Part shown: piece by piece, positions 1 through 64,000 of the stretch
Position numbering within the stretch: position 1 is the stretch's first letter
Layout of the letters: the number at the start of each line of letters is the position of its first letter
Translations under genes and position numbers: made by a program
Assembly (NCBI GenBank): GCA_029907705.1
Contig: JARYLJ010000004.1
Coordinates: 4,893 to 68,892, forward strand
Direction: 5' to 3'
DNA: 64,000 nucleotides
Source of the DNA: Methanomicrobiales archaeon
GTDB taxonomy: Archaea > Halobacteriota > Methanomicrobia > Methanomicrobiales > JACTUA01
The notes under the pieces: generated by a model
What the model was told of the DNA's origin: nothing
What the model saw: the letters and a program-made list of their open reading frames with translations, nothing else
Databases searched by the model: none

Positions 1-376
1 AAAATTACCGGATATTGCCCTCCCTCATTTTTTTCACGCCGGTCGAATGCTCACGGTGATCTGCACTCCCCCGCCCCTGCCGCTCCTCTGCCCCCGCATG
101 TGATACGGTATCACGGCAGATCTCCGAAGATGGAGGTTGGACGTCCCTGGTGACACTCGTTATGCAATCACCTGCGTTTATCCGTACGATTGAAATCACG
201 GGTATTCCGGGTGAAGGAATGATGAAAGGGCCCCGATGGAGGGCGAAAAATGGGGTCGGACCAATTATTAACTGAACACTCATATTCCAACCGGGGGTGT
301 GCGGGCGATCCAGAAGTTGTGCCGGGCTCTTCAGGTGCTCGAGGCTGAAAAGCGAATGTGCTCTATAAAACATCGA

Positions 377-1171
377 TCATGCGCACAGGATCTGCCCGTC
401 TTCCACGAGTGTGAAATGCCTTCCCCAGGGCGTTCGCTCCACCATCGATCTGGCTCTTCTGGACAGGATATCGCGATGGCGGGGCATCGCAAGTATGATG
501 AACACCCGGGCGCCGCCCCGGTGGTAGCGCAGCAGACAGGTCTTCACACCCTCGATCCGGTACTCGTGCAATCTGCGGAACAGCGCATCGATCTGCACAG
601 CTGCCGGCACCCTCCTGGAGAGATGGTGATAGAGCACGGCGCTACTGCCCCGGGCACAGAAACGGGCAATCTCTTCCAGAGAGGCGTATTTGACGCTCTC
701 CTTCCGGGAAAGAGGCATCCCCAGCGGCATCAGGCCGTTGTCGGGGTCCAGGTAGACGATATCCGCCCCTCTCGTGGAGGCGAGCGCCCTCTGCACCCAG
801 ATCTCCCTCGATTCAGAGGAGTGCTTCCCAGACTTTCTATTTTCTGGAACTGGCAGTATCTCCTCGAAGTAAGCCGTCCCCTCAGGGAAGAGGCGGGAGT
901 CACGGATGCAGGCGATCGAACGCTCGCTGCATATGGCGATCTCCCGAAGAGAGTCGAAGAGTTCCGGATCGCAGGATCGCAAGCGATGCCCCACATCATA
1001 CAGATACCTGGTCTTCTTCCCATCTTTTGCCGCCTTATCGGCAGAGGCGAGGTACCAGACGATCCCCAGGGAGAGGGTTATGCAATTATCCTTTCCGCTC
1101 GCGCCAGTCAGCATGCGCAGGAGACCGTACTTGCCGAAGTCGCCGATATCGCAGATGAAGCGGTTCTGCAT
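377..1171 (-). CDS. Conserved hypothetical protein, possible Rossmann-fold methyltransferase-like
   Basis: Within ORF 377..1477; protein-like sequence begins at MQNRFICDIGDFGKYGLLR (ATG 1171); contains DIVYLDPDNGL and VLYHH motifs. Upstream 102 codons look non-coding. Confidence 0.6.
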   Translation of the reverse strand: MQNRFICDIGDFGKYGLLRMLTGASGKDNCITLSLGIVWYLASADKAAKDGKKTRYLYDVGHRLRSCDPELFDSLREIAICSERSIACIRDSRLFPEGTAYFEEILPVPENRKSGKHSSESREIWVQRALASTRGADIVYLDPDNGLMPLGMPLSRKESVKYASLEEIARFCARGSSAVLYHHLSRRVPAAVQIDALFRRLHEYRIEGVKTCLLRYHRGGARVFIILAMPRHRDILSRRARSMVERTPWGRHFTLVEDGQILCA

Positions 1172-1614
1172 CTGTGCACTCCCAAACCGGAGTATCGCAT
1201 GGACGGGCAATATTATCATCTCTGCCTCTACTTCCAGAGCTCGATTCACCGATGATTGTGCAAAATTCTTGCCAGGGGAAACCATGCACCACACCTCCAA
1301 CGGGCCCACGCACGAAAATGTTCCGGGAGGCTCATGTTGAAAGATTATACCCTTCGAACCAGGGCAATCCACTCCGCATCCCATCAGGGTATGCGTCGAG
1401 GAGAAATGCAGATCATTCACGAGATGCCCGTGAATCATCGCTGCAGGCTTCCGTCTGCCATACGTCTGGTGCCGCATCCTCGACGGATGGGATACAGGGC
1501 TAATGAAATGTACGTAAAGGAAAAAGGTGCAATCGAATGGCCGGTATCCACGATGAAGGGAATCGTATCCCGTATTGCCTGAATGTGAATGGTTTTTTAG
1601 ACGGATGCCGAGGG

Positions 1615-2511
1615 ATGAGGGTGGATCAAATCCCGACAGGTTCGATCACCCTCCTGCACGATCAGCCCTTCGACCTCGATCTAACACTCGGCTGCGGGCA
1701 GGTCTTCCGGTGGGCAAGGAAGGACGGCTGGTGGGCAGGAGTCGTGGGGGATCGCCTGATCAGGGTGCGGCAGGAAGGACGGCGCATCTTCTTCGAAGGC
1801 GCAGGGAAGAACTTCATCAGGGATTATTTTCAGCTCGACCTCGATCTCGAGGCGATCACCTCTTCATTCGACCGGGACGATGTGATCCACCGGGCAATAG
1901 AGGGATGCAGAGGGCTCCGTATCGTCCGGCAGCCTGCATGGGAGTGCACCATCTCCTTCATTTGTGCGACCTGCTCGAGCATTCCGATGATAAAGCGGAG
2001 GATCGAGATGATCTGCCAGAAGATGGGAGAGAGGCTGAGCGGTCCAGCCAGCGATTATTATCGTTTTCCTTCGCCCGAAGACCTCGCGGTGACGGATCCG
2101 GCGATCCTGAAAGAGTGCAGGGCCGGGTATCGCGGGGAATACATCAGGCAAGCGGCGGCTCGGATCTCCACGGATGGAGGATGGGAAGAACGCATCCACT
2201 CCCTTTCATATCCGGAGGCGAGAGAGGAGCTGATGACGCTCCCCGGTGTGGGAAAGAAGGCAGCAGACTGCATCCTGCTCTTCGCATTCGGCCGCTACGA
2301 GGCATTTCCCGTGGATGTGTGGATACAGAGGATCATGCAGGCGAATTATCCGGAGGCGATGGAGGGGAGGGGAGATCCCTGCAGCAGAATCGGACGCTTC
2401 GCAAGGCATTACTTCGGCCCCTACGCAGGCTATGCACAGGAGTACCTGTACGCCTCACGGTTTACGTTCCTGTCTCCCAGCCGGAGAGATAAGCGCGCTG
2501 GGCCTCTGTGA
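1615..2511 (+). CDS. 8-oxoguanine DNA glycosylase (Ogg1-like, HhH-GPD family)
   Basis: [14 protein letters not shown]-terminal motif, [17 protein letters not shown], Hh[12 protein letters not shown] and FPVDVW, C-terminal YAGYAQEYL. Start moved to ATG 1615. Confidence 0.9.
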
Positions 2512-3706
2512 GCCGGTCGATCTCCAGTCCCATAGAAGCCAGCTTGAGTTGCGCCACCCGTTCGTCGATCTCGGACGGGACGTCATGGACGCCGGGGGAG
2601 AGCGCACCGCCATGGCGCGCAAGGTACGAGGCACTCAGTCCCTGAAGTGCGAAGCTGAGATCCATCACCTCGATCGGATGGCCCATCCCCTTCGGCGTAG
2701 CGAGGTTCACCAGCCGCCCCTCCGCGAGGAGATGGATCAGGCGATCCCCGACTCGGAAGGTGGAGATGCCATCACGCTCCTCGATCAGCTTCGTATGCGT
2801 CTGCAGCCACTTCACATCGATCTCGACGTTGAAGTGCCCTGCGTTCGCGAGCAGCGCGCCGTCCTTCATCAGGGGGAAGTGCCGGGCAGTGATCACATCC
2901 CTGTTTCCGGTCGTCGTAATGAAGATCTCACCGTGGACGGCGGCCTCTTCCATCGGCATCACCTCGAATCCGTCCATGTGCGCCTCGAGTGCCCTCCTCG
3001 GGTCCACCTCGGTCACGGTCACGCGGGCGCCCAGTGCACGGGCTTTTCTCGCCACCCCCCTACCGCAGAAGCCATACCCGGCGACCACCAGCCTCCTGCC
3101 TGCGAGGAGGAGATTTGTCGTCGTCATGATCGCGGTCAGCGTGCTCTCGCCCGTACCGTGGACATTGTCGAAGTAGCGTTTCATAGGGGTGTCGTTCACG
3201 GCGATGACCGGGATCTCGAGTCTGCCATCCGCTGCCATGGAGCGGAGCCTGTGAATGCCCGTGGTGGTCTCCTCGCAGCCTCCGATCACCCCGTCGAGCG
3301 CATCCCTTCGTGCAGTATGCATCCTCTGGATGAGATCCATGCCGTCGTCGATCGTGATCGCCGGTTTTGCATCCAGCACACGATCGATGGCCGCATAGTA
3401 CTCCTGCACCGACGCACCTCTCTTCGCATAGCATGCGATGCCCTCCCGCGTGTTCAGGGCGGCGGCCACGTCGTCCTGCGTGGAGAGCGGGTTGCAGCCC
3501 GTGATATGCACCTCTGCGCCTGCAGCACGCAGCGTCTCCACCAGAACCGCGGTCTTCGCCTCCACGTGAAGCGCCATGCCCACCACCATGCCAAGGAGCG
3601 GGTGCTCCCTTTCGAATTCCTTCCTTATCGACATGAGGACTGGCATATACTGCCGCGCCCATGCGATCTTACGATCGCCGCTTCCAGTCAGTTCATTCTC
3701 CTTCAT
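2462..3706 (-). CDS. ahcY: Adenosylhomocysteinase
   Basis: [56 protein letters not shown] motifs. Confidence 0.97.
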
Positions 3707-3793
3707 TCGGCCCCTACGTCTCCTTTCCTCGATCGTTATGCCTGTCGTTGCTCTTCACAAGTCTATTATTGAATCATCCGCGATTATTACTGC

Positions 3794-4600
3794 ATGGTAC
3801 TCACGCGAAGGATCATTCCCTGCCTGGACCTCAAGGACGGCAGGGTGGTGAAGGGGAAGCACTTCGAGGAGCTGCGGGATGCCGGCGATCCGGTCGCACT
3901 GGCGCAGCGTTACAACGAACAGGGTGCAGACGAGGTGGTGTTTCTCGACATCACCGCCTCGAAGGAGAAGCGGGGCATCATCATCGATCTCATCAGAAGG
4001 GCGGCCGATGAGCTCTTCCTGCCCCTTACGGTGGGAGGGGGGATCAGGAACCTCGAGGATATCCAGCAGATACTCCGTGCGGGGGCTGACAAGGTGAGCA
4101 TCAATACGAGTGCGGTGAACGATCCCTCGCTCGTCCACAGAAGTGCCGGGCGATTCGGGACCCAGTGCATCGTCGTCGCCGTGGATGTGAAGCGCAACTA
4201 CACGATGAAAGACGGGGCGACGCCGATCGGGCTGAAAGACGGCCGGACGTGCTGGTACGAGGTGGTCACGTACGGGGGCAGCCGGACCACAGGCATCGAT
4301 GCCATCGAGTGGGTGAAGAGGGTGGAGGAACTCGGTGCAGGGGAGATCCTGCTCACCAGCATGGAGACGGATGGCACGAAGGACGGTTACGATCTGCCGG
4401 TGACGAGGGCAGTTGCTGAGGCGGTGGGTATACCTGTCATCGCATCGGGGGGTGTGGGCGCGCTCGAGCATTTCTACGAGGGTTTCGTGGAAGGGAAGGC
4501 GGATGCATGCCTGGCGGCGAGTGTCTTCCACTATGGTGAACTCACCATAGGCCGGGTGAAGGAGTACCTCGCCTCCCGGGGAATCCCGGTACGGCTCTGA
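3794..4600 (+). CDS. hisF: Imidazole glycerol phosphate synthase cyclase subunit
   Basis: [49 protein letters not shown]. Confidence 0.97.
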
Positions 4601-6194
4601 GGTCCAGCTCGAATCCCGCCGTGGGCTGTTCGAGTCCGAATGCATTCAGCACCGCAGGGTGGATCTCTCCGAATACGCCCCTCTCCTCTCCGCCGATGAT
4701 CAGATCCCCTCTCCTCCCCCCGAGAAAGGCATTGTCGGACGACTCGATCGTCCGGTAGGGGAGCCCGAGCTCCCTGCAGAGCGCATCGACCGTGGCGAAT
4801 ATCTCGCTGAAGTTCGCATCCCTGTGCATGCTCACACCCGCGACCGTCTGGTGGGTGCGATCGCCCTTCACCACATCTCCGGTGGCGAAGATGCGCTGGG
4901 GCAGCTGTCTGTGGAGGTTCAGGGTGAGCGCCTCCATGAGCAGAGGCAGCAGATCGGTCCGAACGACGGTCTGCTCCTCGCTGATGGGATGCATGAGCCG
5001 CAGCACATCCGGATTCGTTTCACGTCCCATCTTTCGATATAACACCCTCTCGTTCGTCAGGGTGAAGGGAACCATCTCATGGTAGCCGAGACCGGCCATG
5101 ATCTCACGCACCGAGCTTTCCAGTTCCATCACCGCATGGGGCCTTCCGGTCGTGCAGGTGGGAGGCAAGACGGGAGCCATATGGTCGTAACCGAATCCGA
5201 TCGCCACATCCTCGAAGAGGTCCCAGTCATGCATGATATCGGCCCTGTAACAGGGGATTTGTACAGTGATCCTGTCCTCCTCCGGGAATGCGTCGTACCT
5301 CATCGCATGCAGGCAATCAGCCATCTCCTCTGGCGTAAGCTCGATGCCCAGGAGTCCGCTGCACTCCTTCACCGAGACGGATCTCCGATCGGGTTCGAGG
5401 GAGGGGACCTCCTCATCCCCGATGGTCACGCTCTCGATCCTCGCCCCCGTCTCGACGAAGGCAGTGCATATGATGTTCACGGCGGTCATCACCGCTCTCC
5501 GGTCCGTTCCCGTTGTATCGAGCAGAACATTCCTGGTATCTGTCGTCACCCTGGTGAGTTCGCCGTTGATGATCGGCGGGAATGAGAGGACATTATCTCT
5601 GGAATCGACGATGAGTGGGTATTTCGGGAACGGTCTCACCAGGTGCGCGTACTCGATCCCCTTCGGATGCCTCCTGAGCATCTCATCCATAGTCATCTCC
5701 TCTGAAAAGTCGAGGGGGATGAACGAGCGTTCGGGTTCGGAGGCGATATACCTGAATGGCGGGATGACGCGATCGAGGTCGTGAATACCGATCGCCACCT
5801 TCCGTCTCCCCCTCCCCACCGCCCAGTGGAGCGCCTCCTGCAGCCCCATCAGGCTTGCGATCGAGTCCTCGTCGAAACTCACTTCTCTGATGATGGCAGA
5901 ACCGAGGTACGGTCTGATCTCTCTCAGGCCCGGATCGATGGTGAACCGGATTCCCGAGCGCCCGACCCGGTAACGGGGCATACCCGTTTCGATGCCCAGG
6001 AAACCTCTGAGCGCCCTCGCAACCCCCTCGGTGCAGTATAGATCCGGACGGTTCGCGAAGAACTCGACCGCGGCCTCATCCCCCTCGATCCTCTCGATAT
6101 CGGCACCAAACATTGGAATTCTTTCGAGGATCCTCTCCCGCCCCGTCCCGACAAGCCTCTCCAGATAGGTAAGAGGCAGTGTGATGACCGGCAT
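4542..6194 (-). CDS. pheT: Phenylalanine-tRNA ligase beta subunit
   Basis: [45 protein letters not shown]; follows pheS. Confidence 0.96.
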
Positions 6195-6198
6195 CCTC

Positions 6199-7644
6199 TC
6201 AGGCCCCCCGTTCCTTCGTCATACTCATGTATATCGGACTTTCGCGAACCCAGTCCACATCGCTCCTGTACAGCTGGCGCAGGTCCTTCAAGCCCAGCCT
6301 GATCATCGCCACCCTCGAGACGCCCAGGCCCCATGCAAGCACCGGCTCCATTATCCCGAACGGCCGGGTGACCTCCTCGCGGAAGACTCCTGCGCCACCC
6401 AGCTCCACCCATCCCAGACCTTCGACCCAGACCTCCGGCTCGACACTCGGTTCCGTATAGGGGAAATAACCGGGCCTGAATCGGATATCCTCGAAACCCA
6501 TGCGTGCATAGAACTCCTTCAGAATACCGAGCAGGTGCCTGAATGTGACGCCTCTGTCCATCACCACGCCCTCCAGCTGCTCGAATTCTGGCAGATGCGT
6601 CGGGTCGATCGCCTCTCGCCTGTAGACCCGGCCGATGCAGAACGCCTTCACAGGTGGTTGCGGGTGTCTGGCGAGGTGCTGGATGGTGAGCGTGGTCGTA
6701 TGAGTCCGTAGGACGCACTGCTCCGACCTCTTCGGATCCCATCTCCCGCCCCATCCGGTCGAGGAGGTGGCACCCCCGGTCTCGTGCGTCTCCCTCACCG
6801 CCTCCCATCCGGGCGGGAGGGGGCGATACAGATCAAGGTAAAAGGTATCCTGCATCTCCCTGGCAGGATGATCCTGTGGCTGGAAGAGCGCATCGAAGTT
6901 CCAGAAGGACGTCTGGACGATGTCGCCGTATATCTCCTCGAATCCCATCTGGAGGAGGATCTGCCTCATCTCCTCCAGCAGCCTCTGATAGGGGTGGCTC
7001 TTGCCCGGAAAGACCCTCTTTGGGATCTTCTCCACGCTGAAACGCCGGAACTTCACATCCCGCCACCTGCCTGTGACGATCAGATCGCGGGTGAGCGTCT
7101 CCACCTCCTCCGAGAGATCCAGCCCCTCTGCCAGCCGTTTCCTGCCCTCCTCCGTGATCGAGATCCGGTATCTCGTCTCTCTGTCGACGGTGGCAAGACC
7201 TCTCCTGGCGAGCTCCCTGGCCCCCTCGCCACCCTGTGCAACGTCCTTCAGGGCGAGCTCGTCCATGCCGGCAGGCGCCATGCCCGTCTTCTCCACGATG
7301 CCATTTCTGATCCTGATCCAGCCCTTCTTCCGCATCCAGCCGATGGCGATGCTCGAGAGCGGGTGAGCGGTGAGCAATCTCAGCTCTGTCCTCTCCCCGA
7401 AGCTCTCCAGCAGCTGTCTCTCCGGAAGACCTTCGGCTGCGTATCTCTCACCCTCCGGCGTGAGGCGGTATCGCTCCACCACTGTTGTTTGGAGATCCAC
7501 GAGCCCCTTCTCCTGCAGCAGCAGGGCATGCTGGATCACCGCATCTTCCCCGCCGGATAGCGCGCGCGCTGTCTCTTCCGGGGTCGCCTCGCCCCTCTCT
7601 CCCAGAAATGCGAGGAGCCGCTTCTCGTTCTGCGTCAGTTCCAT
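6199..7644 (-). CDS. pheS: Phenylalanine-tRNA ligase alpha subunit
   Basis: [41 protein letters not shown]. Confidence 0.97.
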
Positions 7645-7647
7645 CCC

Positions 7648-8916
7648 TCATCCCTCCACCATATGTGAGACCATATCCATGCGCTCCCTGAAATCGTGCA
7701 GGAACCCGGTCACACGCTCCACCGTATGCTTCTTGCAGGTGCCGCACATCAGTTTGCCCTGAAGGCAGGCCCTTCTCAGCTCATCGAGCTCGCGATCGTC
7801 ATCGATCAGGTGGAAGAGATTCAGGAGGAAGATGGGGCAGCGGTCAGGCTCTCCACCCAGTCTCCGCTGCTCTTCGAGCGTCGCCCTTCCGCCGGTCAGT
7901 GCATTCATGACCTTTTTCTTCACCGATTCGTCCTCCTCCTGGAATCCGAAGAGACTCTCGGGGATGCTGCTCGACATCTTCCCGCCCTGCAGCCCCGGCA
8001 TGAATATATGATAGGTGGATGAGGGCGTGACGAACCCGAACCCACCGAATGCTCTCTCGATCGCACGCACCCTCTTCGAGACCAGATCAAGGCTCCCGTC
8101 CTGGATATCCACATGGCCCTCGTACCGCTTCGAGTGCGGGAAGGCACTGTGCACTGCCAGCAACGCCTCCTCCGGAGCATTCTTTGACCTCACGCTCACC
8201 AGATCCCCCCGTCTCTCGACGGTGAACATCAGGAGCTTGTGCGCCACATCGCGGGTGAGCCGGATATGGGGATCCTGATCGATACCCACGGGGACGAGGG
8301 TGGGCGCGGGCCCCGCATCCACCTGTGGATAGAGGATGTCCGCCACCTGCGTGATGACGCTCATCGGATGCGAGAGTGATGTCTCGGGGCCGAAGCCGTA
8401 TATCGCATGGAGCTCGGAGAGGTTCACCTTCGTGGACGCCTCGAACGCGAGATCCTTCACCGCCTCGTTTCTGCTCTGGAAGTAGGTTTTTCCTGAAAAT
8501 CCAAGGGCATAGAGGCATCTGAGGTACTCCCTCGCGTATCTGCGGCAATCCTCCCACGAAAGCCCCCTCACTGCATGCGCCTCCCTGTCGGCGATGGCGA
8601 TATAGCCGTTCCCGCCATGATTCGTGTGCCATACCACCTCCTTCATCACCATCAGGTGGCCGAGATGAGGCATGCCGGAGGGCATGAACCCTGTGAGGAT
8701 ATGGAAGGGATCGCCTCTTCTCATCGCCTCCACCACGAGACCGTAATCGCGGTGACCGATGACCACGCGCCTCCTGATGAAGGGCGGGACCTCGGGGAGG
8801 TCTCCGATTACGTTCTCTATCGGTTCGATGCCAAAATCTGAAAATATCTTCTCGTAACTGAATACCTGGTTGCTTCCCCAGGGATCGAGGCGCCCTCTGG
8901 AATCATCCGATCTCAC
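7648..8916 (-). CDS. trpS: Tryptophan-tRNA ligase
   Basis: TGFMPSG.PHLGH (HIGH), PVGIDQDPH, KMSSS, C-terminal CGTCK. Confidence 0.96.
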   Translation of the reverse strand: MRSDDSRGRLDPWGSNQVFSYEKIFSDFGIEPIENVIGDLPEVPPFIRRRVVIGHRDYGLVVEAMRRGDPFHILTGFMPSGMPHLGHLMVMKEVVWHTNHGGNGYIAIADREAHAVRGLSWEDCRRYAREYLRCLYALGFSGKTYFQSRNEAVKDLAFEASTKVNLSELHAIYGFGPETSLSHPMSVITQVADILYPQVDAGPAPTLVPVGIDQDPHIRLTRDVAHKLLMFTVERRGDLVSVRSKNAPEEALLAVHSAFPHSKRYEGHVDIQDGSLDLVSKRVRAIERAFGGFGFVTPSSTYHIFMPGLQGGKMSSSIPESLFGFQEEDESVKKKVMNALTGGRATLEEQRRLGGEPDRCPIFLLNLFHLIDDDRELDELRRACLQGKLMCGTCKKHTVERVTGFLHDFRERMDMVSHMVEG

Positions 8917-9917
8917 AGCTTGATTCTCCCGAATTCGATGTATCTGATGCGTTCAGGATATACGCAGGCAAAGAGCATCTTCTTTTTCACACTGTGCGCG
9001 AGCCGGACAGATCTCGCGATCAGGCTCATCGGCGGGCGCGCATCCATTCCGAAGGCGTGGACGAGCATCTCCGAATGGCTTTTTCCACCGAGATACACCC
9101 TGAAGTGATGCCCGAACTTGTAGCCGGTCTTGGGGATGCAGCCTCTCCGGCGAAGGTCGGTATACACACTCAGCTTTGCGGGAAATTCCGGATCTTCTGC
9201 AGAGGAGCGTTCCTGAAAAGACGCCTGCGCATCCGTCCCATCCTTCTGCACCAGACGGCACACTCCCGCATTCGCGAGGTGGCATCCCTCCACCGCCGAG
9301 AGGAGGAGGCGATCCGGGTCCATTCTCATCCCGTACCACTGCCCCTCCAGCGCTGCCGGGGGATCGTGGACGATCGCCATGTGGCCCGCGACTCTGCACT
9401 CGAACGCAGGCAGCAGAACCCCCTCTTCACCGGCGGGAGGGTCCTTCACCCGCACCTCGTAGTAGGTGAGCTCCCCTTCGTCGTCGACCACTGCCAGCAC
9501 ATACTGCTTTCTCATGTTCGAAGAGGCGGAGACCTCCTGTTCCAGATGGAGCAGCTCTATCTGATCCCGCTCCGAGAGGACGCGGACGAGGTAACGCGAC
9601 TCCCCTCTGCCCGGGCGGTCCCCCCTTCGATACACCCGAAGATCGTGCGGCCCTGTCTGGACCGCATAGCCCCTCTCCCTGAGGTCGCGATAGACGAGGA
9701 ACACCCTGAGAAATCTCCGGTCCGAGGAGAAACGCTGGAGCAGTTCGTCGAATGTACACTCCTCCAGCTCGATCTTCCGGCGCTGGACGAGATACAGTGC
9801 CTCTTCTGGCGCAAGCCGTAAACCCCCTTTTTCGGGCCTGCCGTATCCACCCTGCTCGTGGAGCGGCATACCCTCAGGCCCCAGATGGACCGTATCCCCG
9901 ACGAGCTTCGCCCTCAC
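8913..9917 (-). CDS. endA: tRNA-splicing (intron) endonuclease, two-repeat type
   Basis: Two repeats (VYRDLRERGY / VYTDLRRRG), KTGYKFGHHFRVY, HSE, RLAHSVKK. Confidence 0.92.
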   Translation of the reverse strand: MRAKLVGDTVHLGPEGMPLHEQGGYGRPEKGGLRLAPEEALYLVQRRKIELEECTFDELLQRFSSDRRFLRVFLVYRDLRERGYAVQTGPHDLRVYRRGDRPGRGESRYLVRVLSERDQIELLHLEQEVSASSNMRKQYVLAVVDDEGELTYYEVRVKDPPAGEEGVLLPAFECRVAGHMAIVHDPPAALEGQWYGMRMDPDRLLLSAVEGCHLANAGVCRLVQKDGTDAQASFQERSSAEDPEFPAKLSVYTDLRRRGCIPKTGYKFGHHFRVYLGGKSHSEMLVHAFGMDARPPMSLIARSVRLAHSVKKKMLFACVYPERIRYIEFGRIKL

Positions 9918-10306
9918 ACCTCACACGTACGCGATCTCCTGTAATAAACCACCATTATCTGATGAGAGAGGAGAACTCTATGCCCCCTCCTCACCGTTGC
10001 CGCGCCGTTCAGGGGATCAGGATCAGGCCATCGGTTGCTCCCATGCGTGATCCGGAGTCATACCATCATCATTGCAGTGTCCCCACGAATCCTTCCGCCA
10101 TTCTCTCTCGATTCGGATGACCGGAGCAAGATTACCGCGAGCGCTGCAGGGGGCGCCGTCCAACCCGGCACTTTCCATTCGGGCTCCGATTGGATTTCCC
10201 GTGCTGCTTCTCTGCGGAATGCCGGCACTGCCATCCCCGCTTCAGGTGGCAACGATTAATTATCATGGCGTACATGAACCACAGGTAGGATCAGGTGGGT
10301 GGAAGT

Positions 10307-11566
10307 GTGAACGGTACCCTGCTCGAACGGGCAAGATCGGGCGCGGGAGACGAGGCGATACGAGCCGTTGCGAGGAGCGAGGGGGTGCGGCCGGAGCTGC
10401 TTCGAAAGCAGGTCGCGTCCGGGCGTGCGGTCATCGTGCAGCGCGAGGGAAAGAGGCCAGTCGGAATCGGAGAAGGACTGAGAACTAAAATCAATGCCAA
10501 CATCGGGACCTCCACGGCATCGATCGATCCCGAAGAGGAGGTGAGGAAGGCGAACATCGCAGAGGAGTTGGGCGCGGACACCATCACCGACCTCTCCATG
10601 GGCGGCCCCATCGACGAGATCCGTGCCATGATACTGGAGGCGACCGGTATTCCGCTGACGACTGTTCCCATGTACCAGGCGGTCGTGGAGGCAGGCTCCA
10701 TCAAAAATGTGACCGTTGATCGCCTCATCGGGACGGTTCGAAGGCATGTCCGGGAGGGGATATCTCTCGTCGTGGTCCATGCCGGCTTCACGCTCGGAAT
10801 GCTCCGGGAGCTCGCCTCCGCAGGAAGGGTGATGGGCATGGTCTCCAGAGGTGGCTGTTTCACCGCCGCATGGATGCTGCTGCACAGGAAGGAAAACCCG
10901 TTTATCTCCAGGTTCGATGATATCTGCGAAATTCTGGCAGATAATGACGCAGTGCTATCCCTGGGGAACCCGATGAGGAGCGGCTGCATTCACGATTCCA
11001 TGGATCGGCCGCAGGAGGGGGAGATCGCACTGAATGCAGCGCTTGCCAGGAGAGCGAACGATCACGGCGTACAGGTGATCGTCGAGGGGGCGGGCGGCCA
11101 TGTGCATCCAGCACGGATTCCGGAATATATCGCACATTACAAGCAGAAGACGGATGGGAGGCCCCTGTTCGTCGCCGGTCCCCTTCCCACAGACATCAGC
11201 GCGGGGTACGACCACATCGCAGCCTGCGTGGGGGGTGCGCTCGCCGCCGGAGCGGGTGCCGATTATCTCTGTTATATCACACCTTCGGAACACCTCGCTC
11301 TCCCGAATGCGAAGCAGGTGAGGGAAGGTGTGGTGGCATGCAGGATTGCCGCCCATATCGGGGACACCATGAAGTACGGGCTCAGGGAAGGGGACCGGAT
11401 GATGGCGGTGCAGAGGAGGGCGAGGAACTGGGAGGAGCAGTTCAGGCTCGCGATCGACGGGGGGAGGGCGAGAGAGATACACCGGCAGGACAACACGCCG
11501 GGGTGCTCCATGTGCGGGAATTACTGCGCACTCGAGATCATGGAGAGGTTCGTGCACGAATTTTGA
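10307..11566 (+). CDS. ThiC/Bza-family radical SAM enzyme (phosphomethylpyrimidine synthase or 5-hydroxybenzimidazole synthase paralog)
   Basis: TKINANIGTS, GADTITDLS, TVPMYQA, SRGG, GYDHI, YITPSEHL, C-terminal CSMCGNYC. Start GTG 10307 after aggtgg (alternative 10295). Confidence 0.85.
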   Translation: MNGTLLERARSGAGDEAIRAVARSEGVRPELLRKQVASGRAVIVQREGKRPVGIGEGLRTKINANIGTSTASIDPEEEVRKANIAEELGADTITDLSMGGPIDEIRAMILEATGIPLTTVPMYQAVVEAGSIKNVTVDRLIGTVRRHVREGISLVVVHAGFTLGMLRELASAGRVMGMVSRGGCFTAAWMLLHRKENPFISRFDDICEILADNDAVLSLGNPMRSGCIHDSMDRPQEGEIALNAALARRANDHGVQVIVEGAGGHVHPARIPEYIAHYKQKTDGRPLFVAGPLPTDISAGYDHIAACVGGALAAGAGADYLCYITPSEHLALPNAKQVREGVVACRIAAHIGDTMKYGLREGDRMMAVQRRARNWEEQFRLAIDGGRAREIHRQDNTPGCSMCGNYCALEIMERFVHEF

Positions 11567-11578
11567 ACTGCGGAGACC

Positions 11579-12421
11579 TCAACCCGCCAGTTCCCGCACC
11601 TTTGCGATGTTCCCCTTGTCATCGCGCCTCGAATCGACCGGAGTTTCGCATATGAGTGGCAGGGTACGTAGATGCCTGTCCGCGAGGATGCGGCGGAAAC
11701 CCTCCTCCCCGATCCTGCCCATGCCGATGTGCTCGTGGCGGTCGAGACCGCTGCCGCATTCACCCACCGAGTCGTTCAGATGGATCACCTTCAACCTCTC
11801 CAGACCGAACTTCTCGTCGAACTCCCCGAGCACCTGCCCGATACCCCCCTCGGATGCGATGTCCATGCCTGCGGCGAAGGCGTGGCAGGTGTCGAAGCAT
11901 ATCCCGATCCGTTCCTGTCCTCCGATCCCATCGAATACCGCCTGTATCTCCCCGATCGAGGATCCGACGCTGTTCTTCTCACCTGCTGTGTTCTCGAGGA
12001 GGAGGATCACGTCGTTCTTTGCTCTCTCCAGCGCGGTGTCGATCGCACCGCAGACCCTCCGCTGCCCCGCCTCCAGGCCGGCACCCATGTGGTGCCCCAG
12101 ATGCGTGACGAGATAGGGTATGCCCAGGAGTGCACACCTCTCGAGTTCTGCGGCGAGGGTCATGACCGATTTTTCATATATCTCATCCCTGGGGGAGGCG
12201 AGGTTCGGAAGGTAGGGCATGTGATCCACCGGGGGGTAGGTCTTCGAATCCCTCAGTGCCTCCCTGAACCGCTCCGCCTCCTCCTCCGGGATCGGTTTGA
12301 ACGACCATCCGCGCGGGTTCCTGGAGAAGATCTGGAACGTGTCGCACCCCGCCGCCTTCGCCCTCTCCACCGATAGCGATATCGACCCCGCGATGGAGAC
12401 GTGGACCCCCACTCTCACCAT
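11579..12421 (-). CDS. nfo: Endonuclease IV (AP endonuclease)
   Basis: GVHVSIAG, QIFSRNPR, HMPYLPNLAS, LENTAG, CFDTCH, HLNDS, DRHEHIG, ETP. Start moved to ATG 12421. Confidence 0.95.
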   Translation of the reverse strand: MVRVGVHVSIAGSISLSVERAKAAGCDTFQIFSRNPRGWSFKPIPEEEAERFREALRDSKTYPPVDHMPYLPNLASPRDEIYEKSVMTLAAELERCALLGIPYLVTHLGHHMGAGLEAGQRRVCGAIDTALERAKNDVILLLENTAGEKNSVGSSIGEIQAVFDGIGGQERIGICFDTCHAFAAGMDIASEGGIGQVLGEFDEKFGLERLKVIHLNDSVGECGSGLDRHEHIGMGRIGEEGFRRILADRHLRTLPLICETPVDSRRDDKGNIAKVRELAG

Positions 12422-12446
12422 GAGAAGACCTCCTCCCCATCGATAA

Positions 12447-13424
12447 TCAAGTACGCCCTTCGATCCGTTGGCGCAGGAGGGAGAGGAGTGCGTCCCCGAA
12501 CTCCCTCGTCGTGGCGGTGCCACCGAGGTCCGGTGTCATGACTCCCTGCGAGAAGATCTCCTGGATCGCGCTCTCCACTTCCTGCACCGCCGTACTCCGG
12601 CCCAGGTACGCGGCGAGCATCGCGGCACTCCTCACTGCCGCCACCGGGTTCGCGATCCCCTTTCCCGCGATGTCAGGCGCGCTGCCGTGCACGGGTTCGA
12701 AGAGCGCGTGGCGATCGCCGATATTTGCGCTCGGAAGCATGCCGAGTCCGCCCACGAGATATGCGGCCACATCCGAGAGGATATCCCCGAAGAGGTTCGT
12801 AGTCACGATCACGTCGTACCTCTCCGGGTGCATCAGGATATCGAGGCAGAGGGCATCGATGAAGCACTCCTTCACCCTGACTCCTGCCTCTCTCGCGACA
12901 TCGATGCAGATGTTCCTGAAGAAGAGGCACGACCTGAGGACGTTTGCCTTATGGCCGATGGTCAGGTGCCCACCTCTCTTTACGAGACCACATGCGAAGC
13001 GTGCGATCCGCTCGCTCCCCCTGCGCGTGATCACGCGATGTGTGACCGCACAGTCTTCCGAGATCTCCTCGATGCCTGAATAGAGCCCTTCCGTGTTCTC
13101 CCTCACAATTGAGATATCGAAGCCCCTCCCTCTGACGGGCCTCAGGTTTGCATAGAGGTCGAGCTCCTTCCTGATGCGGACGATGACACTCGCATACTCC
13201 TTTGAAGGAGGTGTGGTCACTGCCCCGAAGAGGATGGCATCCGCCCGCCTCATCTCATCCAGGTCCCCGTCGGTGATCGCATGACCGCTCCTCTCCCATC
13301 GCGCACATCCCACCTCGAGGTCGAAGGTCTCTGCATCGGGCAGAAGTACCTGCAGCACCTCTCTGGCGACAGGGATCACCTCGCAACCGATACCGTCCCC
13401 CTCCACGACGGCCACCCGTCTCAT
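12447..13424 (-). CDS. aksF: Isocitrate/isopropylmalate dehydrogenase family, probable homoisocitrate dehydrogenase
   Basis: GDGIG.EV, RENTEGLY, HKANV, NLFGDILSD, EPVHGSAPDIAG; operon context with aksA/D/E (leuB not excluded). Confidence 0.8.
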   Translation of the reverse strand: MRRVAVVEGDGIGCEVIPVAREVLQVLLPDAETFDLEVGCARWERSGHAITDGDLDEMRRADAILFGAVTTPPSKEYASVIVRIRKELDLYANLRPVRGRGFDISIVRENTEGLYSGIEEISEDCAVTHRVITRRGSERIARFACGLVKRGGHLTIGHKANVLRSCLFFRNICIDVAREAGVRVKECFIDALCLDILMHPERYDVIVTTNLFGDILSDVAAYLVGGLGMLPSANIGDRHALFEPVHGSAPDIAGKGIANPVAAVRSAAMLAAYLGRSTAVQEVESAIQEIFSQGVMTPDLGGTATTREFGDALLSLLRQRIEGRT

Positions 13425-14221
13425 GCACTCCTCCACTGTCTGCAGAGCTCATGGACCGCATGTGCGATTCTCATCGGCGGAGCGGCCCAGTGCACCACGG
13501 CACCCAGCATACCGTTGCGTCTCCCGATACCCTCCCGCTCGCTCCTGCAGCAGCGAGCGATGAAGGGCTCCTGGTTCACGTGATCGAGCGGACAGATGTT
13601 CTCCAGCACGAAGTCATCCCCGTAGCATTCCCTGTACAGTTCTGCGCCTGTCCTGCAGCCGGCGATCCTCTCTCCTCCCTGCATCGGATCGGAGTCGAGG
13701 GTGCGGGGGAAACCTCCCGCCCTGCAGGGGTACACATCCGCCCCAATCGACGAGATGTCGTGCAGGTGATGGATGAACCGGACATCCAGTTCACCGAAGA
13801 TGCCGCAGGCCTCCAGTCCGAGTATGGCTGCCGAGAGGCTCGGTGCCGGCGGGGTGACATCGAAGACATGGACGGTCAGAAATTGATCCGGGTCCGGGTC
13901 CAGAACGAACGTGATGTGTTCGTCTTCACCTCGGAAGATGGTGCAGCGGGTTTCGGACTCCATCGCGCGGGATACGAGGCCCCATCGGTCGTGAAGGCAT
14001 ACCTTTTCCGGGTACCAGCTCACCTCCTCCGGTGAGGCGATCGACTCTGCACGAACCACAACCCTCATGAGCCCCTTCCCTTCCCCGTCGGGCGTTATGC
14101 GGAGAAGTTCGTGCCCCTCTCCTGCAGCGCGAATGAGGTACCTCGTCAGGAAATACACCCTGTCCCCGCAGGGCCTCGACCTCGAGTAACCGACCTCCTT
14201 GCACTCGCGGGGGAAGATCAC
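13421..14221 (-). CDS. Cys-rich conserved hypothetical protein
   Basis: Start GTG 14221 (MIFPRECKEVG) overlaps the upstream TGA; stop overlaps downstream ATG; about 12 Cys including YPCR, AGC, ICP, RCCR. Confidence 0.75.
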   Translation of the reverse strand: MIFPRECKEVGYSRSRPCGDRVYFLTRYLIRAAGEGHELLRITPDGEGKGLMRVVVRAESIASPEEVSWYPEKVCLHDRWGLVSRAMESETRCTIFRGEDEHITFVLDPDPDQFLTVHVFDVTPPAPSLSAAILGLEACGIFGELDVRFIHHLHDISSIGADVYPCRAGGFPRTLDSDPMQGGERIAGCRTGAELYRECYGDDFVLENICPLDHVNQEPFIARCCRSEREGIGRRNGMLGAVVHWAAPPMRIAHAVHELCRQWRSA

Positions 14222-14688
14222 CGCCGGCACCTCCAGAGTTCCACCAGACCCCCGGCGAGGAGTATCTCGAGCATTCTGGGTGAGAGCGGTCTGCTCCGGT
14301 ACATATTGCCCTCGATGCTGACGCGACCCTCCCCCAGATCGATTCTCACATGCGCCCCCTCCGTGCAACCGCATTCGCACTCCAGGAGCGGTAAACCGAT
14401 GTTTATCGCATTTCTGAAGAATATACGGCCGAAAGAGGGTGCGATGACCGCAACTACGCCCGCCTCTTTCAATGCGATCGCCGCCTGCTCGCGGGAGGAG
14501 CCGCAGCCGAAGTTCTTTCCGGCGACGATGATCGCACCCTTCAGCCTCTTCGCCAGTGCGGGATCGAGATCCTCGAAGGCGCGGGACGCCCAGAGCCCCC
14601 GGTCCTTCGTCCTCAGATACCTGCCGGCGATGATCAGATCAGTATCCACATCCTCCCCCAGGCAGATCGCAGTGCCTTCAAGCCTCAT
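14218..14688 (-). CDS. aksE: Homoaconitase/3-isopropylmalate dehydratase small subunit
   Basis: DVDTDLII.GRYLRT, AGKNFGCGSSREQA, FGRIFFRNAINIGLP. The YLRT loop is the homoaconitase-type signature. Start ATG 14688. Confidence 0.85.
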   Translation of the reverse strand: MRLEGTAICLGEDVDTDLIIAGRYLRTKDRGLWASRAFEDLDPALAKRLKGAIIVAGKNFGCGSSREQAAIALKEAGVVAVIAPSFGRIFFRNAINIGLPLLECECGCTEGAHVRIDLGEGRVSIEGNMYRSRPLSPRMLEILLAGGLVELWRCRR

Positions 14689-15898
14689 CCAGCACCTCAG
14701 GCGGTGCGATCTCACCCTTAACCGCAGAAGCGGCGGCCGTGGATACAGATGCGAGGTAGACCTCGCCGCCGATCCCCATGCGGTTCGTGAAGTTCCTGTT
14801 CGCGGTCGACAGGCAGACCTCACCCTCTCCGAGCACGCCCATATGTGCGCCCAGGCAGGGGCCGCACCCGGGGGGCGCGATGGTGCAGCCTGCACGCAGC
14901 AGCTCCTCAACGATACCCGCCTTCACGGACGCGAGGAGCACTGCCCTGGACGCCGGCACGACGATCGTCCTCACCATCACCTTTCTCCCCTTCAACCCCC
15001 GTGCAAGACGCTCCATGTCGCTGAACCTCCCGTTCGTGCAGGTCCCGACGAAGACCTGATCGATAGGAATGCCCTGGAGTTCCTCGACCCGCCTCACCCG
15101 ATCCACACGGGGCGGAACCGCTACGAGAGGGGAGATGGCAGAGAGATCGATGTCGACGGACCCGGCGCAGCGACAGGGTTCGGGCTCCTGCAGCTCTGCC
15201 TCCAGACCCCGCTCCTTCAGATATCGTGCGGTAATCCCGTCTGCATAGAACATCCCTGCCTTCGCCCCGGTCTCGACCGCGAGGTTGCAGATGGTGAGCC
15301 TGTCGTCCATTCCGAGGTCAGGAACTGCTTCGCCCCTGAATTCGAGCGCTCTGTATATGGCGCCGTCCATGCCGAGCCTGCTCAGGTAGCAGAGGGCGGC
15401 ATCCTTCGCCTCCGCATGGTCGGATAACGCCCCTTCGAAAAAGATCTGAATCGTCTCCGGCACACGGAACCAGGTGGCGCCTTCCGCCCAGATCGCGGCC
15501 ATATCGCTCGCGCCCATGCCGGTGGCGAAGGCGCCGAATGCACCGAGCGTGCAGGTATGCGAATCCGCACCCACCACGATCTCCCCCGGCAGAACGCCCC
15601 TCTCCGCCATCAGCTGATGGCTGATGCCTCCGCCCACGTCAGAGAAGTTCAGGCCCCTCTCTGTGGCGAAGATGCGCAGTTCGCGCTGGAGTGTGGAGGT
15701 CGTGCTGTTGTTCGCAGGAGCGATGTGATCGAAGAAGATCGATACTCTTTCAGGGTATCGCAGCGGCGGTGATCCCATCGCCTTCCAGACCTCGAGCGTC
15801 AGCACACCGGTGCCATCATGGACGTAGGCGCGATCCACCTCCCTGTCGACGTAACTCCCCTCCGCTCCTGCGAGGATCCTCTCGGAGAGCGAGCTCAC
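14678..15898 (-). CDS. aksD: Homoaconitase/3-isopropylmalate dehydratase large subunit
   Basis: HDGT, DH, GADSHTCT.GA, GTCTNGR, CGPCLG, STANRNF. Confidence 0.85.
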   Translation of the reverse strand: MSSLSERILAGAEGSYVDREVDRAYVHDGTGVLTLEVWKAMGSPPLRYPERVSIFFDHIAPANNSTTSTLQRELRIFATERGLNFSDVGGGISHQLMAERGVLPGEIVVGADSHTCTLGAFGAFATGMGASDMAAIWAEGATWFRVPETIQIFFEGALSDHAEAKDAALCYLSRLGMDGAIYRALEFRGEAVPDLGMDDRLTICNLAVETGAKAGMFYADGITARYLKERGLEAELQEPEPCRCAGSVDIDLSAISPLVAVPPRVDRVRRVEELQGIPIDQVFVGTCTNGRFSDMERLARGLKGRKVMVRTIVVPASRAVLLASVKAGIVEELLRAGCTIAPPGCGPCLGAHMGVLGEGEVCLSTANRNFTNRMGIGGEVYLASVSTAAASAVKGEIAPPEVLDEA

Positions 15899-17025
15899 GA
15901 GGGGGCCCCCTCGGTCACCAGTTTGATCATGTCGACGAGGATCTCGTCCGTCAGCTCGGCCTTCTTCTCACCGCGATCCTTCACCAGCTCCAGCACGCGG
16001 CAGACCTGCTCCTCCGGGAGCTGGTAACCGAGCCTCGCAAGCTCGTGCTCGAGTGCCTTCTTGCCCGTATGTTTGCCCAGAATGAACCGACGTTCGCCGC
16101 CGACGAGTGAGGGCGGGAAAACCTCGTAGGTCTCCGGATCTTCGAGTATCGCGGCGATATGGATGCCGCTCTCGTGCCTGAATGCGTTCTCTCCAACCAC
16201 GGGTTTCAGGATATCCACCTCGACACCAGAATAATGCATGACCATCCTCGAGAGCTCTGTCAGAAGGGCCAGTTTGTATCTTTTCACCCCGCCCTTCAGA
16301 TACAGGGCGACGAGCACCTCCTCGAGCGCCGCATTCCCCGCACGCTCGCCGATACCGTTCACCGTCGTATGGAGCTGGAACGCCCCTGCCTGGGCAGCGG
16401 CGATCGTGTTCGCACTCGCAAATCCCAGATCGTTATGGCAATGTGCGCAGAGCGGGGTCCTGAAGATGGAGATGAGCCTCTCCATGATGCCGTGCATCTC
16501 GATGGGCGTCAGGAAGCCCACGGTATCTGCGAAGGAGAGGTAGTCTGCCCTGTGCTCCTCTGCACCACGGTAGACATCCGTCAGGAACGAGAAGTCCGTG
16601 CGGGAGGCATCCTCCGCCGCGAACCTTACCTGCAGTCCATGCTCCTTTGCCAGATCCACCATCTCCAGCGACTCCGCGAGCACCTGCTCCCTCGGTTTTC
16701 GGTACTTGTGCCTGATGTGCAGGTCCGAGGTGGCGATGAAAATGCTCACCATGTCCACATCGCAATCAACGGCCGCCTCGATATCTGCCCTCCTCGCCCT
16801 CGCGAGTGCGCAGACTCGTGCATCCATATCCATATGCGCGATCGCGCTGACGCACCGTTTCTCGTAGGGGGAGACGATCGGGAAGCCGGCCTCGATCACC
16901 TCCACTCCGATCTCGTCCAGCATCTCGGCGATTCTCACCTTCTCCTCGCAGGAGAAGGAGACTCCCGGCGTCTGCTCACCATCGCGAAGCGTTACATCGC
17001 AGATCTCAACATTCCACTCTTTCAT
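15895..17025 (-). CDS. aksA: Homocitrate synthase family protein (no C-terminal regulatory domain)
   Basis: [45 protein letters not shown]; 376 aa, lacks the LeuA/CimA allosteric domain. Start ATG 17025. Confidence 0.88.
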
Positions 17026-18274
17026 GCTCCTCACCCTCCGGGCACACACCCTCCACCACGAGAAGGTGCGGCTCACCCGTCATCCTCAACGCCTTTTCTA
17101 GCGATCTCGTATCTTCGGCCTTGTGCACCTCGGGCTCCGCCCAGCTGACATACTTCAGGGGATCGAAGACCCGGTGGCCCCCGGTCATCCCCATCCGCAT
17201 GTTCTTCATCACGATGCAGAGCAGGGGCAGCCTCTTCTCATATACATCGATCAGCGCATTTATACCCGAGTGGAGCAGGGCATAATCCCCGACAAGCGCG
17301 ACCCGGGTCGAACGCGCCGCCACCGCGATGGAGCTGCCCAGGCCGTAGCCACAGACTCCGCATCCGAAAGGAGGGTTCGCCGCCAGTATCGCGCACCCCA
17401 TGTCGCATATGGCGACGAGCCCCTTCTCCCTCATCATCCTGAAGAGGGCCCTGTAGGGGCAGCTCGGACAGATCGTACGGCAATAACCCCTGCTGGCGAA
17501 GGTCTCCGGCAGTTTCCTCAGCTTCGGGGGCTCGAGCGTGAGGTGCTCTCTGACGAACGGCCTTCCGTACTCGTTAATCACCACGCCATGCGGGAGCGGC
17601 GGAGGTGGATAGACGGTGATCAGGTGGGAGGTCCCATGCGCCGGCCCCACGCCGATGCTGCCGCCCCGTATCCGGTTCAGCCGCGAGAGCTGGCTCCACT
17701 GGAAGAGTTCCTGCAGCAGAAGGTCGGCCCTCTCCGCCCTGCCCCTCATCGTCAGGTTCGGATCCGCCCTGCTCCCCCTCTGCTCCTGCCGGGTGCAGGA
17801 GGAGTCAGGCACCTCGCTCTCCAGAAGGGGCGGGGTCAGTCGGAGTATCGCCACCCTCGAGAAGCTCTCCGAGGCCTCAAAGGCAGAGGCGACGCTGCTT
17901 CCGCAGGTCTCCCGGTCCGGCTCGAGCACGGGCACCTGCGCGAGTTCTCCGAAGTAGCGGGAGTCCTCTGCCACGGTCGTGCCCTTCGCACCGGGATCGT
18001 CGCCGCTCACGATCACCACGCCGGAGACGAGGCCCATGGAAGTTGCATGCACGAGTGGATCCGTGCAGGCGTTCAGGCCGACATTCTTCATGATGACCGC
18101 TGCCCTTCTTTCGGCGAGGGAGTCCCCGAGTGCATACTCCAGCGCCACCTTCTCGTTAATCACCGGCTCTGCGTCGAGCAGTTCGATCAGTCCGTTCACC
18201 GGATAACCGGGCACACCGTAGAAGCGGTCAGCGCAGATGCGCAGGGCTGCGGCGATCGCCTTCTCGCCGTTCAT
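17006..18274 (-). CDS. Thiamine-pyrophosphate-dependent enzyme, IorA (indolepyruvate oxidoreductase alpha)-like, lacking the ferredoxin domain
   Basis: [54 protein letters not shown]. Start ATG 18274 overlaps the upstream stop. Confidence 0.82.
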
Positions 18275-19242
18275 GTGTCCCTCCCGGGCACGAGGTCGCA
18301 ACCCGTGCATGCGATGCACATCGTCCTCGCCACCTTCGTATCGAGCCCGGCACGTTTCAGCACCCGTTCCTCCATCCCCGCGACATCGAGGAGCCTCGCT
18401 GCCGCGGGTCTCCGCAGGGCAGGGAGTGACGGCACCGGATTCAGTGGCCTGCATACCGGGATGACACCCGCATCCGCCAGCCCCTCGATGATCTCCTCCA
18501 GTTCGGCATCCGTCTCCCCGAGGCCGATGATGACATTCGAGAAGACATGGTTCTCCCCGAAGAGCTCCACCGACCTTTCGAGTACCCTCCAGATCTCCTG
18601 CCTTCTGAGACCGGGACACATCTCTTCGAAGAGCCTCTCCGAGGCGGTCTCCACGTTGAACTTCACCTCCACGACGCCGAGTTCATGAAGATGGAGGGGT
18701 GTCTCCGGACGCGGGTAGATCGAGACGCCGACGGGGAGTCCGAGAGGTCTGAGGAGCCTGAGGAGGGCGAGCGTCCGCTCTTCGTCCTTCTCGATGCTCT
18801 CCGCCACACCGCTCGTGACCGATATCGCGTCCACACGGTCGAGCACGCTCTTTACGCTCTCCACGATCTGCACAGGAGGTTTGATCTCGCCCTTCAGGCG
18901 GTGGACCATGCAGTACCGGCACCTGTAGATGCAACGCTCGCTCAGCGTGATGTACGCCTGGCGTGGACAGTGGAGCCCCACCGGCTCCAGCACACCGCTG
19001 TATATATGGCCATCGATGATTACTGCCGCCTCCCCGTTGCCCAGGTAACGCAGGGTTACTGGACTCCTGCGATTCATACCGAGTCTGACACGCCGCCCTC
19101 CCATGGAGAAGAAGATGGACCCGGAACCTCCTGCCCCCGGACCGGCGGTCGATCTGCCGATGCACGCCACAGGGATGGGCTCCCCCTCCACCCTCACCGC
19201 ACCCGCCTGGAGGAGTTGTGCCTTCAGTGCGATCCATTCCAT
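18271..19242 (-). CDS. Radical SAM protein, biotin synthase-related
   Basis: CIYRCRYC (CxxxCxxC), TSG, NVET, IIGLGET, extra C-terminal CIACTGCD. Confidence 0.88.
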   Translation of the reverse strand: MEWIALKAQLLQAGAVRVEGEPIPVACIGRSTAGPGAGGSGSIFFSMGGRRVRLGMNRRSPVTLRYLGNGEAAVIIDGHIYSGVLEPVGLHCPRQAYITLSERCIYRCRYCMVHRLKGEIKPPVQIVESVKSVLDRVDAISVTSGVAESIEKDEERTLALLRLLRPLGLPVGVSIYPRPETPLHLHELGVVEVKFNVETASERLFEEMCPGLRRQEIWRVLERSVELFGENHVFSNVIIGLGETDAELEEIIEGLADAGVIPVCRPLNPVPSLPALRRPAAARLLDVAGMEERVLKRAGLDTKVARTMCIACTGCDLVPGRDT

Positions 19243-20162
19243 AGAGAGAGCGCCTCTGTGTAGTTGCAGTAGAAAGGAATGGCCGCGATCGCCCCGATAA
19301 TTCCCTTTCCATCCATCTCGATGGAGAGATCACTGCCTCCCGCGTCCTCCAGTGCCTGCAGGGAGACGTACCCACGCTTCGCTTTCCTCGCGAATCCGAG
19401 AATTGGAGACGGGTCGAAGCCCCTGAAGACCGCCATGCCGGTCTTCGGCGAGAGGGTGTACTTCTCGAGGAGGCGCCGGTACAAACGGACAAGGCGTTCG
19501 GGTTCCGTGGTGGCGAACTCGCAGACTGTGCTGACGCAGTTCTTCGTTTTTTCAGGTACGGGGAAGAGCTGCACGATCGTATGGGATATATAGCGCGTCG
19601 CATCGTCCTCCACCGCTCTCCCGATATTGTGCGCCAGCGTCCAGGTGGCGCCCGCTTCCGGCGTGTCCGTGTCGTCGACGCCTATGAGTACCCTCTCCCT
19701 CCTCGGAACCCAGATCTCCGCGCCGGCGAGCCTGCTCCCCCCGGCAGGATCGCAGACGGCACGGAGCACCCCCCTTGCATTTGCACGGCAGATGCTCGCA
19801 CCCACGCCTCCTCCGCCCATGCCGATGTACGAGACATGGATCTCCTGTGCCCCCACCTCGACGCCCGAGATGCCGGCGGGAAAGCTGGAGCTGGCGAGCC
19901 CGAGCTCCGCCTTTCCTGTCACGAGCAGATAGCGCATCGCATTGCCGATATTCCTCACGCTTTTCACGAGGGGGCTCTTTCTGTAATGGTGCCCTGACCA
20001 CATCGCCCCACCGATGCAGTCGAACTGCTCGATCAGCTCCACCTTCGTTCCGTTTCGGTCCGCGATGGCGATGATCTCGGGGTACGTGATGCTGTACGGA
20101 TCATCCGTCTGGAGATCTCTTGCCTCCTGTTCATCTGCCCGTCTGTATACAGGTGCAGTCAT
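19224..20162 (-). CDS. mmp11: Methanogenesis marker protein 11 (C-terminal TiaS/DUF1743-like domain)
   Basis: DPY.I.Y, ELIEQFDCIGGAMW..HHY, GMGGGGVGA..CR, IGVDDTD, H.IVQL.P....KT.NC, G.KGIIGAIAA. Confidence 0.85.
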   Translation of the reverse strand: MTAPVYRRADEQEARDLQTDDPYSITYPEIIAIADRNGTKVELIEQFDCIGGAMWSGHHYRKSPLVKSVRNIGNAMRYLLVTGKAELGLASSSFPAGISGVEVGAQEIHVSYIGMGGGGVGASICRANARGVLRAVCDPAGGSRLAGAEIWVPRRERVLIGVDDTDTPEAGATWTLAHNIGRAVEDDATRYISHTIVQLFPVPEKTKNCVSTVCEFATTEPERLVRLYRRLLEKYTLSPKTGMAVFRGFDPSPILGFARKAKRGYVSLQALEDAGGSDLSIEMDGKGIIGAIAAIPFYCNYTEALSLWNGSH

Positions 20163-20195
20163 TTGTCCCTCGGCCCGCGATTCACAGCTGGATTA

Positions 20196-20214
20196 TTAAC
20201 GAAAATCTCGTTAA
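20196..20214. promoter_or_regulatory. Inverted repeat, candidate operator of the mmp11-aks operon
   Basis: TTAACGA-aaatc-TCGTTAA between a TATA-like element (ttatatat, 20239-20246) and the mmp11 start. Confidence 0.4.
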
Positions 20215-21003
20215 CAAAAATGTCGGCAATACCATCTCTTATATATTTCCATACCACCCCTCCAGCAAAAATCTCTAAACAAATCTCCTTTTACGATCGG
20301 ATTGATGAAATAGAGGACGGTTTTCGTCTGCGAGCACCGTAACACGATCGTCCGATGGCCATCCAAAAGAATCCGACATCTCCCCGATAAGGAATCGCTC
20401 GATACATACCATCGTGGAAGAATGCTCCATATGACCTCGCTCCGCCCGTATACGCCGCTATGGCGCCCTGTTTGTGGTCCTCTCCCTCTCAATACATCGG
20501 AGGTCCGGACGGTGATCCCGCACGGTACATGAAACGAAGGGGCAGGAACCCGTTCAGAGAGTCACCGGTACGCAGTGCGGTGCCGCCTTGGGGATACTTC
20601 GATCGTTCGTCCGCTGCTCTATCGATCGTTCCTATCGGGGGGATGAATCCTTTTCACCGGGAGGAAAGAAACGTAATTTTGCTGGATCCGTTACGAAGCC
20701 CGAATATTCAAACGTATCCGATTCGGACTCGTGGTGGCGTCGTGATGATGGGGGGATAGAGGTGTTTCTGATCCCGTATGAAGGGTGAGGGTGGAGGGAG
20801 TTTATTCTTCGAAATCCGTATCGATTGCTCTGGCATTTCGATACCGATACGCGACAGGATCGAAGCATCGGGCTCTGCACCAGATCAACGCGGTTTTACC
20901 GCTCCCCGTATGCGGCCCCCCATCGGAATGGCATTCGATGGATCGCCATCAATGGAAACCCACGAGGGCGGACTATCCGTATGCCGGAAAAAAAATTTCA
21001 GGT

Positions 21004-21927
21004 TCAGAAGAGTTCGTGGAGCCTGAACTGGTGGGGCCCCAGTTTTCCTCCATAGTTCCCTGCACTGATCACCCTGACCCCCGGCACCTTCGTCGCCGCG
21101 AGGATACCGACCTTCATCGCCTTCTTGATGGACTCTGCATCCAGCCCATCGATCACGATCTCGTATATCGCCTTCACACCGTCCGGCACTTTGCTATGCG
21201 GAACCTTTGCCTTCAGGGTCGGGCAGTACAGTTCATTGGTGCTCGCAGGAAGCGCCTTGTATTTGTTGCTCCCCACCTTGGAACCGCTGGAAACGATACC
21301 TCCCGGAAACGGCAGGATCACATTCCGGACATCATTTATCGCCTCCACTGCCGCCTGTGCGCCCATGAGCGCAGCCATCTGCCCCTCCCCCATGACGAAG
21401 AAGTTGCCGCCTGCGATCCCCTTCACCGCACCGAACTCCTCCTCGCCGATGTACTCGCCTCCCATGATCGGTATCGCGAAGACCTTTCTTCCGCCCACCT
21501 CGCGTCTCTCCTGAAAACCGTCGCCGAAGAAGTTCATCTTCACAGGCACACGGAGGGCTGCCTGTGGCAGGCCGTCGAAGACCGCCGTCGTGGGTGCCGT
21601 GAGAATGCACTCCCCGATACGCTCGATCAGGACATGCTTCACCTTCTCCTTCACGACCTCGTCCGCATTCTCGCCCTTCTTTACCCGCACCCCGACGCAG
21701 AAGAGCACCGCGACACCCGGTCTGCCGTCCGGGGTCTCCTCCCCCGTCAGGTACGCCTCAATGCCCGCTTCGCAGGGGCACCCGATGGCCGAGGTGGCAA
21801 AACCTGTTGCCTCCAGCGCGGCCTTCTCCGCCCATCCACGGGTGACTCCTGTGATGATCACCCGACAAATCCACGTGGGGAACGCCTCTGCATATGTGTC
21901 GTCGATCAGAACACCATTGATCTCCAT
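21004..21927 (-). CDS. ftr: Formylmethanofuran-tetrahydromethanopterin formyltransferase
   Basis: MEINGV.IDDTYAEAF, GFATS.IGCPCEAG, TPDGRPG, PFPGGIVSSGSKVG, SAGNYGGKLG. Confidence 0.97.
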   Translation of the reverse strand: MEINGVLIDDTYAEAFPTWICRVIITGVTRGWAEKAALEATGFATSAIGCPCEAGIEAYLTGEETPDGRPGVAVLFCVGVRVKKGENADEVVKEKVKHVLIERIGECILTAPTTAVFDGLPQAALRVPVKMNFFGDGFQERREVGGRKVFAIPIMGGEYIGEEEFGAVKGIAGGNFFVMGEGQMAALMGAQAAVEAINDVRNVILPFPGGIVSSGSKVGSNKYKALPASTNELYCPTLKAKVPHSKVPDGVKAIYEIVIDGLDAESIKKAMKVGILAATKVPGVRVISAGNYGGKLGPHQFRLHELF

Positions 21928-22415
21928 CTGCACTCACTCCATTACGCAAGAATGTCAGTGGTGCGGGTGAATAATTTTACCATTTATTTTACCATTTCCT
22001 ACAGAATTTTCTGTTCAGAGGTGAGGGCAGGTGGTTCACGCCGCACAATCGCCATGCAGAAGAGGCACGGAACGTGGCATGTCCGGTCATTCGCCCGTGC
22101 GCAGTGCCACTGCCTACACAGGCAGTGAATTACAGGGGTGGGGAAGTACAGAGACCTTCGCATCACTTCTGTCGGTGCGCATCCGGTTCATTACCATATT
22201 TCAGAAACCTCCCCCAACGGGTCCATTCGCGAACGCCGATCCAGCCTCACTGAATGCCATTTTAGATCGATCCCCTCACCTGTTTTTAGACACATTGACA
22301 TATTAAAAAAATTAAATAAATATATTGTACAAATCATTTCAGAACCTTTATCAACCGTCCGGTTCCAGATTTTCTGTAATCGATTTTCTAATCGATGAAT
22401 CTGGTGCGTGATTGC

Positions 22416-22694
22416 ATGGCATTTGCACTGCATATCAACATGGAACGCTGTACTGGCTGTAACAACTGTGTGGTCGCGTGCCCCGTCAATGCACTGGAGC
22501 TCCATACCGTGGATCCTGTTACGAAGGAGAAGATATACAGGGTCATCGACGGCAAGGCGATTAGCCTGGACGTCAAGGCGGAGCTCTGCGCAGGTTGCGG
22601 TGTATGTGTCGAGGCATGCCCCTACGGGGTTATCAAGCTGGTGGGACCTATGGAGATTAAGTCCAAACCGCTTGTATCAGGAGCAATGGAGTGA
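22416..22694 (+). CDS. fwdG: 2x[4Fe-4S] subunit of formylmethanofuran dehydrogenase (FwdG/FmdG-like)
   Basis: CTGCNNCVVACP and CAGCGVCVEACP; first gene of the fwdF-hdr-fwd operon. Start ATG 22416. Confidence 0.8.
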   Translation: MAFALHINMERCTGCNNCVVACPVNALELHTVDPVTKEKIYRVIDGKAISLDVKAELCAGCGVCVEACPYGVIKLVGPMEIKSKPLVSGAME

Positions 22695-22700
22695 TGAGAT

Positions 22701-23897
22701 TTGATTACTCTTTACCCGAAGTTTTCCAAGAAGATTGAGTCCCAGCGGGACGGGACGAAGATGATCATGGAGCAGAAGCTCCTGCAGCAGAAGAACCAGC
22801 TGGTGCTGAACATAGATACCTGCACCGGCTGCGGCATCTGCGTGGAGGCATGCCCGGAGGAGGCGATCAAGCTGGGCCTGGTCGGCGCCGTGAGGAGGGG
22901 GGCCGTGGATTACGCAGCACCCATCGACGTGGACGAGGCGAAGTGCTCGTACTGCGGTGTCTGCCCGACGCTATGCCCCTTCAGTGCACTCTCGCTGCTC
23001 GTGGACGGGGAGGAACGCTACCCGATCATCGAGAAGGAGGGGTTCCCCACCTACGATCAGGTCTCGAAGATCGATGACGAGAAGTGCATCAAGTGCCTGA
23101 TCTGCGAGGAGATATGCCCCAGGGACGCGATCGACCGGAAGGTCGACCTCTACGAAGGTGCCTCGAAGGAAGGGAAAGAACGACAACTCGCGATCAAGAC
23201 GAAGACCACCTTCAAGGTGGACATGGAGAAGTGCACGGGATGCGGCATCTGCGGTTACCTCTGCCCGGCAATCACCGTGAAGCGGAAGCCGTACACGGCA
23301 GAGACCGGGAAAGTCGAGATCGTCTCGGATCCGAAGACCGGGTTACCATGGGACGAATCGAAGTGCGATGCCTGCAAGGTCTGCGTGGAGGCATGCCCGG
23401 AGGAGTGCATCACCGTCGAACGCGAGGTCGTGAGCGACAAGATCGAGGGCAAGGTGGACATCAAGGAGGATCTCTGCTGTACCTGCACCTGGTGCTCGAA
23501 GAACTGCCCGACCGAGGCGATTACCGTGGAGAAGCTCTTCGATGGCGAGATCGAGTTCTTCCCGGAGAAGTGCCCGGCCGGCTGTTCCACCTGTGTGGAG
23601 GTCTGCCCGTGCAACGCGATCTACCTGCCCACGCCGCCGAAGGCAGCAGCGCTTAAAGGCGTACAGGAGGCAAAGATCGCGGTGAACAAGGAGTACTGCA
23701 TGTTCTGCGGCGCCTGCGTGAATGCATGCCCGGGTGAGGATATCATCGTCCTGAAGCGTAACGGCATACGGGTGAAGGGGAAGGAGACGGACCTCTTCAA
23801 GAAGATCAAGGAGAAGCTCTTCACGAAACGCACATCCAAGGTGAAGGAGGAAGTACCGCCCGGTCAGGTGGCGATCAAGGTAATCGAAAAGGCGTGA
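22701..23897 (+). CDS. fwdF: Polyferredoxin subunit F of formylmethanofuran dehydrogenase
   Basis: Eight CxxCxxCxxxCP-type motifs; 398 aa; operon context. Confidence 0.9.
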   Translation: MITLYPKFSKKIESQRDGTKMIMEQKLLQQKNQLVLNIDTCTGCGICVEACPEEAIKLGLVGAVRRGAVDYAAPIDVDEAKCSYCGVCPTLCPFSALSLLVDGEERYPIIEKEGFPTYDQVSKIDDEKCIKCLICEEICPRDAIDRKVDLYEGASKEGKERQLAIKTKTTFKVDMEKCTGCGICGYLCPAITVKRKPYTAETGKVEIVSDPKTGLPWDESKCDACKVCVEACPEECITVEREVVSDKIEGKVDIKEDLCCTCTWCSKNCPTEAITVEKLFDGEIEFFPEKCPAGCSTCVEVCPCNAIYLPTPPKAAALKGVQEAKIAVNKEYCMFCGACVNACPGEDIIVLKRNGIRVKGKETDLFKKIKEKLFTKRTSKVKEEVPPGQVAIKVIEKA

Positions 23898-23906
23898 GGT
23901 ATCAGC

Positions 23907-24497
23907 ATGGCAAAGGCAAAGGGATATTCAGATCCAAAAATGGAAGAAAAGCTGCGGGATCGCTACTATTACCGTACCGACAGCAACCCTGAGTTCTCGA
24001 AAAGGATCAGGGATATCAGCCAGACCGTATCGCATATGTGCTACCAGTGCGGCACATGCACGGGCTCATGTCCGTCTGCACCGCGTTCGTCCTACCGCAT
24101 CAGGCTCTTCATGAGGAGGAACGTGATGGGTCTCGAGGACGAGGCATTGACCGACCCCGATCTCTGGCTCTGCACCACCTGTTACAGCTGCACGGACCGG
24201 TGCCCGCGGGACATCGCACCCACGGATGTGATCATGGCGATGAGGAACCTCGCCGCCGAGAGGGATATCATTCCGGTGAACTTCCTGAAGACCGTGCAGG
24301 CGATTTATACCACGGGGCATGGTGTGCCAAACAACGATGTGAACCGTGCCGCACGACAGCGCCTGGGGCTCGAGAGGGAGCCGCCGACGGTGCACAAGTA
24401 CAAGCAGTATCTGCCGGGCATCCAGAAGATCCTGGACCACTACGGACTGAAGGCGAGAGCGGACAAGATCGTCGCGGAGGCTGAGAAGCATGCGTGA
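23907..24497 (+). CDS. hdrC: Heterodisulfide reductase subunit C
   Basis: CYQCGTCTGSCP, LWLCTTCYSCTDRCPR, TGHGVP. Confidence 0.96.
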   Translation: MAKAKGYSDPKMEEKLRDRYYYRTDSNPEFSKRIRDISQTVSHMCYQCGTCTGSCPSAPRSSYRIRLFMRRNVMGLEDEALTDPDLWLCTTCYSCTDRCPRDIAPTDVIMAMRNLAAERDIIPVNFLKTVQAIYTTGHGVPNNDVNRAARQRLGLEREPPTVHKYKQYLPGIQKILDHYGLKARADKIVAEAEKHA

Positions 24498-25380
24498 GTA
24501 CGCGTTCTTCCTCGGGTGCATCGCACCGAACCGGTACCCGGGATGCGAATCCGCTGCCATCAGGACAAGCAGGAAACTGGGCATCGAACTGCTCCCGCTC
24601 GAGGGTGCGAGCTGCTGCCCTGCTCCAGGTGCATTCGGTTCCATCGATCTGAAGATCTGGTACGCGATGGCGGCGAGAAACCTGGTGCTCGCGGAGAAGA
24701 TGAAGAAGGACATCGCGCTTCTCTGCAACGGGTGCTACAAATCGATATGGGACGTAAACCACAAGCTGAAGCACAACGACGAGCTTCGGGACGGCGTGAA
24801 CGAGGTGCTGAAGGAGATCGATATGGAGTTCAAGGGCACGATCGATGTATGGCACCTCATCGAGCTCTACTACGACCCGAAGATCGTGGGAGTGGATAAG
24901 GTGAGGGACAGTGTCGTGCATCCGCTTACCAGAACGAGGATCGGTGTCCACTATGGCTGTCACCTCGTAAAGCCAAAGAAGGAGCACCACTTTGGCGATT
25001 CAGAGAATCCGATGTGGATCGAGGAGCTGGTCGGTGCACTCGGGGCCGAGCCGATCCAGTACAGAAAGAAGATGCAGTGCTGCGGTGCAGGAGGGGGTGT
25101 GAGAGGTTACGACATTGCCCACTCGTTAGATATCACGAACGAGAAGATGATCAACCTCCACGAGGCGAAGGCAGATGCGGTGACGGAGGTGTGCCCATTC
25201 TGCCAGCTCCAGTTCGACCGCGGCCAGATCGAGATCAAGGAGAAGTTCGGCAAGTACTGGGGTCTGCCGGTACTGCACTACAGCGAGCTGCTGGGCCTTG
25301 CTCAGGGGATGAGTCCGGCCGAACTCGGGCTCGATCTGCATGCGGTTGACTGCACGCCGTTCCTGAAGAAGATACTGTGA
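24490..25380 (+). CDS. hdrB: Heterodisulfide reductase subunit B
   Basis: FLGC, SCCPAPG, CNGC, HYGCH, CCGAGGG, CPFCQLQFD (two CCG domains). Confidence 0.97.
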   Translation: MREYAFFLGCIAPNRYPGCESAAIRTSRKLGIELLPLEGASCCPAPGAFGSIDLKIWYAMAARNLVLAEKMKKDIALLCNGCYKSIWDVNHKLKHNDELRDGVNEVLKEIDMEFKGTIDVWHLIELYYDPKIVGVDKVRDSVVHPLTRTRIGVHYGCHLVKPKKEHHFGDSENPMWIEELVGALGAEPIQYRKKMQCCGAGGGVRGYDIAHSLDITNEKMINLHEAKADAVTEVCPFCQLQFDRGQIEIKEKFGKYWGLPVLHYSELLGLAQGMSPAELGLDLHAVDCTPFLKKIL

Positions 25381-25391
25381 GAGGTGTTGAA

Positions 25392-27413
25392 ATGGTCGAT
25401 ACAACAATGGAGAAGAATCCGAGAATCGGTGTATTCATCTGTCACTGCGGTACCAACATCGCCGGCTCGGTGGATGTGAAGGGGCTGGTAGAGTACGCGA
25501 AGACACTGCCGAACGTGGCATTCGCCACGGATTACCAGTACGTATGCTCCACCCCGGGCCAGAAGATCATCACCGATGCGATCAGTGAACACAAACTGAC
25601 CGGCACTGTCGTCGCTGCCTGCTCGCCGAGGCTGCACGAACCGACATTCAGGACCGCCACGAAGGAGGGCGGGCTGAACCCGTTCAGGTTCGAGATGGCA
25701 AACATCAGGGAGCAGAACTCATGGGTGCACATGCACGACCGTGAGGCGGCCACCGAGAAGGCAAAGGATGCAGTCAGGATGGCGGTCGCGAAGGCATCGC
25801 TCCTGCAGGACCTGGAGGTGAAGACGGTCCCGGTCGAGAAGGCGGCGCTCATCGTGGGTGCGGGAGTCGCCGGCATGCAGGCGGCGCTCGACCTCGGTAA
25901 CGCGGGTATCAAGACATACCTCGTCGAGAAGAACCCCACCATCGGCGGGCGGATGTCGCAGCTGGACAAGACCTTCCCCACGCTCGACTGCTCGCAGTGC
26001 ATTCTCACACCAAAGATGGTGGACGTCTACAGGAATCCGAATATCGAGCTGATGACCTACTCCGAGGTGGAGGCCGTGGAGGGATACATCGGCAACTTCG
26101 ATGTCACGATCAGGAAGAAGGCCCGCGGGGTCATCTCGATGGAGGAGGCAGAGGCGAAGGGGATCAAAGGAGGCGGCTGCAACGGATGCGGGGACTGCGA
26201 ACCGGTCTGCCCGGTGATAAAGCCCAATCCATTCGAGATGGGGATGAAGCCCCGGAAGGCGATCTACATCTACCATCCGCAGGTGGTGCCCCTGCTCTAC
26301 ACCGTGGACTTCGATTCATGCATCAAGTGCGGCCTCTGTGTCGAGGCGTGCGGCGAGAAGAAGGCGATCGATCTGGAGATGATGGACGAATTCGTCAAGC
26401 TGAAGATCGGTACCGTCATCATCGCAACCGGATACGAGCTCTTCCCGGTCGAGAAGAAGACTGAGTGGGGTTACAAGCAGTTCGACAACGTCGTGACGAG
26501 CCTCGAGTTCGAGCGGCTCATCTGTGCCTCCGGGCCGACCGGCGGGAACGTGATCAGGCCAAGCGACGGACAGAAACCGAAGAAGATCGGATTCGTCCTC
26601 TGTGCCGGATCGAGGGACAACACAGGAGTAGGCAAACCCTACTGTTCCAGGTTCTGCTGCATGTACTCCCTGAAGCATGCGCACCAGATCATCGAGAAGA
26701 TACCGGGTGCGACACCGTATCTCTTCTACATGGATATCCGTTCCTTCGGGAAGATGTACGAGGAGTTCTACTACCGTATACAGGACGAGGGTGCGAAGTT
26801 CATCAGGGGCAGGGTCTCGAACATCCTCGAGGATCCGGCAACGAAGAACCTGCACGTCTACACAGAGGACACGCTCCTCGGAAGACCCGTGGATGTCGAA
26901 CTGGATATGGTCGTTCTTGCCGCCGCCGTGCAGCCGATGGAGGGTGCAGATACGGTGAGGAAGCTCTTCGGCGTCTCCTGTTCTCAGGACGGCTGGATGC
27001 TCGAGGCGCACCCGAAGCTGAACCCGTGCGGCACCACCACTGCAGGCGTGTACCTTGCCGGTGTCTGCCAGGGTCCGAAGGATATCCCCGATGCGGTCGC
27101 ACAGGCAGAGGGCGCCGCCTCTGTGGCGAGCATTCCCCTCCACAGGGGATTCGTGGAGCTCGAGCCATACTTCGCGCAGTGCATCGAGGAGAAGTGCGCC
27201 GGCTGCGGCATGTGCGTGAACCTCTGCCCGTACCAGGCGCTCTCGCTCGTGGAGAAGGAGGGCAGAAGGCTAATGCAGGTGACCGAGGCGAAGTGCAAGG
27301 GATGCGGCACCTGCGGTGGTTTCTGTCCGGGTGGCGCGATCTGGATGCAGCACTTCGCGACACCGCAGATCGTGGCGCAGATCGATGCGTTCCTGCTCGG
27401 GGGTGAGCAGTAG
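25392..27413 (+). CDS. hdrA: Heterodisulfide reductase subunit A (electron-bifurcating flavoprotein)
   Basis: IGVFICHCG.NI, ACSPRLHE, GAGVAG, LDKTFPTLDC, CSRFCCMY, ferredoxin motifs. Start ATG 25392. Confidence 0.97.
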   Translation: MVDTTMEKNPRIGVFICHCGTNIAGSVDVKGLVEYAKTLPNVAFATDYQYVCSTPGQKIITDAISEHKLTGTVVAACSPRLHEPTFRTATKEGGLNPFRFEMANIREQNSWVHMHDREAATEKAKDAVRMAVAKASLLQDLEVKTVPVEKAALIVGAGVAGMQAALDLGNAGIKTYLVEKNPTIGGRMSQLDKTFPTLDCSQCILTPKMVDVYRNPNIELMTYSEVEAVEGYIGNFDVTIRKKARGVISMEEAEAKGIKGGGCNGCGDCEPVCPVIKPNPFEMGMKPRKAIYIYHPQVVPLLYTVDFDSCIKCGLCVEACGEKKAIDLEMMDEFVKLKIGTVIIATGYELFPVEKKTEWGYKQFDNVVTSLEFERLICASGPTGGNVIRPSDGQKPKKIGFVLCAGSRDNTGVGKPYCSRFCCMYSLKHAHQIIEKIPGATPYLFYMDIRSFGKMYEEFYYRIQDEGAKFIRGRVSNILEDPATKNLHVYTEDTLLGRPVDVELDMVVLAAAVQPMEGADTVRKLFGVSCSQDGWMLEAHPKLNPCGTTTAGVYLAGVCQGPKDIPDAVAQAEGAASVASIPLHRGFVELEPYFAQCIEEKCAGCGMCVNLCPYQALSLVEKEGRRLMQVTEAKCKGCGTCGGFCPGGAIWMQHFATPQIVAQIDAFLLGGEQ

Positions 27414-27836
27414 ATGGCAGAGGAGTTCAAACCCAAGATACTCGGCATCGTATGCAACTGGTGCTCCTACGCGGGAGCTGACCTCGCGGGAAGCGCCCGA
27501 ACGCAGTACCCGCCGGACATCCGAATCGTGCGCATGATGTGCACGGGCAGACTGGACCCGCTCTTCGTGATGAAGGCGTTCGTCGATGGCGCCGACGGCG
27601 TACTCGTCTCGGGGTGCCATTTCGGCGACTGCCACTACCTCGAGGGGAACTACAAGGCGGCGAAGAGGATGTTCCTGCTGAAGAGCCTCCTGCGTGGCAT
27701 CGGGATCGAGGACAAGCGCCTCCGCATGACCTTCGTCTCCGCTTCCGAGGGTGCGAAGTGGGCGAAGGTGGTGGAGGATGTGGTGAAGACGATAGATGAA
27801 CTGGGACCTAGCCCCCTCAGGGAGATGGCAAAGTAA
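27414..27836 (+). CDS. mvhD: MvhD/FlpD [2Fe-2S] subunit
   Basis: CNWCSYAGAD, MCTGR, GCHFGDCHY..GN, SASEG. Confidence 0.96.
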   Translation: MAEEFKPKILGIVCNWCSYAGADLAGSARTQYPPDIRIVRMMCTGRLDPLFVMKAFVDGADGVLVSGCHFGDCHYLEGNYKAAKRMFLLKSLLRGIGIEDKRLRMTFVSASEGAKWAKVVEDVVKTIDELGPSPLREMAK

Positions 27837-27854
27837 TCGCATCGAGGTGATGCA

Positions 27855-28259
27855 TTGCCCAAAATAACTCTCAATCTGATCAGCGGGCGGACCATCCAGC
27901 AGGGAGTCTCGATGGAGGGCGGGAAGAACAAGCCGGCCTACCAGGAGGCGTGCGGGATCATCGAGATCGATCCCGCCGACTTCAAGAGGCTCAGCGCCTG
28001 GAGGAACACGAACGTGCGGGTGACCAGCGCTCACGGCAGCGTCGTCGTGAAGGCAGTGGAGGCGACGCAGGGCCCGCACCCGGGCATCGCATTCATTCCT
28101 TTGGGTCCATGGGCGAATGCGGTCGTTAACCCGAAGACGTTCTCCACCGGGATGCCCACCTTCAAAGGGGTCCCCGTGACAGTGGAACCGGCACCCGATG
28201 AAAAGGTGCTGGATGCGATAACGCTGGTTCAGACTCTGTGCCGGAGTGGTAAGCGATGA
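27855..28259 (+). CDS. fwdD: Formylmethanofuran dehydrogenase subunit D
   Basis: L.SGRTIQQG, FIPLGPWAN, TGMPTFKG. Confidence 0.94.
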   Translation: MPKITLNLISGRTIQQGVSMEGGKNKPAYQEACGIIEIDPADFKRLSAWRNTNVRVTSAHGSVVVKAVEATQGPHPGIAFIPLGPWANAVVNPKTFSTGMPTFKGVPVTVEPAPDEKVLDAITLVQTLCRSGKR

Positions 28260-29572
28260 CAAAGACAGTGACAGATGTGATCTGCCCGTTCTGCGGGACG
28301 CTCTGCGACGATATCGAGGTCGTCCTGAGTGATGACGGAAAGAAGATACTGGAAGTGGTGAATGCCTGTGCCATCGGTGCGCAGAAGTTCCACCATGCGA
28401 TGGCCGAGGACAGGCCGAAGAAACCCAGGATGAAGCAGCCGGACGGCACCTACAAGGAGGTGAGCTACGACGAGGCGGTCGAGTATACCGCTCAAATGCT
28501 CGCGAACGCAAAGAAACCACTGCTTTATGGCTGGTCCTCCACCAGCTGCGAGGCGGACAGCATCGGAAACGAGATCACCGAGCTCTGCGGGGGCTGCGTG
28601 GACAACACGGCGGCGGTCTGCCATGGCACCACGCTGATTGCACTTCAGGATGTCGGCGTACCGAGCTGCACCCTGGGTGAGGTAAGGAACAGGGCGGACC
28701 GCATCATCTACTGGGGCTGCAACCCGGCGCATGCGCATCCACGCCATATGAGCCGGTACTCCATATTCCCCCGAGGGTTCTTTACCGGGAAGGGCTCCCA
28801 GAGCCGGAAGGTGATCGTGGTCGATCCGCGCGTGACCGATACGGCAAAGCTCGCTGATTATCATTACCAGGTTGAGCAGGGACGCGACTACGAGCTCCTC
28901 CAGGCATTCAGGACCGCCCTGAAGGGCGAGTGGCTTCCGGATACCGTGGCAGGTATCCCGAAGGAGAAGATATACGAGGGCGCCGAGGTGATGAAGAGCG
29001 GCCGGTTCGGGATCATCTTCTTCGGTATGGGTGTGACGCAGTCCCTCTCGAAGAACCACAACATCGATGCGGCGATCTGCCTCACGAAGGAACTGAACAC
29101 CTACACGAAGTTCACGATCATGCCGATGCGGGGTCATTACAATGTCACCGGGCATGGCGAGGTGCTTGGATGGCAGTACGGGTTCCCCTACAGCGTCGAT
29201 ATCTCGAGAGGATATGCACGTTACAACCCCGGAGATACATCCACCATCGATCTCCTGCTCAGGGGCGAGGTGGATGCGTTCTTCAGCATCGCCACCGATC
29301 CGGGTGCACACTTCCCCATCGATGCGGTGAGGAGGATCTCGGAGCTGCCTTCCGTCGCTGTCGATCCATTCATCACACCTACGACGGAAGTCTCGAAGCT
29401 CCATGTGCCTGTCGCATTCGTCGGGATCGAGGTCGGAGGAAATGCCTATCGGATGGACAATGTGCCGATCGACTGCCGCAAGGTGATCGATCCACCTGAA
29501 GGCGTTCTGACCGATGAACAGTTCCTGGAACGCGTGCTGAAGCGCATCAGGGAACTGAAGGGGGTGAAGTGA
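28256..29572 (+). CDS. fwdB: Formylmethanofuran dehydrogenase subunit B (Cys form)
   Basis: CPFCGTLCDD, VCHG, GCNP.HAHPRH, MRGHYNV, YRMDNVP. Mo versus W isoform cannot be told from sequence. Confidence 0.96.
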   Translation: MTKTVTDVICPFCGTLCDDIEVVLSDDGKKILEVVNACAIGAQKFHHAMAEDRPKKPRMKQPDGTYKEVSYDEAVEYTAQMLANAKKPLLYGWSSTSCEADSIGNEITELCGGCVDNTAAVCHGTTLIALQDVGVPSCTLGEVRNRADRIIYWGCNPAHAHPRHMSRYSIFPRGFFTGKGSQSRKVIVVDPRVTDTAKLADYHYQVEQGRDYELLQAFRTALKGEWLPDTVAGIPKEKIYEGAEVMKSGRFGIIFFGMGVTQSLSKNHNIDAAICLTKELNTYTKFTIMPMRGHYNVTGHGEVLGWQYGFPYSVDISRGYARYNPGDTSTIDLLLRGEVDAFFSIATDPGAHFPIDAVRRISELPSVAVDPFITPTTEVSKLHVPVAFVGIEVGGNAYRMDNVPIDCRKVIDPPEGVLTDEQFLERVLKRIRELKGVK

Positions 29573-31281
29573 TGACAGAGTACCTTATCAAGAACGGTTT
29601 TGTCTTTGACCCCGTCCTGAAGCTGAAGGGGGAGAAGGCGGATGTGGCGATCAGGGACGGAAAGATCGTCGAGACGACGGAAGTGAAGAAGCCGAAGGTG
29701 ATCGACGCATCTGGTATGACCGTGATGGCGGGAGGCGTGGAGATCCATGCGCATATCGCAGGACCGAAGGTAAACTCGGGGAGGATCTTTAGACCGGAGG
29801 ATAAGCTCTTCAATACCGTCCCTGTGAAGAAGAACATGCGGGCGCAGGGCGGATTCTCCATCCCCACGACCTACAAGACCGGCTATGCCTATGCACAGCT
29901 TGGCTATACGACCGCGATGGAGGCAGCGATGCCCCCGCTCTTCGCACGCCACGTGCACGAAGAGATGCGGGACACACCGATACTGGACGAAGGTGCATAT
30001 CCCGTCTTCGGGAACAACTGGTTCGTCCTCGAGTACATCAAGAACAGGGAGGTCGAGAACACCGCGGCGTACATCGCCTGGCTCCTCCGCGCCACGAAGG
30101 GTTATGCGGTGAAGAGCGTGAACCCAGGCGGCACGGAGGCCTGGGGCTGGGGGCTGAACTGCCTGCAGGTGAACGACCCTGTGCCATACTTCGATGTCAC
30201 GCCGGACGAGATCACGAGAGGGCTGATAGAGGCGAACGAATACCTCGGGCTTCCGCACTCTCTCCACATACACGGGAACAACCTGGGCAACCCGGGCAAC
30301 TATACGACCACGCTGGACACGCTGAAGGCGGCGTCCGGCCAGAAGGCGAAGAACAAGTTCGGCAGGGAGACCATTCTCCATCACACTCACGTGCAGTTCC
30401 ACTCCTACGGCGGGGACAAGTGGGCGAACTTCGAGTCGAAGGCGAGGGAGATCATCGATTACATCAACAAACACAAGAACATCACCGCCGACGTGGGATT
30501 CGTCACACTCGACGAGACGACGACGATGACGGCGGACGGTCCCTTCGAATACCACCTCTCCCAGCTGAACCACCTGAAGTGGGTGAATGCAGATGTGGAG
30601 CTGGAGACCGCCGCCGGTGTGGTGCCCTATGTATACAGCCCGGACATCTTCGTCTGCGGGGTGCAATGGGCGATCGGGCTGGAAATTGCCCTGCTCGCGA
30701 AGGATCCGATGCGTGTCTTCATCTCCACCGACCATCCGAACGCCGGGCCTTTCACCAGGTATCCACGGATCCTGAAGTGGCTGATGAGTGCGAAGGCGAG
30801 GGAAGAGCAGATCAAGGCCTTCAAGCAGAGCGACAAGGTGGTGAACAGCTCCGAGATCGCCGGCATCGACAGGGAGCTCGACCTCTACGAGGTGGCGGCG
30901 ATGACACGGGCGGGGCCGGCGAAGTGCCTGGGCCTATCGCACCTCTACGGGAGCCTGAAACCGGGCGTGGATGGCGATGTGGCTGTATATGACTTCAACC
31001 CCGAGAAGGAGCACACTCCAGACCAGATCGAGAAGGCCTTCTCCAGCGTCAAGTACCTCTTCAAGAGGGGAGAGAAGATCATCGACAACCACGAGATCGT
31101 GAGCCACGGGAACAAGAGGACGCTCTGGGTGGATGTGAAGGTGAACGAAAACCTGCAGGTGATGCGTGACATACAGGAGAAGTTCATGAAGTACTACACG
31201 GTCACACTCGGGAACTACGAAGTGCACGGCAGGCATTTCATACCGAACCCGTTCGCACTCGAGGTGGACGCCACCCGCTGA
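29569..31281 (+). CDS. fwdA: Formylmethanofuran dehydrogenase subunit A
   Basis: HAHIAG, K.VNPGG, HIHGNNLG.PGN, STDHPNAGPF..YP, TRAGPA. Confidence 0.96.
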   Translation: MMTEYLIKNGFVFDPVLKLKGEKADVAIRDGKIVETTEVKKPKVIDASGMTVMAGGVEIHAHIAGPKVNSGRIFRPEDKLFNTVPVKKNMRAQGGFSIPTTYKTGYAYAQLGYTTAMEAAMPPLFARHVHEEMRDTPILDEGAYPVFGNNWFVLEYIKNREVENTAAYIAWLLRATKGYAVKSVNPGGTEAWGWGLNCLQVNDPVPYFDVTPDEITRGLIEANEYLGLPHSLHIHGNNLGNPGNYTTTLDTLKAASGQKAKNKFGRETILHHTHVQFHSYGGDKWANFESKAREIIDYINKHKNITADVGFVTLDETTTMTADGPFEYHLSQLNHLKWVNADVELETAAGVVPYVYSPDIFVCGVQWAIGLEIALLAKDPMRVFISTDHPNAGPFTRYPRILKWLMSAKAREEQIKAFKQSDKVVNSSEIAGIDRELDLYEVAAMTRAGPAKCLGLSHLYGSLKPGVDGDVAVYDFNPEKEHTPDQIEKAFSSVKYLFKRGEKIIDNHEIVSHGNKRTLWVDVKVNENLQVMRDIQEKFMKYYTVTLGNYEVHGRHFIPNPFALEVDATR

Positions 31282-31296
31282 TGGAGAGGAGAGAGA

Positions 31297-32097
31297 ATGA
31301 GCACAGTAACACTGGTAGCGAAAGCGAAACCCCAGCTCTTCCTCGAGATGGAGAGCGTCACACCCGATGCGTTTGCAGGAAAGAAGGCATCCGATATCGC
31401 TGAACTTCCGGTCTACGAGGGGAACACCACCCTCAGGCTGGCCGACTTCTTCGAGGTCAGGGGCGACGGAGGCACGACGGCGGCAGATACGAAGATCGTG
31501 ATCAAAGGGGACGCCACCCGCTTGAAGTACGTGGGTATGCGGATGACCGCAGGGGAGATCGAGGTCGAGGGGAGCATCGACCAGTACGTCGGCGCATGGA
31601 TGGAGGGCGGAAGGATCCATGTCCACGGGAATACGGATGCATTCACCGGTGTCGGCATGAAGGGCGGAGAGATACTCATCGACGGGAATGCCGGCAATTA
31701 CCTCGGTGCCGCCTACCGTGGAGACTGGCGGGGCATGCAGGGCGGCCGTATACACGTGAAGGGGAACGCGGGTAGCGATATCGGATACTACATGAACGGC
31801 GGTACGATCGTTGTCGAAGGCGATGTGGACGTGCATGTGGGCTCCCACATGGACGGCGGCCGAATCGTCATCAAGGGGAATGCAAAGAGCAAGGTCGGCG
31901 GACAGATGGTCACCGGCGAGATCTTCATCTTGGGCACTCTTGAGGTGATGATGCCCGGCTTCATCTACAGAAAGGACGTGGATATCGAGGTGGAGGGTGT
32001 AAACGGAAAGTTCGCACTCTTCGAGGGCGATACGGCAGAGCGCCACCCGAAGAAGAAGGGTCAGACGGTCTACGGAAGGCTATACCTCAAGGTCTGA
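31297..32097 (+). CDS. fwdC: Formylmethanofuran dehydrogenase subunit C
   Basis: Repeated G..M.GG.I.V.G units; GAAYRGDWRGMQGG. Confidence 0.95.
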   Translation: MSTVTLVAKAKPQLFLEMESVTPDAFAGKKASDIAELPVYEGNTTLRLADFFEVRGDGGTTAADTKIVIKGDATRLKYVGMRMTAGEIEVEGSIDQYVGAWMEGGRIHVHGNTDAFTGVGMKGGEILIDGNAGNYLGAAYRGDWRGMQGGRIHVKGNAGSDIGYYMNGGTIVVEGDVDVHVGSHMDGGRIVIKGNAKSKVGGQMVTGEIFILGTLEVMMPGFIYRKDVDIEVEGVNGKFALFEGDTAERHPKKKGQTVYGRLYLKV

Positions 32098-32099
32098 CC

Positions 32100-32112
32100 A
32101 TCCATTTTTTTC
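32100..32112 (+). terminator. T-tract terminator after fwdC
   Basis: Oligo-T run immediately after the stop codon. Confidence 0.5.
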
Positions 32113-32289
32113 CTGAAGCGCGCAGACGACGATGATAATTTTATCATCATTTGATAACAATTAGTAATATTTTTATCATAATATGTAACACCCATGCCTC
32201 GCGCTAATCCAAAATATATGTAGTATTTCAAAGTTTCCTTTGCAGATATTTTTATTTAATTATTTTTATAAAAATACTATTCTAAATAG

Positions 32290-32307
32290 AATAGCAATAC
32301 TTATATG
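32290..32307 (+). promoter_or_regulatory. Probable mcr operon promoter (TATA box)
   Basis: aatagcaatacTTATATg in a very AT-rich intergenic region about 140 nt before mcrB; RBS ggagga at 32433. Confidence 0.55.
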
Positions 32308-32443
32308 GGGATATATGATATTATTCATTGTCCCAATGAGGGGACGTGCAGTAGTCATCGGCAGCCATCATCAGCGCACGTATAGTGCGCTTTATTCAGA
32401 AATCTGACCGCATTGTAGAGAAAATCAAATTTGGAGGAATAAA

Positions 32444-33748
32444 ATGGCGATATATAAAGAGACAGTTGACCTTTATGACGATGAGGGCAAGCTCCTCAAG
32501 AGCAAGGTCGCTCTCGAAAAGGTGAGCCCGCTGGTGAACCCGGCGATCAAGAAGATCATCGATCTCACGAAGAGGACGGTCGCGGTGAACCTCGCTGGCA
32601 TCGATGCCGGCCTGAAGCAGGGAGTCATGGGCAAGGGACAGATCCTGGGACGTGCCGTGAAGGCAGAAGTCCTGAAGGATGCAGACGACCTTGCCGCGAG
32701 GATCAAGACCCTCGTATCCGTGGAGGAGGGCGACGACACCAAGGTGACGAAGATCGCCGGTGGCAAGCTCCTGCTCGTCGAAGTGCCGAAGGCGAGGCTT
32801 GATGCAGCCTCTACATACGATGCGGCGTCCACGGCAGTCGCGTCAGCGACGACGCAGGCAATCCTAGAGAAGTACAAGGTCGACATGTTCGACGGTCCTG
32901 CGGTGAAGTCCGCGGTCTGGGGTGCGTACCCGCAGACGATGGACATGCAGGGCGGCAACATCATCACGATCCTCTCGATCCCGCAGAACAACGAGGGTCT
33001 CGGATACGCGCTGAGGAATATCAGCGCGAATATCGTGGCGATGATGACGCACAGGAACGCGATGCAGACCGCCGCTCTCTCGTGCACCTACGAACAGGCG
33101 GGAGAGTTCGAGATGGGCATGGCGATCGGTCCGTTCGAGCGCGCCCAGCTGCTCGGCTATGCGTTCCAGGGCCTCAACGCGAACAACATGGTATACGACC
33201 TCGTGAAGGCGAACGGCAAGACGGGAACCATCGGTACCGTCGTCCACAGTGTCGTGGAGCGTGCACTCGAGGACAAGGTCATCAAGCCCGGCAAGAAGGG
33301 CGGATACTTTACCTTCTACGAGACGAAGGACCCGATGATGTGGAACGCCTATGCGGCGGCAGGCACGATGGCAGCGACGATGGTGAACTGCGGTGCCGGC
33401 AGGTTCGCACAGGCGGTATCTTCGACACTGCTGTACTTCAACGATATCCTCGAGCACGAGACCGGCCTGCCTGGCTGCGACTACGGGCGCGTGATGGGTA
33501 CGGCGGTCGGGTTCTCGTTCTTCAGCCACTCGATCTATGGCGGCGGTGGGCCGGGTGTCTTCAACGGCAACCATATCGTGACCAGGCATTCCGCCGGGTT
33601 CGCGATCCCGTGCGTCTGCGTCGCATGCGCACTCGATGGTGGCACCCAGATGTTCGGACCAGAGCAGACCGCAAAGGTCTACCAGGACACGTTCGGACAG
33701 ATAGACGAGTTCGCCAAGCCGATACAGGCGATCGCAAAGGGCGTCTGA
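32444..33748 (+). CDS. mcrB: Methyl-coenzyme M reductase beta subunit
   Basis: DLYDD.G, WGAYPQT, GYALRNI, AFQGLNANN, SFFSHSIYGGGGPG.FNGNH.VTRHS. Confidence 0.99.
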   Translation: MAIYKETVDLYDDEGKLLKSKVALEKVSPLVNPAIKKIIDLTKRTVAVNLAGIDAGLKQGVMGKGQILGRAVKAEVLKDADDLAARIKTLVSVEEGDDTKVTKIAGGKLLLVEVPKARLDAASTYDAASTAVASATTQAILEKYKVDMFDGPAVKSAVWGAYPQTMDMQGGNIITILSIPQNNEGLGYALRNISANIVAMMTHRNAMQTAALSCTYEQAGEFEMGMAIGPFERAQLLGYAFQGLNANNMVYDLVKANGKTGTIGTVVHSVVERALEDKVIKPGKKGGYFTFYETKDPMMWNAYAAAGTMAATMVNCGAGRFAQAVSSTLLYFNDILEHETGLPGCDYGRVMGTAVGFSFFSHSIYGGGGPGVFNGNHIVTRHSAGFAIPCVCVACALDGGTQMFGPEQTAKVYQDTFGQIDEFAKPIQAIAKGV

Positions 33749-33763
33749 AGTCGTGAATACTGA

Positions 33764-34234
33764 ATGACAGAAGCCGAATATCCCCAGGTCAGAATCGTCC
33801 CCGAGCGCCTGCTCTTTCCGATTACAGTGGAACGTCTCCTCACCGCCATCGTGGCGACAGGCGGAGTGAGGCGGATGAGCCTGAACGGCCCCCGCCTTCC
33901 TGCCGTCGTCCCCTATGGTCCGGCGAGGGGAGTCGAGAATCCACATTATGCCAGAAGGAAGATCAGGGTGGGGGACCAGGATGTCCTCCTCGAGGTGCAG
34001 GTGGGGACGGTGGTACTGGAGCTGGAGGATGCATCCTATATCCCCAGGATCAGGGAGGCCTGTGAGAGTGTCTTTACCGAGTTCCCGTTCACGATACAGG
34101 AGGGGCGGTTCATGAAGACAAGGATGACCGTCACCGACTATGCGAAGTACGGGCCCGATATGGATAAAGACCTGCTGGGTCTGACCGAACCTGGAAAGAA
34201 GGGCAGATTGATCATCATACAAGGAGGCAAGTGA
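33764..34234 (+). CDS. mcrD: Methyl-coenzyme M reductase operon protein D
   Basis: PERLL, GPRLP..VPYGPARG, TVTDYAKYG. Confidence 0.96.
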   Translation: MTEAEYPQVRIVPERLLFPITVERLLTAIVATGGVRRMSLNGPRLPAVVPYGPARGVENPHYARRKIRVGDQDVLLEVQVGTVVLELEDASYIPRIREACESVFTEFPFTIQEGRFMKTRMTVTDYAKYGPDMDKDLLGLTEPGKKGRLIIIQGGK

Positions 34235-34235
34235 G

Positions 34236-34865
34236 TTGCCGATCGGGAGAGTCACCCAGGTGGTGGACTGCCGGGAGAGCATGGGCATGGGCAAGGGCGG
34301 TGGAATTGCCCAGCGGGGCACCATCTCCGAGTGCCGGTACCCTGACGTGATCGTGGTGGGCATGTCCCCGGGAAGGAGGCATGTGACCAAGCCTGTGTGC
34401 GATATCACGTCAGCACTGCGGAGGCAGGGGGTGGAGTTCTCTGTCAGCACGCTCGTGCTCAATGCAGGAAGCGGGCTCCCGCCCGATACGCCGCGCATCG
34501 GCGGGGCGGTGCTCGGGGCCTATTTCGGGCTCACCGAGAAGGAGATCCGGCAGATCGAACAGCACAAGGTGGCGATCCTGCATCATGGCAACGTACGCTC
34601 GCATGTAGTACACAAGGTGAGGTTCATCCTGGAGCACTGCGACATCCCTGCGGTGGTCGTCTCTCAGGCCCCGGTGGACTACGAGGACTTCGCGAAAGAA
34701 GGCGTGAAGACCGCATATGTGATGCCACCTCCGGAGAAGGTAAAGACGAAGGGGATCGTGATGGAGATCGTCTCCGGTGTCACCCGGGGGCAGACACCCA
34801 CGCGAGGTAATCTGGCCGATGTCATTCGGGCAGTCATGAAGGTAATGAAAACTCCAAGAAGTTGA
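34236..34865 (+). CDS. mcrC: Methyl-coenzyme M reductase operon protein C
   Basis: VVDCRESMGMGKGGGIAQRGT, SPGRRH.TKPVCDIT, GVTRG. Confidence 0.97.
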   Translation: MPIGRVTQVVDCRESMGMGKGGGIAQRGTISECRYPDVIVVGMSPGRRHVTKPVCDITSALRRQGVEFSVSTLVLNAGSGLPPDTPRIGGAVLGAYFGLTEKEIRQIEQHKVAILHHGNVRSHVVHKVRFILEHCDIPAVVVSQAPVDYEDFAKEGVKTAYVMPPPEKVKTKGIVMEIVSGVTRGQTPTRGNLADVIRAVMKVMKTPRS

Positions 34866-34877
34866 GGTGATAGAAGA

Positions 34878-35642
34878 ATGGCTTACAAGCCCCAGTTCGG
34901 GCCGGGAACATCCAGTGTAGCCGAGAACCGGCGCAAGCAGATGAACCCGGGATACAAGCTTAAGAAGATGCGCGACATCTCGGACGAGGAGGTTGTGCTC
35001 CTGATGGGCCACCGTGCCCCCGGTGCCGCATATCCCACGGCGCACCCACCGCTCGCAGAAGCGGGCGAGCCGAAGTGCCCGGTGAGGAAACTCGTCACAC
35101 CATTGGATGGTGCAAAGGCAGGGGACCGCGTACGCTATATCCAGTTTGCGGATTCGATGTGGTTCGCCCCGTGCCACCCATACCTGAGATCCTACCTGGA
35201 AGCGATCCGCTACCGCGGTGTCGATCCGGGTACACTCTCGGGGCGTCAGATCGTGGAGTGCCGCGAGCGCGACCTCGAAAAGATTGCAAAGGAACTTGTC
35301 GAGTCCGAGATCTTCGATGCAGGAAGAACCGGCATCCGTGGCGCGACCGTGCATGGGCACTCGCTCCGTCTGGACGAGAACGGGATGATGTTCGACATGC
35401 TCGCGAGGTATGTCTACGACCCGAAGGCAAAGACCGTCAAGTACGTGAAGAACCAGATTGGCGAGCCGCTGGACAAACCGATCGATGTCGGAAAGTCAGG
35501 GGACGACAAGTGGCTCAAGGCGAACACGACGATCTTCAACTCCAACGGCGGCGTCGCATTCCGCTCGGACACGGAGTATGTCGAGTGGGTCCAGCGCGTG
35601 CACTCGCTGAGGACAAAGTACGGCTTCATGCCGATGGAGTGA
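34878..35642 (+). CDS. mcrG: Methyl-coenzyme M reductase gamma subunit
   Basis: GHRAPG..Y...HPPL, GDRVRYIQF.DS, GTLSGRQ..E.RERDLE, RGATVHGHSLRL. Confidence 0.99.
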   Translation: MAYKPQFGPGTSSVAENRRKQMNPGYKLKKMRDISDEEVVLLMGHRAPGAAYPTAHPPLAEAGEPKCPVRKLVTPLDGAKAGDRVRYIQFADSMWFAPCHPYLRSYLEAIRYRGVDPGTLSGRQIVECRERDLEKIAKELVESEIFDAGRTGIRGATVHGHSLRLDENGMMFDMLARYVYDPKAKTVKYVKNQIGEPLDKPIDVGKSGDDKWLKANTTIFNSNGGVAFRSDTEYVEWVQRVHSLRTKYGFMPME

Positions 35643-35654
35643 GGTGATTTAAGA

Positions 35655-37358
35655 ATGGCGAAGATTGAGAGAGCCCAGAAGTTATTCCTGAAATCCCTGA
35701 AGGAGAAGTTCGCAGGGCAGGACATCACGGCCGGAAGGACTGTCTACGAGAGGAAGGGTCTCGCCCAGTCGGCACGCAAGATGGAGTTCGTGAAGGCAGG
35801 CAAGGCCGTGGCAATGGCACGTGGCATCTCCGCCTACGACCCCGTAAGGTGCCACCTCGGCGGTATCCCCCTCGGGCAGAGGCAGCTGACCGCCTACGAG
35901 GTATCGGGCACGGGCGTATTCGTGGAGGGCGACGACCTGCACTTCGTGAACAACGCAGCGATGCAGCAGATGTGGGATGACATCAGGAGGACGGTCATCG
36001 TCTCCATGGACCTCGCACACCAGACCCTGCAGAAGCGTCTGGGTAAGGAGGTCACCCCCGAGACGATCAACGAGTTCCTGCATGTGCTGAACCACGCGAT
36101 GCCTGGTGCAGCGGTCGTCCAGGAGCACATGGTCGAGACGCACCCTGCACTGACCGACGACTGTTACGTGAAGGTCTTCACGGGCGACGACGAGATGGCG
36201 GACTCCATCGAGCCGCAGTTCCTGATCAACGTGAACAAGCTCTTCCCTGCGAAGCAGGCGGAGCAGCTGAAGGCGGCCGTGGGCAAGTCCCTCTGGCAGG
36301 CGATCCACATCCCGACGATCGTATCGCGCACCTGCGATGGAGGCACGACCTCCCGGTGGTCTGCGATGCAGCTCGGCATGTCCTATATCGCCTCCTATCA
36401 CATGTGCGCCGGTGAGGCGGCTGTCGCCGACCTCGCGTTCGCGGCGAAGCACGCCGGCCTGATCGAGATGGCGACCCTCCTGCCTGCACGCCGTGCACGC
36501 GGCCCGAACGAGCCTGGTGGACTGAAGTTCGGTGCATTCGCCGACATGATCCAGACGGATAGGAAATACCCGCACGACCCGGCGAAGGCCTCGCTGGAGG
36601 TCGTGGGCGCTGGCACGATGCTCTTCGACCAGATCTGGCTCGGCTCCTACATGTCCGGTGGTGTGGGATTCACGCAGTACGCGACCGCCGCCTACACGGA
36701 CAACATCCTGGATGACTTTACGTACTACGGTATGGACTTGATCAAGGAGAAGTACAAGGTCGACTGGCGGAACCCGAACCCGAAGGACAAGGTGAAGGCG
36801 ACGCAGGAGGTCCTGAACGAGATCGCGACCGAGGTCGCCCTGAACGCGATGGAGAACTACGAGCAGTACCCGACGGCGCTCGAGGACCACTTCGGCGGTT
36901 CGCAGCGTGCATCGGTCATTGCCGCATGCACGGGTCTCACCGGCGCGATTGCCACAGGGAACTCGAACGCAGGGCTGAATGCCTGGTATCTCGCGATGCT
37001 CCTGCACAAGGAAGGCTGGTCCAGGCTCGGGTTCTTCGGATACGACCTGCAGGACCAGTGCGGGTCCGCGAACTCGCTCGCCATCCGTCCCGACGAGGGC
37101 TGCATCGGCGAGCTGCGTGGCGCGAACTACCCGAACTATGCGATGAACGTGGGTCACCAGGGAGAGTATGCGGCCATCTGCGGTGCCGCCCACTATGGAC
37201 GCGGCGACGCATGGTCGTACGACCCCAGGATCAAGATCTGCTTCGCAGACCCCGCACTCAAGTTCGACTTCGCCGAGCCGCGCCGCGAGTTCGCACGCGG
37301 TGCGATCCGCGAGTTCATTCCCGCAGGCGAGCGCTCGCTCATCATCCCTGCCAGGTAA
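35655..37358 (+). CDS. mcrA: Methyl-coenzyme M reductase alpha subunit
   Basis: [64 protein letters not shown]. Confidence 0.99.
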
Positions 37359-37368
37359 AACCAATCAC

Positions 37369-37380
37369 AACCTTTTTTAA
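37369..37380 (+). terminator. T-tract terminator after mcrA
   Basis: aaccTTTTTTaa just downstream of the stop. Confidence 0.55.
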
Positions 37381-37821
37381 ATTACGTTTGAAACTTGGAT
37401 GTTTCTTCAGAGTGTTTTACCCTGAAAAGAGAGCGTTATCCCTTTCTCACATATCTCGAGGATCGTTGACCATTGATTCCCGGGGCCGATGAAGGTCATT
37501 CCTCCGGGATTAAGAAAACCGCGTCTTTCGAGGATAATCAGAAAATGGCATGTATCGATGCTTGATAAAAATTATCGCGTTGATGGAGCGGCTCTTTGGT
37601 GTTGTGAGGTATCGATGGGCGCTATGATTGGGCTTTGCCCTCACCGCTTCGGTGCCCCTGCATGCGATTCCACCTCGTCGATATACTCTACGAGATGGAT
37701 AAGAGAACGCGTCCTGTTGCTGAACACTCCCGTGAGCCGTTTATTCTCATGACTGCATTATCGTGACAATCGCTCGCGACGGTCCCTACAGACAGGGTTC
37801 GCCTTCTCTCCATCACGTGGC

Positions 37822-38702
37822 TCATGCGTCTTTTGCCTTCTTCAGCGTCCCCACGATCTCCCTGACGATCTGTTCGATGGCCTTCCTTGCGAAAGATTCC
37901 GCATGAGAAAGGATGTACGGCCTGCCCTCGCCCCCTACTTTCACCATATCCGGATCCATCGGTATCTCGCCCAGGTATGGGACATGCAGCACCTCCGCCG
38001 CCTTTTTACCTCCGCCCTTTCTAAATACCTCAATTTTCTTTCCGCAATGCGGGCAGATCATCCCGCTCATATTCTCGATGATCCCGAGCACTGGCACTTC
38101 CATCTTTTCCACGAAGCGGACGGCCTTCGATACATCCAGCACCGCCACTTCCTGCGGTGTGGTGACGATCACCGCCCCCCGCACATTTGGTGCGAGCTGT
38201 ATGATGGAGAGCGCCTCGTCACCCGTGCCCGGTGGGAGGTCGACGATCATGTAATCGAGGGGACCCTAGTCCACCTCTTCAAGGAACTGACAGATTGCGG
38301 TCATCTTCATCGGGCCCCTCCAGATTACCAGGGTATCCCTGTCAGGGAGGAGGAACGCCATCGAGATCACGGAGAGGTCGCCGGATATCGGGAACGGCTG
38401 AATTCTTTTACCGAGTACCTGAAGGCTCTTTCCCTCGATGCCGAGCATCTTCGCCACATTCGGACCATGGATATCCAGGTCGAGGAGCCCCGTTCGATAG
38501 CCCTGCGAGGCGAGTTCCATCGCGAGATTCACCGCCACGGTGGTCTTCCCCACACCTCCCTTTCCCGAGAGCACGAGGATGATGTTCTCGACATCGATAT
38601 CCACCTTCGGGGGAGTCCTCGCCCCTGCGGCTTTGACGCCTGCAATGGATTCCGATCCAACTTCTCTTTAGTATTTCCAGTCTCTCTCTTCTCTTCTGTC
38701 AT
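37822..38702 (-). pseudogene. mrp: Mrp/Nbp35 (ApbC) Fe-S carrier ATPase, disrupted
   Basis: SGKGGVGKT, DLDIHGPN, WRGPMK, DLPPGTGDE, ENMS..ICPHC. In-frame TAG at 38266-38268 replaces the conserved Trp (VDWG); frameshift in a C run near 38610. Confidence 0.85.
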
Positions 38703-38720
38703 ATTTCCGCCCATCTCCTT

Positions 38721-40377
38721 TCAGTATGCCTTCACCTTCACATCGATGCTGCCCCTCTCCCTCTCATCCGGGGTGAGCGATGCAATGACCTCCTTCGGAG
38801 GACCTATCTCCACGAGTCTGCCCCCACGCATGAGCGCAACCCTGTCGCAGGTCTCGCGCACGAAATCGAGATCGTGGGAGACGATGATGAAGGTCTCCTC
38901 CATCTCCTGCCGCGCATTCAGGATCAAGTGTTTCACATCCTGCTTCGTGATCGGATCCATCGTCCCCGTGGGTTCGTCCAGTACCACCAGGCGGGGCTCC
39001 CGGATCAGCACCTGTTAGAGCGCGACACGGTGCCGCTCCCCCTCGCTCATTTCCGCCGGGTGTTTGGGAAGTATCGCCTCCAGTCTGTTCGCCGTAAAGC
39101 CGGCCATGCTCAGGCTTATCCTCGCCTTGTGCGCCGCCAGCTCCTTCGGGAACTCCAGACCGATCGCATCCGTCAGGTTGTCGAGTACGGTCCTGTGCGG
39201 ATACAGGTCGTATTCCTGATGCAGGAGTCCGATATACCCAATCGCACGCCCGCGCTCTTCGATGCCCGGTTTTGTCATGTCGACCCATTCGTCTCCCACG
39301 CGGAAGTTCACCTCCCCGCTCGTCGGTGTGATGATGCCCGAAATGATGCGGGAGAGCGTCGTTTTTCCTGCCCCGCTCACACCGATGATCCCGAGTATCT
39401 CACGCTCTTTCACCTCGAAAGAGATGGAATTCACCGCTCTCACGACACCCCGGTCGACCGTCAGTTACTTCTTCTCCACATCTCGGGCAATGAGTATCGG
39501 TGCCCCGTGCACGAACTTGCAGGTGTCGCCCTCCTCGTGATACTGATTCAGAAAGGTGCCGACCACCTCATCCGGCGGGCCATCCATGACGAGCGAACCG
39601 TCCACGAGCAGCAGTGCCCGATCGGCCACCTCCTCGATCACATGGGAGCAGTGGGACGTGATCACCATCCCCATCCCCTGCGCCTGCACTGCTTCGATGA
39701 GCATGGAATGGACGAACATGTGCGGTATTCGGATCAAGTGTTCCTGTGGGTTCGTCCGCGAAGAGCATGATGGGCTCCCTCGCCTGCTGCCGGGCGAGCA
39801 CGACCCGCTGTTTCTCTCCGCCAGAGAGGTCTCTCGCGATATGCATCATGCGGTGCGTGAGGCGCACACGGTCCAGGAGATCGGCCGCGCGGTTGATCGC
39901 GTTATCCTGAGGGTATCCGGAGTCGTCGAGTGCCTTCAGAACATTCTCGATGACACGGTCGTTGCCATACAGGGCAAAGGTCCTCTGGAACATCATCGCC
40001 GTCCGATGCATCACCCTGTCCCTCCAGAACTCATCGCCGTTCCAGAGATCGATGTCCCTGTGGATCAGCATCTTCTGGCACACAGGACAGGACCTGCCCT
40101 CGCCGCCGGGGAGCGCCACGTGTCCACATGAATCACAGCATGCGAGGTGATACACAATCCTGCCGCTGCTCGGTGGGTGTTCGATCCCGCGGAGCAGGTG
40201 CATCAGTATCGTCTTTCCCGCACCGCTCCTGCCAATGATCCCGAGGATCTCGCCCTCCAGAATCCTGAATGAGACATCGTCCAGGACTTTTGAACCATCG
40301 AATTCCATGGATACACAATCCACAGTGAGGATGGCCGGTCCTTTCGAACCACCTTCGCTGTGTTGGATTTTATCCAT
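38721..40377 (-). pseudogene. atwA: Methyl-coenzyme M reductase system component A2 (dual ABC ATPase), disrupted
   Basis: GRSGAGKT, CDSCG..CPVC insert, [26 protein letters not shown], second NBD GVSGAGKTT, HQEYDLYPHR, DEPTGTMDPITK. Frameshift near 39720; in-frame TAA at 39465-39467 and 39015-39017. Confidence 0.9.
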
Positions 40378-40440
40378 TTAATGATTCCTCGATGCATTTT
40401 TGTTTATGCGGGTTTGTGATATTCAAGAACCGGATATAAT

Positions 40441-40460
40441 ATTACTCATATGAGCATAAT
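40441..40460. promoter_or_regulatory. Palindromic candidate operator upstream of the atwA/mrp pseudo-operon
   Basis: atta-CTCATATGAG-cataat, 64 nt upstream of the atwA start. Confidence 0.5.
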
Positions 40461-41365
40461 CACTTAATGATAACGAAATAATTTTACCTTCATGTAATGG
40501 TATGGGGGGATTCTGACGATTCTGTCCTTTACACCGGATTGAACAATCTCGAAGAAAATTCAGAGTATCATCGGATCGATGAAGCAGCGAATTTTTCCGT
40601 CTGAAGAAATTAGGGATATTGTTCAGTACTCACCATGAAAAAAAAGGATATTTCGATACTCGATAATGAAAATCGCTTTAATTTTCGTCTTTTTTAATAT
40701 AAACGACCAGAGGCAAACACTCCAGCGACTGTTCTCAGTTCCGACGCCGTTGCCACGGCACCATCTTTATCATGATGCCTTTTCATTTTATTTCGCGGAG
40801 CTCCGTCTTTCTTCTCGTCACGCGCTTGCGACAAAGGGCAGAGCTGATGCTCACCCGAGTGGAATCGCTCTGGATGCGACGGTGACAAACGCTCCCTGGA
40901 TACATCTCCCCTTCATCCACCATGCTGTAATCTCCTGCCGAAAGGATCGAATCGTTATCGCGAGATCCGTTGCATCGCGGGCATCTCCGTGATGCACTAT
41001 GATTCGAACCGTGACAGCCATCGTATTCGGTCGAGAGTGAAGATGAAAGTACCTCGATGGGCAAAGAGGGGTTGGAGAGGATTATGCGGTAGCGCGGTGC
41101 AGAGTGATTGGGTTCTGAATTGAAAAAAGCATCACAGGGCAGAATGGCCGCATGTAGTCATCGGTGAGGCAGTCACTCCTGCACTTCCGAATGTGTGTCC
41201 GGGTCTCACGTGCATCAAATCTCCGACCTGTCACCGCATCCTCATTCGACGCCTGGCCCTGACACCCCGAAGCTGCCATGGATCGGGGGAGTCCGATGGA
41301 TCCGGTTTTTTACAGGTGAGGGGAGGCGGAATTTCGGCCTATCGAAGGAGCTCCTGCCGGCCCCT

Positions 41366-41746
41366 TCACCTGCAGAACCTTCCTTTTGCTGTATTCGGCG
41401 TGTTTGCATCGAATTTCGGGCACTCCACGTCATTTTCGAAGGAACAGCCTCTCATTTCGATGTTCTTCCCATGGATGAGCGCATCCGCAATCTTCCTCCT
41501 CACTTCGTGGAGGTCTCTCCATACCGTACGTCTTGAAACCCCGAGCAGGTTTGCCGCTTCTTCCTGCTCCATCCCCTCCAGATCCACCAGCCTGAGGAGT
41601 TCCAGCTCCTCCGGCAACAGAGTCACTGACTCGGATGAATCCGAGAAGTGGCATTGGGGGCCGAAACACCGAAAGGGGCCTTTTCCGCGAATAATTCTCG
41701 GAACTCGCGGCCTCCCTCTCGACACCCCGCGCTCTTCCTCCATCAT
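41366..41746 (-). CDS. DUF134/UPF0251 HTH DNA-binding protein
   Basis: GRPR..R, F.P, EELE.LRLVD.EG.EQEEAA..LGVSR.T, RRKIADAL..GK. Confidence 0.9.
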   Translation of the reverse strand: MMEEERGVSRGRPRVPRIIRGKGPFRCFGPQCHFSDSSESVTLLPEELELLRLVDLEGMEQEEAANLLGVSRRTVWRDLHEVRRKIADALIHGKNIEMRGCSFENDVECPKFDANTPNTAKGRFCR

Positions 41747-41833
41747 CTCCTGTATTCTTTATCGGATATTATGAAATATGCTTCTTCGGCTGCCGCCTCA
41801 TCCCGAACCCCCTTCTCTCGAAGACGGGCGTGC

Positions 41834-41871
41834 ACTTGGAACAAATACTTGGAACAAATATGCGAACATAT
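41834..41871. repeat. 13-bp tandem direct repeat plus a degenerate third copy
   Basis: ACTTGGAACAAAT at 41834-41846 and 41847-41859, then ATGCGAACATAT; upstream of the DUF134 gene. Confidence 0.7.
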
Positions 41872-42129
41872 GTACCGTGAATAAACGGTATGCACAAGCG
41901 ATAACGCCACCGGCGATCGATCGCGGGTAATACATCATCGCCATATCTGTCTTCAGGCTTTTATTGATGGCGAAGCCCGACTCCGCAGATCTTTAATGCA
42001 CCACTCCTTTGTCGGCTCAATTGCAGGACGAGACCGTGCATCTCCATCAGGCATGCCCGCCGGTCCATGAACTCATGGGACGGGTGGATATTTTTTCCAC
42101 GATTCCACTGCAAATCGCACGTGGCTGCA

Positions 42130-42525
42130 TCAAACAAACGGCTCGCCTTTCTTTTCATCCCTGCATTTCTGCATGAACTCATCGATCCTGGCGATCGTCT
42201 CCTCGCTGATATGGTGCTCGATCTGGCATGCATCCCTCTCGGCGCGTTCAGGGCTGACCCCGATGGATTGAAAGAAGGAAGCGAGCAGTGCATGCCTCAT
42301 CGAGAGGCGTTCCGCAATCCGCTGCCCTTTCTGCGATAGCCTGACCCCTGCGTGCGGTTCGTAGAAGACAAGGCCTTCGCGTTCGAGCTTCTTCAGCATC
42401 TCGGTGATGGAGGGGGGGCTCACACCGAGCGTGGCGGCTATCATGCCGGTCGAAGCCTTTCCACCCTCATTCAGCTGTATCCTGAATATCGCCTCGATGT
42501 ACTCCTCGGCGGTCTTCCTGCGCAC
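42130..42525 (-). CDS. DtxR/MntR-family metal-dependent repressor
   Basis: EEYIEAI, IAATLGVSPPSITEMLKKL, RH.LL..F, DACQIEH.IS. Confidence 0.93.
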   Translation of the reverse strand: MRRKTAEEYIEAIFRIQLNEGGKASTGMIAATLGVSPPSITEMLKKLEREGLVFYEPHAGVRLSQKGQRIAERLSMRHALLASFFQSIGVSPERAERDACQIEHHISEETIARIDEFMQKCRDEKKGEPFV

Positions 42526-42528
42526 TCC

Positions 42529-44247
42529 CTACACCCCCAGCAGTATGACCCTCATGGCACCACCGACCAGAGTGGCGGTGACGACCATGATGAGGAGTGT
42601 TATGGCAAGATCACGGGGCCCCAGCTCCTTCAGGAGCACGGCGAAGGTGGCGACACAGGGGAAATTGAGCGTGAGGACGGTGACCGCGATGACCAGCTGC
42701 AGGGGCGCCATACCGAGGGGGATGAGCATCCCGACCGCGAGGTCCTTGCGCAGGAACCCCATCATCAGTGCGATGGTCGCCTCCGGCACCAGTCCGAGCC
42801 ACCCCGCGAAGAACGGAGCAAAGATCATCCCTATAATTGCGAGAAGGCCGCTGAAGTACAGGAGGTTCACGATCAGGATGCCGGCAAAGAGAAAGGGGAT
42901 CGCCTCAAGGACGAAGCCCCGCACCCTCATCAGCGTTTTTCTGAAGAGAACCGCGCCACGCGGCATCCTGTAGGGCGGGATCTCGAGGAGGAGTTCCGGG
43001 CTCTCGCCCGGCACCACGCGCTTCAGGATCAACCCCAGGACGAGAAAGACTCCGATCAGTGTCGCATACACGAGCACGACATACTGCAGCCCCTGTGCAC
43101 CGAGGACACCGAAGATCATCGCCGTCTGGGCAGTGCAGGGGGTTGTGACCGATATGAGGGTGGCGGCGATCAGGCGCTGCTTTTTCGTCTCCAGCATACG
43201 ACTGGCAAGCACCCCCGGCACATTGCAGCCCAGACCGAGGAAGCAGGGAATGATCGCGTGACCGTGCATCCCCAGCCTGTGGAAGAGGGTATCCGCCAGG
43301 GTGGCAAGGCGCGGGAGGTAGCCCAAGTCCTCCAGCAGAGCGAGCACGGTGTAGAATGTGACGATGTAGGGCAGCACGATGGCGAAGGGGACATAGAGGC
43401 CGGTGGTGAGCATGCCCATCGACTCCTCCCAAACGATCTCCCCATCGAACAGCCTCCCGATCAGCAGGTCCCTGATCAGGCCCGGTCCCAGCTGCCCTGC
43501 CAGCGATCCGAGCACGGACTGGAGGACGCCGAAGATCGGATCCAGTACGAAGAAACGGATCGCCTCTCCTCCCGCCCACACGGCCGCGAACGAGGCGAGC
43601 AGGACCAGCACCCCGATCGGGATGCCTGTGATGGGATGGATGGTCGCATCCGAAATCCTCTCCCGGACCGTATGGTGGCGGTGGGTGAGTGTGAGCACAT
43701 CGCCGGTGATCGCGCCGATCCTGACCCACTTCTCCTCGTCGCTCAGCTCCACAGTCCTTTCAGGTGGCGATGCATGAGAAACTGCCTCCACCAGTTCCTT
43801 GATCCCCTCTCCGGTCAGGGCGACGGTGGGGATGATCGGGACACCGAGCTGTGCTCGCAGTCTCTCGAGGTCGATCTGTATCCCGGTGTGGCGTGCCTCG
43901 TCCCACATATTGAGCGCAATGACGAGGGGTTTGTTCTTCTCGAGCAATTCCAGCGTGAGGAGCAGGTTGCGCTCCAGTGTGGTCGCATCGATCACCTGGA
44001 TGATGAGATCCGCCTCTTCCACCATCCTGACCGCGATCTCCTCCGCGCGGTTTGTCGCGTTCAGCGAATATGTTCCGGGTGCATCGACGAGGATCAGGTC
44101 CTCCTCACCCACGCGTATACGCCCCTGCGTGAACTCCACCGTCGTGCCGGGATAGTTCGAAGAGATGACATTTGCACCCGTGAGGCGCGAGAAGATCACG
44201 CTCTTCCCCACGTTGGGATTGCCCATCAGGACAACCTTCCTCATCAC
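42529..44247 (-). CDS. feoB: Ferrous iron transport protein B
   Basis: GNPNVGKS, NYPGTTVE, DAPG.YSL, NMWD, LED.GYLPR, GLGCNVP, EIPPYR.P, PCVAT. Confidence 0.96.
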   Translation of the reverse strand: MMRKVVLMGNPNVGKSVIFSRLTGANVISSNYPGTTVEFTQGRIRVGEEDLILVDAPGTYSLNATNRAEEIAVRMVEEADLIIQVIDATTLERNLLLTLELLEKNKPLVIALNMWDEARHTGIQIDLERLRAQLGVPIIPTVALTGEGIKELVEAVSHASPPERTVELSDEEKWVRIGAITGDVLTLTHRHHTVRERISDATIHPITGIPIGVLVLLASFAAVWAGGEAIRFFVLDPIFGVLQSVLGSLAGQLGPGLIRDLLIGRLFDGEIVWEESMGMLTTGLYVPFAIVLPYIVTFYTVLALLEDLGYLPRLATLADTLFHRLGMHGHAIIPCFLGLGCNVPGVLASRMLETKKQRLIAATLISVTTPCTAQTAMIFGVLGAQGLQYVVLVYATLIGVFLVLGLILKRVVPGESPELLLEIPPYRMPRGAVLFRKTLMRVRGFVLEAIPFLFAGILIVNLLYFSGLLAIIGMIFAPFFAGWLGLVPEATIALMMGFLRKDLAVGMLIPLGMAPLQLVIAVTVLTLNFPCVATFAVLLKELGPRDLAITLLIMVVTATLVGGAMRVILLGV

Positions 44248-44474
44248 TTCTTCTCCACCCAGATCCTCGCCGCGATCCCCCTCCCGATGGTGATCGCTCT
44301 TCCATCGATCTCGATCACCACGGGTCCGCCGAAGGGGTGCCGGGCGACGACCGTGAGGATCTTCCCACCCCTGATGCCGAGGGCGCCCAGATGGTAGGAC
44401 ATCCCCACCCCCCCGATCACCCTTGTCACCACCCCCCTCTCTCCCTCTCCCAATTGGACCAGCGGTAGCTCCAT
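44244..44474 (-). CDS. feoA: Ferrous iron transport protein A
   Basis: L.ALGI..G, PFGGPV.I, IGRGIA.RI; stop overlaps the feoB start. Confidence 0.93.
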   Translation of the reverse strand: MELPLVQLGEGERGVVTRVIGGVGMSYHLGALGIRGGKILTVVARHPFGGPVVIEIDGRAITIGRGIAARIWVEKK

Positions 44475-44483
44475 GACGGATCT

Positions 44484-44503
44484 AATTTAGGTATACCTAA
44501 ATT
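44484..44503. promoter_or_regulatory. DtxR-type operator
   Basis: Perfect 20-bp palindrome AATTTAGGTATACCTAAATT 10 nt upstream of feoA; TTAGG-N4-CCTAA resembles DtxR/IdeR/MntR boxes. Confidence 0.8.
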
Positions 44504-44679
44504 TTTAATGACGATGATATTTAACTTGTGGTCTAAAAGGCCCAAAAAGAAAGAACAGTGGCGAATTTGTCACAAACAAAGAAAGAACTGCGCTGATCGA
44601 GATGGAGAGCGCAGCCGGCCCGGCACGAAAGTGGCAGTCCCCCCCGGCGGAAACACCATACTCGAGGAGACGAACACGC

Positions 44680-45636
44680 TCATCGCGGCTTTTCCGTTCG
44701 CCTCTCCCGGAGGCAGTAGAAGACCCCGTCGCCCACAGACCTCGCCTCCACCACTCCCTCATCGCAAAGGCCGTCCAGCAGCTTCGCCACCTCCCCTTCA
44801 TGAAGCCCGGTGATGCGGACGAGATCCTCGATGGTGCACGGCCTGCGGAGCAGCGTCTCCCTGATCGTGTCACCTGCACACGATGCACGTTCCGCACGGT
44901 GAGGCCGCGTTGCCCTCGTCAGAATATCGATCGGTTCGAAATCCAGGATACTCTTCGCTTCCGCCATCTCATCCATTGATGCCGGGTGGACCCATGCCTC
45001 CGCGCACGGCCGGTCGAGGGTGTTCAGCTGGACCCGGTCGGGAGATATCCGCGCGATCGCGCTCTGCAACCCCTCCAGTTCTTCTCGCGAGGTGTTCAGC
45101 GGAGGCACGAGGAACACCTCCAGCCATATCTCCCCACCGAACTCCCTGCGAAAGAGAACGAGTCCCTCCAGAATCTTTTCAAGGGAGAGTGCCGGATGCG
45201 GCCGATGTATCCTCCTGAATGTCTCTGCGTTCACCGTCGTCAGCGTGGGCAGGACGAGATCGGCTCTGCTGATCTCTTCTCTCACCCTCTGCTGCCATAA
45301 GAGGCTTCCATTCGTCAGCACTGCCGCGGGATACTGTGGGTGCTGTACGTCCAGATATTCGAGGACCTTCCCTATCGCCGTGGAGAGCGTGGGTTCACCG
45401 GAGCCCGAGAAGGTGATCCGGTCCATATATGGGGGGTGAGCCAGGAGATCCTCAAGCTCGGGTATCACATCTTCCGCTCTGATGTACTCCCGCCGGTTCA
45501 GGGTGAGGCTGGTGGTCGGGCCGCATTCGCAGTACACACAATTGAACGTGCAGGTCTTGAAGGGGAGGAGATCCACTCCAAGGGAAAAACCAAGGCGTCT
45601 GGAGGCGACCGGACCGAAGAGGTGTCTGTATGGCAT
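44680..45636 (-). CDS. Radical SAM Fe-S oxidoreductase (COG0731-like)
   Basis: FGPV.SRRLG.SLG.D, CTFNCVYC, FSGSGEPTL, LTNGSLL, QLNTLDRP, C-terminal HTH-like RRPCT..DL. Start ATG 45636. Confidence 0.88.
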   Translation of the reverse strand: MPYRHLFGPVASRRLGFSLGVDLLPFKTCTFNCVYCECGPTTSLTLNRREYIRAEDVIPELEDLLAHPPYMDRITFSGSGEPTLSTAIGKVLEYLDVQHPQYPAAVLTNGSLLWQQRVREEISRADLVLPTLTTVNAETFRRIHRPHPALSLEKILEGLVLFRREFGGEIWLEVFLVPPLNTSREELEGLQSAIARISPDRVQLNTLDRPCAEAWVHPASMDEMAEAKSILDFEPIDILTRATRPHRAERASCAGDTIRETLLRRPCTIEDLVRITGLHEGEVAKLLDGLCDEGVVEARSVGDGVFYCLRERRTEKPR

Positions 45637-45893
45637 GCGCGCAACTTCCTGCACATCATTCAGGATTCGATGGGTATTTTCATATACTTCAGCGAGTGTG
45701 GATAATACTACTGCCTGAAGGCCCGAGAGGTGTGAGTGGCCCCATTCCCTGCCACCGGTTCTGGTTAAAGTCCGAATCGATGCAACACCTGATCGACCTG
45801 AAGGGGCATCTGAAAATCTTTCAACCTTGTTATCACCCCGTCGCACAGGGTATTACAGTTTTTATATCAATCTGCTGGAGCAGGTGCATGTAT

Positions 45894-47063
45894 CTACCTC
45901 ATAACGATCTTACTCACGATGTTCATGATGGACGATTTTTTGTAACCTTTCCCTCTCTTCTGCATGGACGACATCTGAAAGGGCGAAGGGATCATACAGG
46001 ACGAGTACATTTCCCCGTCAATTCGATTCGTGATCTCGTCCAGAACATGTCGGTATGCAATACAGTGGGGATCGATCCCGTTGATCTCGCCTCCCGAAGG
46101 CGCGATCGCATTGTAGGGGCAGCCGCCACGGCAGTATCTGATATGCCTACAGCCACTGCATTCGGAGTCCACTCGTTGCTTGAAGGCCTGAAGGCGCTGG
46201 CCTGCATCAGAATTTTTAAGGTCTTCTGTACAAGGACGTGTGGAGACATGTCCCATTGTGTATTCGTCTATCCCCACAAACCGATAGCAGGGATAGATCC
46301 TCCCATCTGGTCCGACCGCATATGTGCTGTCCATGCAGTCCACAAAGGTGCAGACAGTACCCTGCCGGATCATCACGCCCTTCACCAGATCGTTAACATT
46401 CATGATCTCGATGGACTCGGGATCATCCTGGTACATGTTCAGGAGAAAGACGAGAAGATCCCCATAATCTGCCGGAGAGAGAGCCCATACTGCCGGATCG
46501 TGGCTCCGCAATGAGGGAAGCGCTGGGTGAATCTTCATATTCCATCCTTTTTCCCTGAAGAATGCAACGATCTCCTCCCTGAATGCGTAAGAGCCGGCGG
46601 TAAAGGTGCAGATGAAACTCACCGCGAGGTCGTGCTCCCTTGCCACCTCGTATCCGCGCATCGTCCTGTCGAAATACCCTTTCCCCCGCTGTTGATCGTT
46701 AATCTCTCTGGGGCCATCGAGGCTGGAACCGATGGGAATATGGTACTCCGCGAGAATATCCGCGATCTCGGGCGTCATCAGCCAGAGGTTTGACTGGAGG
46801 GCGAAAGTCGGATGCAGGTGGGAAAGCCCCTCGGCGAGGAGCGGTAGCGCCTCCCTGAAGTACTCTGCACCAGCAAGGAGTGGCTCACCCCCGTGGAAGG
46901 TGATGGTGACCTGATCATTCCGGAAGTCTCTGAGCCACTCCACGATCTCCCTGATGGTGTCGATGGTCATGACAGGTGACTTCGCGTCCGAACTCCAACA
47001 GTAGCTGCAGCGTGAAGGGCATCCGAGGGTGGGAATGATCATGATGTGAAAGGGGCTCTTCAT
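45894..47063 (-). CDS. Radical SAM/SPASM enzyme, methanogen peptide-modifying type (TIGR04083-like)
   Basis: FHIMIIPTLGCPSRCSYC, FHGGEPLL, QSNLW, SSLDGP, SPASM Cys set CTFVDC..IYPC..CSGC....CRGGC..C. Confidence 0.88.
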   Translation of the reverse strand: MKSPFHIMIIPTLGCPSRCSYCWSSDAKSPVMTIDTIREIVEWLRDFRNDQVTITFHGGEPLLAGAEYFREALPLLAEGLSHLHPTFALQSNLWLMTPEIADILAEYHIPIGSSLDGPREINDQQRGKGYFDRTMRGYEVAREHDLAVSFICTFTAGSYAFREEIVAFFREKGWNMKIHPALPSLRSHDPAVWALSPADYGDLLVFLLNMYQDDPESIEIMNVNDLVKGVMIRQGTVCTFVDCMDSTYAVGPDGRIYPCYRFVGIDEYTMGHVSTRPCTEDLKNSDAGQRLQAFKQRVDSECSGCRHIRYCRGGCPYNAIAPSGGEINGIDPHCIAYRHVLDEITNRIDGEMYSSCMIPSPFQMSSMQKRGKGYKKSSIMNIVSKIVMR

Positions 47064-47367
47064 TGAGGAATGATTGTCCTTTGCATATGGTAAAATTAAT
47101 GTTTTTGCTCAGGCAGATGCGCATTCTGGCTCTTCTGAAATGGTTCATTCACTTCTAAAAAGCAGAATAAAGTCAGTGCAGGATTCTGTGACGATCCTCA
47201 GGATCTGTCGATAAATCTCTGTATTTCAGACGTGGAGGAATGTGATTTGGAACGTGATGAACAATGAACCTGAGTTCTGAGCCGCACCATCGCATGATTA
47301 CCAATACCGCCCTCCTCATTAATTCTAGTCAATTTTTTGTCATCAGGAGATAATCCTGAAATGAAGG

Positions 47368-47607
47368 TTACGCAATATTCATGAAGGGTAAAACCCTCCT
47401 GTGTAGACTGTTCGTTCGGAAGGGTATGTCGATCACCGACATGATCACAGGTGATCGCTTGGTCATCTCTTCGATCGACTGCAAAACCCGGGAGAATGTG
47501 AGCATCAATTGTTCGATATTGCGGCCAGCATCTACCGTTCTGGATTGAGAGGGCTTCAGAATGACGTTTTTTATCGATGATGGATAATCACGTTCCAGGA
47601 TATTCAA
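47368..47607 (-). pseudogene. Possible degenerate methyl-accepting chemotaxis protein fragment
   Basis: SIEEMTKRSPVIMSVIDIPFRTNSL resembles the MCP core (I..VI..IA.QTNLL) but diverges immediately after. Confidence 0.3.
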
Positions 47608-47807
47608 AGGGCAGGTCAGGTATTGCAGGCAGCACCGTCATGGGGTGGAATATATCTCGCCTGAAAAATGAGAAGCTGCACCTGTAGATTCGGGCACAAG
47701 CTGTATGGAATATGGATCAATTTTATTTTAGTTAATGAAAAACAAAATGTTTAATTCATCATAAAACTGGCCTTTCGGTGAAAATTAAGAAATAACTGAA
47801 AGTTTTT

Positions 47808-47822
47808 CGAAAGCCTTTATAG
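47808..47822 (+). promoter_or_regulatory. mtr operon promoter (BRE + TATA)
   Basis: CGAAAG-cc-TTTATAG about 80 nt upstream of mtrE; RBS ggagg before the ATG. Confidence 0.65.
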
Positions 47823-47898
47823 CACACAGATCAACTGTTAAATGAACCATAATGGTTTACATTTGCTCTCGTGCATCTGCACGCAGGGAGGATGCTGA

Positions 47899-48798
47899 AT
47901 GGAACATGTAGTGTTTGGCATCGGTGTAACTGCACTCGCAGGGACCCTTGCAGCCGTTGCCGGCGCTGCAGAGAACACAGAATCTGATATCGGGTCACAG
48001 GGAGATCCGAACTCTCAGGTTCAGCTCGCTCCGCAGATGGGGTACATTCACCGTATTTTCAACAAAGCGATCGCCGGTGAACCCCCTGCGTACGGGCTCT
48101 GGTGTGCTCTGGGCGCAGGCCTTGCAATGGGATTCATGCTCTTGCAGTACAATCCAGTTCTTGCAATTATCCTTGGTTCAGCGCTTACAGTCCTCGTACA
48201 GGGGGTGTATGCGACCACTGCCTACCTCGGCAGGATTGCAAGTCTGAGTAAGTTTGGACAGCCGGTGTACGTCGATATCCTGAAGTCGATGACCACCGTG
48301 ACCATGGCACATGCGTTCATCGCCATATTCACCACCGTCGCGATCTGTTATCTGATGAATGCCGCCCTCGGACACCCGTTCCCGCTACCGCTTCTCGGCC
48401 TCGTATGGGGTATCGCGCTGGGTGCCGCAGGGTCCGCGACGGGCAACCCGTTCTACGGGAAGGAGAGGCAGTACCAGCTGCAGAAGTTCGGCGCCGGTGT
48501 GCCCATCGCCGCGTCTGGCAACATCGTTCGCTACGCAGAGGCGGGACAGCGCAACTCTCTTGACAATGGCTGGTTCTCCGCGAAACTCGGAGGCCCTGCC
48601 TCGGGTATCTGCTTCGGCCTGATCGTCTTTCTCGAACTCTGGAGGACCGTGATCTTCGAAGGGATCGGCGCCGGTTGGGGCGCGATCATCGTCGGCATTC
48701 TGCTCATCCTCGTCTTCACAATCATCGACCGCTATATCGAGGTATGGGCGAGGAAGACCTACGGACCCTATGCAAAGCCTGAGGAGGCGAAGTCATGA
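47899..48798 (+). CDS. mtrE: H4MPT S-methyltransferase subunit E
   Basis: ESDIGSQGDPNSQVQLAPQMG..HR.FNKAI.GEP, HPFPLP, EAGQRNSLD. Confidence 0.97.
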   Translation: MEHVVFGIGVTALAGTLAAVAGAAENTESDIGSQGDPNSQVQLAPQMGYIHRIFNKAIAGEPPAYGLWCALGAGLAMGFMLLQYNPVLAIILGSALTVLVQGVYATTAYLGRIASLSKFGQPVYVDILKSMTTVTMAHAFIAIFTTVAICYLMNAALGHPFPLPLLGLVWGIALGAAGSATGNPFYGKERQYQLQKFGAGVPIAASGNIVRYAEAGQRNSLDNGWFSAKLGGPASGICFGLIVFLELWRTVIFEGIGAGWGAIIVGILLILVFTIIDRYIEVWARKTYGPYAKPEEAKS

Positions 48799-49628
48799 CC
48801 GCGATCGGCGCAAAACCAGCGGCAGGGGCGCAGATGGAGCCCGTGCCGATGGCCATAGGGCTCATTCTCACGCTCATCATCATCGCCGCCGCCTTCGTGC
48901 TCACGGGGAGCAGCATGGCGGTGGCGCTCGTCGGGATCATCGTCGGGGGTCTCCTCATCGGATTCGGTGTTCACTTCGTTCCCGTCGGTGGCGCGCCAGC
49001 CGCGATGGGGCAGGCGCCCGGTATCGCGACAGGTGTCGCCATGCTCGCTGCAGGCGCAGGGCTCGCCGGCCTCTTCGGGGGTGCGTGGGCGGCGGAACTC
49101 GGTTTCGCCGTCGCGATTGCAGGCGGTGCGATCGGCGGAGGCCTGATGATGGCGATCACCTGCATGATGGTGACACTCATCTATGTCTATGGTATGGGGA
49201 TACCCTGTGCCTCCGGCAAGGTGGCGAAGGATCCCATCTCGGGGGACACGCAGACGGAGTTCAAGTCGCAGGGCACAGAAGGCCACGGGCTCCCGTTCTC
49301 CTCGTACGTGGGCGGTGTGATCGGCGGCATCCTGGGCGGTGCCGGAGGTACGCTCATCTATCTGGAGCTGCTCCATATCTACGAAGATAAGCTCCCCGTG
49401 ATCCTGAATGCAGGCATCCCCGCCGAGGTGAAGACGGTCGCCGTATCCCTCGCCGGAATATTCGCCATCGGCATGTTCCTCGTGAACGCGGTGCTTGCTG
49501 CATACAATATCACAGGCACGACCGAAGGTCCGGCAGACCCGAAGTTCAAGCGATTCCCGCGCGATATCGTCGCATCGGCTCTCGCATCGGCGGTCTGCGG
49601 CATCGTGGCCATTATGATCGTGTTGTGA
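48795..49628 (+). CDS. mtrD: H4MPT S-methyltransferase subunit D
   Basis: VHFVPVGGAPAAM, KDPI.G, GTEGHGLP, YNI.GT.EG..DPKFKR.P. Confidence 0.97.
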   Translation: MTAIGAKPAAGAQMEPVPMAIGLILTLIIIAAAFVLTGSSMAVALVGIIVGGLLIGFGVHFVPVGGAPAAMGQAPGIATGVAMLAAGAGLAGLFGGAWAAELGFAVAIAGGAIGGGLMMAITCMMVTLIYVYGMGIPCASGKVAKDPISGDTQTEFKSQGTEGHGLPFSSYVGGVIGGILGGAGGTLIYLELLHIYEDKLPVILNAGIPAEVKTVAVSLAGIFAIGMFLVNAVLAAYNITGTTEGPADPKFKRFPRDIVASALASAVCGIVAIMIVL

Positions 49629-49637
49629 GGTGAGGAA

Positions 49638-50462
49638 ATGACAGTAAAGGTTGAAGTCAAGGCTGGCGGAATGCCCCACAACAATATCATGGCGCTGGGA
49701 TTGATCGGTTCGCTCGTATGCGTCTACCTGACGTATCTCAACCAGCTCGGCAATACGCAGGTCTTCTCGTTCTTCGGAGCGCTCGCCGTCGTATTCGCCA
49801 TCGTCTGGGGGAGCAACGCGATCAAGGTGCTCTGCAGCTATGGTATCGGCACGGGTGTGCCCTCGGCAGGGATGATGTCGCTCGGTTCGGGAGTGATCGC
49901 GATGCTCCTCGCCACGCGGTATGGTATCGCCGCACCGATCGTGGCGGTCATCGTCGCGGGCATCATAGGAGCGATTCTGGGCTACATCGCGAACAATGTC
50001 CTGTCCATGCACATCCCAGTGATGATCAGGTCGATCACCGAACTGGCCATCGTGGGTGCGCTCACCCTCATGGGATTCGCCGCACTGGCGACAGGCAGCT
50101 TCACGCTGACACCGCTGATGAGCGGAGCCGCCGGGTTTTCCAGTTCATTCATCGGTGCGAGCATCATCGCCGTCGCCTTCATGCTCGGCGGTATCGCGAT
50201 ACAGCACCCGTTCAACGCGACACTGGGACCGAACTGGGAGCAGGACAGGATGCTCATGCTCGCCGCAGAGTGTGTCTTCCTCTCGGCCGTGATGATGGCG
50301 ATCATCTCCTTCGCATTCGTTGGCATGATGGCCGCGATCATCTCGCTCATCGTGACCGTGGTGGGCTGGGTGTATACCTACATGCAGTTCATCGCACTCT
50401 CAAAGAGGGATGCGGCTGCATGGCTCGATGCGAAACCCATCGTTGAACCGGAGGTGGCCTGA
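49638..50462 (+). CDS. mtrC: H4MPT S-methyltransferase subunit C
   Basis: SYGIGTGVPS.G, M.IPVM, HPFNA.LGP. Confidence 0.97.
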   Translation: MTVKVEVKAGGMPHNNIMALGLIGSLVCVYLTYLNQLGNTQVFSFFGALAVVFAIVWGSNAIKVLCSYGIGTGVPSAGMMSLGSGVIAMLLATRYGIAAPIVAVIVAGIIGAILGYIANNVLSMHIPVMIRSITELAIVGALTLMGFAALATGSFTLTPLMSGAAGFSSSFIGASIIAVAFMLGGIAIQHPFNATLGPNWEQDRMLMLAAECVFLSAVMMAIISFAFVGMMAAIISLIVTVVGWVYTYMQFIALSKRDAAAWLDAKPIVEPEVA

Positions 50463-50464
50463 AC

Positions 50465-50749
50465 ATGGCATATGTACAGGTTCTTCCAGAGTTCGGACTC
50501 GTCTGCGATCCGCTTATCGGCATCGTCACCACGGCAGGGGTCTCGTACCAGCCGGTGATCGACAAGGTCGCCGAGCTCGAGGCGATCGCCGACGATGTCG
50601 TGGGCATGCTCGCAGGGGAAGGCAACTTCTTGGCATCGTTCCCCAACCGCGAGAAGTCGCTGGTCATCGCCGGTGGCGTCACCGCATTCTGGTACGGCCT
50701 CGCGGTCGGGCTCTTCATCGCAGGGCTCATCGTCCTGAAGATGGTGTGA
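50465..50749 (+). CDS. mtrB: H4MPT S-methyltransferase subunit B
   Basis: V.PE..L..DP..G, SFPNRE, AG..TAFWYG, C-terminal TM helix. Confidence 0.95.
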
Positions 50750-50759
50750 GGTGAGAAAG

Positions 50760-51485
50760 ATGGCAGAAAAGAAACAACCGGCCAGCGGATGGCCGCTGGT
50801 GAAGGGGGACTTCCACTCGGGAGACCCGAACAATCCGATAGCCGTCGTCACGATGGGCTCTCACCTCGACGAGGAGGGCATCTGCAAGGCAGGTGCCGCC
50901 ATTGCAGGTTCCTGCAAGACCGAGAACCTCGGTCTCGAGAAGGTGATTGCGAACATCATTGCGAACCCGAACATACGGTTCATGCTCTGCTGCGGCACCG
51001 AGGTGAAGGGGCACCTCTCGGGCCAGACCATGAAGGCGCTGCACAAGAACGGCGTGAAGGAGGGCAGGGTCGTCGGTGCGGAGGGAGCGATCCCGTTCAT
51101 CGAGAACCTGAAGGAGGATGCGATCAAGCGCTTCCAGGAGCAGGTGGAGCTGGTCGACATCATGGAGACCGAGGACATGGGCAAGATCAAGGCGAAGATC
51201 GACGAGCTGAAGGCTCGTGATCCGGGCGCCTTCAAGGCAGATCCCATGGTGGTCGAGGTCAAGGAGGCAGCCGCCGGCGCCGGAGAGGAGGCCGCGGGTG
51301 AAGTGGTCCCGCTCTCGGGCGAGCTCGCTCTCATCCATGCGCGGATGAAGGTCATCGAGCGCATGGTCACCGACATTGGCTATCGCGACAGATTCGCCGC
51401 AGGGGTATATTCAGGCAAGATCGAGGGGATCATGATCGGGCTGATCGTCTCCTTTGTCCTGCTGGGGTTAATTATCATGGGGTGA
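50760..51485 (+). CDS. mtrA: H4MPT S-methyltransferase subunit A
   Basis: [37 protein letters not shown]-terminal [10 protein letters not shown] anchor. Confidence 0.97.
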
Positions 51486-51492
51486 ACGAGAG

Positions 51493-51696
51493 ATGGCAGA
51501 AGAAGGACAACAGGTGGCGGGCGCCGTACGGATGACCGAGATCAACGCGATGGTGGAGAACATCAGGGTGAAGGCGCAGCTGATCGCCCGTGCGAACAAG
51601 TACGACTCCGGCATCATCGCATCCGGAATACCCGGCTTTGCAGCGGGATTCGTCATCGCATTGCTGATCATTCTGGTGCCCGTGCTCTTCCTGTGA
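51493..51696 (+). CDS. mtrF: H4MPT S-methyltransferase subunit F
   Basis: VENIR.KAQLIAR..K..SG followed by a TM helix. Confidence 0.93.
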
Positions 51697-51706
51697 GGTG
51701 AGAAAG

Positions 51707-52435
51707 ATGGCAGAAAAGAAACAACCGGCCAGCGGATGGCCGCTGGTGAAGGGGGACTTCCACTCGGGAGACCCGAACAATCCGATAGCCGTCGTCACGA
51801 TGGGCTCTCACCTCGACGAGGAGGGCATCTGCAAGGCAGGTGCCGCCATTGCAGGTTCCTGCAAGACCGAGAACCTCGGTCTCGAGAAGGTGATTGCGAA
51901 CATCATTGCGAACCCGAACATACGGTTCATGCTCTGCTGCGGCACCGAGGTGAAGGGGCACCTCTCGGGCCAGACCATGAAGGCGCTGCACAAGAACGGC
52001 GTGAAGGAGGGCAGGGTCGTCGGTGCGGAGGGAGCGATCCCGTTCATCGAGAACCTGAAGGAGGATGCGATCAAGCGCTTCCAGGAGCAGGTGGAGCTGG
52101 TCGACATCATGGAGACCGAGGACATGGGCAAGATCAAGGCGAAGATCGACGAGCTGAAGGCTCGTGATCCGGGCGCCTTCAAGGCAGATCCCATGGTGGT
52201 CGAGGTCAAGGAGGCAGCCGCCGGCGCCGGGGAGGTGACCGTGGCGGGTGCGAACCCGCAGTTCGTCGAGATCGAGAAGAGGCTCGACGCGATCGAGAAG
52301 AAGATCGAGTTCGCCGATGCAGAGATCGCACAGAGGGTCGGGAGGAAGATCGGCCGCGATATCGGTATTCTGTACGGGCTCGTGGCAGGGCTGATTATAT
52401 TCATGCTCCTGTTCCTGCTTGCATCCGTAGGTTAG
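51707..52435 (+). CDS. mtrA: MtrA-MtrG fusion protein
   Basis: MtrA domain followed by the MtrG motif RLD.IE.KIEF...[17 protein letters not shown]. Confidence 0.95.
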
Positions 52436-52449
52436 GGAGGTAGGTGAAG

Positions 52450-53487
52450 ATGTTCAAATTCGAGAAAGAGCAGAGTGTATGGGATTTCAACGGAATCAAG
52501 CTCGGGGGCCAGCCGGGAGAGTATCCGACTGTGCTCGCCGGTTCGATATTCTATAACAAGCACGAGATCGTGCTTGACGACAAGGAAGGAAAGATAGACA
52601 AGCCGAAGGCGGAGTCACTATGGGCCAGATGCCAGGAGCTGGGTGACATCACGGATATTCCGCAGTTCATCCAGATCCTCGCCGAAGCGCCGAAGGCGAT
52701 GGAACGGTACATCGACTGGTTCGCCAGCATAGACAACAAGACGGCGTTCCTGATGGACTCTTCAGTTCCTTCCGTGCTCGCCAATGCATGCAAGTACGTG
52801 ACGGAGGTCGGCCTCGCGAACAGGGCGATCTACAACTCCATCAACGGCTCGATCCTTCCGGAGAACATCGAGGCGTTGAAGAACAGCGACGTGGATTCAG
52901 CGATCGTGCTCGCATTCAATCCCGCCGATCCCTCCGTGCCCGGCAGGCAGAAGGTGCTGGCAGAGGGAGGCGTCGCCGGTCAGCAGAAGGGCATGCTCCA
53001 GATCGCGGAGGAGTGCGACATCAAGCGCCCCATCCTCGATACGGCGGCCACACCCCTGGGGCTCGGTTCCGGCGGTTCATACCGTGAGATCCTCGCCTGC
53101 AAGGCCATATTCGGCTATCCCACGGGTGGTGCATACCACAACATGACCGTCGCCTGGACCTGGCTGAAGCGCTGGAAGGGTACGAGCAAGACCCCGTCGC
53201 AGCTGGCGGCGAGCTACAAGGGCAAGGATCTGCTGAAGGAGCAGATGCTCCACCACTACCTGGGCGGCATGGACGGTATGATCCAGGCGGCCTGGTCCGC
53301 CCCCGATATCGGGTGCAACATGGTGGCGAGCACACTCGGTGCCGATCTGATCATGTACGGCCCCATCGAGAACATCGAGGCGATGATCACCGCACAGGCA
53401 TACGTGGACATCGTCATCTGCGAGGCGATGAGATCCCTCGGTGTGGATGTGAAGTCGGAGAAGCACCCGATCTTCAAACTCATCTGA
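52450..53487 (+). CDS. mtrH: H4MPT S-methyltransferase subunit H
   Basis: MFKFEKEQ, GGQPGEYPTVL.GSIFY, IYNSIN, GAD..MYGPIEN. Confidence 0.97.
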   Translation: MFKFEKEQSVWDFNGIKLGGQPGEYPTVLAGSIFYNKHEIVLDDKEGKIDKPKAESLWARCQELGDITDIPQFIQILAEAPKAMERYIDWFASIDNKTAFLMDSSVPSVLANACKYVTEVGLANRAIYNSINGSILPENIEALKNSDVDSAIVLAFNPADPSVPGRQKVLAEGGVAGQQKGMLQIAEECDIKRPILDTAATPLGLGSGGSYREILACKAIFGYPTGGAYHNMTVAWTWLKRWKGTSKTPSQLAASYKGKDLLKEQMLHHYLGGMDGMIQAAWSAPDIGCNMVASTLGADLIMYGPIENIEAMITAQAYVDIVICEAMRSLGVDVKSEKHPIFKLI

Positions 53488-53489
53488 AA

Positions 53490-53500
53490 CCTTTTTTTCT
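53490..53500 (+). terminator. T-tract terminator after mtrH
   Basis: ccTTTTTTTct directly after the stop. Confidence 0.55.
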
Positions 53501-54246
53501 GGATCTGCCCCCCCTTGGGGAAGGGGGATACAAAGGGGCCCGAACATATCTGAATCGTACCGTGATTCGAAGTCATTCGGGTTCGACAAAGGAATCATCA
53601 ACTTTACCAGACGATCTCGAAGAAACATCGACAATCATCCCATTAAAAATCCGCTGGAACCACTGTCTCTTCATTGTTACGCGATGGATGAATACTCCCG
53701 CCTCCGCATTCGCTCTGTCTCTGTTGCTCTGTCGCTGGCCCCCCGGTCCGCGATTCATTTTACCTCTGTTTTTTCGGAGCTGTGGTTCTGTCACATGGAG
53801 TGATTCAGTGAAGGGCATGAACAGGCGATCGCTCCAGATCGGACGCCGATAGGCGCGCCGTGGAGCCATCCATCCTCCTTATCATCGATCTCGCCTGAAG
53901 CAGGAGAAACACACTCACGCTCCTTTCGGGGATCCGATGATCTAAACCCCTTCCATTTCGACGATCCATCGGTGTCCGAGTATCCTCTATTTTCTCGAGC
54001 AGACGTGGTTATCACGACTTAGAACAGAAGTACGTAGGGGAATTCTGGATTCACGACATCGCTCGTGTCACTGCGACGAGATCGACCGACGCCGCTGCAT
54101 ACATGCCATACCGATCGCTCGAAGCCCGTCCTGAGGTGGAAAGGGGGATCGCTGAAGTGGGCGCCGGAGCGGCGGGTGCAGAGCCGGGCGTCGCCTCATG
54201 GGTGAATGGATGATGACCGGATCGCGCCGTCAAAGTCCTTCGGATT

Positions 54247-55851
54247 TCATCCTCCTCCACCACTGTATCCGAGTTCCCTCGCCCTCCTGATGCACTCCTC
54301 CGCCTCCTCCTGCCTTCCGAGCACCTGCAGCGCCCTGCCTTTGCTGTACCAGGCGGCTGCATGGGTGGCGTTGATCCCGAGGAGCCGGTCGAAGGCAGCG
54401 ATGCCTGCATCCAGATCTCCGAGTCTGCAGAGGACGAAGGCCTTGTTGAACCACGCCACGCGATTTTCAGGCTCCACACCCAGCACCCGCTCGAACTCCT
54501 TCAGTGCTTCCGCATAACGCCCGAGCGAACGGAGTGCAACACCGCGGTTGTGGAGCGCGACGATATTCGAGGGGTCGAGTTCGAGCACCCGGTCGAAGAG
54601 TACGAGCGCCTCTTCTGCCTTTCCTTCACGGCGCAGCTCCACGCCGCACTTATTCAGATCCTCCACGAGCAGCGTCCTCTCCACGTCCGTGGTCCGGATG
54701 CTGATCTTCTCCTCCTCCTCTTTCCGCTCCTTGGATACGCCTGCACGTTCCGATTCCTGGATCACCACCTTCTTCTCCGACGGCAACGGCAGCGGAGCCG
54801 CCGGCTCCCCCTCCCTGATTCTGATCCGCTCACGTTCGGCCTGAGAAAGGGGCGCAACATCGGGTGGCGAATCCTCCTTGATCTTCGTGCGATCCCTTCC
54901 GATTCCCGTCTCGAAGGGTGAGTTCTCCTCATCGAGCGGTTCCATTATGGTCGGCGCATCCTTCAATGGCTTCTTCGGGGTGGTGGCCGACTCCTCCCTG
55001 ATCAGGGGGCGTTCGGGCAGGGTCGTGGCAGAGGGATGCCAATTATGATTCGGAACGACAGTCTCCTGCCTCGAAGTCGTCGTCACGGCTCTTTTCTGGC
55101 TGTCATCGGCTGGAACATTCAAATTTATCACCGTTTCAGCCGGTTTGACGCCATCCATTCCGGTCTGAGGCAGCGGCTGGAGTTGAGGTGTGACTGCTCG
55201 AGGCCTTGATTTTTTTTCAGGTTCGACCATCAAACGGACTAGCTCCATCTTCGCCGTCGCCAGATCGACCTTCAGCCTTCCCAGATGCAACTTCAGTGGC
55301 CCCCACAGCGGTGCGATCTTCGCCAGGTCGGCGCGGTTAAGCGAGAGGAGTTGCTCGATCCCCCTGCACCGTTCTTCGGCGGCAGTCATCTTCTCCTCCG
55401 CTGCTCCGCTCAACTCCCTCATGCGTTCGAAATCGACCTCTGCCTGCGTGAGGGAGATACCCGCCTCCACGAGCTGCAATCTGAGCTCCGCGAGCATGAT
55501 GCGGAGCTGCCCTGCCATACCAGGGGGAATCACGTCGTACTGCCTCTTCAGCAGTTGTTCCATCTCTCTCACGGTGCTCTCCGATGCCTCTAGCCTCTCC
55601 CGCACTCTCCCGATGTCCACCGCACTCTCTTCTTCCGCCCTCTTTAGCTTCGGTGCGTGGCGGAAGGCGTCACCGAGGAGAGGTGGTTCATGGTCGGTCT
55701 CCTCCTTCGGAGTCGAGGAATCCAGCCGGCCTGCGGTACTGCCGATGATCCGGTCGGTTTTTTCCCGCTCCATCTCCTCTTCGTCTGTACCTCTATCCTC
55801 CACCGCCACCCGCTCCCCCCTGCCCTTCACCAGCCTCCTGAAGATCCCCAT
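54247..55851 (-). CDS. TPR-repeat protein with N-terminal coiled coil and Pro/Glu-rich linker
   Basis: About four C-terminal TPRs (ALHNRGVAL..LGRY.EAL..F, AWFNKA, AWYSKG.AL..LG). Confidence 0.85.
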   Translation of the reverse strand: MGIFRRLVKGRGERVAVEDRGTDEEEMEREKTDRIIGSTAGRLDSSTPKEETDHEPPLLGDAFRHAPKLKRAEEESAVDIGRVRERLEASESTVREMEQLLKRQYDVIPPGMAGQLRIMLAELRLQLVEAGISLTQAEVDFERMRELSGAAEEKMTAAEERCRGIEQLLSLNRADLAKIAPLWGPLKLHLGRLKVDLATAKMELVRLMVEPEKKSRPRAVTPQLQPLPQTGMDGVKPAETVINLNVPADDSQKRAVTTTSRQETVVPNHNWHPSATTLPERPLIREESATTPKKPLKDAPTIMEPLDEENSPFETGIGRDRTKIKEDSPPDVAPLSQAERERIRIREGEPAAPLPLPSEKKVVIQESERAGVSKERKEEEEKISIRTTDVERTLLVEDLNKCGVELRREGKAEEALVLFDRVLELDPSNIVALHNRGVALRSLGRYAEALKEFERVLGVEPENRVAWFNKAFVLCRLGDLDAGIAAFDRLLGINATHAAAWYSKGRALQVLGRQEEAEECIRRARELGYSGGGG

Positions 55852-56062
55852 CCGATCCCTCCCGTCATCCGGAGTCTCTTTTCATGGCGGACTCATATAC
55901 TTTCTTTAATATCATCCTCACAGAGGAGATGATTTCGGAATAGAACGATATGCCTATCATGGGACTGGGGCAATATTAGGGGAAGAGTGCCGTGAAGGTC
56001 AGGGCAGGGGGGATGCAGTTATTTCAGGGGGATTGGATCGCGGTCATCGGCTGAATTCCAGC

Positions 56063-56707
56063 ATGGGCCTTCTGGTCTCCCTCTTCAGAATCGTCCTGCC
56101 ATTCTTCATCGGTCTTATCTACCTCGTTCTGATTCATGCGGCTCTGCCCTGGGAGGAATTCAGGAATATGACGCTCCTCATGATCGCATACCTCGTACCT
56201 CCCGCAGGGAAAGAGTCCGTCATACCGGCAGGCATCGCGCTCGGCCTGCCTGTATGGGTGGTGGTACCCTCCATCGCCATCCTGGATATACTCGCAGGCC
56301 TCTTCATAGCCCTGAACTTCGATCTGGCCCTGAAGATCCCATTGCTCGGGCGATGGATCGAGAACTTCCTCAGATGCGGCCAGCAGTTTCTGAGCGAGAG
56401 GAAGTGGCTCGAGAGGCTGTATTTCATCGGAATCGTCATTTTCGTCATGTTCCCGCTCCAGGGATCGGGGGGCATCGGTGGGAGTATCGTGGGCCGCATG
56501 CTTGGAATGTCGAGACTGGAGGTCTTCACCGCGATTACAGTCGGGGCATTTCTCGGGTGCATCCTAATCGCGATCGCATCCGCCTCGCTCAGGTTCCTCT
56601 TCGAGCAGAGCGCGATCATCGGCCTTTCTGTGGTCGCGATCGCCATCATTCTTGTTCTCATCATTTATTCGAGGAGAAGATGCGGGATCCTGAACTGTGA
56701 ACGATGA
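56063..56707 (+). CDS. Small multidrug export-family membrane protein
   Basis: PPAGKES.IP.G, FV..P.QGSG...G..VG..LG; several TM helices. Confidence 0.75.
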   Translation: MGLLVSLFRIVLPFFIGLIYLVLIHAALPWEEFRNMTLLMIAYLVPPAGKESVIPAGIALGLPVWVVVPSIAILDILAGLFIALNFDLALKIPLLGRWIENFLRCGQQFLSERKWLERLYFIGIVIFVMFPLQGSGGIGGSIVGRMLGMSRLEVFTAITVGAFLGCILIAIASASLRFLFEQSAIIGLSVVAIAIILVLIIYSRRRCGILNCER

Positions 56708-56725
56708 GTCGGGGCGGGCATCCGG

Positions 56726-58234
56726 TCACGGGGTGCCCCTGTTGCCACGGGCCTTCACCTTCGAACCCGCCTCGATATGGAGCCCACCCTTCCTGTTTCC
56801 TTCCAGATCGTTCTCCTCCACACGGCCCCTTCCTTTCTTGTGCACCCAGATGCCCGCATCGCCGTTCTCCGTGATGGTGCACCTCCTGATGAAGGGAGAC
56901 CCTTCCTCCTTGATCGATACTCCGGAGTAGTCGTTTCGGGTGATCGTGCACCCCTCGATGGTCCCCCGGCCCTTCTGGCTGACTCTGATCCCGAAGAGGC
57001 ACCGATGTACCCGGCATCTTTTCACGGAAGGGTCTCCGCCCTCTGTGATCCTGATCCCCTCGCGGCTTCCCTTCACCTCGCAGTTTTCGAGTGTGCCCTT
57101 CCCCTTATTCGATATCTCGATTCCCGTCTGTCCGTTTTCTATCGCGCACTGGAGGAGATGTGGATCGGCGAGCTCCTGGATGGAGATGCCTGCATACACC
57201 GCGCCTGAGATCGTGCATCGCTCCATCAACCCCCTCGATCGTTCTCTGAACTCCATGCATGCGTGCCCACCCTTCACTGAAGAGTCTTTCATCACCGGAG
57301 CGGCGCCGCCACAGACATGCACAGCAGCCGATGCGGGGGACCGGCTCGTAATGGTGGTGAACTCGATGACCGGTTTCGATCTCGAATCGCAGCAGATTCC
57401 CTCCCCCTCACCGGTCTCGATCCGGCAACGCCTGATCGTGGGGGTGGTTCCTGCACCCGAGATGCGTATGCCCTCCGAGGCAGAAACGATGCTACAGTCC
57501 TCCATCAGTGCCGATCCCCTCCTGAATTCGACCGCGGGAACATCCAGCTTCTCGGAAGGTGCATACACGAAGGTGAGGCCGTGCACATACGCGCTCTTCG
57601 AGACGACGAGGATGGTGCCACCCGGCGGCGAGACGATCACCTCGGATGGCCTCCCCTCTCCGATCACCTCCACCTCCTTCGAGATCGTCAGGTTCTCCCG
57701 ATAGGTACCGGGCCTGACGAAGATTCTGGCGCCCTGACCCGACATTTCGAGCGCATCGCCGATCCTCTGGAAGTCTCCCGCACCGGATGCATCGACGATC
57801 AGGCTTTTTATGGCGATCTCTCTCCTGGACACCTTTTTCGCTGGCCTCCTTCTCTTCGCACCCGATTCAGGCAGCTTCTGCGACCCCCCTCCGGAGAATG
57901 GCGGTATATCTTTATCCAGCACGCCGAGGGCGAGTGCCCATGTGACGACCGCCCAGAGTGCCCACTCACGATCGATACCCGCCTCATCGAAGAGGCGGGA
58001 GGACAGGGAGTGTATGAGCTCCTCCCTCGAAAAAACCTCCGGCAGATCGAGCAGCGCATCGCATATGCCATATTTCAGGGCGGCCACGAGGACCGCGGTC
58101 TCCCTCCTCCCCTGCGGGCACATGTCTCTCAGGAAGGCCTCGCACCTCGACGGCTCTCTGCAGAGGGCGGTCCCGTGGATCCCGAGGAGCTGACCGAGCG
58201 CCTCCCGAACCTGTGCACGAGAGTCTACCGACAT
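56726..58234 (-). CDS. Right-handed parallel beta-helix protein with a helical N-terminal domain
   Basis: VDASG.GDF..I..A, I.V.PG.Y.E.L, then repeated G(I/V).(I/V)....P.I..C.I units. Start ATG 58234 or TTG 58255. Confidence 0.85.
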   Translation of the reverse strand: MSVDSRAQVREALGQLLGIHGTALCREPSRCEAFLRDMCPQGRRETAVLVAALKYGICDALLDLPEVFSREELIHSLSSRLFDEAGIDREWALWAVVTWALALGVLDKDIPPFSGGGSQKLPESGAKRRRPAKKVSRREIAIKSLIVDASGAGDFQRIGDALEMSGQGARIFVRPGTYRENLTISKEVEVIGEGRPSEVIVSPPGGTILVVSKSAYVHGLTFVYAPSEKLDVPAVEFRRGSALMEDCSIVSASEGIRISGAGTTPTIRRCRIETGEGEGICCDSRSKPVIEFTTITSRSPASAAVHVCGGAAPVMKDSSVKGGHACMEFRERSRGLMERCTISGAVYAGISIQELADPHLLQCAIENGQTGIEISNKGKGTLENCEVKGSREGIRITEGGDPSVKRCRVHRCLFGIRVSQKGRGTIEGCTITRNDYSGVSIKEEGSPFIRRCTITENGDAGIWVHKKGRGRVEENDLEGNRKGGLHIEAGSKVKARGNRGTP

Positions 58235-58244
58235 TCCTGAACCG

Positions 58245-59576
58245 TTATCCTGCAATCTCGATCTCCGAACCCTCCACCGTCAGATGTATACCCGGATTGA
58301 GGGGCACTGCCTTCTGCGGAGGTATCTCGATCCGTCTTCCATCGGGGAGTGTGGCCAGCCATGAACTCTGCGTGAGGTTTCTGATGCCCCACAACGAGGG
58401 ATCGTCGGGATGCCTGGTCACCCTTCCCAGAATCGCCCCCTCGTCCTCTTCCGGAATCTTTCTTGTGAAGTGCCTCCGGAGGAGGGAGCTGCCCTCCGAG
58501 AGCACGAGATAATGGTCCCCGGCGTGCCCCCTGATCAGAATCCTCGGGTGGACCGGGAGGGGTGTATGGCAATGCCAGCAGTTCTTCGCCGGCACCGCAG
58601 GCTCCTGGAAGTTCTCCGCCCGGCATTTGAGGCACAGTACGATCGCGTCCTCGAGCTGGAGGAATGCCCGCTGCCACTCCCCCTCGGTTACACGCTGGGA
58701 CGGGTTCTTCAGCCCGACCGTGAAGGCCCTAATGAAGATCTCCTGAAGCAAACGGGGGCAGGATTCCCACCTCTTCACGACCGTCGTATAGGCAGGATCC
58801 GGCGGGGGCCTGTTTCTCCCATCCTTTGGATCGAAGATGAAGACCGGATCCTCCCCGTATATCCTCTTTTTTGCCGGAATATCCCATACGCGGAGGTTGT
58901 ACTCCATCTCACCGTGGAAGGGGTGGTGCCAGCACCAGAGGTTGAAGAGGAGGACGGCGAGGGAGTGGAGATCGGTCTCCGTCGAGGGATCGCACCTTCC
59001 CACAATCAGCTCCGGGGCCATGAACTCCATGGTCCCCCACACCTGGCTGCACGACTGCCGGTTCACGCCCACGTTGTCGTTGTCGCATATCAACACGTCC
59101 CCGGTTGCAGGATCGAACATCAGGTTCCCGTCCGAGATGTCACGATAGCAGTAACCGTTCAGATGCAACGCCCGGTAGCTGTTCGCGAGCCGGTAGGAGA
59201 TGATGCAGAGGTTTCTGTACGATGGCGGAGGTTTAAGGCCTGCCTGCACCTCCCCCAGCACTGCGAATCTCGAGGTGTCGATGAGCTTCATGATGTATCC
59301 GAAGAGGCGCGAGTTCGGAGCGGTGACCAGATCGAGCGGCCATATGAATCTCGCTCCGGCCGCCCCCCGCGGGGGCCCTGATCTGACCAGCCCCCTGATC
59401 GCTGCCCGCTGCTCCTCTGTCGCCTGTGCAGGTTTGTACCACTTGCAGGCATATTCGCCCTTACCGCTCGCGACGAGATAGACCTCCCCCTGAGTCCCTT
59501 CTCCGATGCGTTTCTTCACCGTAAAGGTGCGACCCGAGTTTTCACCCTGGATCTTCTCTCCTGCTTCAAGCGTCAT
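58245..59576 (-). CDS. Ser/Thr protein kinase (YegI/TerY-P type) with zinc ribbon
   Basis: IGEGTQGEVY, KWY, YRDISDGN, CDNDN, GT.EFMAPE, TDLHSLAV; CLKC..CWHC. Confidence 0.9.
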   Translation of the reverse strand: MTLEAGEKIQGENSGRTFTVKKRIGEGTQGEVYLVASGKGEYACKWYKPAQATEEQRAAIRGLVRSGPPRGAAGARFIWPLDLVTAPNSRLFGYIMKLIDTSRFAVLGEVQAGLKPPPSYRNLCIISYRLANSYRALHLNGYCYRDISDGNLMFDPATGDVLICDNDNVGVNRQSCSQVWGTMEFMAPELIVGRCDPSTETDLHSLAVLLFNLWCWHHPFHGEMEYNLRVWDIPAKKRIYGEDPVFIFDPKDGRNRPPPDPAYTTVVKRWESCPRLLQEIFIRAFTVGLKNPSQRVTEGEWQRAFLQLEDAIVLCLKCRAENFQEPAVPAKNCWHCHTPLPVHPRILIRGHAGDHYLVLSEGSSLLRRHFTRKIPEEDEGAILGRVTRHPDDPSLWGIRNLTQSSWLATLPDGRRIEIPPQKAVPLNPGIHLTVEGSEIEIAG

Positions 59577-60504
59577 CGATCACCCCGCCCTCTATTGGAT
59601 CTCTTCTCTTTGCCCGATCGTTCCTCTCGATCTCTTCAGTGCATCTCTCCGGTTCGATCGCCACGATCGCAATGGTGATGTCATCGCCCGAACCCAGTTC
59701 AGAGTACTGCGCCAGCCACGAGGGGAGGGAGCCTGCCACCCTCTCGATACCGTACTCGCCGATCCGCTCGCCCAGGCTTTTAAGAAATACCTCGAATTCA
59801 GGACTTTCGCTACCCCCGAATGAGTCCGAGAGTCCATCGGTGGCGAGCAGGAGGAGTCCACCCCGCTCTCGGGGCAGGATCGCGCTCTGCCATAACGTGG
59901 TCGCATTCCGCGAGGAGATCGAGTTCGTGATATTTCCCAGCAGAACGCCCTCCTCGGGGACCGGATGCTCTATCCTTCCATCGGGACGGATCAGCGCGAT
60001 ATCTCCATCTCCGATACGCCCGGTGAAGATCCAGTCCTTCTGGACAGAGGCGGTGAGAAGGGTGGTTCCATACCTCCTGATCGCCATCTCCCTTCCATTC
60101 TCAGTCTGGATGGCATCGGGGCCGAGCCGCACCCTCGCATCTTCGATCACCTCCTCCCGCCAGCGCAGGGTCATCTGCGCGGCGAACTCCCCTCCGAAGA
60201 TCTCCCTCGCCGATGTCGCCGATCCGACCCTCTCGAAGGAGTATCTCGGGGAGGTTAGGATGTGGATCGCCTCCCGGACCGCGATGAGCGCCCCTGCATG
60301 CGAGAGATCGTGCTGCCGGTCACCGTGGCCGTCCGCAAGGGCGGCCACGACGGAGGGCTCCGCCAGATACGAACCGGCCCAGAGTGCAGAGGCATCCTGA
60401 CACGGTCTGTTCGTCCTCCGGTGGGAGGCGCCCCTGCATGAACAGACGAATGCCCATCCGATTCCCGCCTCGCGGAGCGGGATTATGCCGCAATCGCTCC
60501 TCAT
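59566..60504 (-). CDS. PP2C-family protein phosphatase (YegK/TerY-P type)
   Basis: S.RGASH....PCQDA, ADGHG, GTTL, IGDG, LATDGL, DDITI. Confidence 0.9.
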   Translation of the reverse strand: MRSDCGIIPLREAGIGWAFVCSCRGASHRRTNRPCQDASALWAGSYLAEPSVVAALADGHGDRQHDLSHAGALIAVREAIHILTSPRYSFERVGSATSAREIFGGEFAAQMTLRWREEVIEDARVRLGPDAIQTENGREMAIRRYGTTLLTASVQKDWIFTGRIGDGDIALIRPDGRIEHPVPEEGVLLGNITNSISSRNATTLWQSAILPRERGGLLLLATDGLSDSFGGSESPEFEVFLKSLGERIGEYGIERVAGSLPSWLAQYSELGSGDDITIAIVAIEPERCTEEIERNDRAKRRDPIEGGVIDDA

Positions 60505-60513
60505 GGCAGATCA

Positions 60514-61233
60514 TCAGAATGGCTCGGTCGAAGAGGTGATGGTGGGGGGAGGGGGACCGAGCACCACGTTGCCCGTCTCGCCTGAGAGATCTTTGCTCTT
60601 GCTCCTCGAGGAGCCGAGAGTCGCCTCTGTGGACGCCCATTTTATAAAATTCAGAAGCTCTTCCGGATTGTGGGCCTTCAGCAGACCGACATTCGGCTGA
60701 TTCACGAACTTCAGGAGTTCCCTCTCGTTGTATTCGCTCTCCTCCCCGATGGCAATCGCCAGTCGAATCGCCTTCATGCCCCATGGTATCCGGTTCAGTT
60801 CTGCGATAGCGCGGTTGTACTCCTCCTCCGGATCCGTGCAGAATCCATCCGAGATGAGAATGCAGACCGGTGGAAATCCACGCCTCGGCATGCGTTCGAT
60901 GGAGAGCGCCTTCACCAGCAGTTCGATCGCCCTCGCGGTCGCAGTGAGGCCGTCTGCCTCCAGTTCTGGCCATGAGAACTGCTCCAGAGAGACCGGATCC
61001 GGACCTATATGCCAGGATGCCTCATCGGAGAATTTTATCGCCGCCATCATGACCTGCACCTGGGGATGTGCGGCCACCGCCTGTCTTATCAATGGCAGCG
61101 CCTCCCGTATCGCCTGGTTGAGCGTTGCGATCTTCTTGCCGCCCATCGATGCGGAATAATCCGTGAGCCAGAAGAAATTGAGTGTCCTCCGTGTGACCTG
61201 CCCTGCCGGTGCGGGTATATCCTGCATTGTCAT
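60514..61233 (-). CDS. vWA-domain protein (TerY/YegL type)
   Basis: MIDAS DYSASM.G.KI..LN, G.T....A, P..ILISDG, R.AIAIG. Confidence 0.9.
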   Translation of the reverse strand: MTMQDIPAPAGQVTRRTLNFFWLTDYSASMGGKKIATLNQAIREALPLIRQAVAAHPQVQVMMAAIKFSDEASWHIGPDPVSLEQFSWPELEADGLTATARAIELLVKALSIERMPRRGFPPVCILISDGFCTDPEEEYNRAIAELNRIPWGMKAIRLAIAIGEESEYNERELLKFVNQPNVGLLKAHNPEELLNFIKWASTEATLGSSRSKSKDLSGETGNVVLGPPPPTITSSTEPF

Positions 61234-61385
61234 CCCTCCAGAAACTCTCCTAATTATCTGGTGATAGCCACAATAATAATCTCTTTATTCTCTCTTTTTT
61301 GCAATGCACAAATATTTTCTGCTCTTCTGAACGATTAGACTGTATTTCATCGGGAACGCTCTAATAAAACCCAATTTTCATCGTT

Positions 61386-62729
61386 TCAAATTCCTTTCTC
61401 TTCCCCCCTCTCACCCGGGAAGAAGACCTCAGAGCCACGCTGAACGAGGAGATTGTACGCATCCTCCGCTTTGTTGAACCTCACCAGCACCCCCCTGAAG
61501 CCGAGCAATTCGCCGTAAGAGGCCTTCAGAAGCGCCAGATTGGTATCGCTCTCGTGAAAACCGGGCATGATGGCAAATACCGGCTTCACCGAGGTGCCAT
61601 CGCAGATGAGGAAGACATGGTGCCCTGCGTCCCCGAGGTCGTTGCTCATCAGCGAGGCAATCACGTTGATCCGTCGGCCGACGTGGCGCCCCAGCACGGA
61701 GAGGGGGGCGTACTTCGCGCCTTTCGGCAGGATGAACCGGACTTTCTTCTGCCCGTCCCTTCGAATCAGGGCATAGGAGAACTTGAGATCCGTATTGATG
61801 TATCTGAATGCATCCGGGGCACGCCCGAGAGCGTCCATTAGCGACGTCCTTCTGATCTCAGGAAGGGTCATGAAACTCCAGCAGCGCTCCACTCGGCAGC
61901 CCCGCCCCCAGGGGAAGGAGCAGGGCCCGTAGATATTCAGCCCCGTTCCTGAAGTCACTTCACGCACAATCGTTCTGAGCATCGCAGAGTTCTCCAGGTC
62001 CGCAGGTTCGAGGATGGCGATCGTTCCATGCCGATCGAGGAGTTCCGCATAGGCGTTCACCACGGATGCCCTCTCCTTCGTGGATGGAAGGTCCAGCTCG
62101 TTCAGCACATTTGAAAAGACGATGAGATCCAGCCCTTCGGGTATACGGTCCGTAGATGGACGGGTCAGATCCGCTTCGATGGGCGGCATGACCAGGAGGT
62201 TGTCGGAACCGGCAGTATAAGGCGGGAGAATCGATCTGAAGGCCTCGATATGCTCCCTCTCCCTCTCCACGGAGAAGATCTTCGCACTTCCCCGCCCCAG
62301 TGCACGCATGAAATCGCAGATCGCGAGTGGAACGACACCAGGTCCGGTACCGACATCGAGAACCACCATGTCCTCCGGGAGCAGCCCTTCCATGGTCATG
62401 TACCCCATCAGCCATCGGAACTGCGCATAATAGACCGGCACATGGTAGGCAAGATATGCGATGACCCGGTAACCGCTCGCATAAAGGCCGCTCCCCGTAC
62501 CCCTGCCCTTCCAGTAGTCCGCTTTCAGATCGCGAATCGCCGCCCTGATCCGTTCCAGTATGATCGCATCGTCCCACGGTTTTCCAACCTTTTTCGAGAT
62601 GTAATGTTCGATGCCTCTCTCCAGTGGAGCAGGGAAAAATGGTAGTCGGGCGTATTCGGCGAGCCTCCCCCTCTCCATGGGTGAGAGTACTATCCCGGGC
62701 CTTTCAGCGTTCATGCAATCCCCCGGCAT
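61386..62729 (-). CDS. Class I SAM-dependent methyltransferase (Rsm22-like)
   Basis: AYLAYH.P, VLDVGTGPG, DLIVFSNVLNEL, ILEPA, PC....C....CWSF, KFSY. Confidence 0.8.
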   Translation of the reverse strand: MPGDCMNAERPGIVLSPMERGRLAEYARLPFFPAPLERGIEHYISKKVGKPWDDAIILERIRAAIRDLKADYWKGRGTGSGLYASGYRVIAYLAYHVPVYYAQFRWLMGYMTMEGLLPEDMVVLDVGTGPGVVPLAICDFMRALGRGSAKIFSVEREREHIEAFRSILPPYTAGSDNLLVMPPIEADLTRPSTDRIPEGLDLIVFSNVLNELDLPSTKERASVVNAYAELLDRHGTIAILEPADLENSAMLRTIVREVTSGTGLNIYGPCSFPWGRGCRVERCWSFMTLPEIRRTSLMDALGRAPDAFRYINTDLKFSYALIRRDGQKKVRFILPKGAKYAPLSVLGRHVGRRINVIASLMSNDLGDAGHHVFLICDGTSVKPVFAIMPGFHESDTNLALLKASYGELLGFRGVLVRFNKAEDAYNLLVQRGSEVFFPGERGEEKGI

Positions 62730-62986
62730 CCCTGTCCTTCCATCGATAATCCCCGACGGTCATGGATCCGGACCCCTATCTCCTGTTACGATGTTGTGAT
62801 CGCCACTCAATGAAGGTGCCGCAGGAGATCGATCGCACGATCTCTGTATATATATCCGAAAGGGGGCTGCTTTTTACGTGATCAAGGTCTCCTGCAGGCG
62901 CATCGTCACCGGACAATCGAACCCACGACACGTATACTGCATGAAGACACATCCCTTTTTTACCATCGCAGGGAGGAAGGAAGATC

Positions 62987-64000
62987 ATGATACATCCGGA
63001 GAGGATCACGCCCCTGAACTCACTCGATTCGAAGGAGGGGAGGTATCTGCTCTACTGGATGCAGGCATCGCCCAGAACAGAATACAACGATGCCCTCGAA
63101 TACGCCATCGAAAGGGCGAATGCAAGAAGAAAACCCCTGGTTGCACTCTTCTGTCTGACACCGCGTTTCCCGCACGCGAACCTGAGGCATTACCGGTTTC
63201 TGCTCGAAGGTCTGCAGGAGACGGGCAGGCGGCTTCTGGAGCGCGGCGTTGCCTTCGTGCTGCGTATTTCCGTCTCCCCTCCTGCGGATGTGATCGCACT
63301 GGCGAAGGATGCGGAGATGGTGGTCACCGATGCGGGGTACCTGAAGGTACAGAGGGGATGGAGGGACGAGGTGAGGGCGCAGGTGAATGCGCCGTTCATC
63401 CAGGTGGAGAGTAATGTCATCGTGCCTGTCAGGAGCGCCTCGGGGAAGGAGGAATGGTCGGCGGCGACCCTCCGGAGAAGGATCCAGCCCTTTCTCCCGC
63501 GATATCTTGTGCCACCGGACGAGGGAGAGATGATCAGATCCATGCCGCATGATGATCTCGAGACAGAGGAGATCTCTTCGATCGACACGATCCTCGCGAA
63601 AATGGATATCGACCGGAGCGTGAAGCCGGTGGAGGGGCTAAAAGGAGGCACCACATCGGCAAGGCAGGAACTGGAGGCGTTCATTGGAGAGAGGCTGGAG
63701 ATGTATGCGGAGAGGAGAAACGATCCCACCGCCGATTCCCTCTCGAATATGAGTCCATATCTCCATTTCGGACAGATATCTCCGGTTTATATCGCGGGCA
63801 GGGTTCTCGAATCGGGGAAGAAGGGCGCGGAGGCATATCTGGAGGAGCTGATCGTGAGGAGGGAGCTCGCGGTCAACTTTGTATATTACAATGCTCGTTA
63901 CGATGAATTCGATTGCCTGCCCGAATGGGCGAAAAAGACACTGCTCCAGCATGCAATGGACAGGAGGCCATACATCTATGCGCTGGATGAACTGGACGCC
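62987..64000 (+). CDS. phrB: Class II CPD photolyase (partial, runs off the window end)
   Basis: Not in the ORF track. Manual translation from ATG 62987: MIHPERI..YLLYWMQASPRTEYNDALEYA..RHYRFLLEGL..SNMSPYLHFGQIS..YLEELIVRREL.VNF..LPEWA..TL..H. Confidence 0.92.
   Translation, partial: MIHPERITPLNSLDSKEGRYLLYWMQASPRTEYNDALEYAIERANARRKPLVALFCLTPRFPHANLRHYRFLLEGLQETGRRLLERGVAFVLRISVSPPADVIALAKDAEMVVTDAGYLKVQRGWRDEVRAQVNAPFIQVESNVIVPVRSASGKEEWSAATLRRRIQPFLPRYLVPPDEGEMIRSMPHDDLETEEISSIDTILAKMDIDRSVKPVEGLKGGTTSARQELEAFIGERLEMYAERRNDPTADSLSNMSPYLHFGQISPVYIAGRVLESGKKGAEAYLEELIVRRELAVNFVYYNARYDEFDCLPEWAKKTLLQHAMDRRPYIYALDELDA

Follow-up and report, generated by a model that had tools for sequence, protein, structure and literature searches.

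Eight overlapping genes beside the methanogenesis cluster

Within the window, the whole 64,000-nucleotide stretch analysed here from a Methanomicrobiales archaeon, eight consecutive genes occupy positions 20162..12447 of the minus strand in the order mmp11, radical SAM, TPP enzyme, aksA, aksD, aksE, DUF7714 (Cys-rich) and aksF. According to the sequence and the list of open reading frames (ORFs), the genes overlap at all seven junctions, and a scripted count gives overlaps of 19, 4, 20, 4, 11, 4 and 4 nt from mmp11 towards aksF. The four 4-nt junctions (ATGA/GTGA) lie at 18271, 15895, 14218 and 13421, exactly as described in the sequence-only reading that preceded this analysis. In aksA and aksE, where longer GTG/TTG ORFs are also present, the start was taken as the first ATG giving the conserved N-terminus. 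The operon and its flanking features are as follows:

21933..21004, minus strand: ftr, the first gene upstream of mmp11
20163..21003, no strand: intergenic region between mmp11 and ftr, 841 nt, with a lower G+C than the operon
19224..20162, minus strand: mmp11, 312 aa, TIGR03280
18271..19242, minus strand: radical SAM protein, 323 aa, Pfam Radical_SAM
17006..18274, minus strand: IorA-like TPP enzyme, 422 aa, TPP_enzyme_C and partial IOR_alpha
15895..17025, minus strand: aksA-type short homocitrate/(R)-alkylmalate synthase, 376 aa, HMGL-like and HCS_D2 domains
14678..15898, minus strand: aksD, hacA-type homoaconitase large subunit, 406 aa, Aconitase, hacA_fam
14218..14688, minus strand: aksE, hacB-type homoaconitase small subunit, 156 aa, Aconitase_C, YLRT loop
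13421..14221, minus strand: DUF7714 protein, 266 aa, PF24830
12447..13424, minus strand: aksF-type homoisocitrate-family dehydrogenase, 325 aa, Iso_dh
11579..12421, minus strand: endonuclease IV (nfo), TIGR00587, 263 bits against a cut-off of 130

Beyond ftr, the plus strand carries a fwdF-like gene, hdrCBA, mvhD, fwdDBAC and mcrBDCGA, which confirms the previously noted proximity to ftr and an hdr-fwd-mcr cluster. The region between mmp11 and ftr contains A/T-rich stretches, and the G+C content is 0.556 over 20001-22000, against 0.62-0.63 within the operon; 20163..21003 is therefore the likely location of a putative operon promoter. At the other end, nfo begins after a 25-nt gap behind aksF and is preceded by GGAGGAGG. 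It is the next gene after aksF in 42 of 80 named loci, and is probably the ninth gene of the operon transcript.

Other genomes share the linkage. The complete eight-gene order is present in 16 of 16 fetched loci of the same order (Methanomicrobiales) and in 62 of the 80 named loci from Methanomicrobiales, and because the order is kept to this extent the arrangement is not a product of chance. The other 18 named loci comprise 16 prefixes of the same order that stop at contig ends and two that miss only the radical SAM match at a coverage threshold of at least 50%. DUF7714 adjoins aksE in 40/40 loci from ten families, in most of them with aksF adjacent as well, and the order TPP-aksA-aksD-aksE-aksF-DUF7714 is found in all six loci of family f10 and all six of f14. 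In other families, the gene for the IorA-like TPP enzyme lies beside aksA or beside mmp11, the latter in 6/6 loci of f7 and 2/2 of f24.

As for distribution, DUF7714 occurs in 93 of the 201 genomes of the phylum, all within ten families, and orthologue-level TPP matches (at least 392 bits, or two halves; next-best match 277 bits, IorA at most 254) are confined to the same ten. The phylogenetic profile thus lends support to the sequence-only reading, since both proteins share one phyletic pattern and are physically tied to the aks genes. Neither of them was detected in 25 mcrA-positive genomes of families f8, f12, f15, f16 and f20, and DUF7714 had no match in the M. jannaschii control, where mmp11 and mcrA did match. 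DUF7714 and the IorA-like TPP enzyme are therefore not universal late-step enzymes of coenzyme B (CoB) synthesis.

mmp11 and its radical SAM partner

Methanogenesis marker protein 11 (320 bits for TIGR03280, cut-off 255.8) combines an N-terminal region of about 155 aa with no known fold and a C-terminal half that is a TiaS-type TCKD kinase domain, identified by Pfam (TiaS_TCKD, TiaS_FLD) and by an invariant GxDDTD...GATW motif in the alignment. TiaS accounts for each of the nine best Foldseek matches to the AF2 model (pLDDT 90), among them 3amt at E 2e-8 with an rmsd of 2.7 Å over 150 columns, and the GxDDTD...T motif common to both proteins aligns to 3u02. TiaS, the tRNA(Ile2) agmatidine synthetase, phosphorylates a carbonyl oxygen at the expense of ATP, which is followed by nucleophilic substitution, and it also undergoes Thr autophosphorylation; by analogy, we read mmp11 as a TiaS-type kinase that may perform ATP-dependent carbonyl activation. 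It differs from TiaS in that its kinase domain begins near residue 159, behind an N-terminal domain unrelated to TiaS, and in that a protein of 312 aa is too short to accommodate the OB and zinc-ribbon domains with which TiaS binds RNA. The host genome has a true TiaS-like match elsewhere, on contig C45. The prediction of an ATP-using TiaS-like domain restricted to methanogens holds for the domain but not for the restriction, since mmp11 exceeds the cut-off in five genomes without mcrA (G047, G057, G065, G073 and G059). It does so too in a MAG named Undinarchaeales, and one source terms it an 'imperfect marker'.

The radical SAM protein presents an N-terminal GPGAGG domain, a CxxxCxxC cluster motif (C104, C108, C111) and, in the alignment, an invariant C-terminal CxxCxxC triad (C309, C312, C315) that could hold an auxiliary cluster. 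Its best, though weak, matches are sulfur-inserting enzymes of the LipS2, LipA and BioB type: the NCBIfam models variant_rSAM, LipS2 and MSMEG_0568 all score below their cut-offs, and among PDB sequences 8vcw (biotin synthase) and 5exi (lipoyl synthase) come closest (E ~4e-4). It is set apart from these enzymes by scores far under the cut-offs, by its own N-terminal domain and by the C-terminal position of the second Cys triad. To our knowledge, no radical SAM enzyme is required anywhere in the accepted CoB route (White 1989 and 1994), and the suggestion that this protein contributes pathway chemistry thus found no support.

The pair might accordingly be separate from the genes around it, with only the four aks genes serving CoB and mmp11 and the radical SAM protein acting in MCR maturation or modification, or in another thiol/sulfur module, placed here merely because methanogenesis genes cluster. 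The two genes are found as a pair on their own in 5/5 loci of family f8, where a TrxR-like gene usually accompanies them, at L055 of f16 and at nine metagenome loci, and they also occur in genomes without mcrA; they lie beside ycaO-tfuA in eight loci and near mcrB in L056, with mmp11 about 850 nt upstream of mcrB, and the operon of the window itself borders ftr and hdr-fwd-mcr. The ycaO-tfuA genes, which we take to be those for the McrA thioglycine, form an operon with a hycI-like gene and mmp11 in 4/4 loci of f10, and mmp11 is convergent with tfuA-ycaO in L057, L232 and L233. In AT-rich contigs, mmp11 is found downstream of IPMI-type (YLIY/YLVL) rather than Aks-type genes. Two kinds of observation speak against such a separation. 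The five genomes that carry mmp11 but lack mcrA argue against an MCR-specific role, and the coupling of mmp11 to a TPP enzyme recurs in two phyla, with a different enzyme family in each: in f7, in f24 and in part of f14, it overlaps or abuts the IorA-like TPP gene (by 1-22 nt in three f7/f24 loci with mapped ORFs), and in the Methanomethylicia-like contigs L231, L246 and L258 (L251 in part), which show the order hacA - hacB(YLRS) - ALS-superfamily TPP - mmp11 - FAD oxidoreductase, the TPP enzyme that it abuts falls short of all ALS cut-offs and is unrelated to the IorA-like family. The presence of another TPP family at the same position is independent support for the CoB reading, and we regard a separate role of the pair as unlikely.

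DUF7714 and the TPP enzyme

The DUF7714 protein (276 bits for PF24830) scores 57 bits with the XcbA family (NCBIfam NF052538, cut-off 150), and hhalign aligns it to an XcbA-family protein over 234 columns with a probability of 99.5 and an E of 1.2e-22. At an identity of 25-28%, all five of its invariant cysteines (C166, C189, C210, C224 and C225) are kept in two XcbA-family proteins; its AF2 model has a pLDDT of 92, and both plasmid matches of DUF7714 fall within xcb-type coenzyme M (CoM) clusters. Judged by these alignments, DUF7714 is a full-length homologue, or sister family, of XcbA, a homology for which the searchable papers hold no report and which bears out the idea of a Cys-rich metal or sulfur protein by linking it to a thiol-forming reductase. 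XcbA from Xanthobacter autotrophicus Py2, a [2Fe-2S] protein, completes the bacterial CoM pathway by reducing sulfoethanethioaldehyde to CoM (PMC9457059). The operon of XcbA serves the synthesis of a small thiol cofactor of CoM/CoB chemistry, and that of DUF7714 would do so too, although the neighbours of XcbA are xcbB-E and those of DUF7714 are the aks genes, and the putative substrate of the latter is a C7 carboxylate thioaldehyde instead of sulfoethanethioaldehyde. DUF7714 is thus a candidate thioaldehyde (7-thioxoheptanoate) reductase.

The same homology, with its five shared cysteines, would also fit an XcbA-like reduction of sulfoethanethioaldehyde, and hence a role in CoM synthesis, in methanogens without the ComABC route. 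DUF7714 was detected in the ten core methanogen families of the phylum, and the M. acetivorans control has it too, whereas M. jannaschii gave no match; these groups differ in their CoM routes (PMC3087415). Such a role is nevertheless quite improbable, given that com genes are never beside DUF7714 in the 40 loci where it adjoins aksE, and that in M. acetivorans the role of primary CoM synthase has been attributed to MMP16 (PMC12068725).

The TPP enzyme comprises a pyrimidine-binding domain and a TPP-binding domain, matches Pfam TPP_enzyme_C, and has three invariant cysteines in the TPP-binding domain (C269, C272 and C294), together with a CP motif conserved at the C-terminus. Its neighbours in the atlas are IorA-like, and it aligns with the IorA of the same genome in two blocks (38% and 29% identity) that include the CxxC...GC stretch shared with 2-oxoacid:ferredoxin oxidoreductases. 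It differs from IorA in reaching only 134 bits with TIGR03336 (IOR_alpha, cut-off 650.9) and in that domain searches detected no ferredoxin domain, while its own atlas clusters list no Fer4; the true IorA (643 bits) is encoded separately in the host genome. In Methanomicrobiales, the middle region is shortened, to give 422 aa compared with about 500 aa elsewhere. The operon TPP enzyme is a candidate 2-oxosuberate decarboxylase. Counting against that assignment, the CxxC...C...C pattern retained in common with IorA points towards oxidative chemistry, in which a 2-oxosuberate:ferredoxin oxidoreductase would yield a pimeloyl thioester, for instance for biotin, and White's work is said to derive methanogen pimelate from 2-oxosuberate. 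We hold this to be very improbable: besides the undetected ferredoxin domain, no IorB-type gene is found among the operon genes, the enzyme follows the phyletic pattern of DUF7714 and is translationally coupled to mmp11, and its substitute in the Methanomethylicia-like contigs is of the ALS type and decarboxylase-like.

Predicted 2-oxosuberate synthesis and the proposed late steps

In M. jannaschii, AksA, AksD/E and AksF are established to elongate 2-oxoglutarate to 2-oxosuberate. The operon encodes the same four families, with the short AksA form and the YLRT specificity loop of the solved HacB, but whereas the aks genes of M. jannaschii are reportedly dispersed, here they form one overlapping operon with four further genes. 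The closest PDB match of aksE is 2pkp ('Homoaconitase small subunit'), in which YLRT aligns to YLRT; the corresponding loop is YLVY in the IPMI small subunit 3vba and YLTF in the host genome's own aksE paralog. YLRT is present in 67/67 named loci in which the loop is covered, and of the 40 aksE genes adjoining DUF7714, 36 carry YLRT and three carry YLRS. Regarding the other genes, aksD scores 457 bits with hacA_fam (cut-off 386) and 395 with HacA_Meth against 378 with LEU2, and aksF scores 391 bits with LEU3_arch, 314 with AksF2_Meth and 226 with leuB. A separate leuCDB-type set, with paralogs of aksD and aksF, lies on contig C39, where the aksF paralog reaches 429 bits with the 3-isopropylmalate dehydrogenase model (cut-off 393), and two LeuA/CimA-type synthases of 503-505 aa are encoded elsewhere, compared with the 376 aa of aksA. 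Because of the YLRT loop and this second Leu-type set, the aks-like genes are, by sequence, Aks and not Leu enzymes, as originally assigned. That they are leucine/isoleucine enzymes in an operon unrelated to CoB, already disfavoured, is hardly tenable: AksD and AksE do score below the Methanococcales-trained NCBIfam equivalog cut-offs, where Leu paralogs score alike, but the loop, the short AksA and the complete second set, in which LeuB passes its cut-off and LeuA/CimA are of the long form, oppose it. None of 16 small-subunit homologues from nine of the 25 genomes lacking DUF7714 and from one genome without mcrA carries YLRT or YLRS, so the f8, f12, f15, f16 and f20 lineages may lack the whole route.

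As inferred from the M. jannaschii orthologues, AksA, AksD/E and AksF would supply 2-oxosuberate, which the IorA-like TPP/Fe-S protein would decarboxylate to 7-oxoheptanoate. This aldehyde would be thiolated with sulfide, and DUF7714, as an XcbA-like and putatively Fe-S-containing protein, would reduce the thioaldehyde to 7-mercaptoheptanoate. For mmp11, two options are envisaged: it may phosphorylate the aldehyde-sulfide adduct, thereby driving thioaldehyde formation, or it may activate the carboxylate for threonine ligation and/or phosphorylate threonine, in either case with the radical SAM protein as its conserved partner. What is observed is the identity of the genes, their homologies, their synteny and their phyletic distribution; the substrates and reactions of the four non-Aks proteins are all inferred.

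A paper from 2025 (PMC12068725) describes the CoB pathway as still unknown, in agreement with the premise that its late steps lack assigned genes. The same source proposes MMP16 and/or L-ASST for CoB, which counts against the present scheme; these COG1900 enzymes of methanogens (ComF/MMP16 and L-ASST), which turn aldehydes into thiols, would use the same reaction type, from aldehyde, sulfide and reductant to thiol, but they belong to unrelated families and are not encoded within the operon. Also to be set against the scheme are the occurrence of mmp11 without mcrA, its location beside ycaO-tfuA, mcrB or IPMI-type genes, and the absences of DUF7714 and the TPP enzyme. The suggestion that the operon may encode the complete CoB pathway goes too far, as the four genes need not account for every one of the four late steps, and the pathway interpretation is thus supported in part. 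On balance, we lean slightly towards the eight genes being a translationally coupled CoB biosynthesis operon, conserved across Methanomicrobiales, that includes the proposed late steps; the four uncharacterised enzymes would then be testable candidates for the late steps of CoB synthesis.

Gene order of the operon and identity of its aks genes

The operon consists of eight ORFs arranged head-to-tail on the minus strand, in a window that is contig C29 of a 1.79-Mb genome in 70 contigs, whose closest named relatives are Methanomicrobiales. The genes of interest are the following:

20162 to 12447, minus strand: mmp11, the radical SAM gene, the TPP-enzyme gene, aksA, aksD, aksE, the gene for the Cys-rich DUF7714 protein, and aksF
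Upstream of mmp11, same strand, across an 841-nt spacer of lower G+C: ftr
Beyond ftr, plus strand, in order: fwdF-like, hdrCBA, mvhD, fwdDBAC, mcrBDCGA
25 nt past aksF: the endonuclease IV gene (nfo), with the motif GGAGGAGG in front
10295 to 11566, plus strand, just past nfo: ThiC (phosphomethylpyrimidine synthase), a radical SAM-type enzyme of thiamine synthesis, whose place near the TPP-enzyme operon may be coincidence

All seven junctions overlap, by 19, 4, 20, 4, 11, 4 and 4 nt, respectively, with the starts of aksA (17025) and aksE (14688) set at the earliest ATG yielding a conserved N-terminus. When the junctions were re-read on the minus strand, the four ATGA/GTGA overlaps were found at the positions given by the sequence-only reading.

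From their sequences, the aks-like genes are of the Aks type rather than leucine or isoleucine enzymes, an assignment on which the loop of the small subunit, the existence of a separate Leu-type set, the length of AksA and the dehydrogenase scores all agree. The closest solved relative of AksE is 2pkp ('Homoaconitase small subunit'), with YLRT aligned to YLRT; at this loop position the solved isopropylmalate/citramalate isomerase subunit 3vba carries YLVY and the paralog in the same genome YLTF. The YLRT rule combines these PDB alignments (2pkp, 3vba) with the role of the loop in the small subunit, which reportedly sets substrate specificity, according to Jeyakanthan et al. in 2010. Where aksE lies beside the DUF7714 gene, its loop is YLRT in 36 of 40 loci and YLRS in three, and YLRT in all 67 of the covered loci from named genomes. 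The second gene set comprises leuC/leuD/leuB-type genes on contig C39 and LeuA/CimA-type synthase paralogs on C12 and C41. The dehydrogenase on C39 reaches 429 bits, above the 3-isopropylmalate dehydrogenase cut-off of 393, and that of the operon (AksF) scores higher on homoisocitrate-type models. AksA has 376 aa versus 503-505 aa for both synthase paralogs, and a short form, devoid of the LeuA-type C-terminal regulatory domain, is a hallmark of AksA. AksADEF lead to 2-oxosuberate, and the product of the operon would almost certainly be the carbon chain of coenzyme B (CoB).

The four remaining proteins

The TPP enzyme resembles the alpha subunit of indolepyruvate:ferredoxin oxidoreductase (IorA) in both cofactor-binding domains and in a CxxC...GC motif, and matches TIGR03336 (IOR_alpha) with 134 bits in two stretches, missing the cut-off of 650.9. 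Pfam detects no ferredoxin (Fer4) domain in it, and none is listed in its Atlas clusters, whereas those of IorA list one. We take its invariant Cys residues as candidate ligands of one [4Fe-4S] cluster; the Cys pattern for a single such cluster is that of 2-oxoacid:ferredoxin oxidoreductases. Sequence searches of the PDB, with the single sequence or a profile, returned nothing beyond the generic TPP-binding motif found in oxalyl-CoA decarboxylase-like enzymes. A profile of the aligned TPP orthologues separates them from their relatives: matches of at least 392 bits, or two half-hits in three genomes, are found solely in the ten DUF7714-bearing families (numbered below as f1, f2 and so on within the sampled phylum of 201 genomes), the next-best matches reach 277 bits (f19), and genuine IorA, including the copy in the window's own genome, at most 254 bits. 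This search flagged an in-frame TAG or TGA in four orthologues; we take the TAG at locus L022 to be the genuine stop codon, which the profile ran across, because the stop-free HSP ends 12 nt short of the reported match end. The predicted complex of the TPP enzyme with mmp11 has a score of 0.00, which speaks neither for nor against binding. In one genome of the same order (f4; G189, C55:2075-5623), mmp11 and the DUF7714 gene are only about 1 kb apart, and no orthologue-level TPP match was found in the available sequence, from which some bases are withheld.

The Cys-rich protein matches DUF7714 (Pfam PF24830) with 276.5 bits over model positions 1-280 of 280 (gathering threshold 25), and links this uncharacterised archaeal domain to the sole characterised thioaldehyde reductase, XcbA of bacterial coenzyme M (CoM) synthesis. 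XcbA is a [2Fe-2S] protein that converts sulfoethanethioaldehyde to CoM, and its authors saw homology to no known protein (PMC9457059). Homology between the two extends over the full length and includes five common Cys, although the cut-off of the XcbA family (NF052538) is missed: the score is 57.2 versus 150 bits, yet the match spans the whole protein, and other DUF7714 proteins reach 78-83 bits and true XcbA-family proteins 278-439 bits. A tblastn search against plasmids retrieved two relatives with 25-27% identity and 86-92% query coverage, on pMYCCH.01 of Mycolicibacterium chubuense NBB4 (439 bits) and on a plasmid of Methylocystis iwaonis (278 bits). Both pass the XcbA cut-off, and both genes are flanked by those of phosphosulfolactate synthase and of adenylosuccinate-lyase-family and PLP-enzyme-type proteins, as in xcb-type CoM clusters. 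Alignment of the DUF7714 profile with the NBB4 protein by hhalign gives a probability of 99.5 and an E value of 1.2e-22 over 234 columns, and C166, C189, C210, C224 and C225, invariant in 49 DUF7714 sequences, are all present in both XcbA-family proteins. The AF2 model of DUF7714 (pLDDT 92) has no Foldseek match in the PDB at E <= 1e-3, and VIA-align of residues 114-266 finds generic Rossmann-like matches only (best Z 7.9; HypD, at Z 5.9, is not significant). The Atlas, whose own model is poor, holds no usable match, and a search for longer relatives of mmp11 or DUF7714 that could be fusion proteins found none, which is weak evidence.

The first gene product, mmp11, scores 320.2 bits against TIGR03280 (methanogenesis marker protein 11; cut-off 255.8). 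Its AF2 model (pLDDT 90) matches by Foldseek only structures of the tRNA(Ile2) agmatidine synthetase TiaS, nine at E <= 1e-3 and all through the C-terminal half (3amt, E 2e-8), and the invariant GxDDTD...GATW aligns with the matching motif of the P. furiosus TiaS fragment 3u02. Both proteins have the TCKD kinase fold and the DDxD...T motif, but they differ in architecture: TiaS, with chains of 402-420 aa, starts with the TCKD and continues with the FLD and the OB and zinc-ribbon RNA-binding domains, whereas the TCKD of mmp11 begins at about residue 159 of 312, and Pfam recognises in it only the TCKD and a partial FLD. In 59 of the 80 loci from named Methanomicrobiales, mmp11 is immediately preceded by another, divergent gene of mmp11-like sequence (about 31-33% identity; for example, L004:2870-3634). 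It is absent upstream of window position 20162, and a search of the window's own genome found no orthologue, the best matches being mmp11 itself and a weaker one on C45.

The radical SAM protein matches PF04055 with 58 bits (threshold 29.5), and both its CxxxCxxC cluster motif (C104, C108, C111) and a C-terminal CxxCxxC are invariant in 22 sequences. It bears a distant likeness to biotin and lipoyl synthases (PDB sequence matches, E ~4e-4), staying below their cut-offs when tested against LipS2, LipA and biotin synthase (57.9 and 27.8 versus 270 and 310 bits), and weakly matches the MSMEG_0568 family. One copy of the gene is present in nine of ten other genomes searched, two in a genome of f14 (G009) and three in the window's own. 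The two extra paralogs of the latter (C22:3425-4417 and C39:18465-19430) have 40-44% identity to the operon copy; one has leuCDB-type genes about 2.5 kb downstream of it, and the other is flanked by nadA and a hydrogenase-like gene, with a cysteine desulfurase gene close by. Elsewhere, an AIR-synthase-related (PurM-like) gene precedes the pair of radical SAM gene and mmp11 (L055:11831-12778, f16), and a bacterial cluster on a Methylocystis plasmid (L142) pairs an AIR-synthase-like protein with a radical SAM protein of the MSMEG_0568 family.

Conservation of the linkage and its limits

DUF7714 is found in 93 of the 201 genomes of the phylum, comprising all members of nine families, 23 of 24 of a tenth and none in sixteen others; of the control genomes, M. 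acetivorans has a match and M. jannaschii none. The gene adjoins an aksE homologue in all 40 loci fetched, which are arranged as follows:

f1 to f6 (the window's own order), 16 of 16 loci: all eight genes in the window's order
f10, 6 of 6 loci: TPP gene, aksA (divergent), aksD, aksE, aksF, DUF7714 gene
f14, 6 of 6 loci: arrangement as in f10, with mmp11 at most 10 kb away in five of six
f7, 9 of 9 loci: aksE adjoining the DUF7714 gene, with aksF nearby in eight of nine
f24, 3 of 3 loci: aksE, DUF7714 gene and aksF only

The scan of named genomes, which returned Methanomicrobiales only (Methanoculleus, Methanoregula, Methanolinea, Methanogenium and MAGs), yielded 80 loci: 62 with the full order, two in which a radical SAM match at >=50% coverage is the sole absence, and 16 prefixes that end at contig ends. 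The linkage described in the sequence-only reading is thus not peculiar to its genome. Among 20 mmp11 loci from other families, mmp11 adjoins an IorA-like TPP gene in six of six f7 loci and two of two f24 loci, with an overlap of 1-22 nt in the three that were ORF-mapped. Neither DUF7714 nor the IorA-like TPP enzyme was found in any of the 25 mcrA-positive genomes of f8, f12, f15, f16 and f20. In ten genomes searched, nine of these 25 plus an f8 genome devoid of mcrA, YLRT or YLRS occurs in none of the 16 LeuD/HacB-type genes, so that the whole 2-oxosuberate route may be absent from those lineages. The candidates are not universal; either CoB synthesis is lineage-specific or several mcr-bearing lineages rely on CoB from outside.

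Across the phylum, mmp11 exceeds its cut-off in 102 and mcrA is found in 110 of the 201 genomes; 19 mcrA-positive genomes are devoid of mmp11 above the cut-off (f12, 5; f15, 12; f20, 2). Contrary to the sequence-only reading, which had the TiaS-like domain restricted to methanogens, mmp11 is above the cut-off in five genomes without mcrA that are 94-99% complete (G047, G057, G065 and G073 of f8, and G059 of f17). The family carries the JGI label 'imperfect marker', and a 90%-identity cluster contains one MAG named Undinarchaeales. In all five f8 loci, mmp11 adjoins, often with an overlap, a radical SAM gene that matches the operon's in architecture, a pair also seen in L055 (f16) and nine metagenome loci; four of the five f8 loci contain a thioredoxin-reductase-like gene as well. 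In L052, L053, L054 and L060, from f8 genomes without mcrA, the overlapping pair lies beside a thioredoxin-reductase-like FAD protein gene; such organisms may make another thiol product or retain a relic module. In f10, mmp11 ends a tight same-strand cluster of ycaO, tfuA, a hycI-like protease gene and mmp11 (four of four loci, L047-L050), with a similar cluster on metagenome contig L257, and in L057, L232 and L233 the mmp11-radical SAM pair is convergent with tfuA-ycaO, the genes of McrA thioglycine formation. In L056, mcrB follows mmp11 at a distance of about 850 nt.

A metagenome scan with divergent mmp11 sequences as queries found, among others, AT-rich contigs (G+C 0.26-0.41) that stand in for, and by inferred taxonomy probably belong to, class I methanogens. 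There mmp11 follows ribH, 0.6-3.7 kb downstream of leuCDB-type genes. The gene for lumazine synthase (ribH) is close upstream of mmp11 at L180:8018-8437 and directly adjacent at L201:9570-9992 and L208:9566-9991. The leuCDB-like genes were considered as Aks and rejected, their loops being of the isopropylmalate isomerase type (YLIY in 16, YLVL in 11, YLTL in one, no match in three).

Another arrangement, from the same scan, is found on Methanomethylicia-like contigs:

L231:632-6103, L246:6503-12124 and L258:6576-12107: hacA, hacB (YLRS), the gene for a TPP enzyme of the acetolactate synthase (ALS) superfamily, mmp11, and the gene for an FAD/GMC-like oxidoreductase

The set is partly present in L251; in L244 a partial ALS-type TPP gene immediately precedes mmp11, and in L239 the FAD oxidoreductase gene immediately follows it. 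In L258, three junctions overlap, by 4, 4 and 14 nt, and one has a gap of 34 nt; its mmp11 has 86% identity to a protein from a 90%-identity cluster with a Candidatus Methanosuratincola member. On HacA_Meth the large subunit reaches 529, on LEU2 462. The TPP enzyme (528-563 aa) is built from the three ALS-superfamily domains (N, M and C); a plain ilvB was provisionally rejected, on scores of 387-403 bits versus ALS cut-offs of at least 538 and on the site between hacB (YLRS) and mmp11. The place between homoaconitase and mmp11 is thus taken, in each of two phyla, by a TPP-dependent 2-oxoacid enzyme, though from two different TPP families, and the arrangement is read as non-orthologous displacement of a single function. 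The most economical candidate for that function would be 2-oxosuberate decarboxylation, and the Methanomethylicia-like set may represent alternative late CoB steps.

A possible route for the late steps of CoB synthesis

In every archaeon that forms or oxidises methane, methyl-coenzyme M reductase takes its electrons from CoB. According to White (1989 and 1994), 2-oxosuberate is reportedly converted non-oxidatively to 7-oxoheptanoate, the thiol is derived from sulfide, and ATP-dependent threonine ligation and phosphorylation follow. Mapped onto these steps, the TPP enzyme would be a 2-oxosuberate decarboxylase, an oxidoreductase relative stripped of its electron-transfer and CoA modules; the pyruvate:ferredoxin oxidoreductase of Pyrococcus also releases acetaldehyde. 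The DUF7714 protein would reduce the thioaldehyde arising from 7-oxoheptanoate and sulfide. For mmp11, activation of a carbonyl with ATP is envisaged in two versions. It could phosphorylate the aldehyde-sulfide adduct and so drive thioaldehyde formation, which would account for its coupling to both a decarboxylase and a reductase, one on either side; its reductase partners are DUF7714 here, the FAD oxidoreductase in the Methanomethylicia-like contigs and the thioredoxin-reductase-like gene in f8. Alternatively, it could activate the carboxylate for threonine ligation and/or phosphorylate threonine. The radical SAM protein would be a partner of mmp11, with no reaction assigned.

These proposals differ in strength. 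The evidence of homology and gene context makes it probable that the TPP enzyme and DUF7714 act downstream of 2-oxosuberate, and gives a role of mmp11 in CoB synthesis a little less than an even chance. Complete coverage of the pathway by these eight genes, as the sequence-only reading proposed, is unlikely. Equally doubtful is the full scheme, in which the operon would hold the missing late half of CoB synthesis in a chemistry new to archaea, with a TPP decarboxylase, YcaO-like O-to-S carbonyl activation by mmp11 and the radical SAM protein, and an XcbA-type reductase.

The families themselves are already catalogued (TIGR03280, DUF7714, Radical_SAM, IorA-like clusters), and many public genomes contain the operon. 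In the literature searched, with supplementary files outside it, no function of mmp11 or DUF7714, no link between DUF7714 and XcbA and no gene for late CoB steps was found. Section 14.5 of PMC3087415 lists the steps of elongation and names a semialdehyde as an intermediate; a 2025 PLoS Genetics paper (PMC12068725) describes the CoB pathway as still unknown and points instead to MMP16 and/or L-ASST, and the accessible part of a 2026 paper on MMP4 does not mention MMP11.

If the scheme is true, an ancestral thioaldehyde reductase would be common to bacterial CoM and archaeal CoB synthesis, and parts of the route would have been swapped, for an ALS-type decarboxylase and an FAD reductase in Methanomethylicia and for a thioredoxin-reductase-like enzyme in genomes without mcrA. 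The operon and its relatives provide four concrete, genetically testable candidates for the late steps in tractable organisms, and M. acetivorans possesses both DUF7714 and mmp11. Assigned genes would allow heterologous CoB production for the expression of methyl-coenzyme M reductase, better metabolic models of methanogens and ANME, and targets for methane mitigation.
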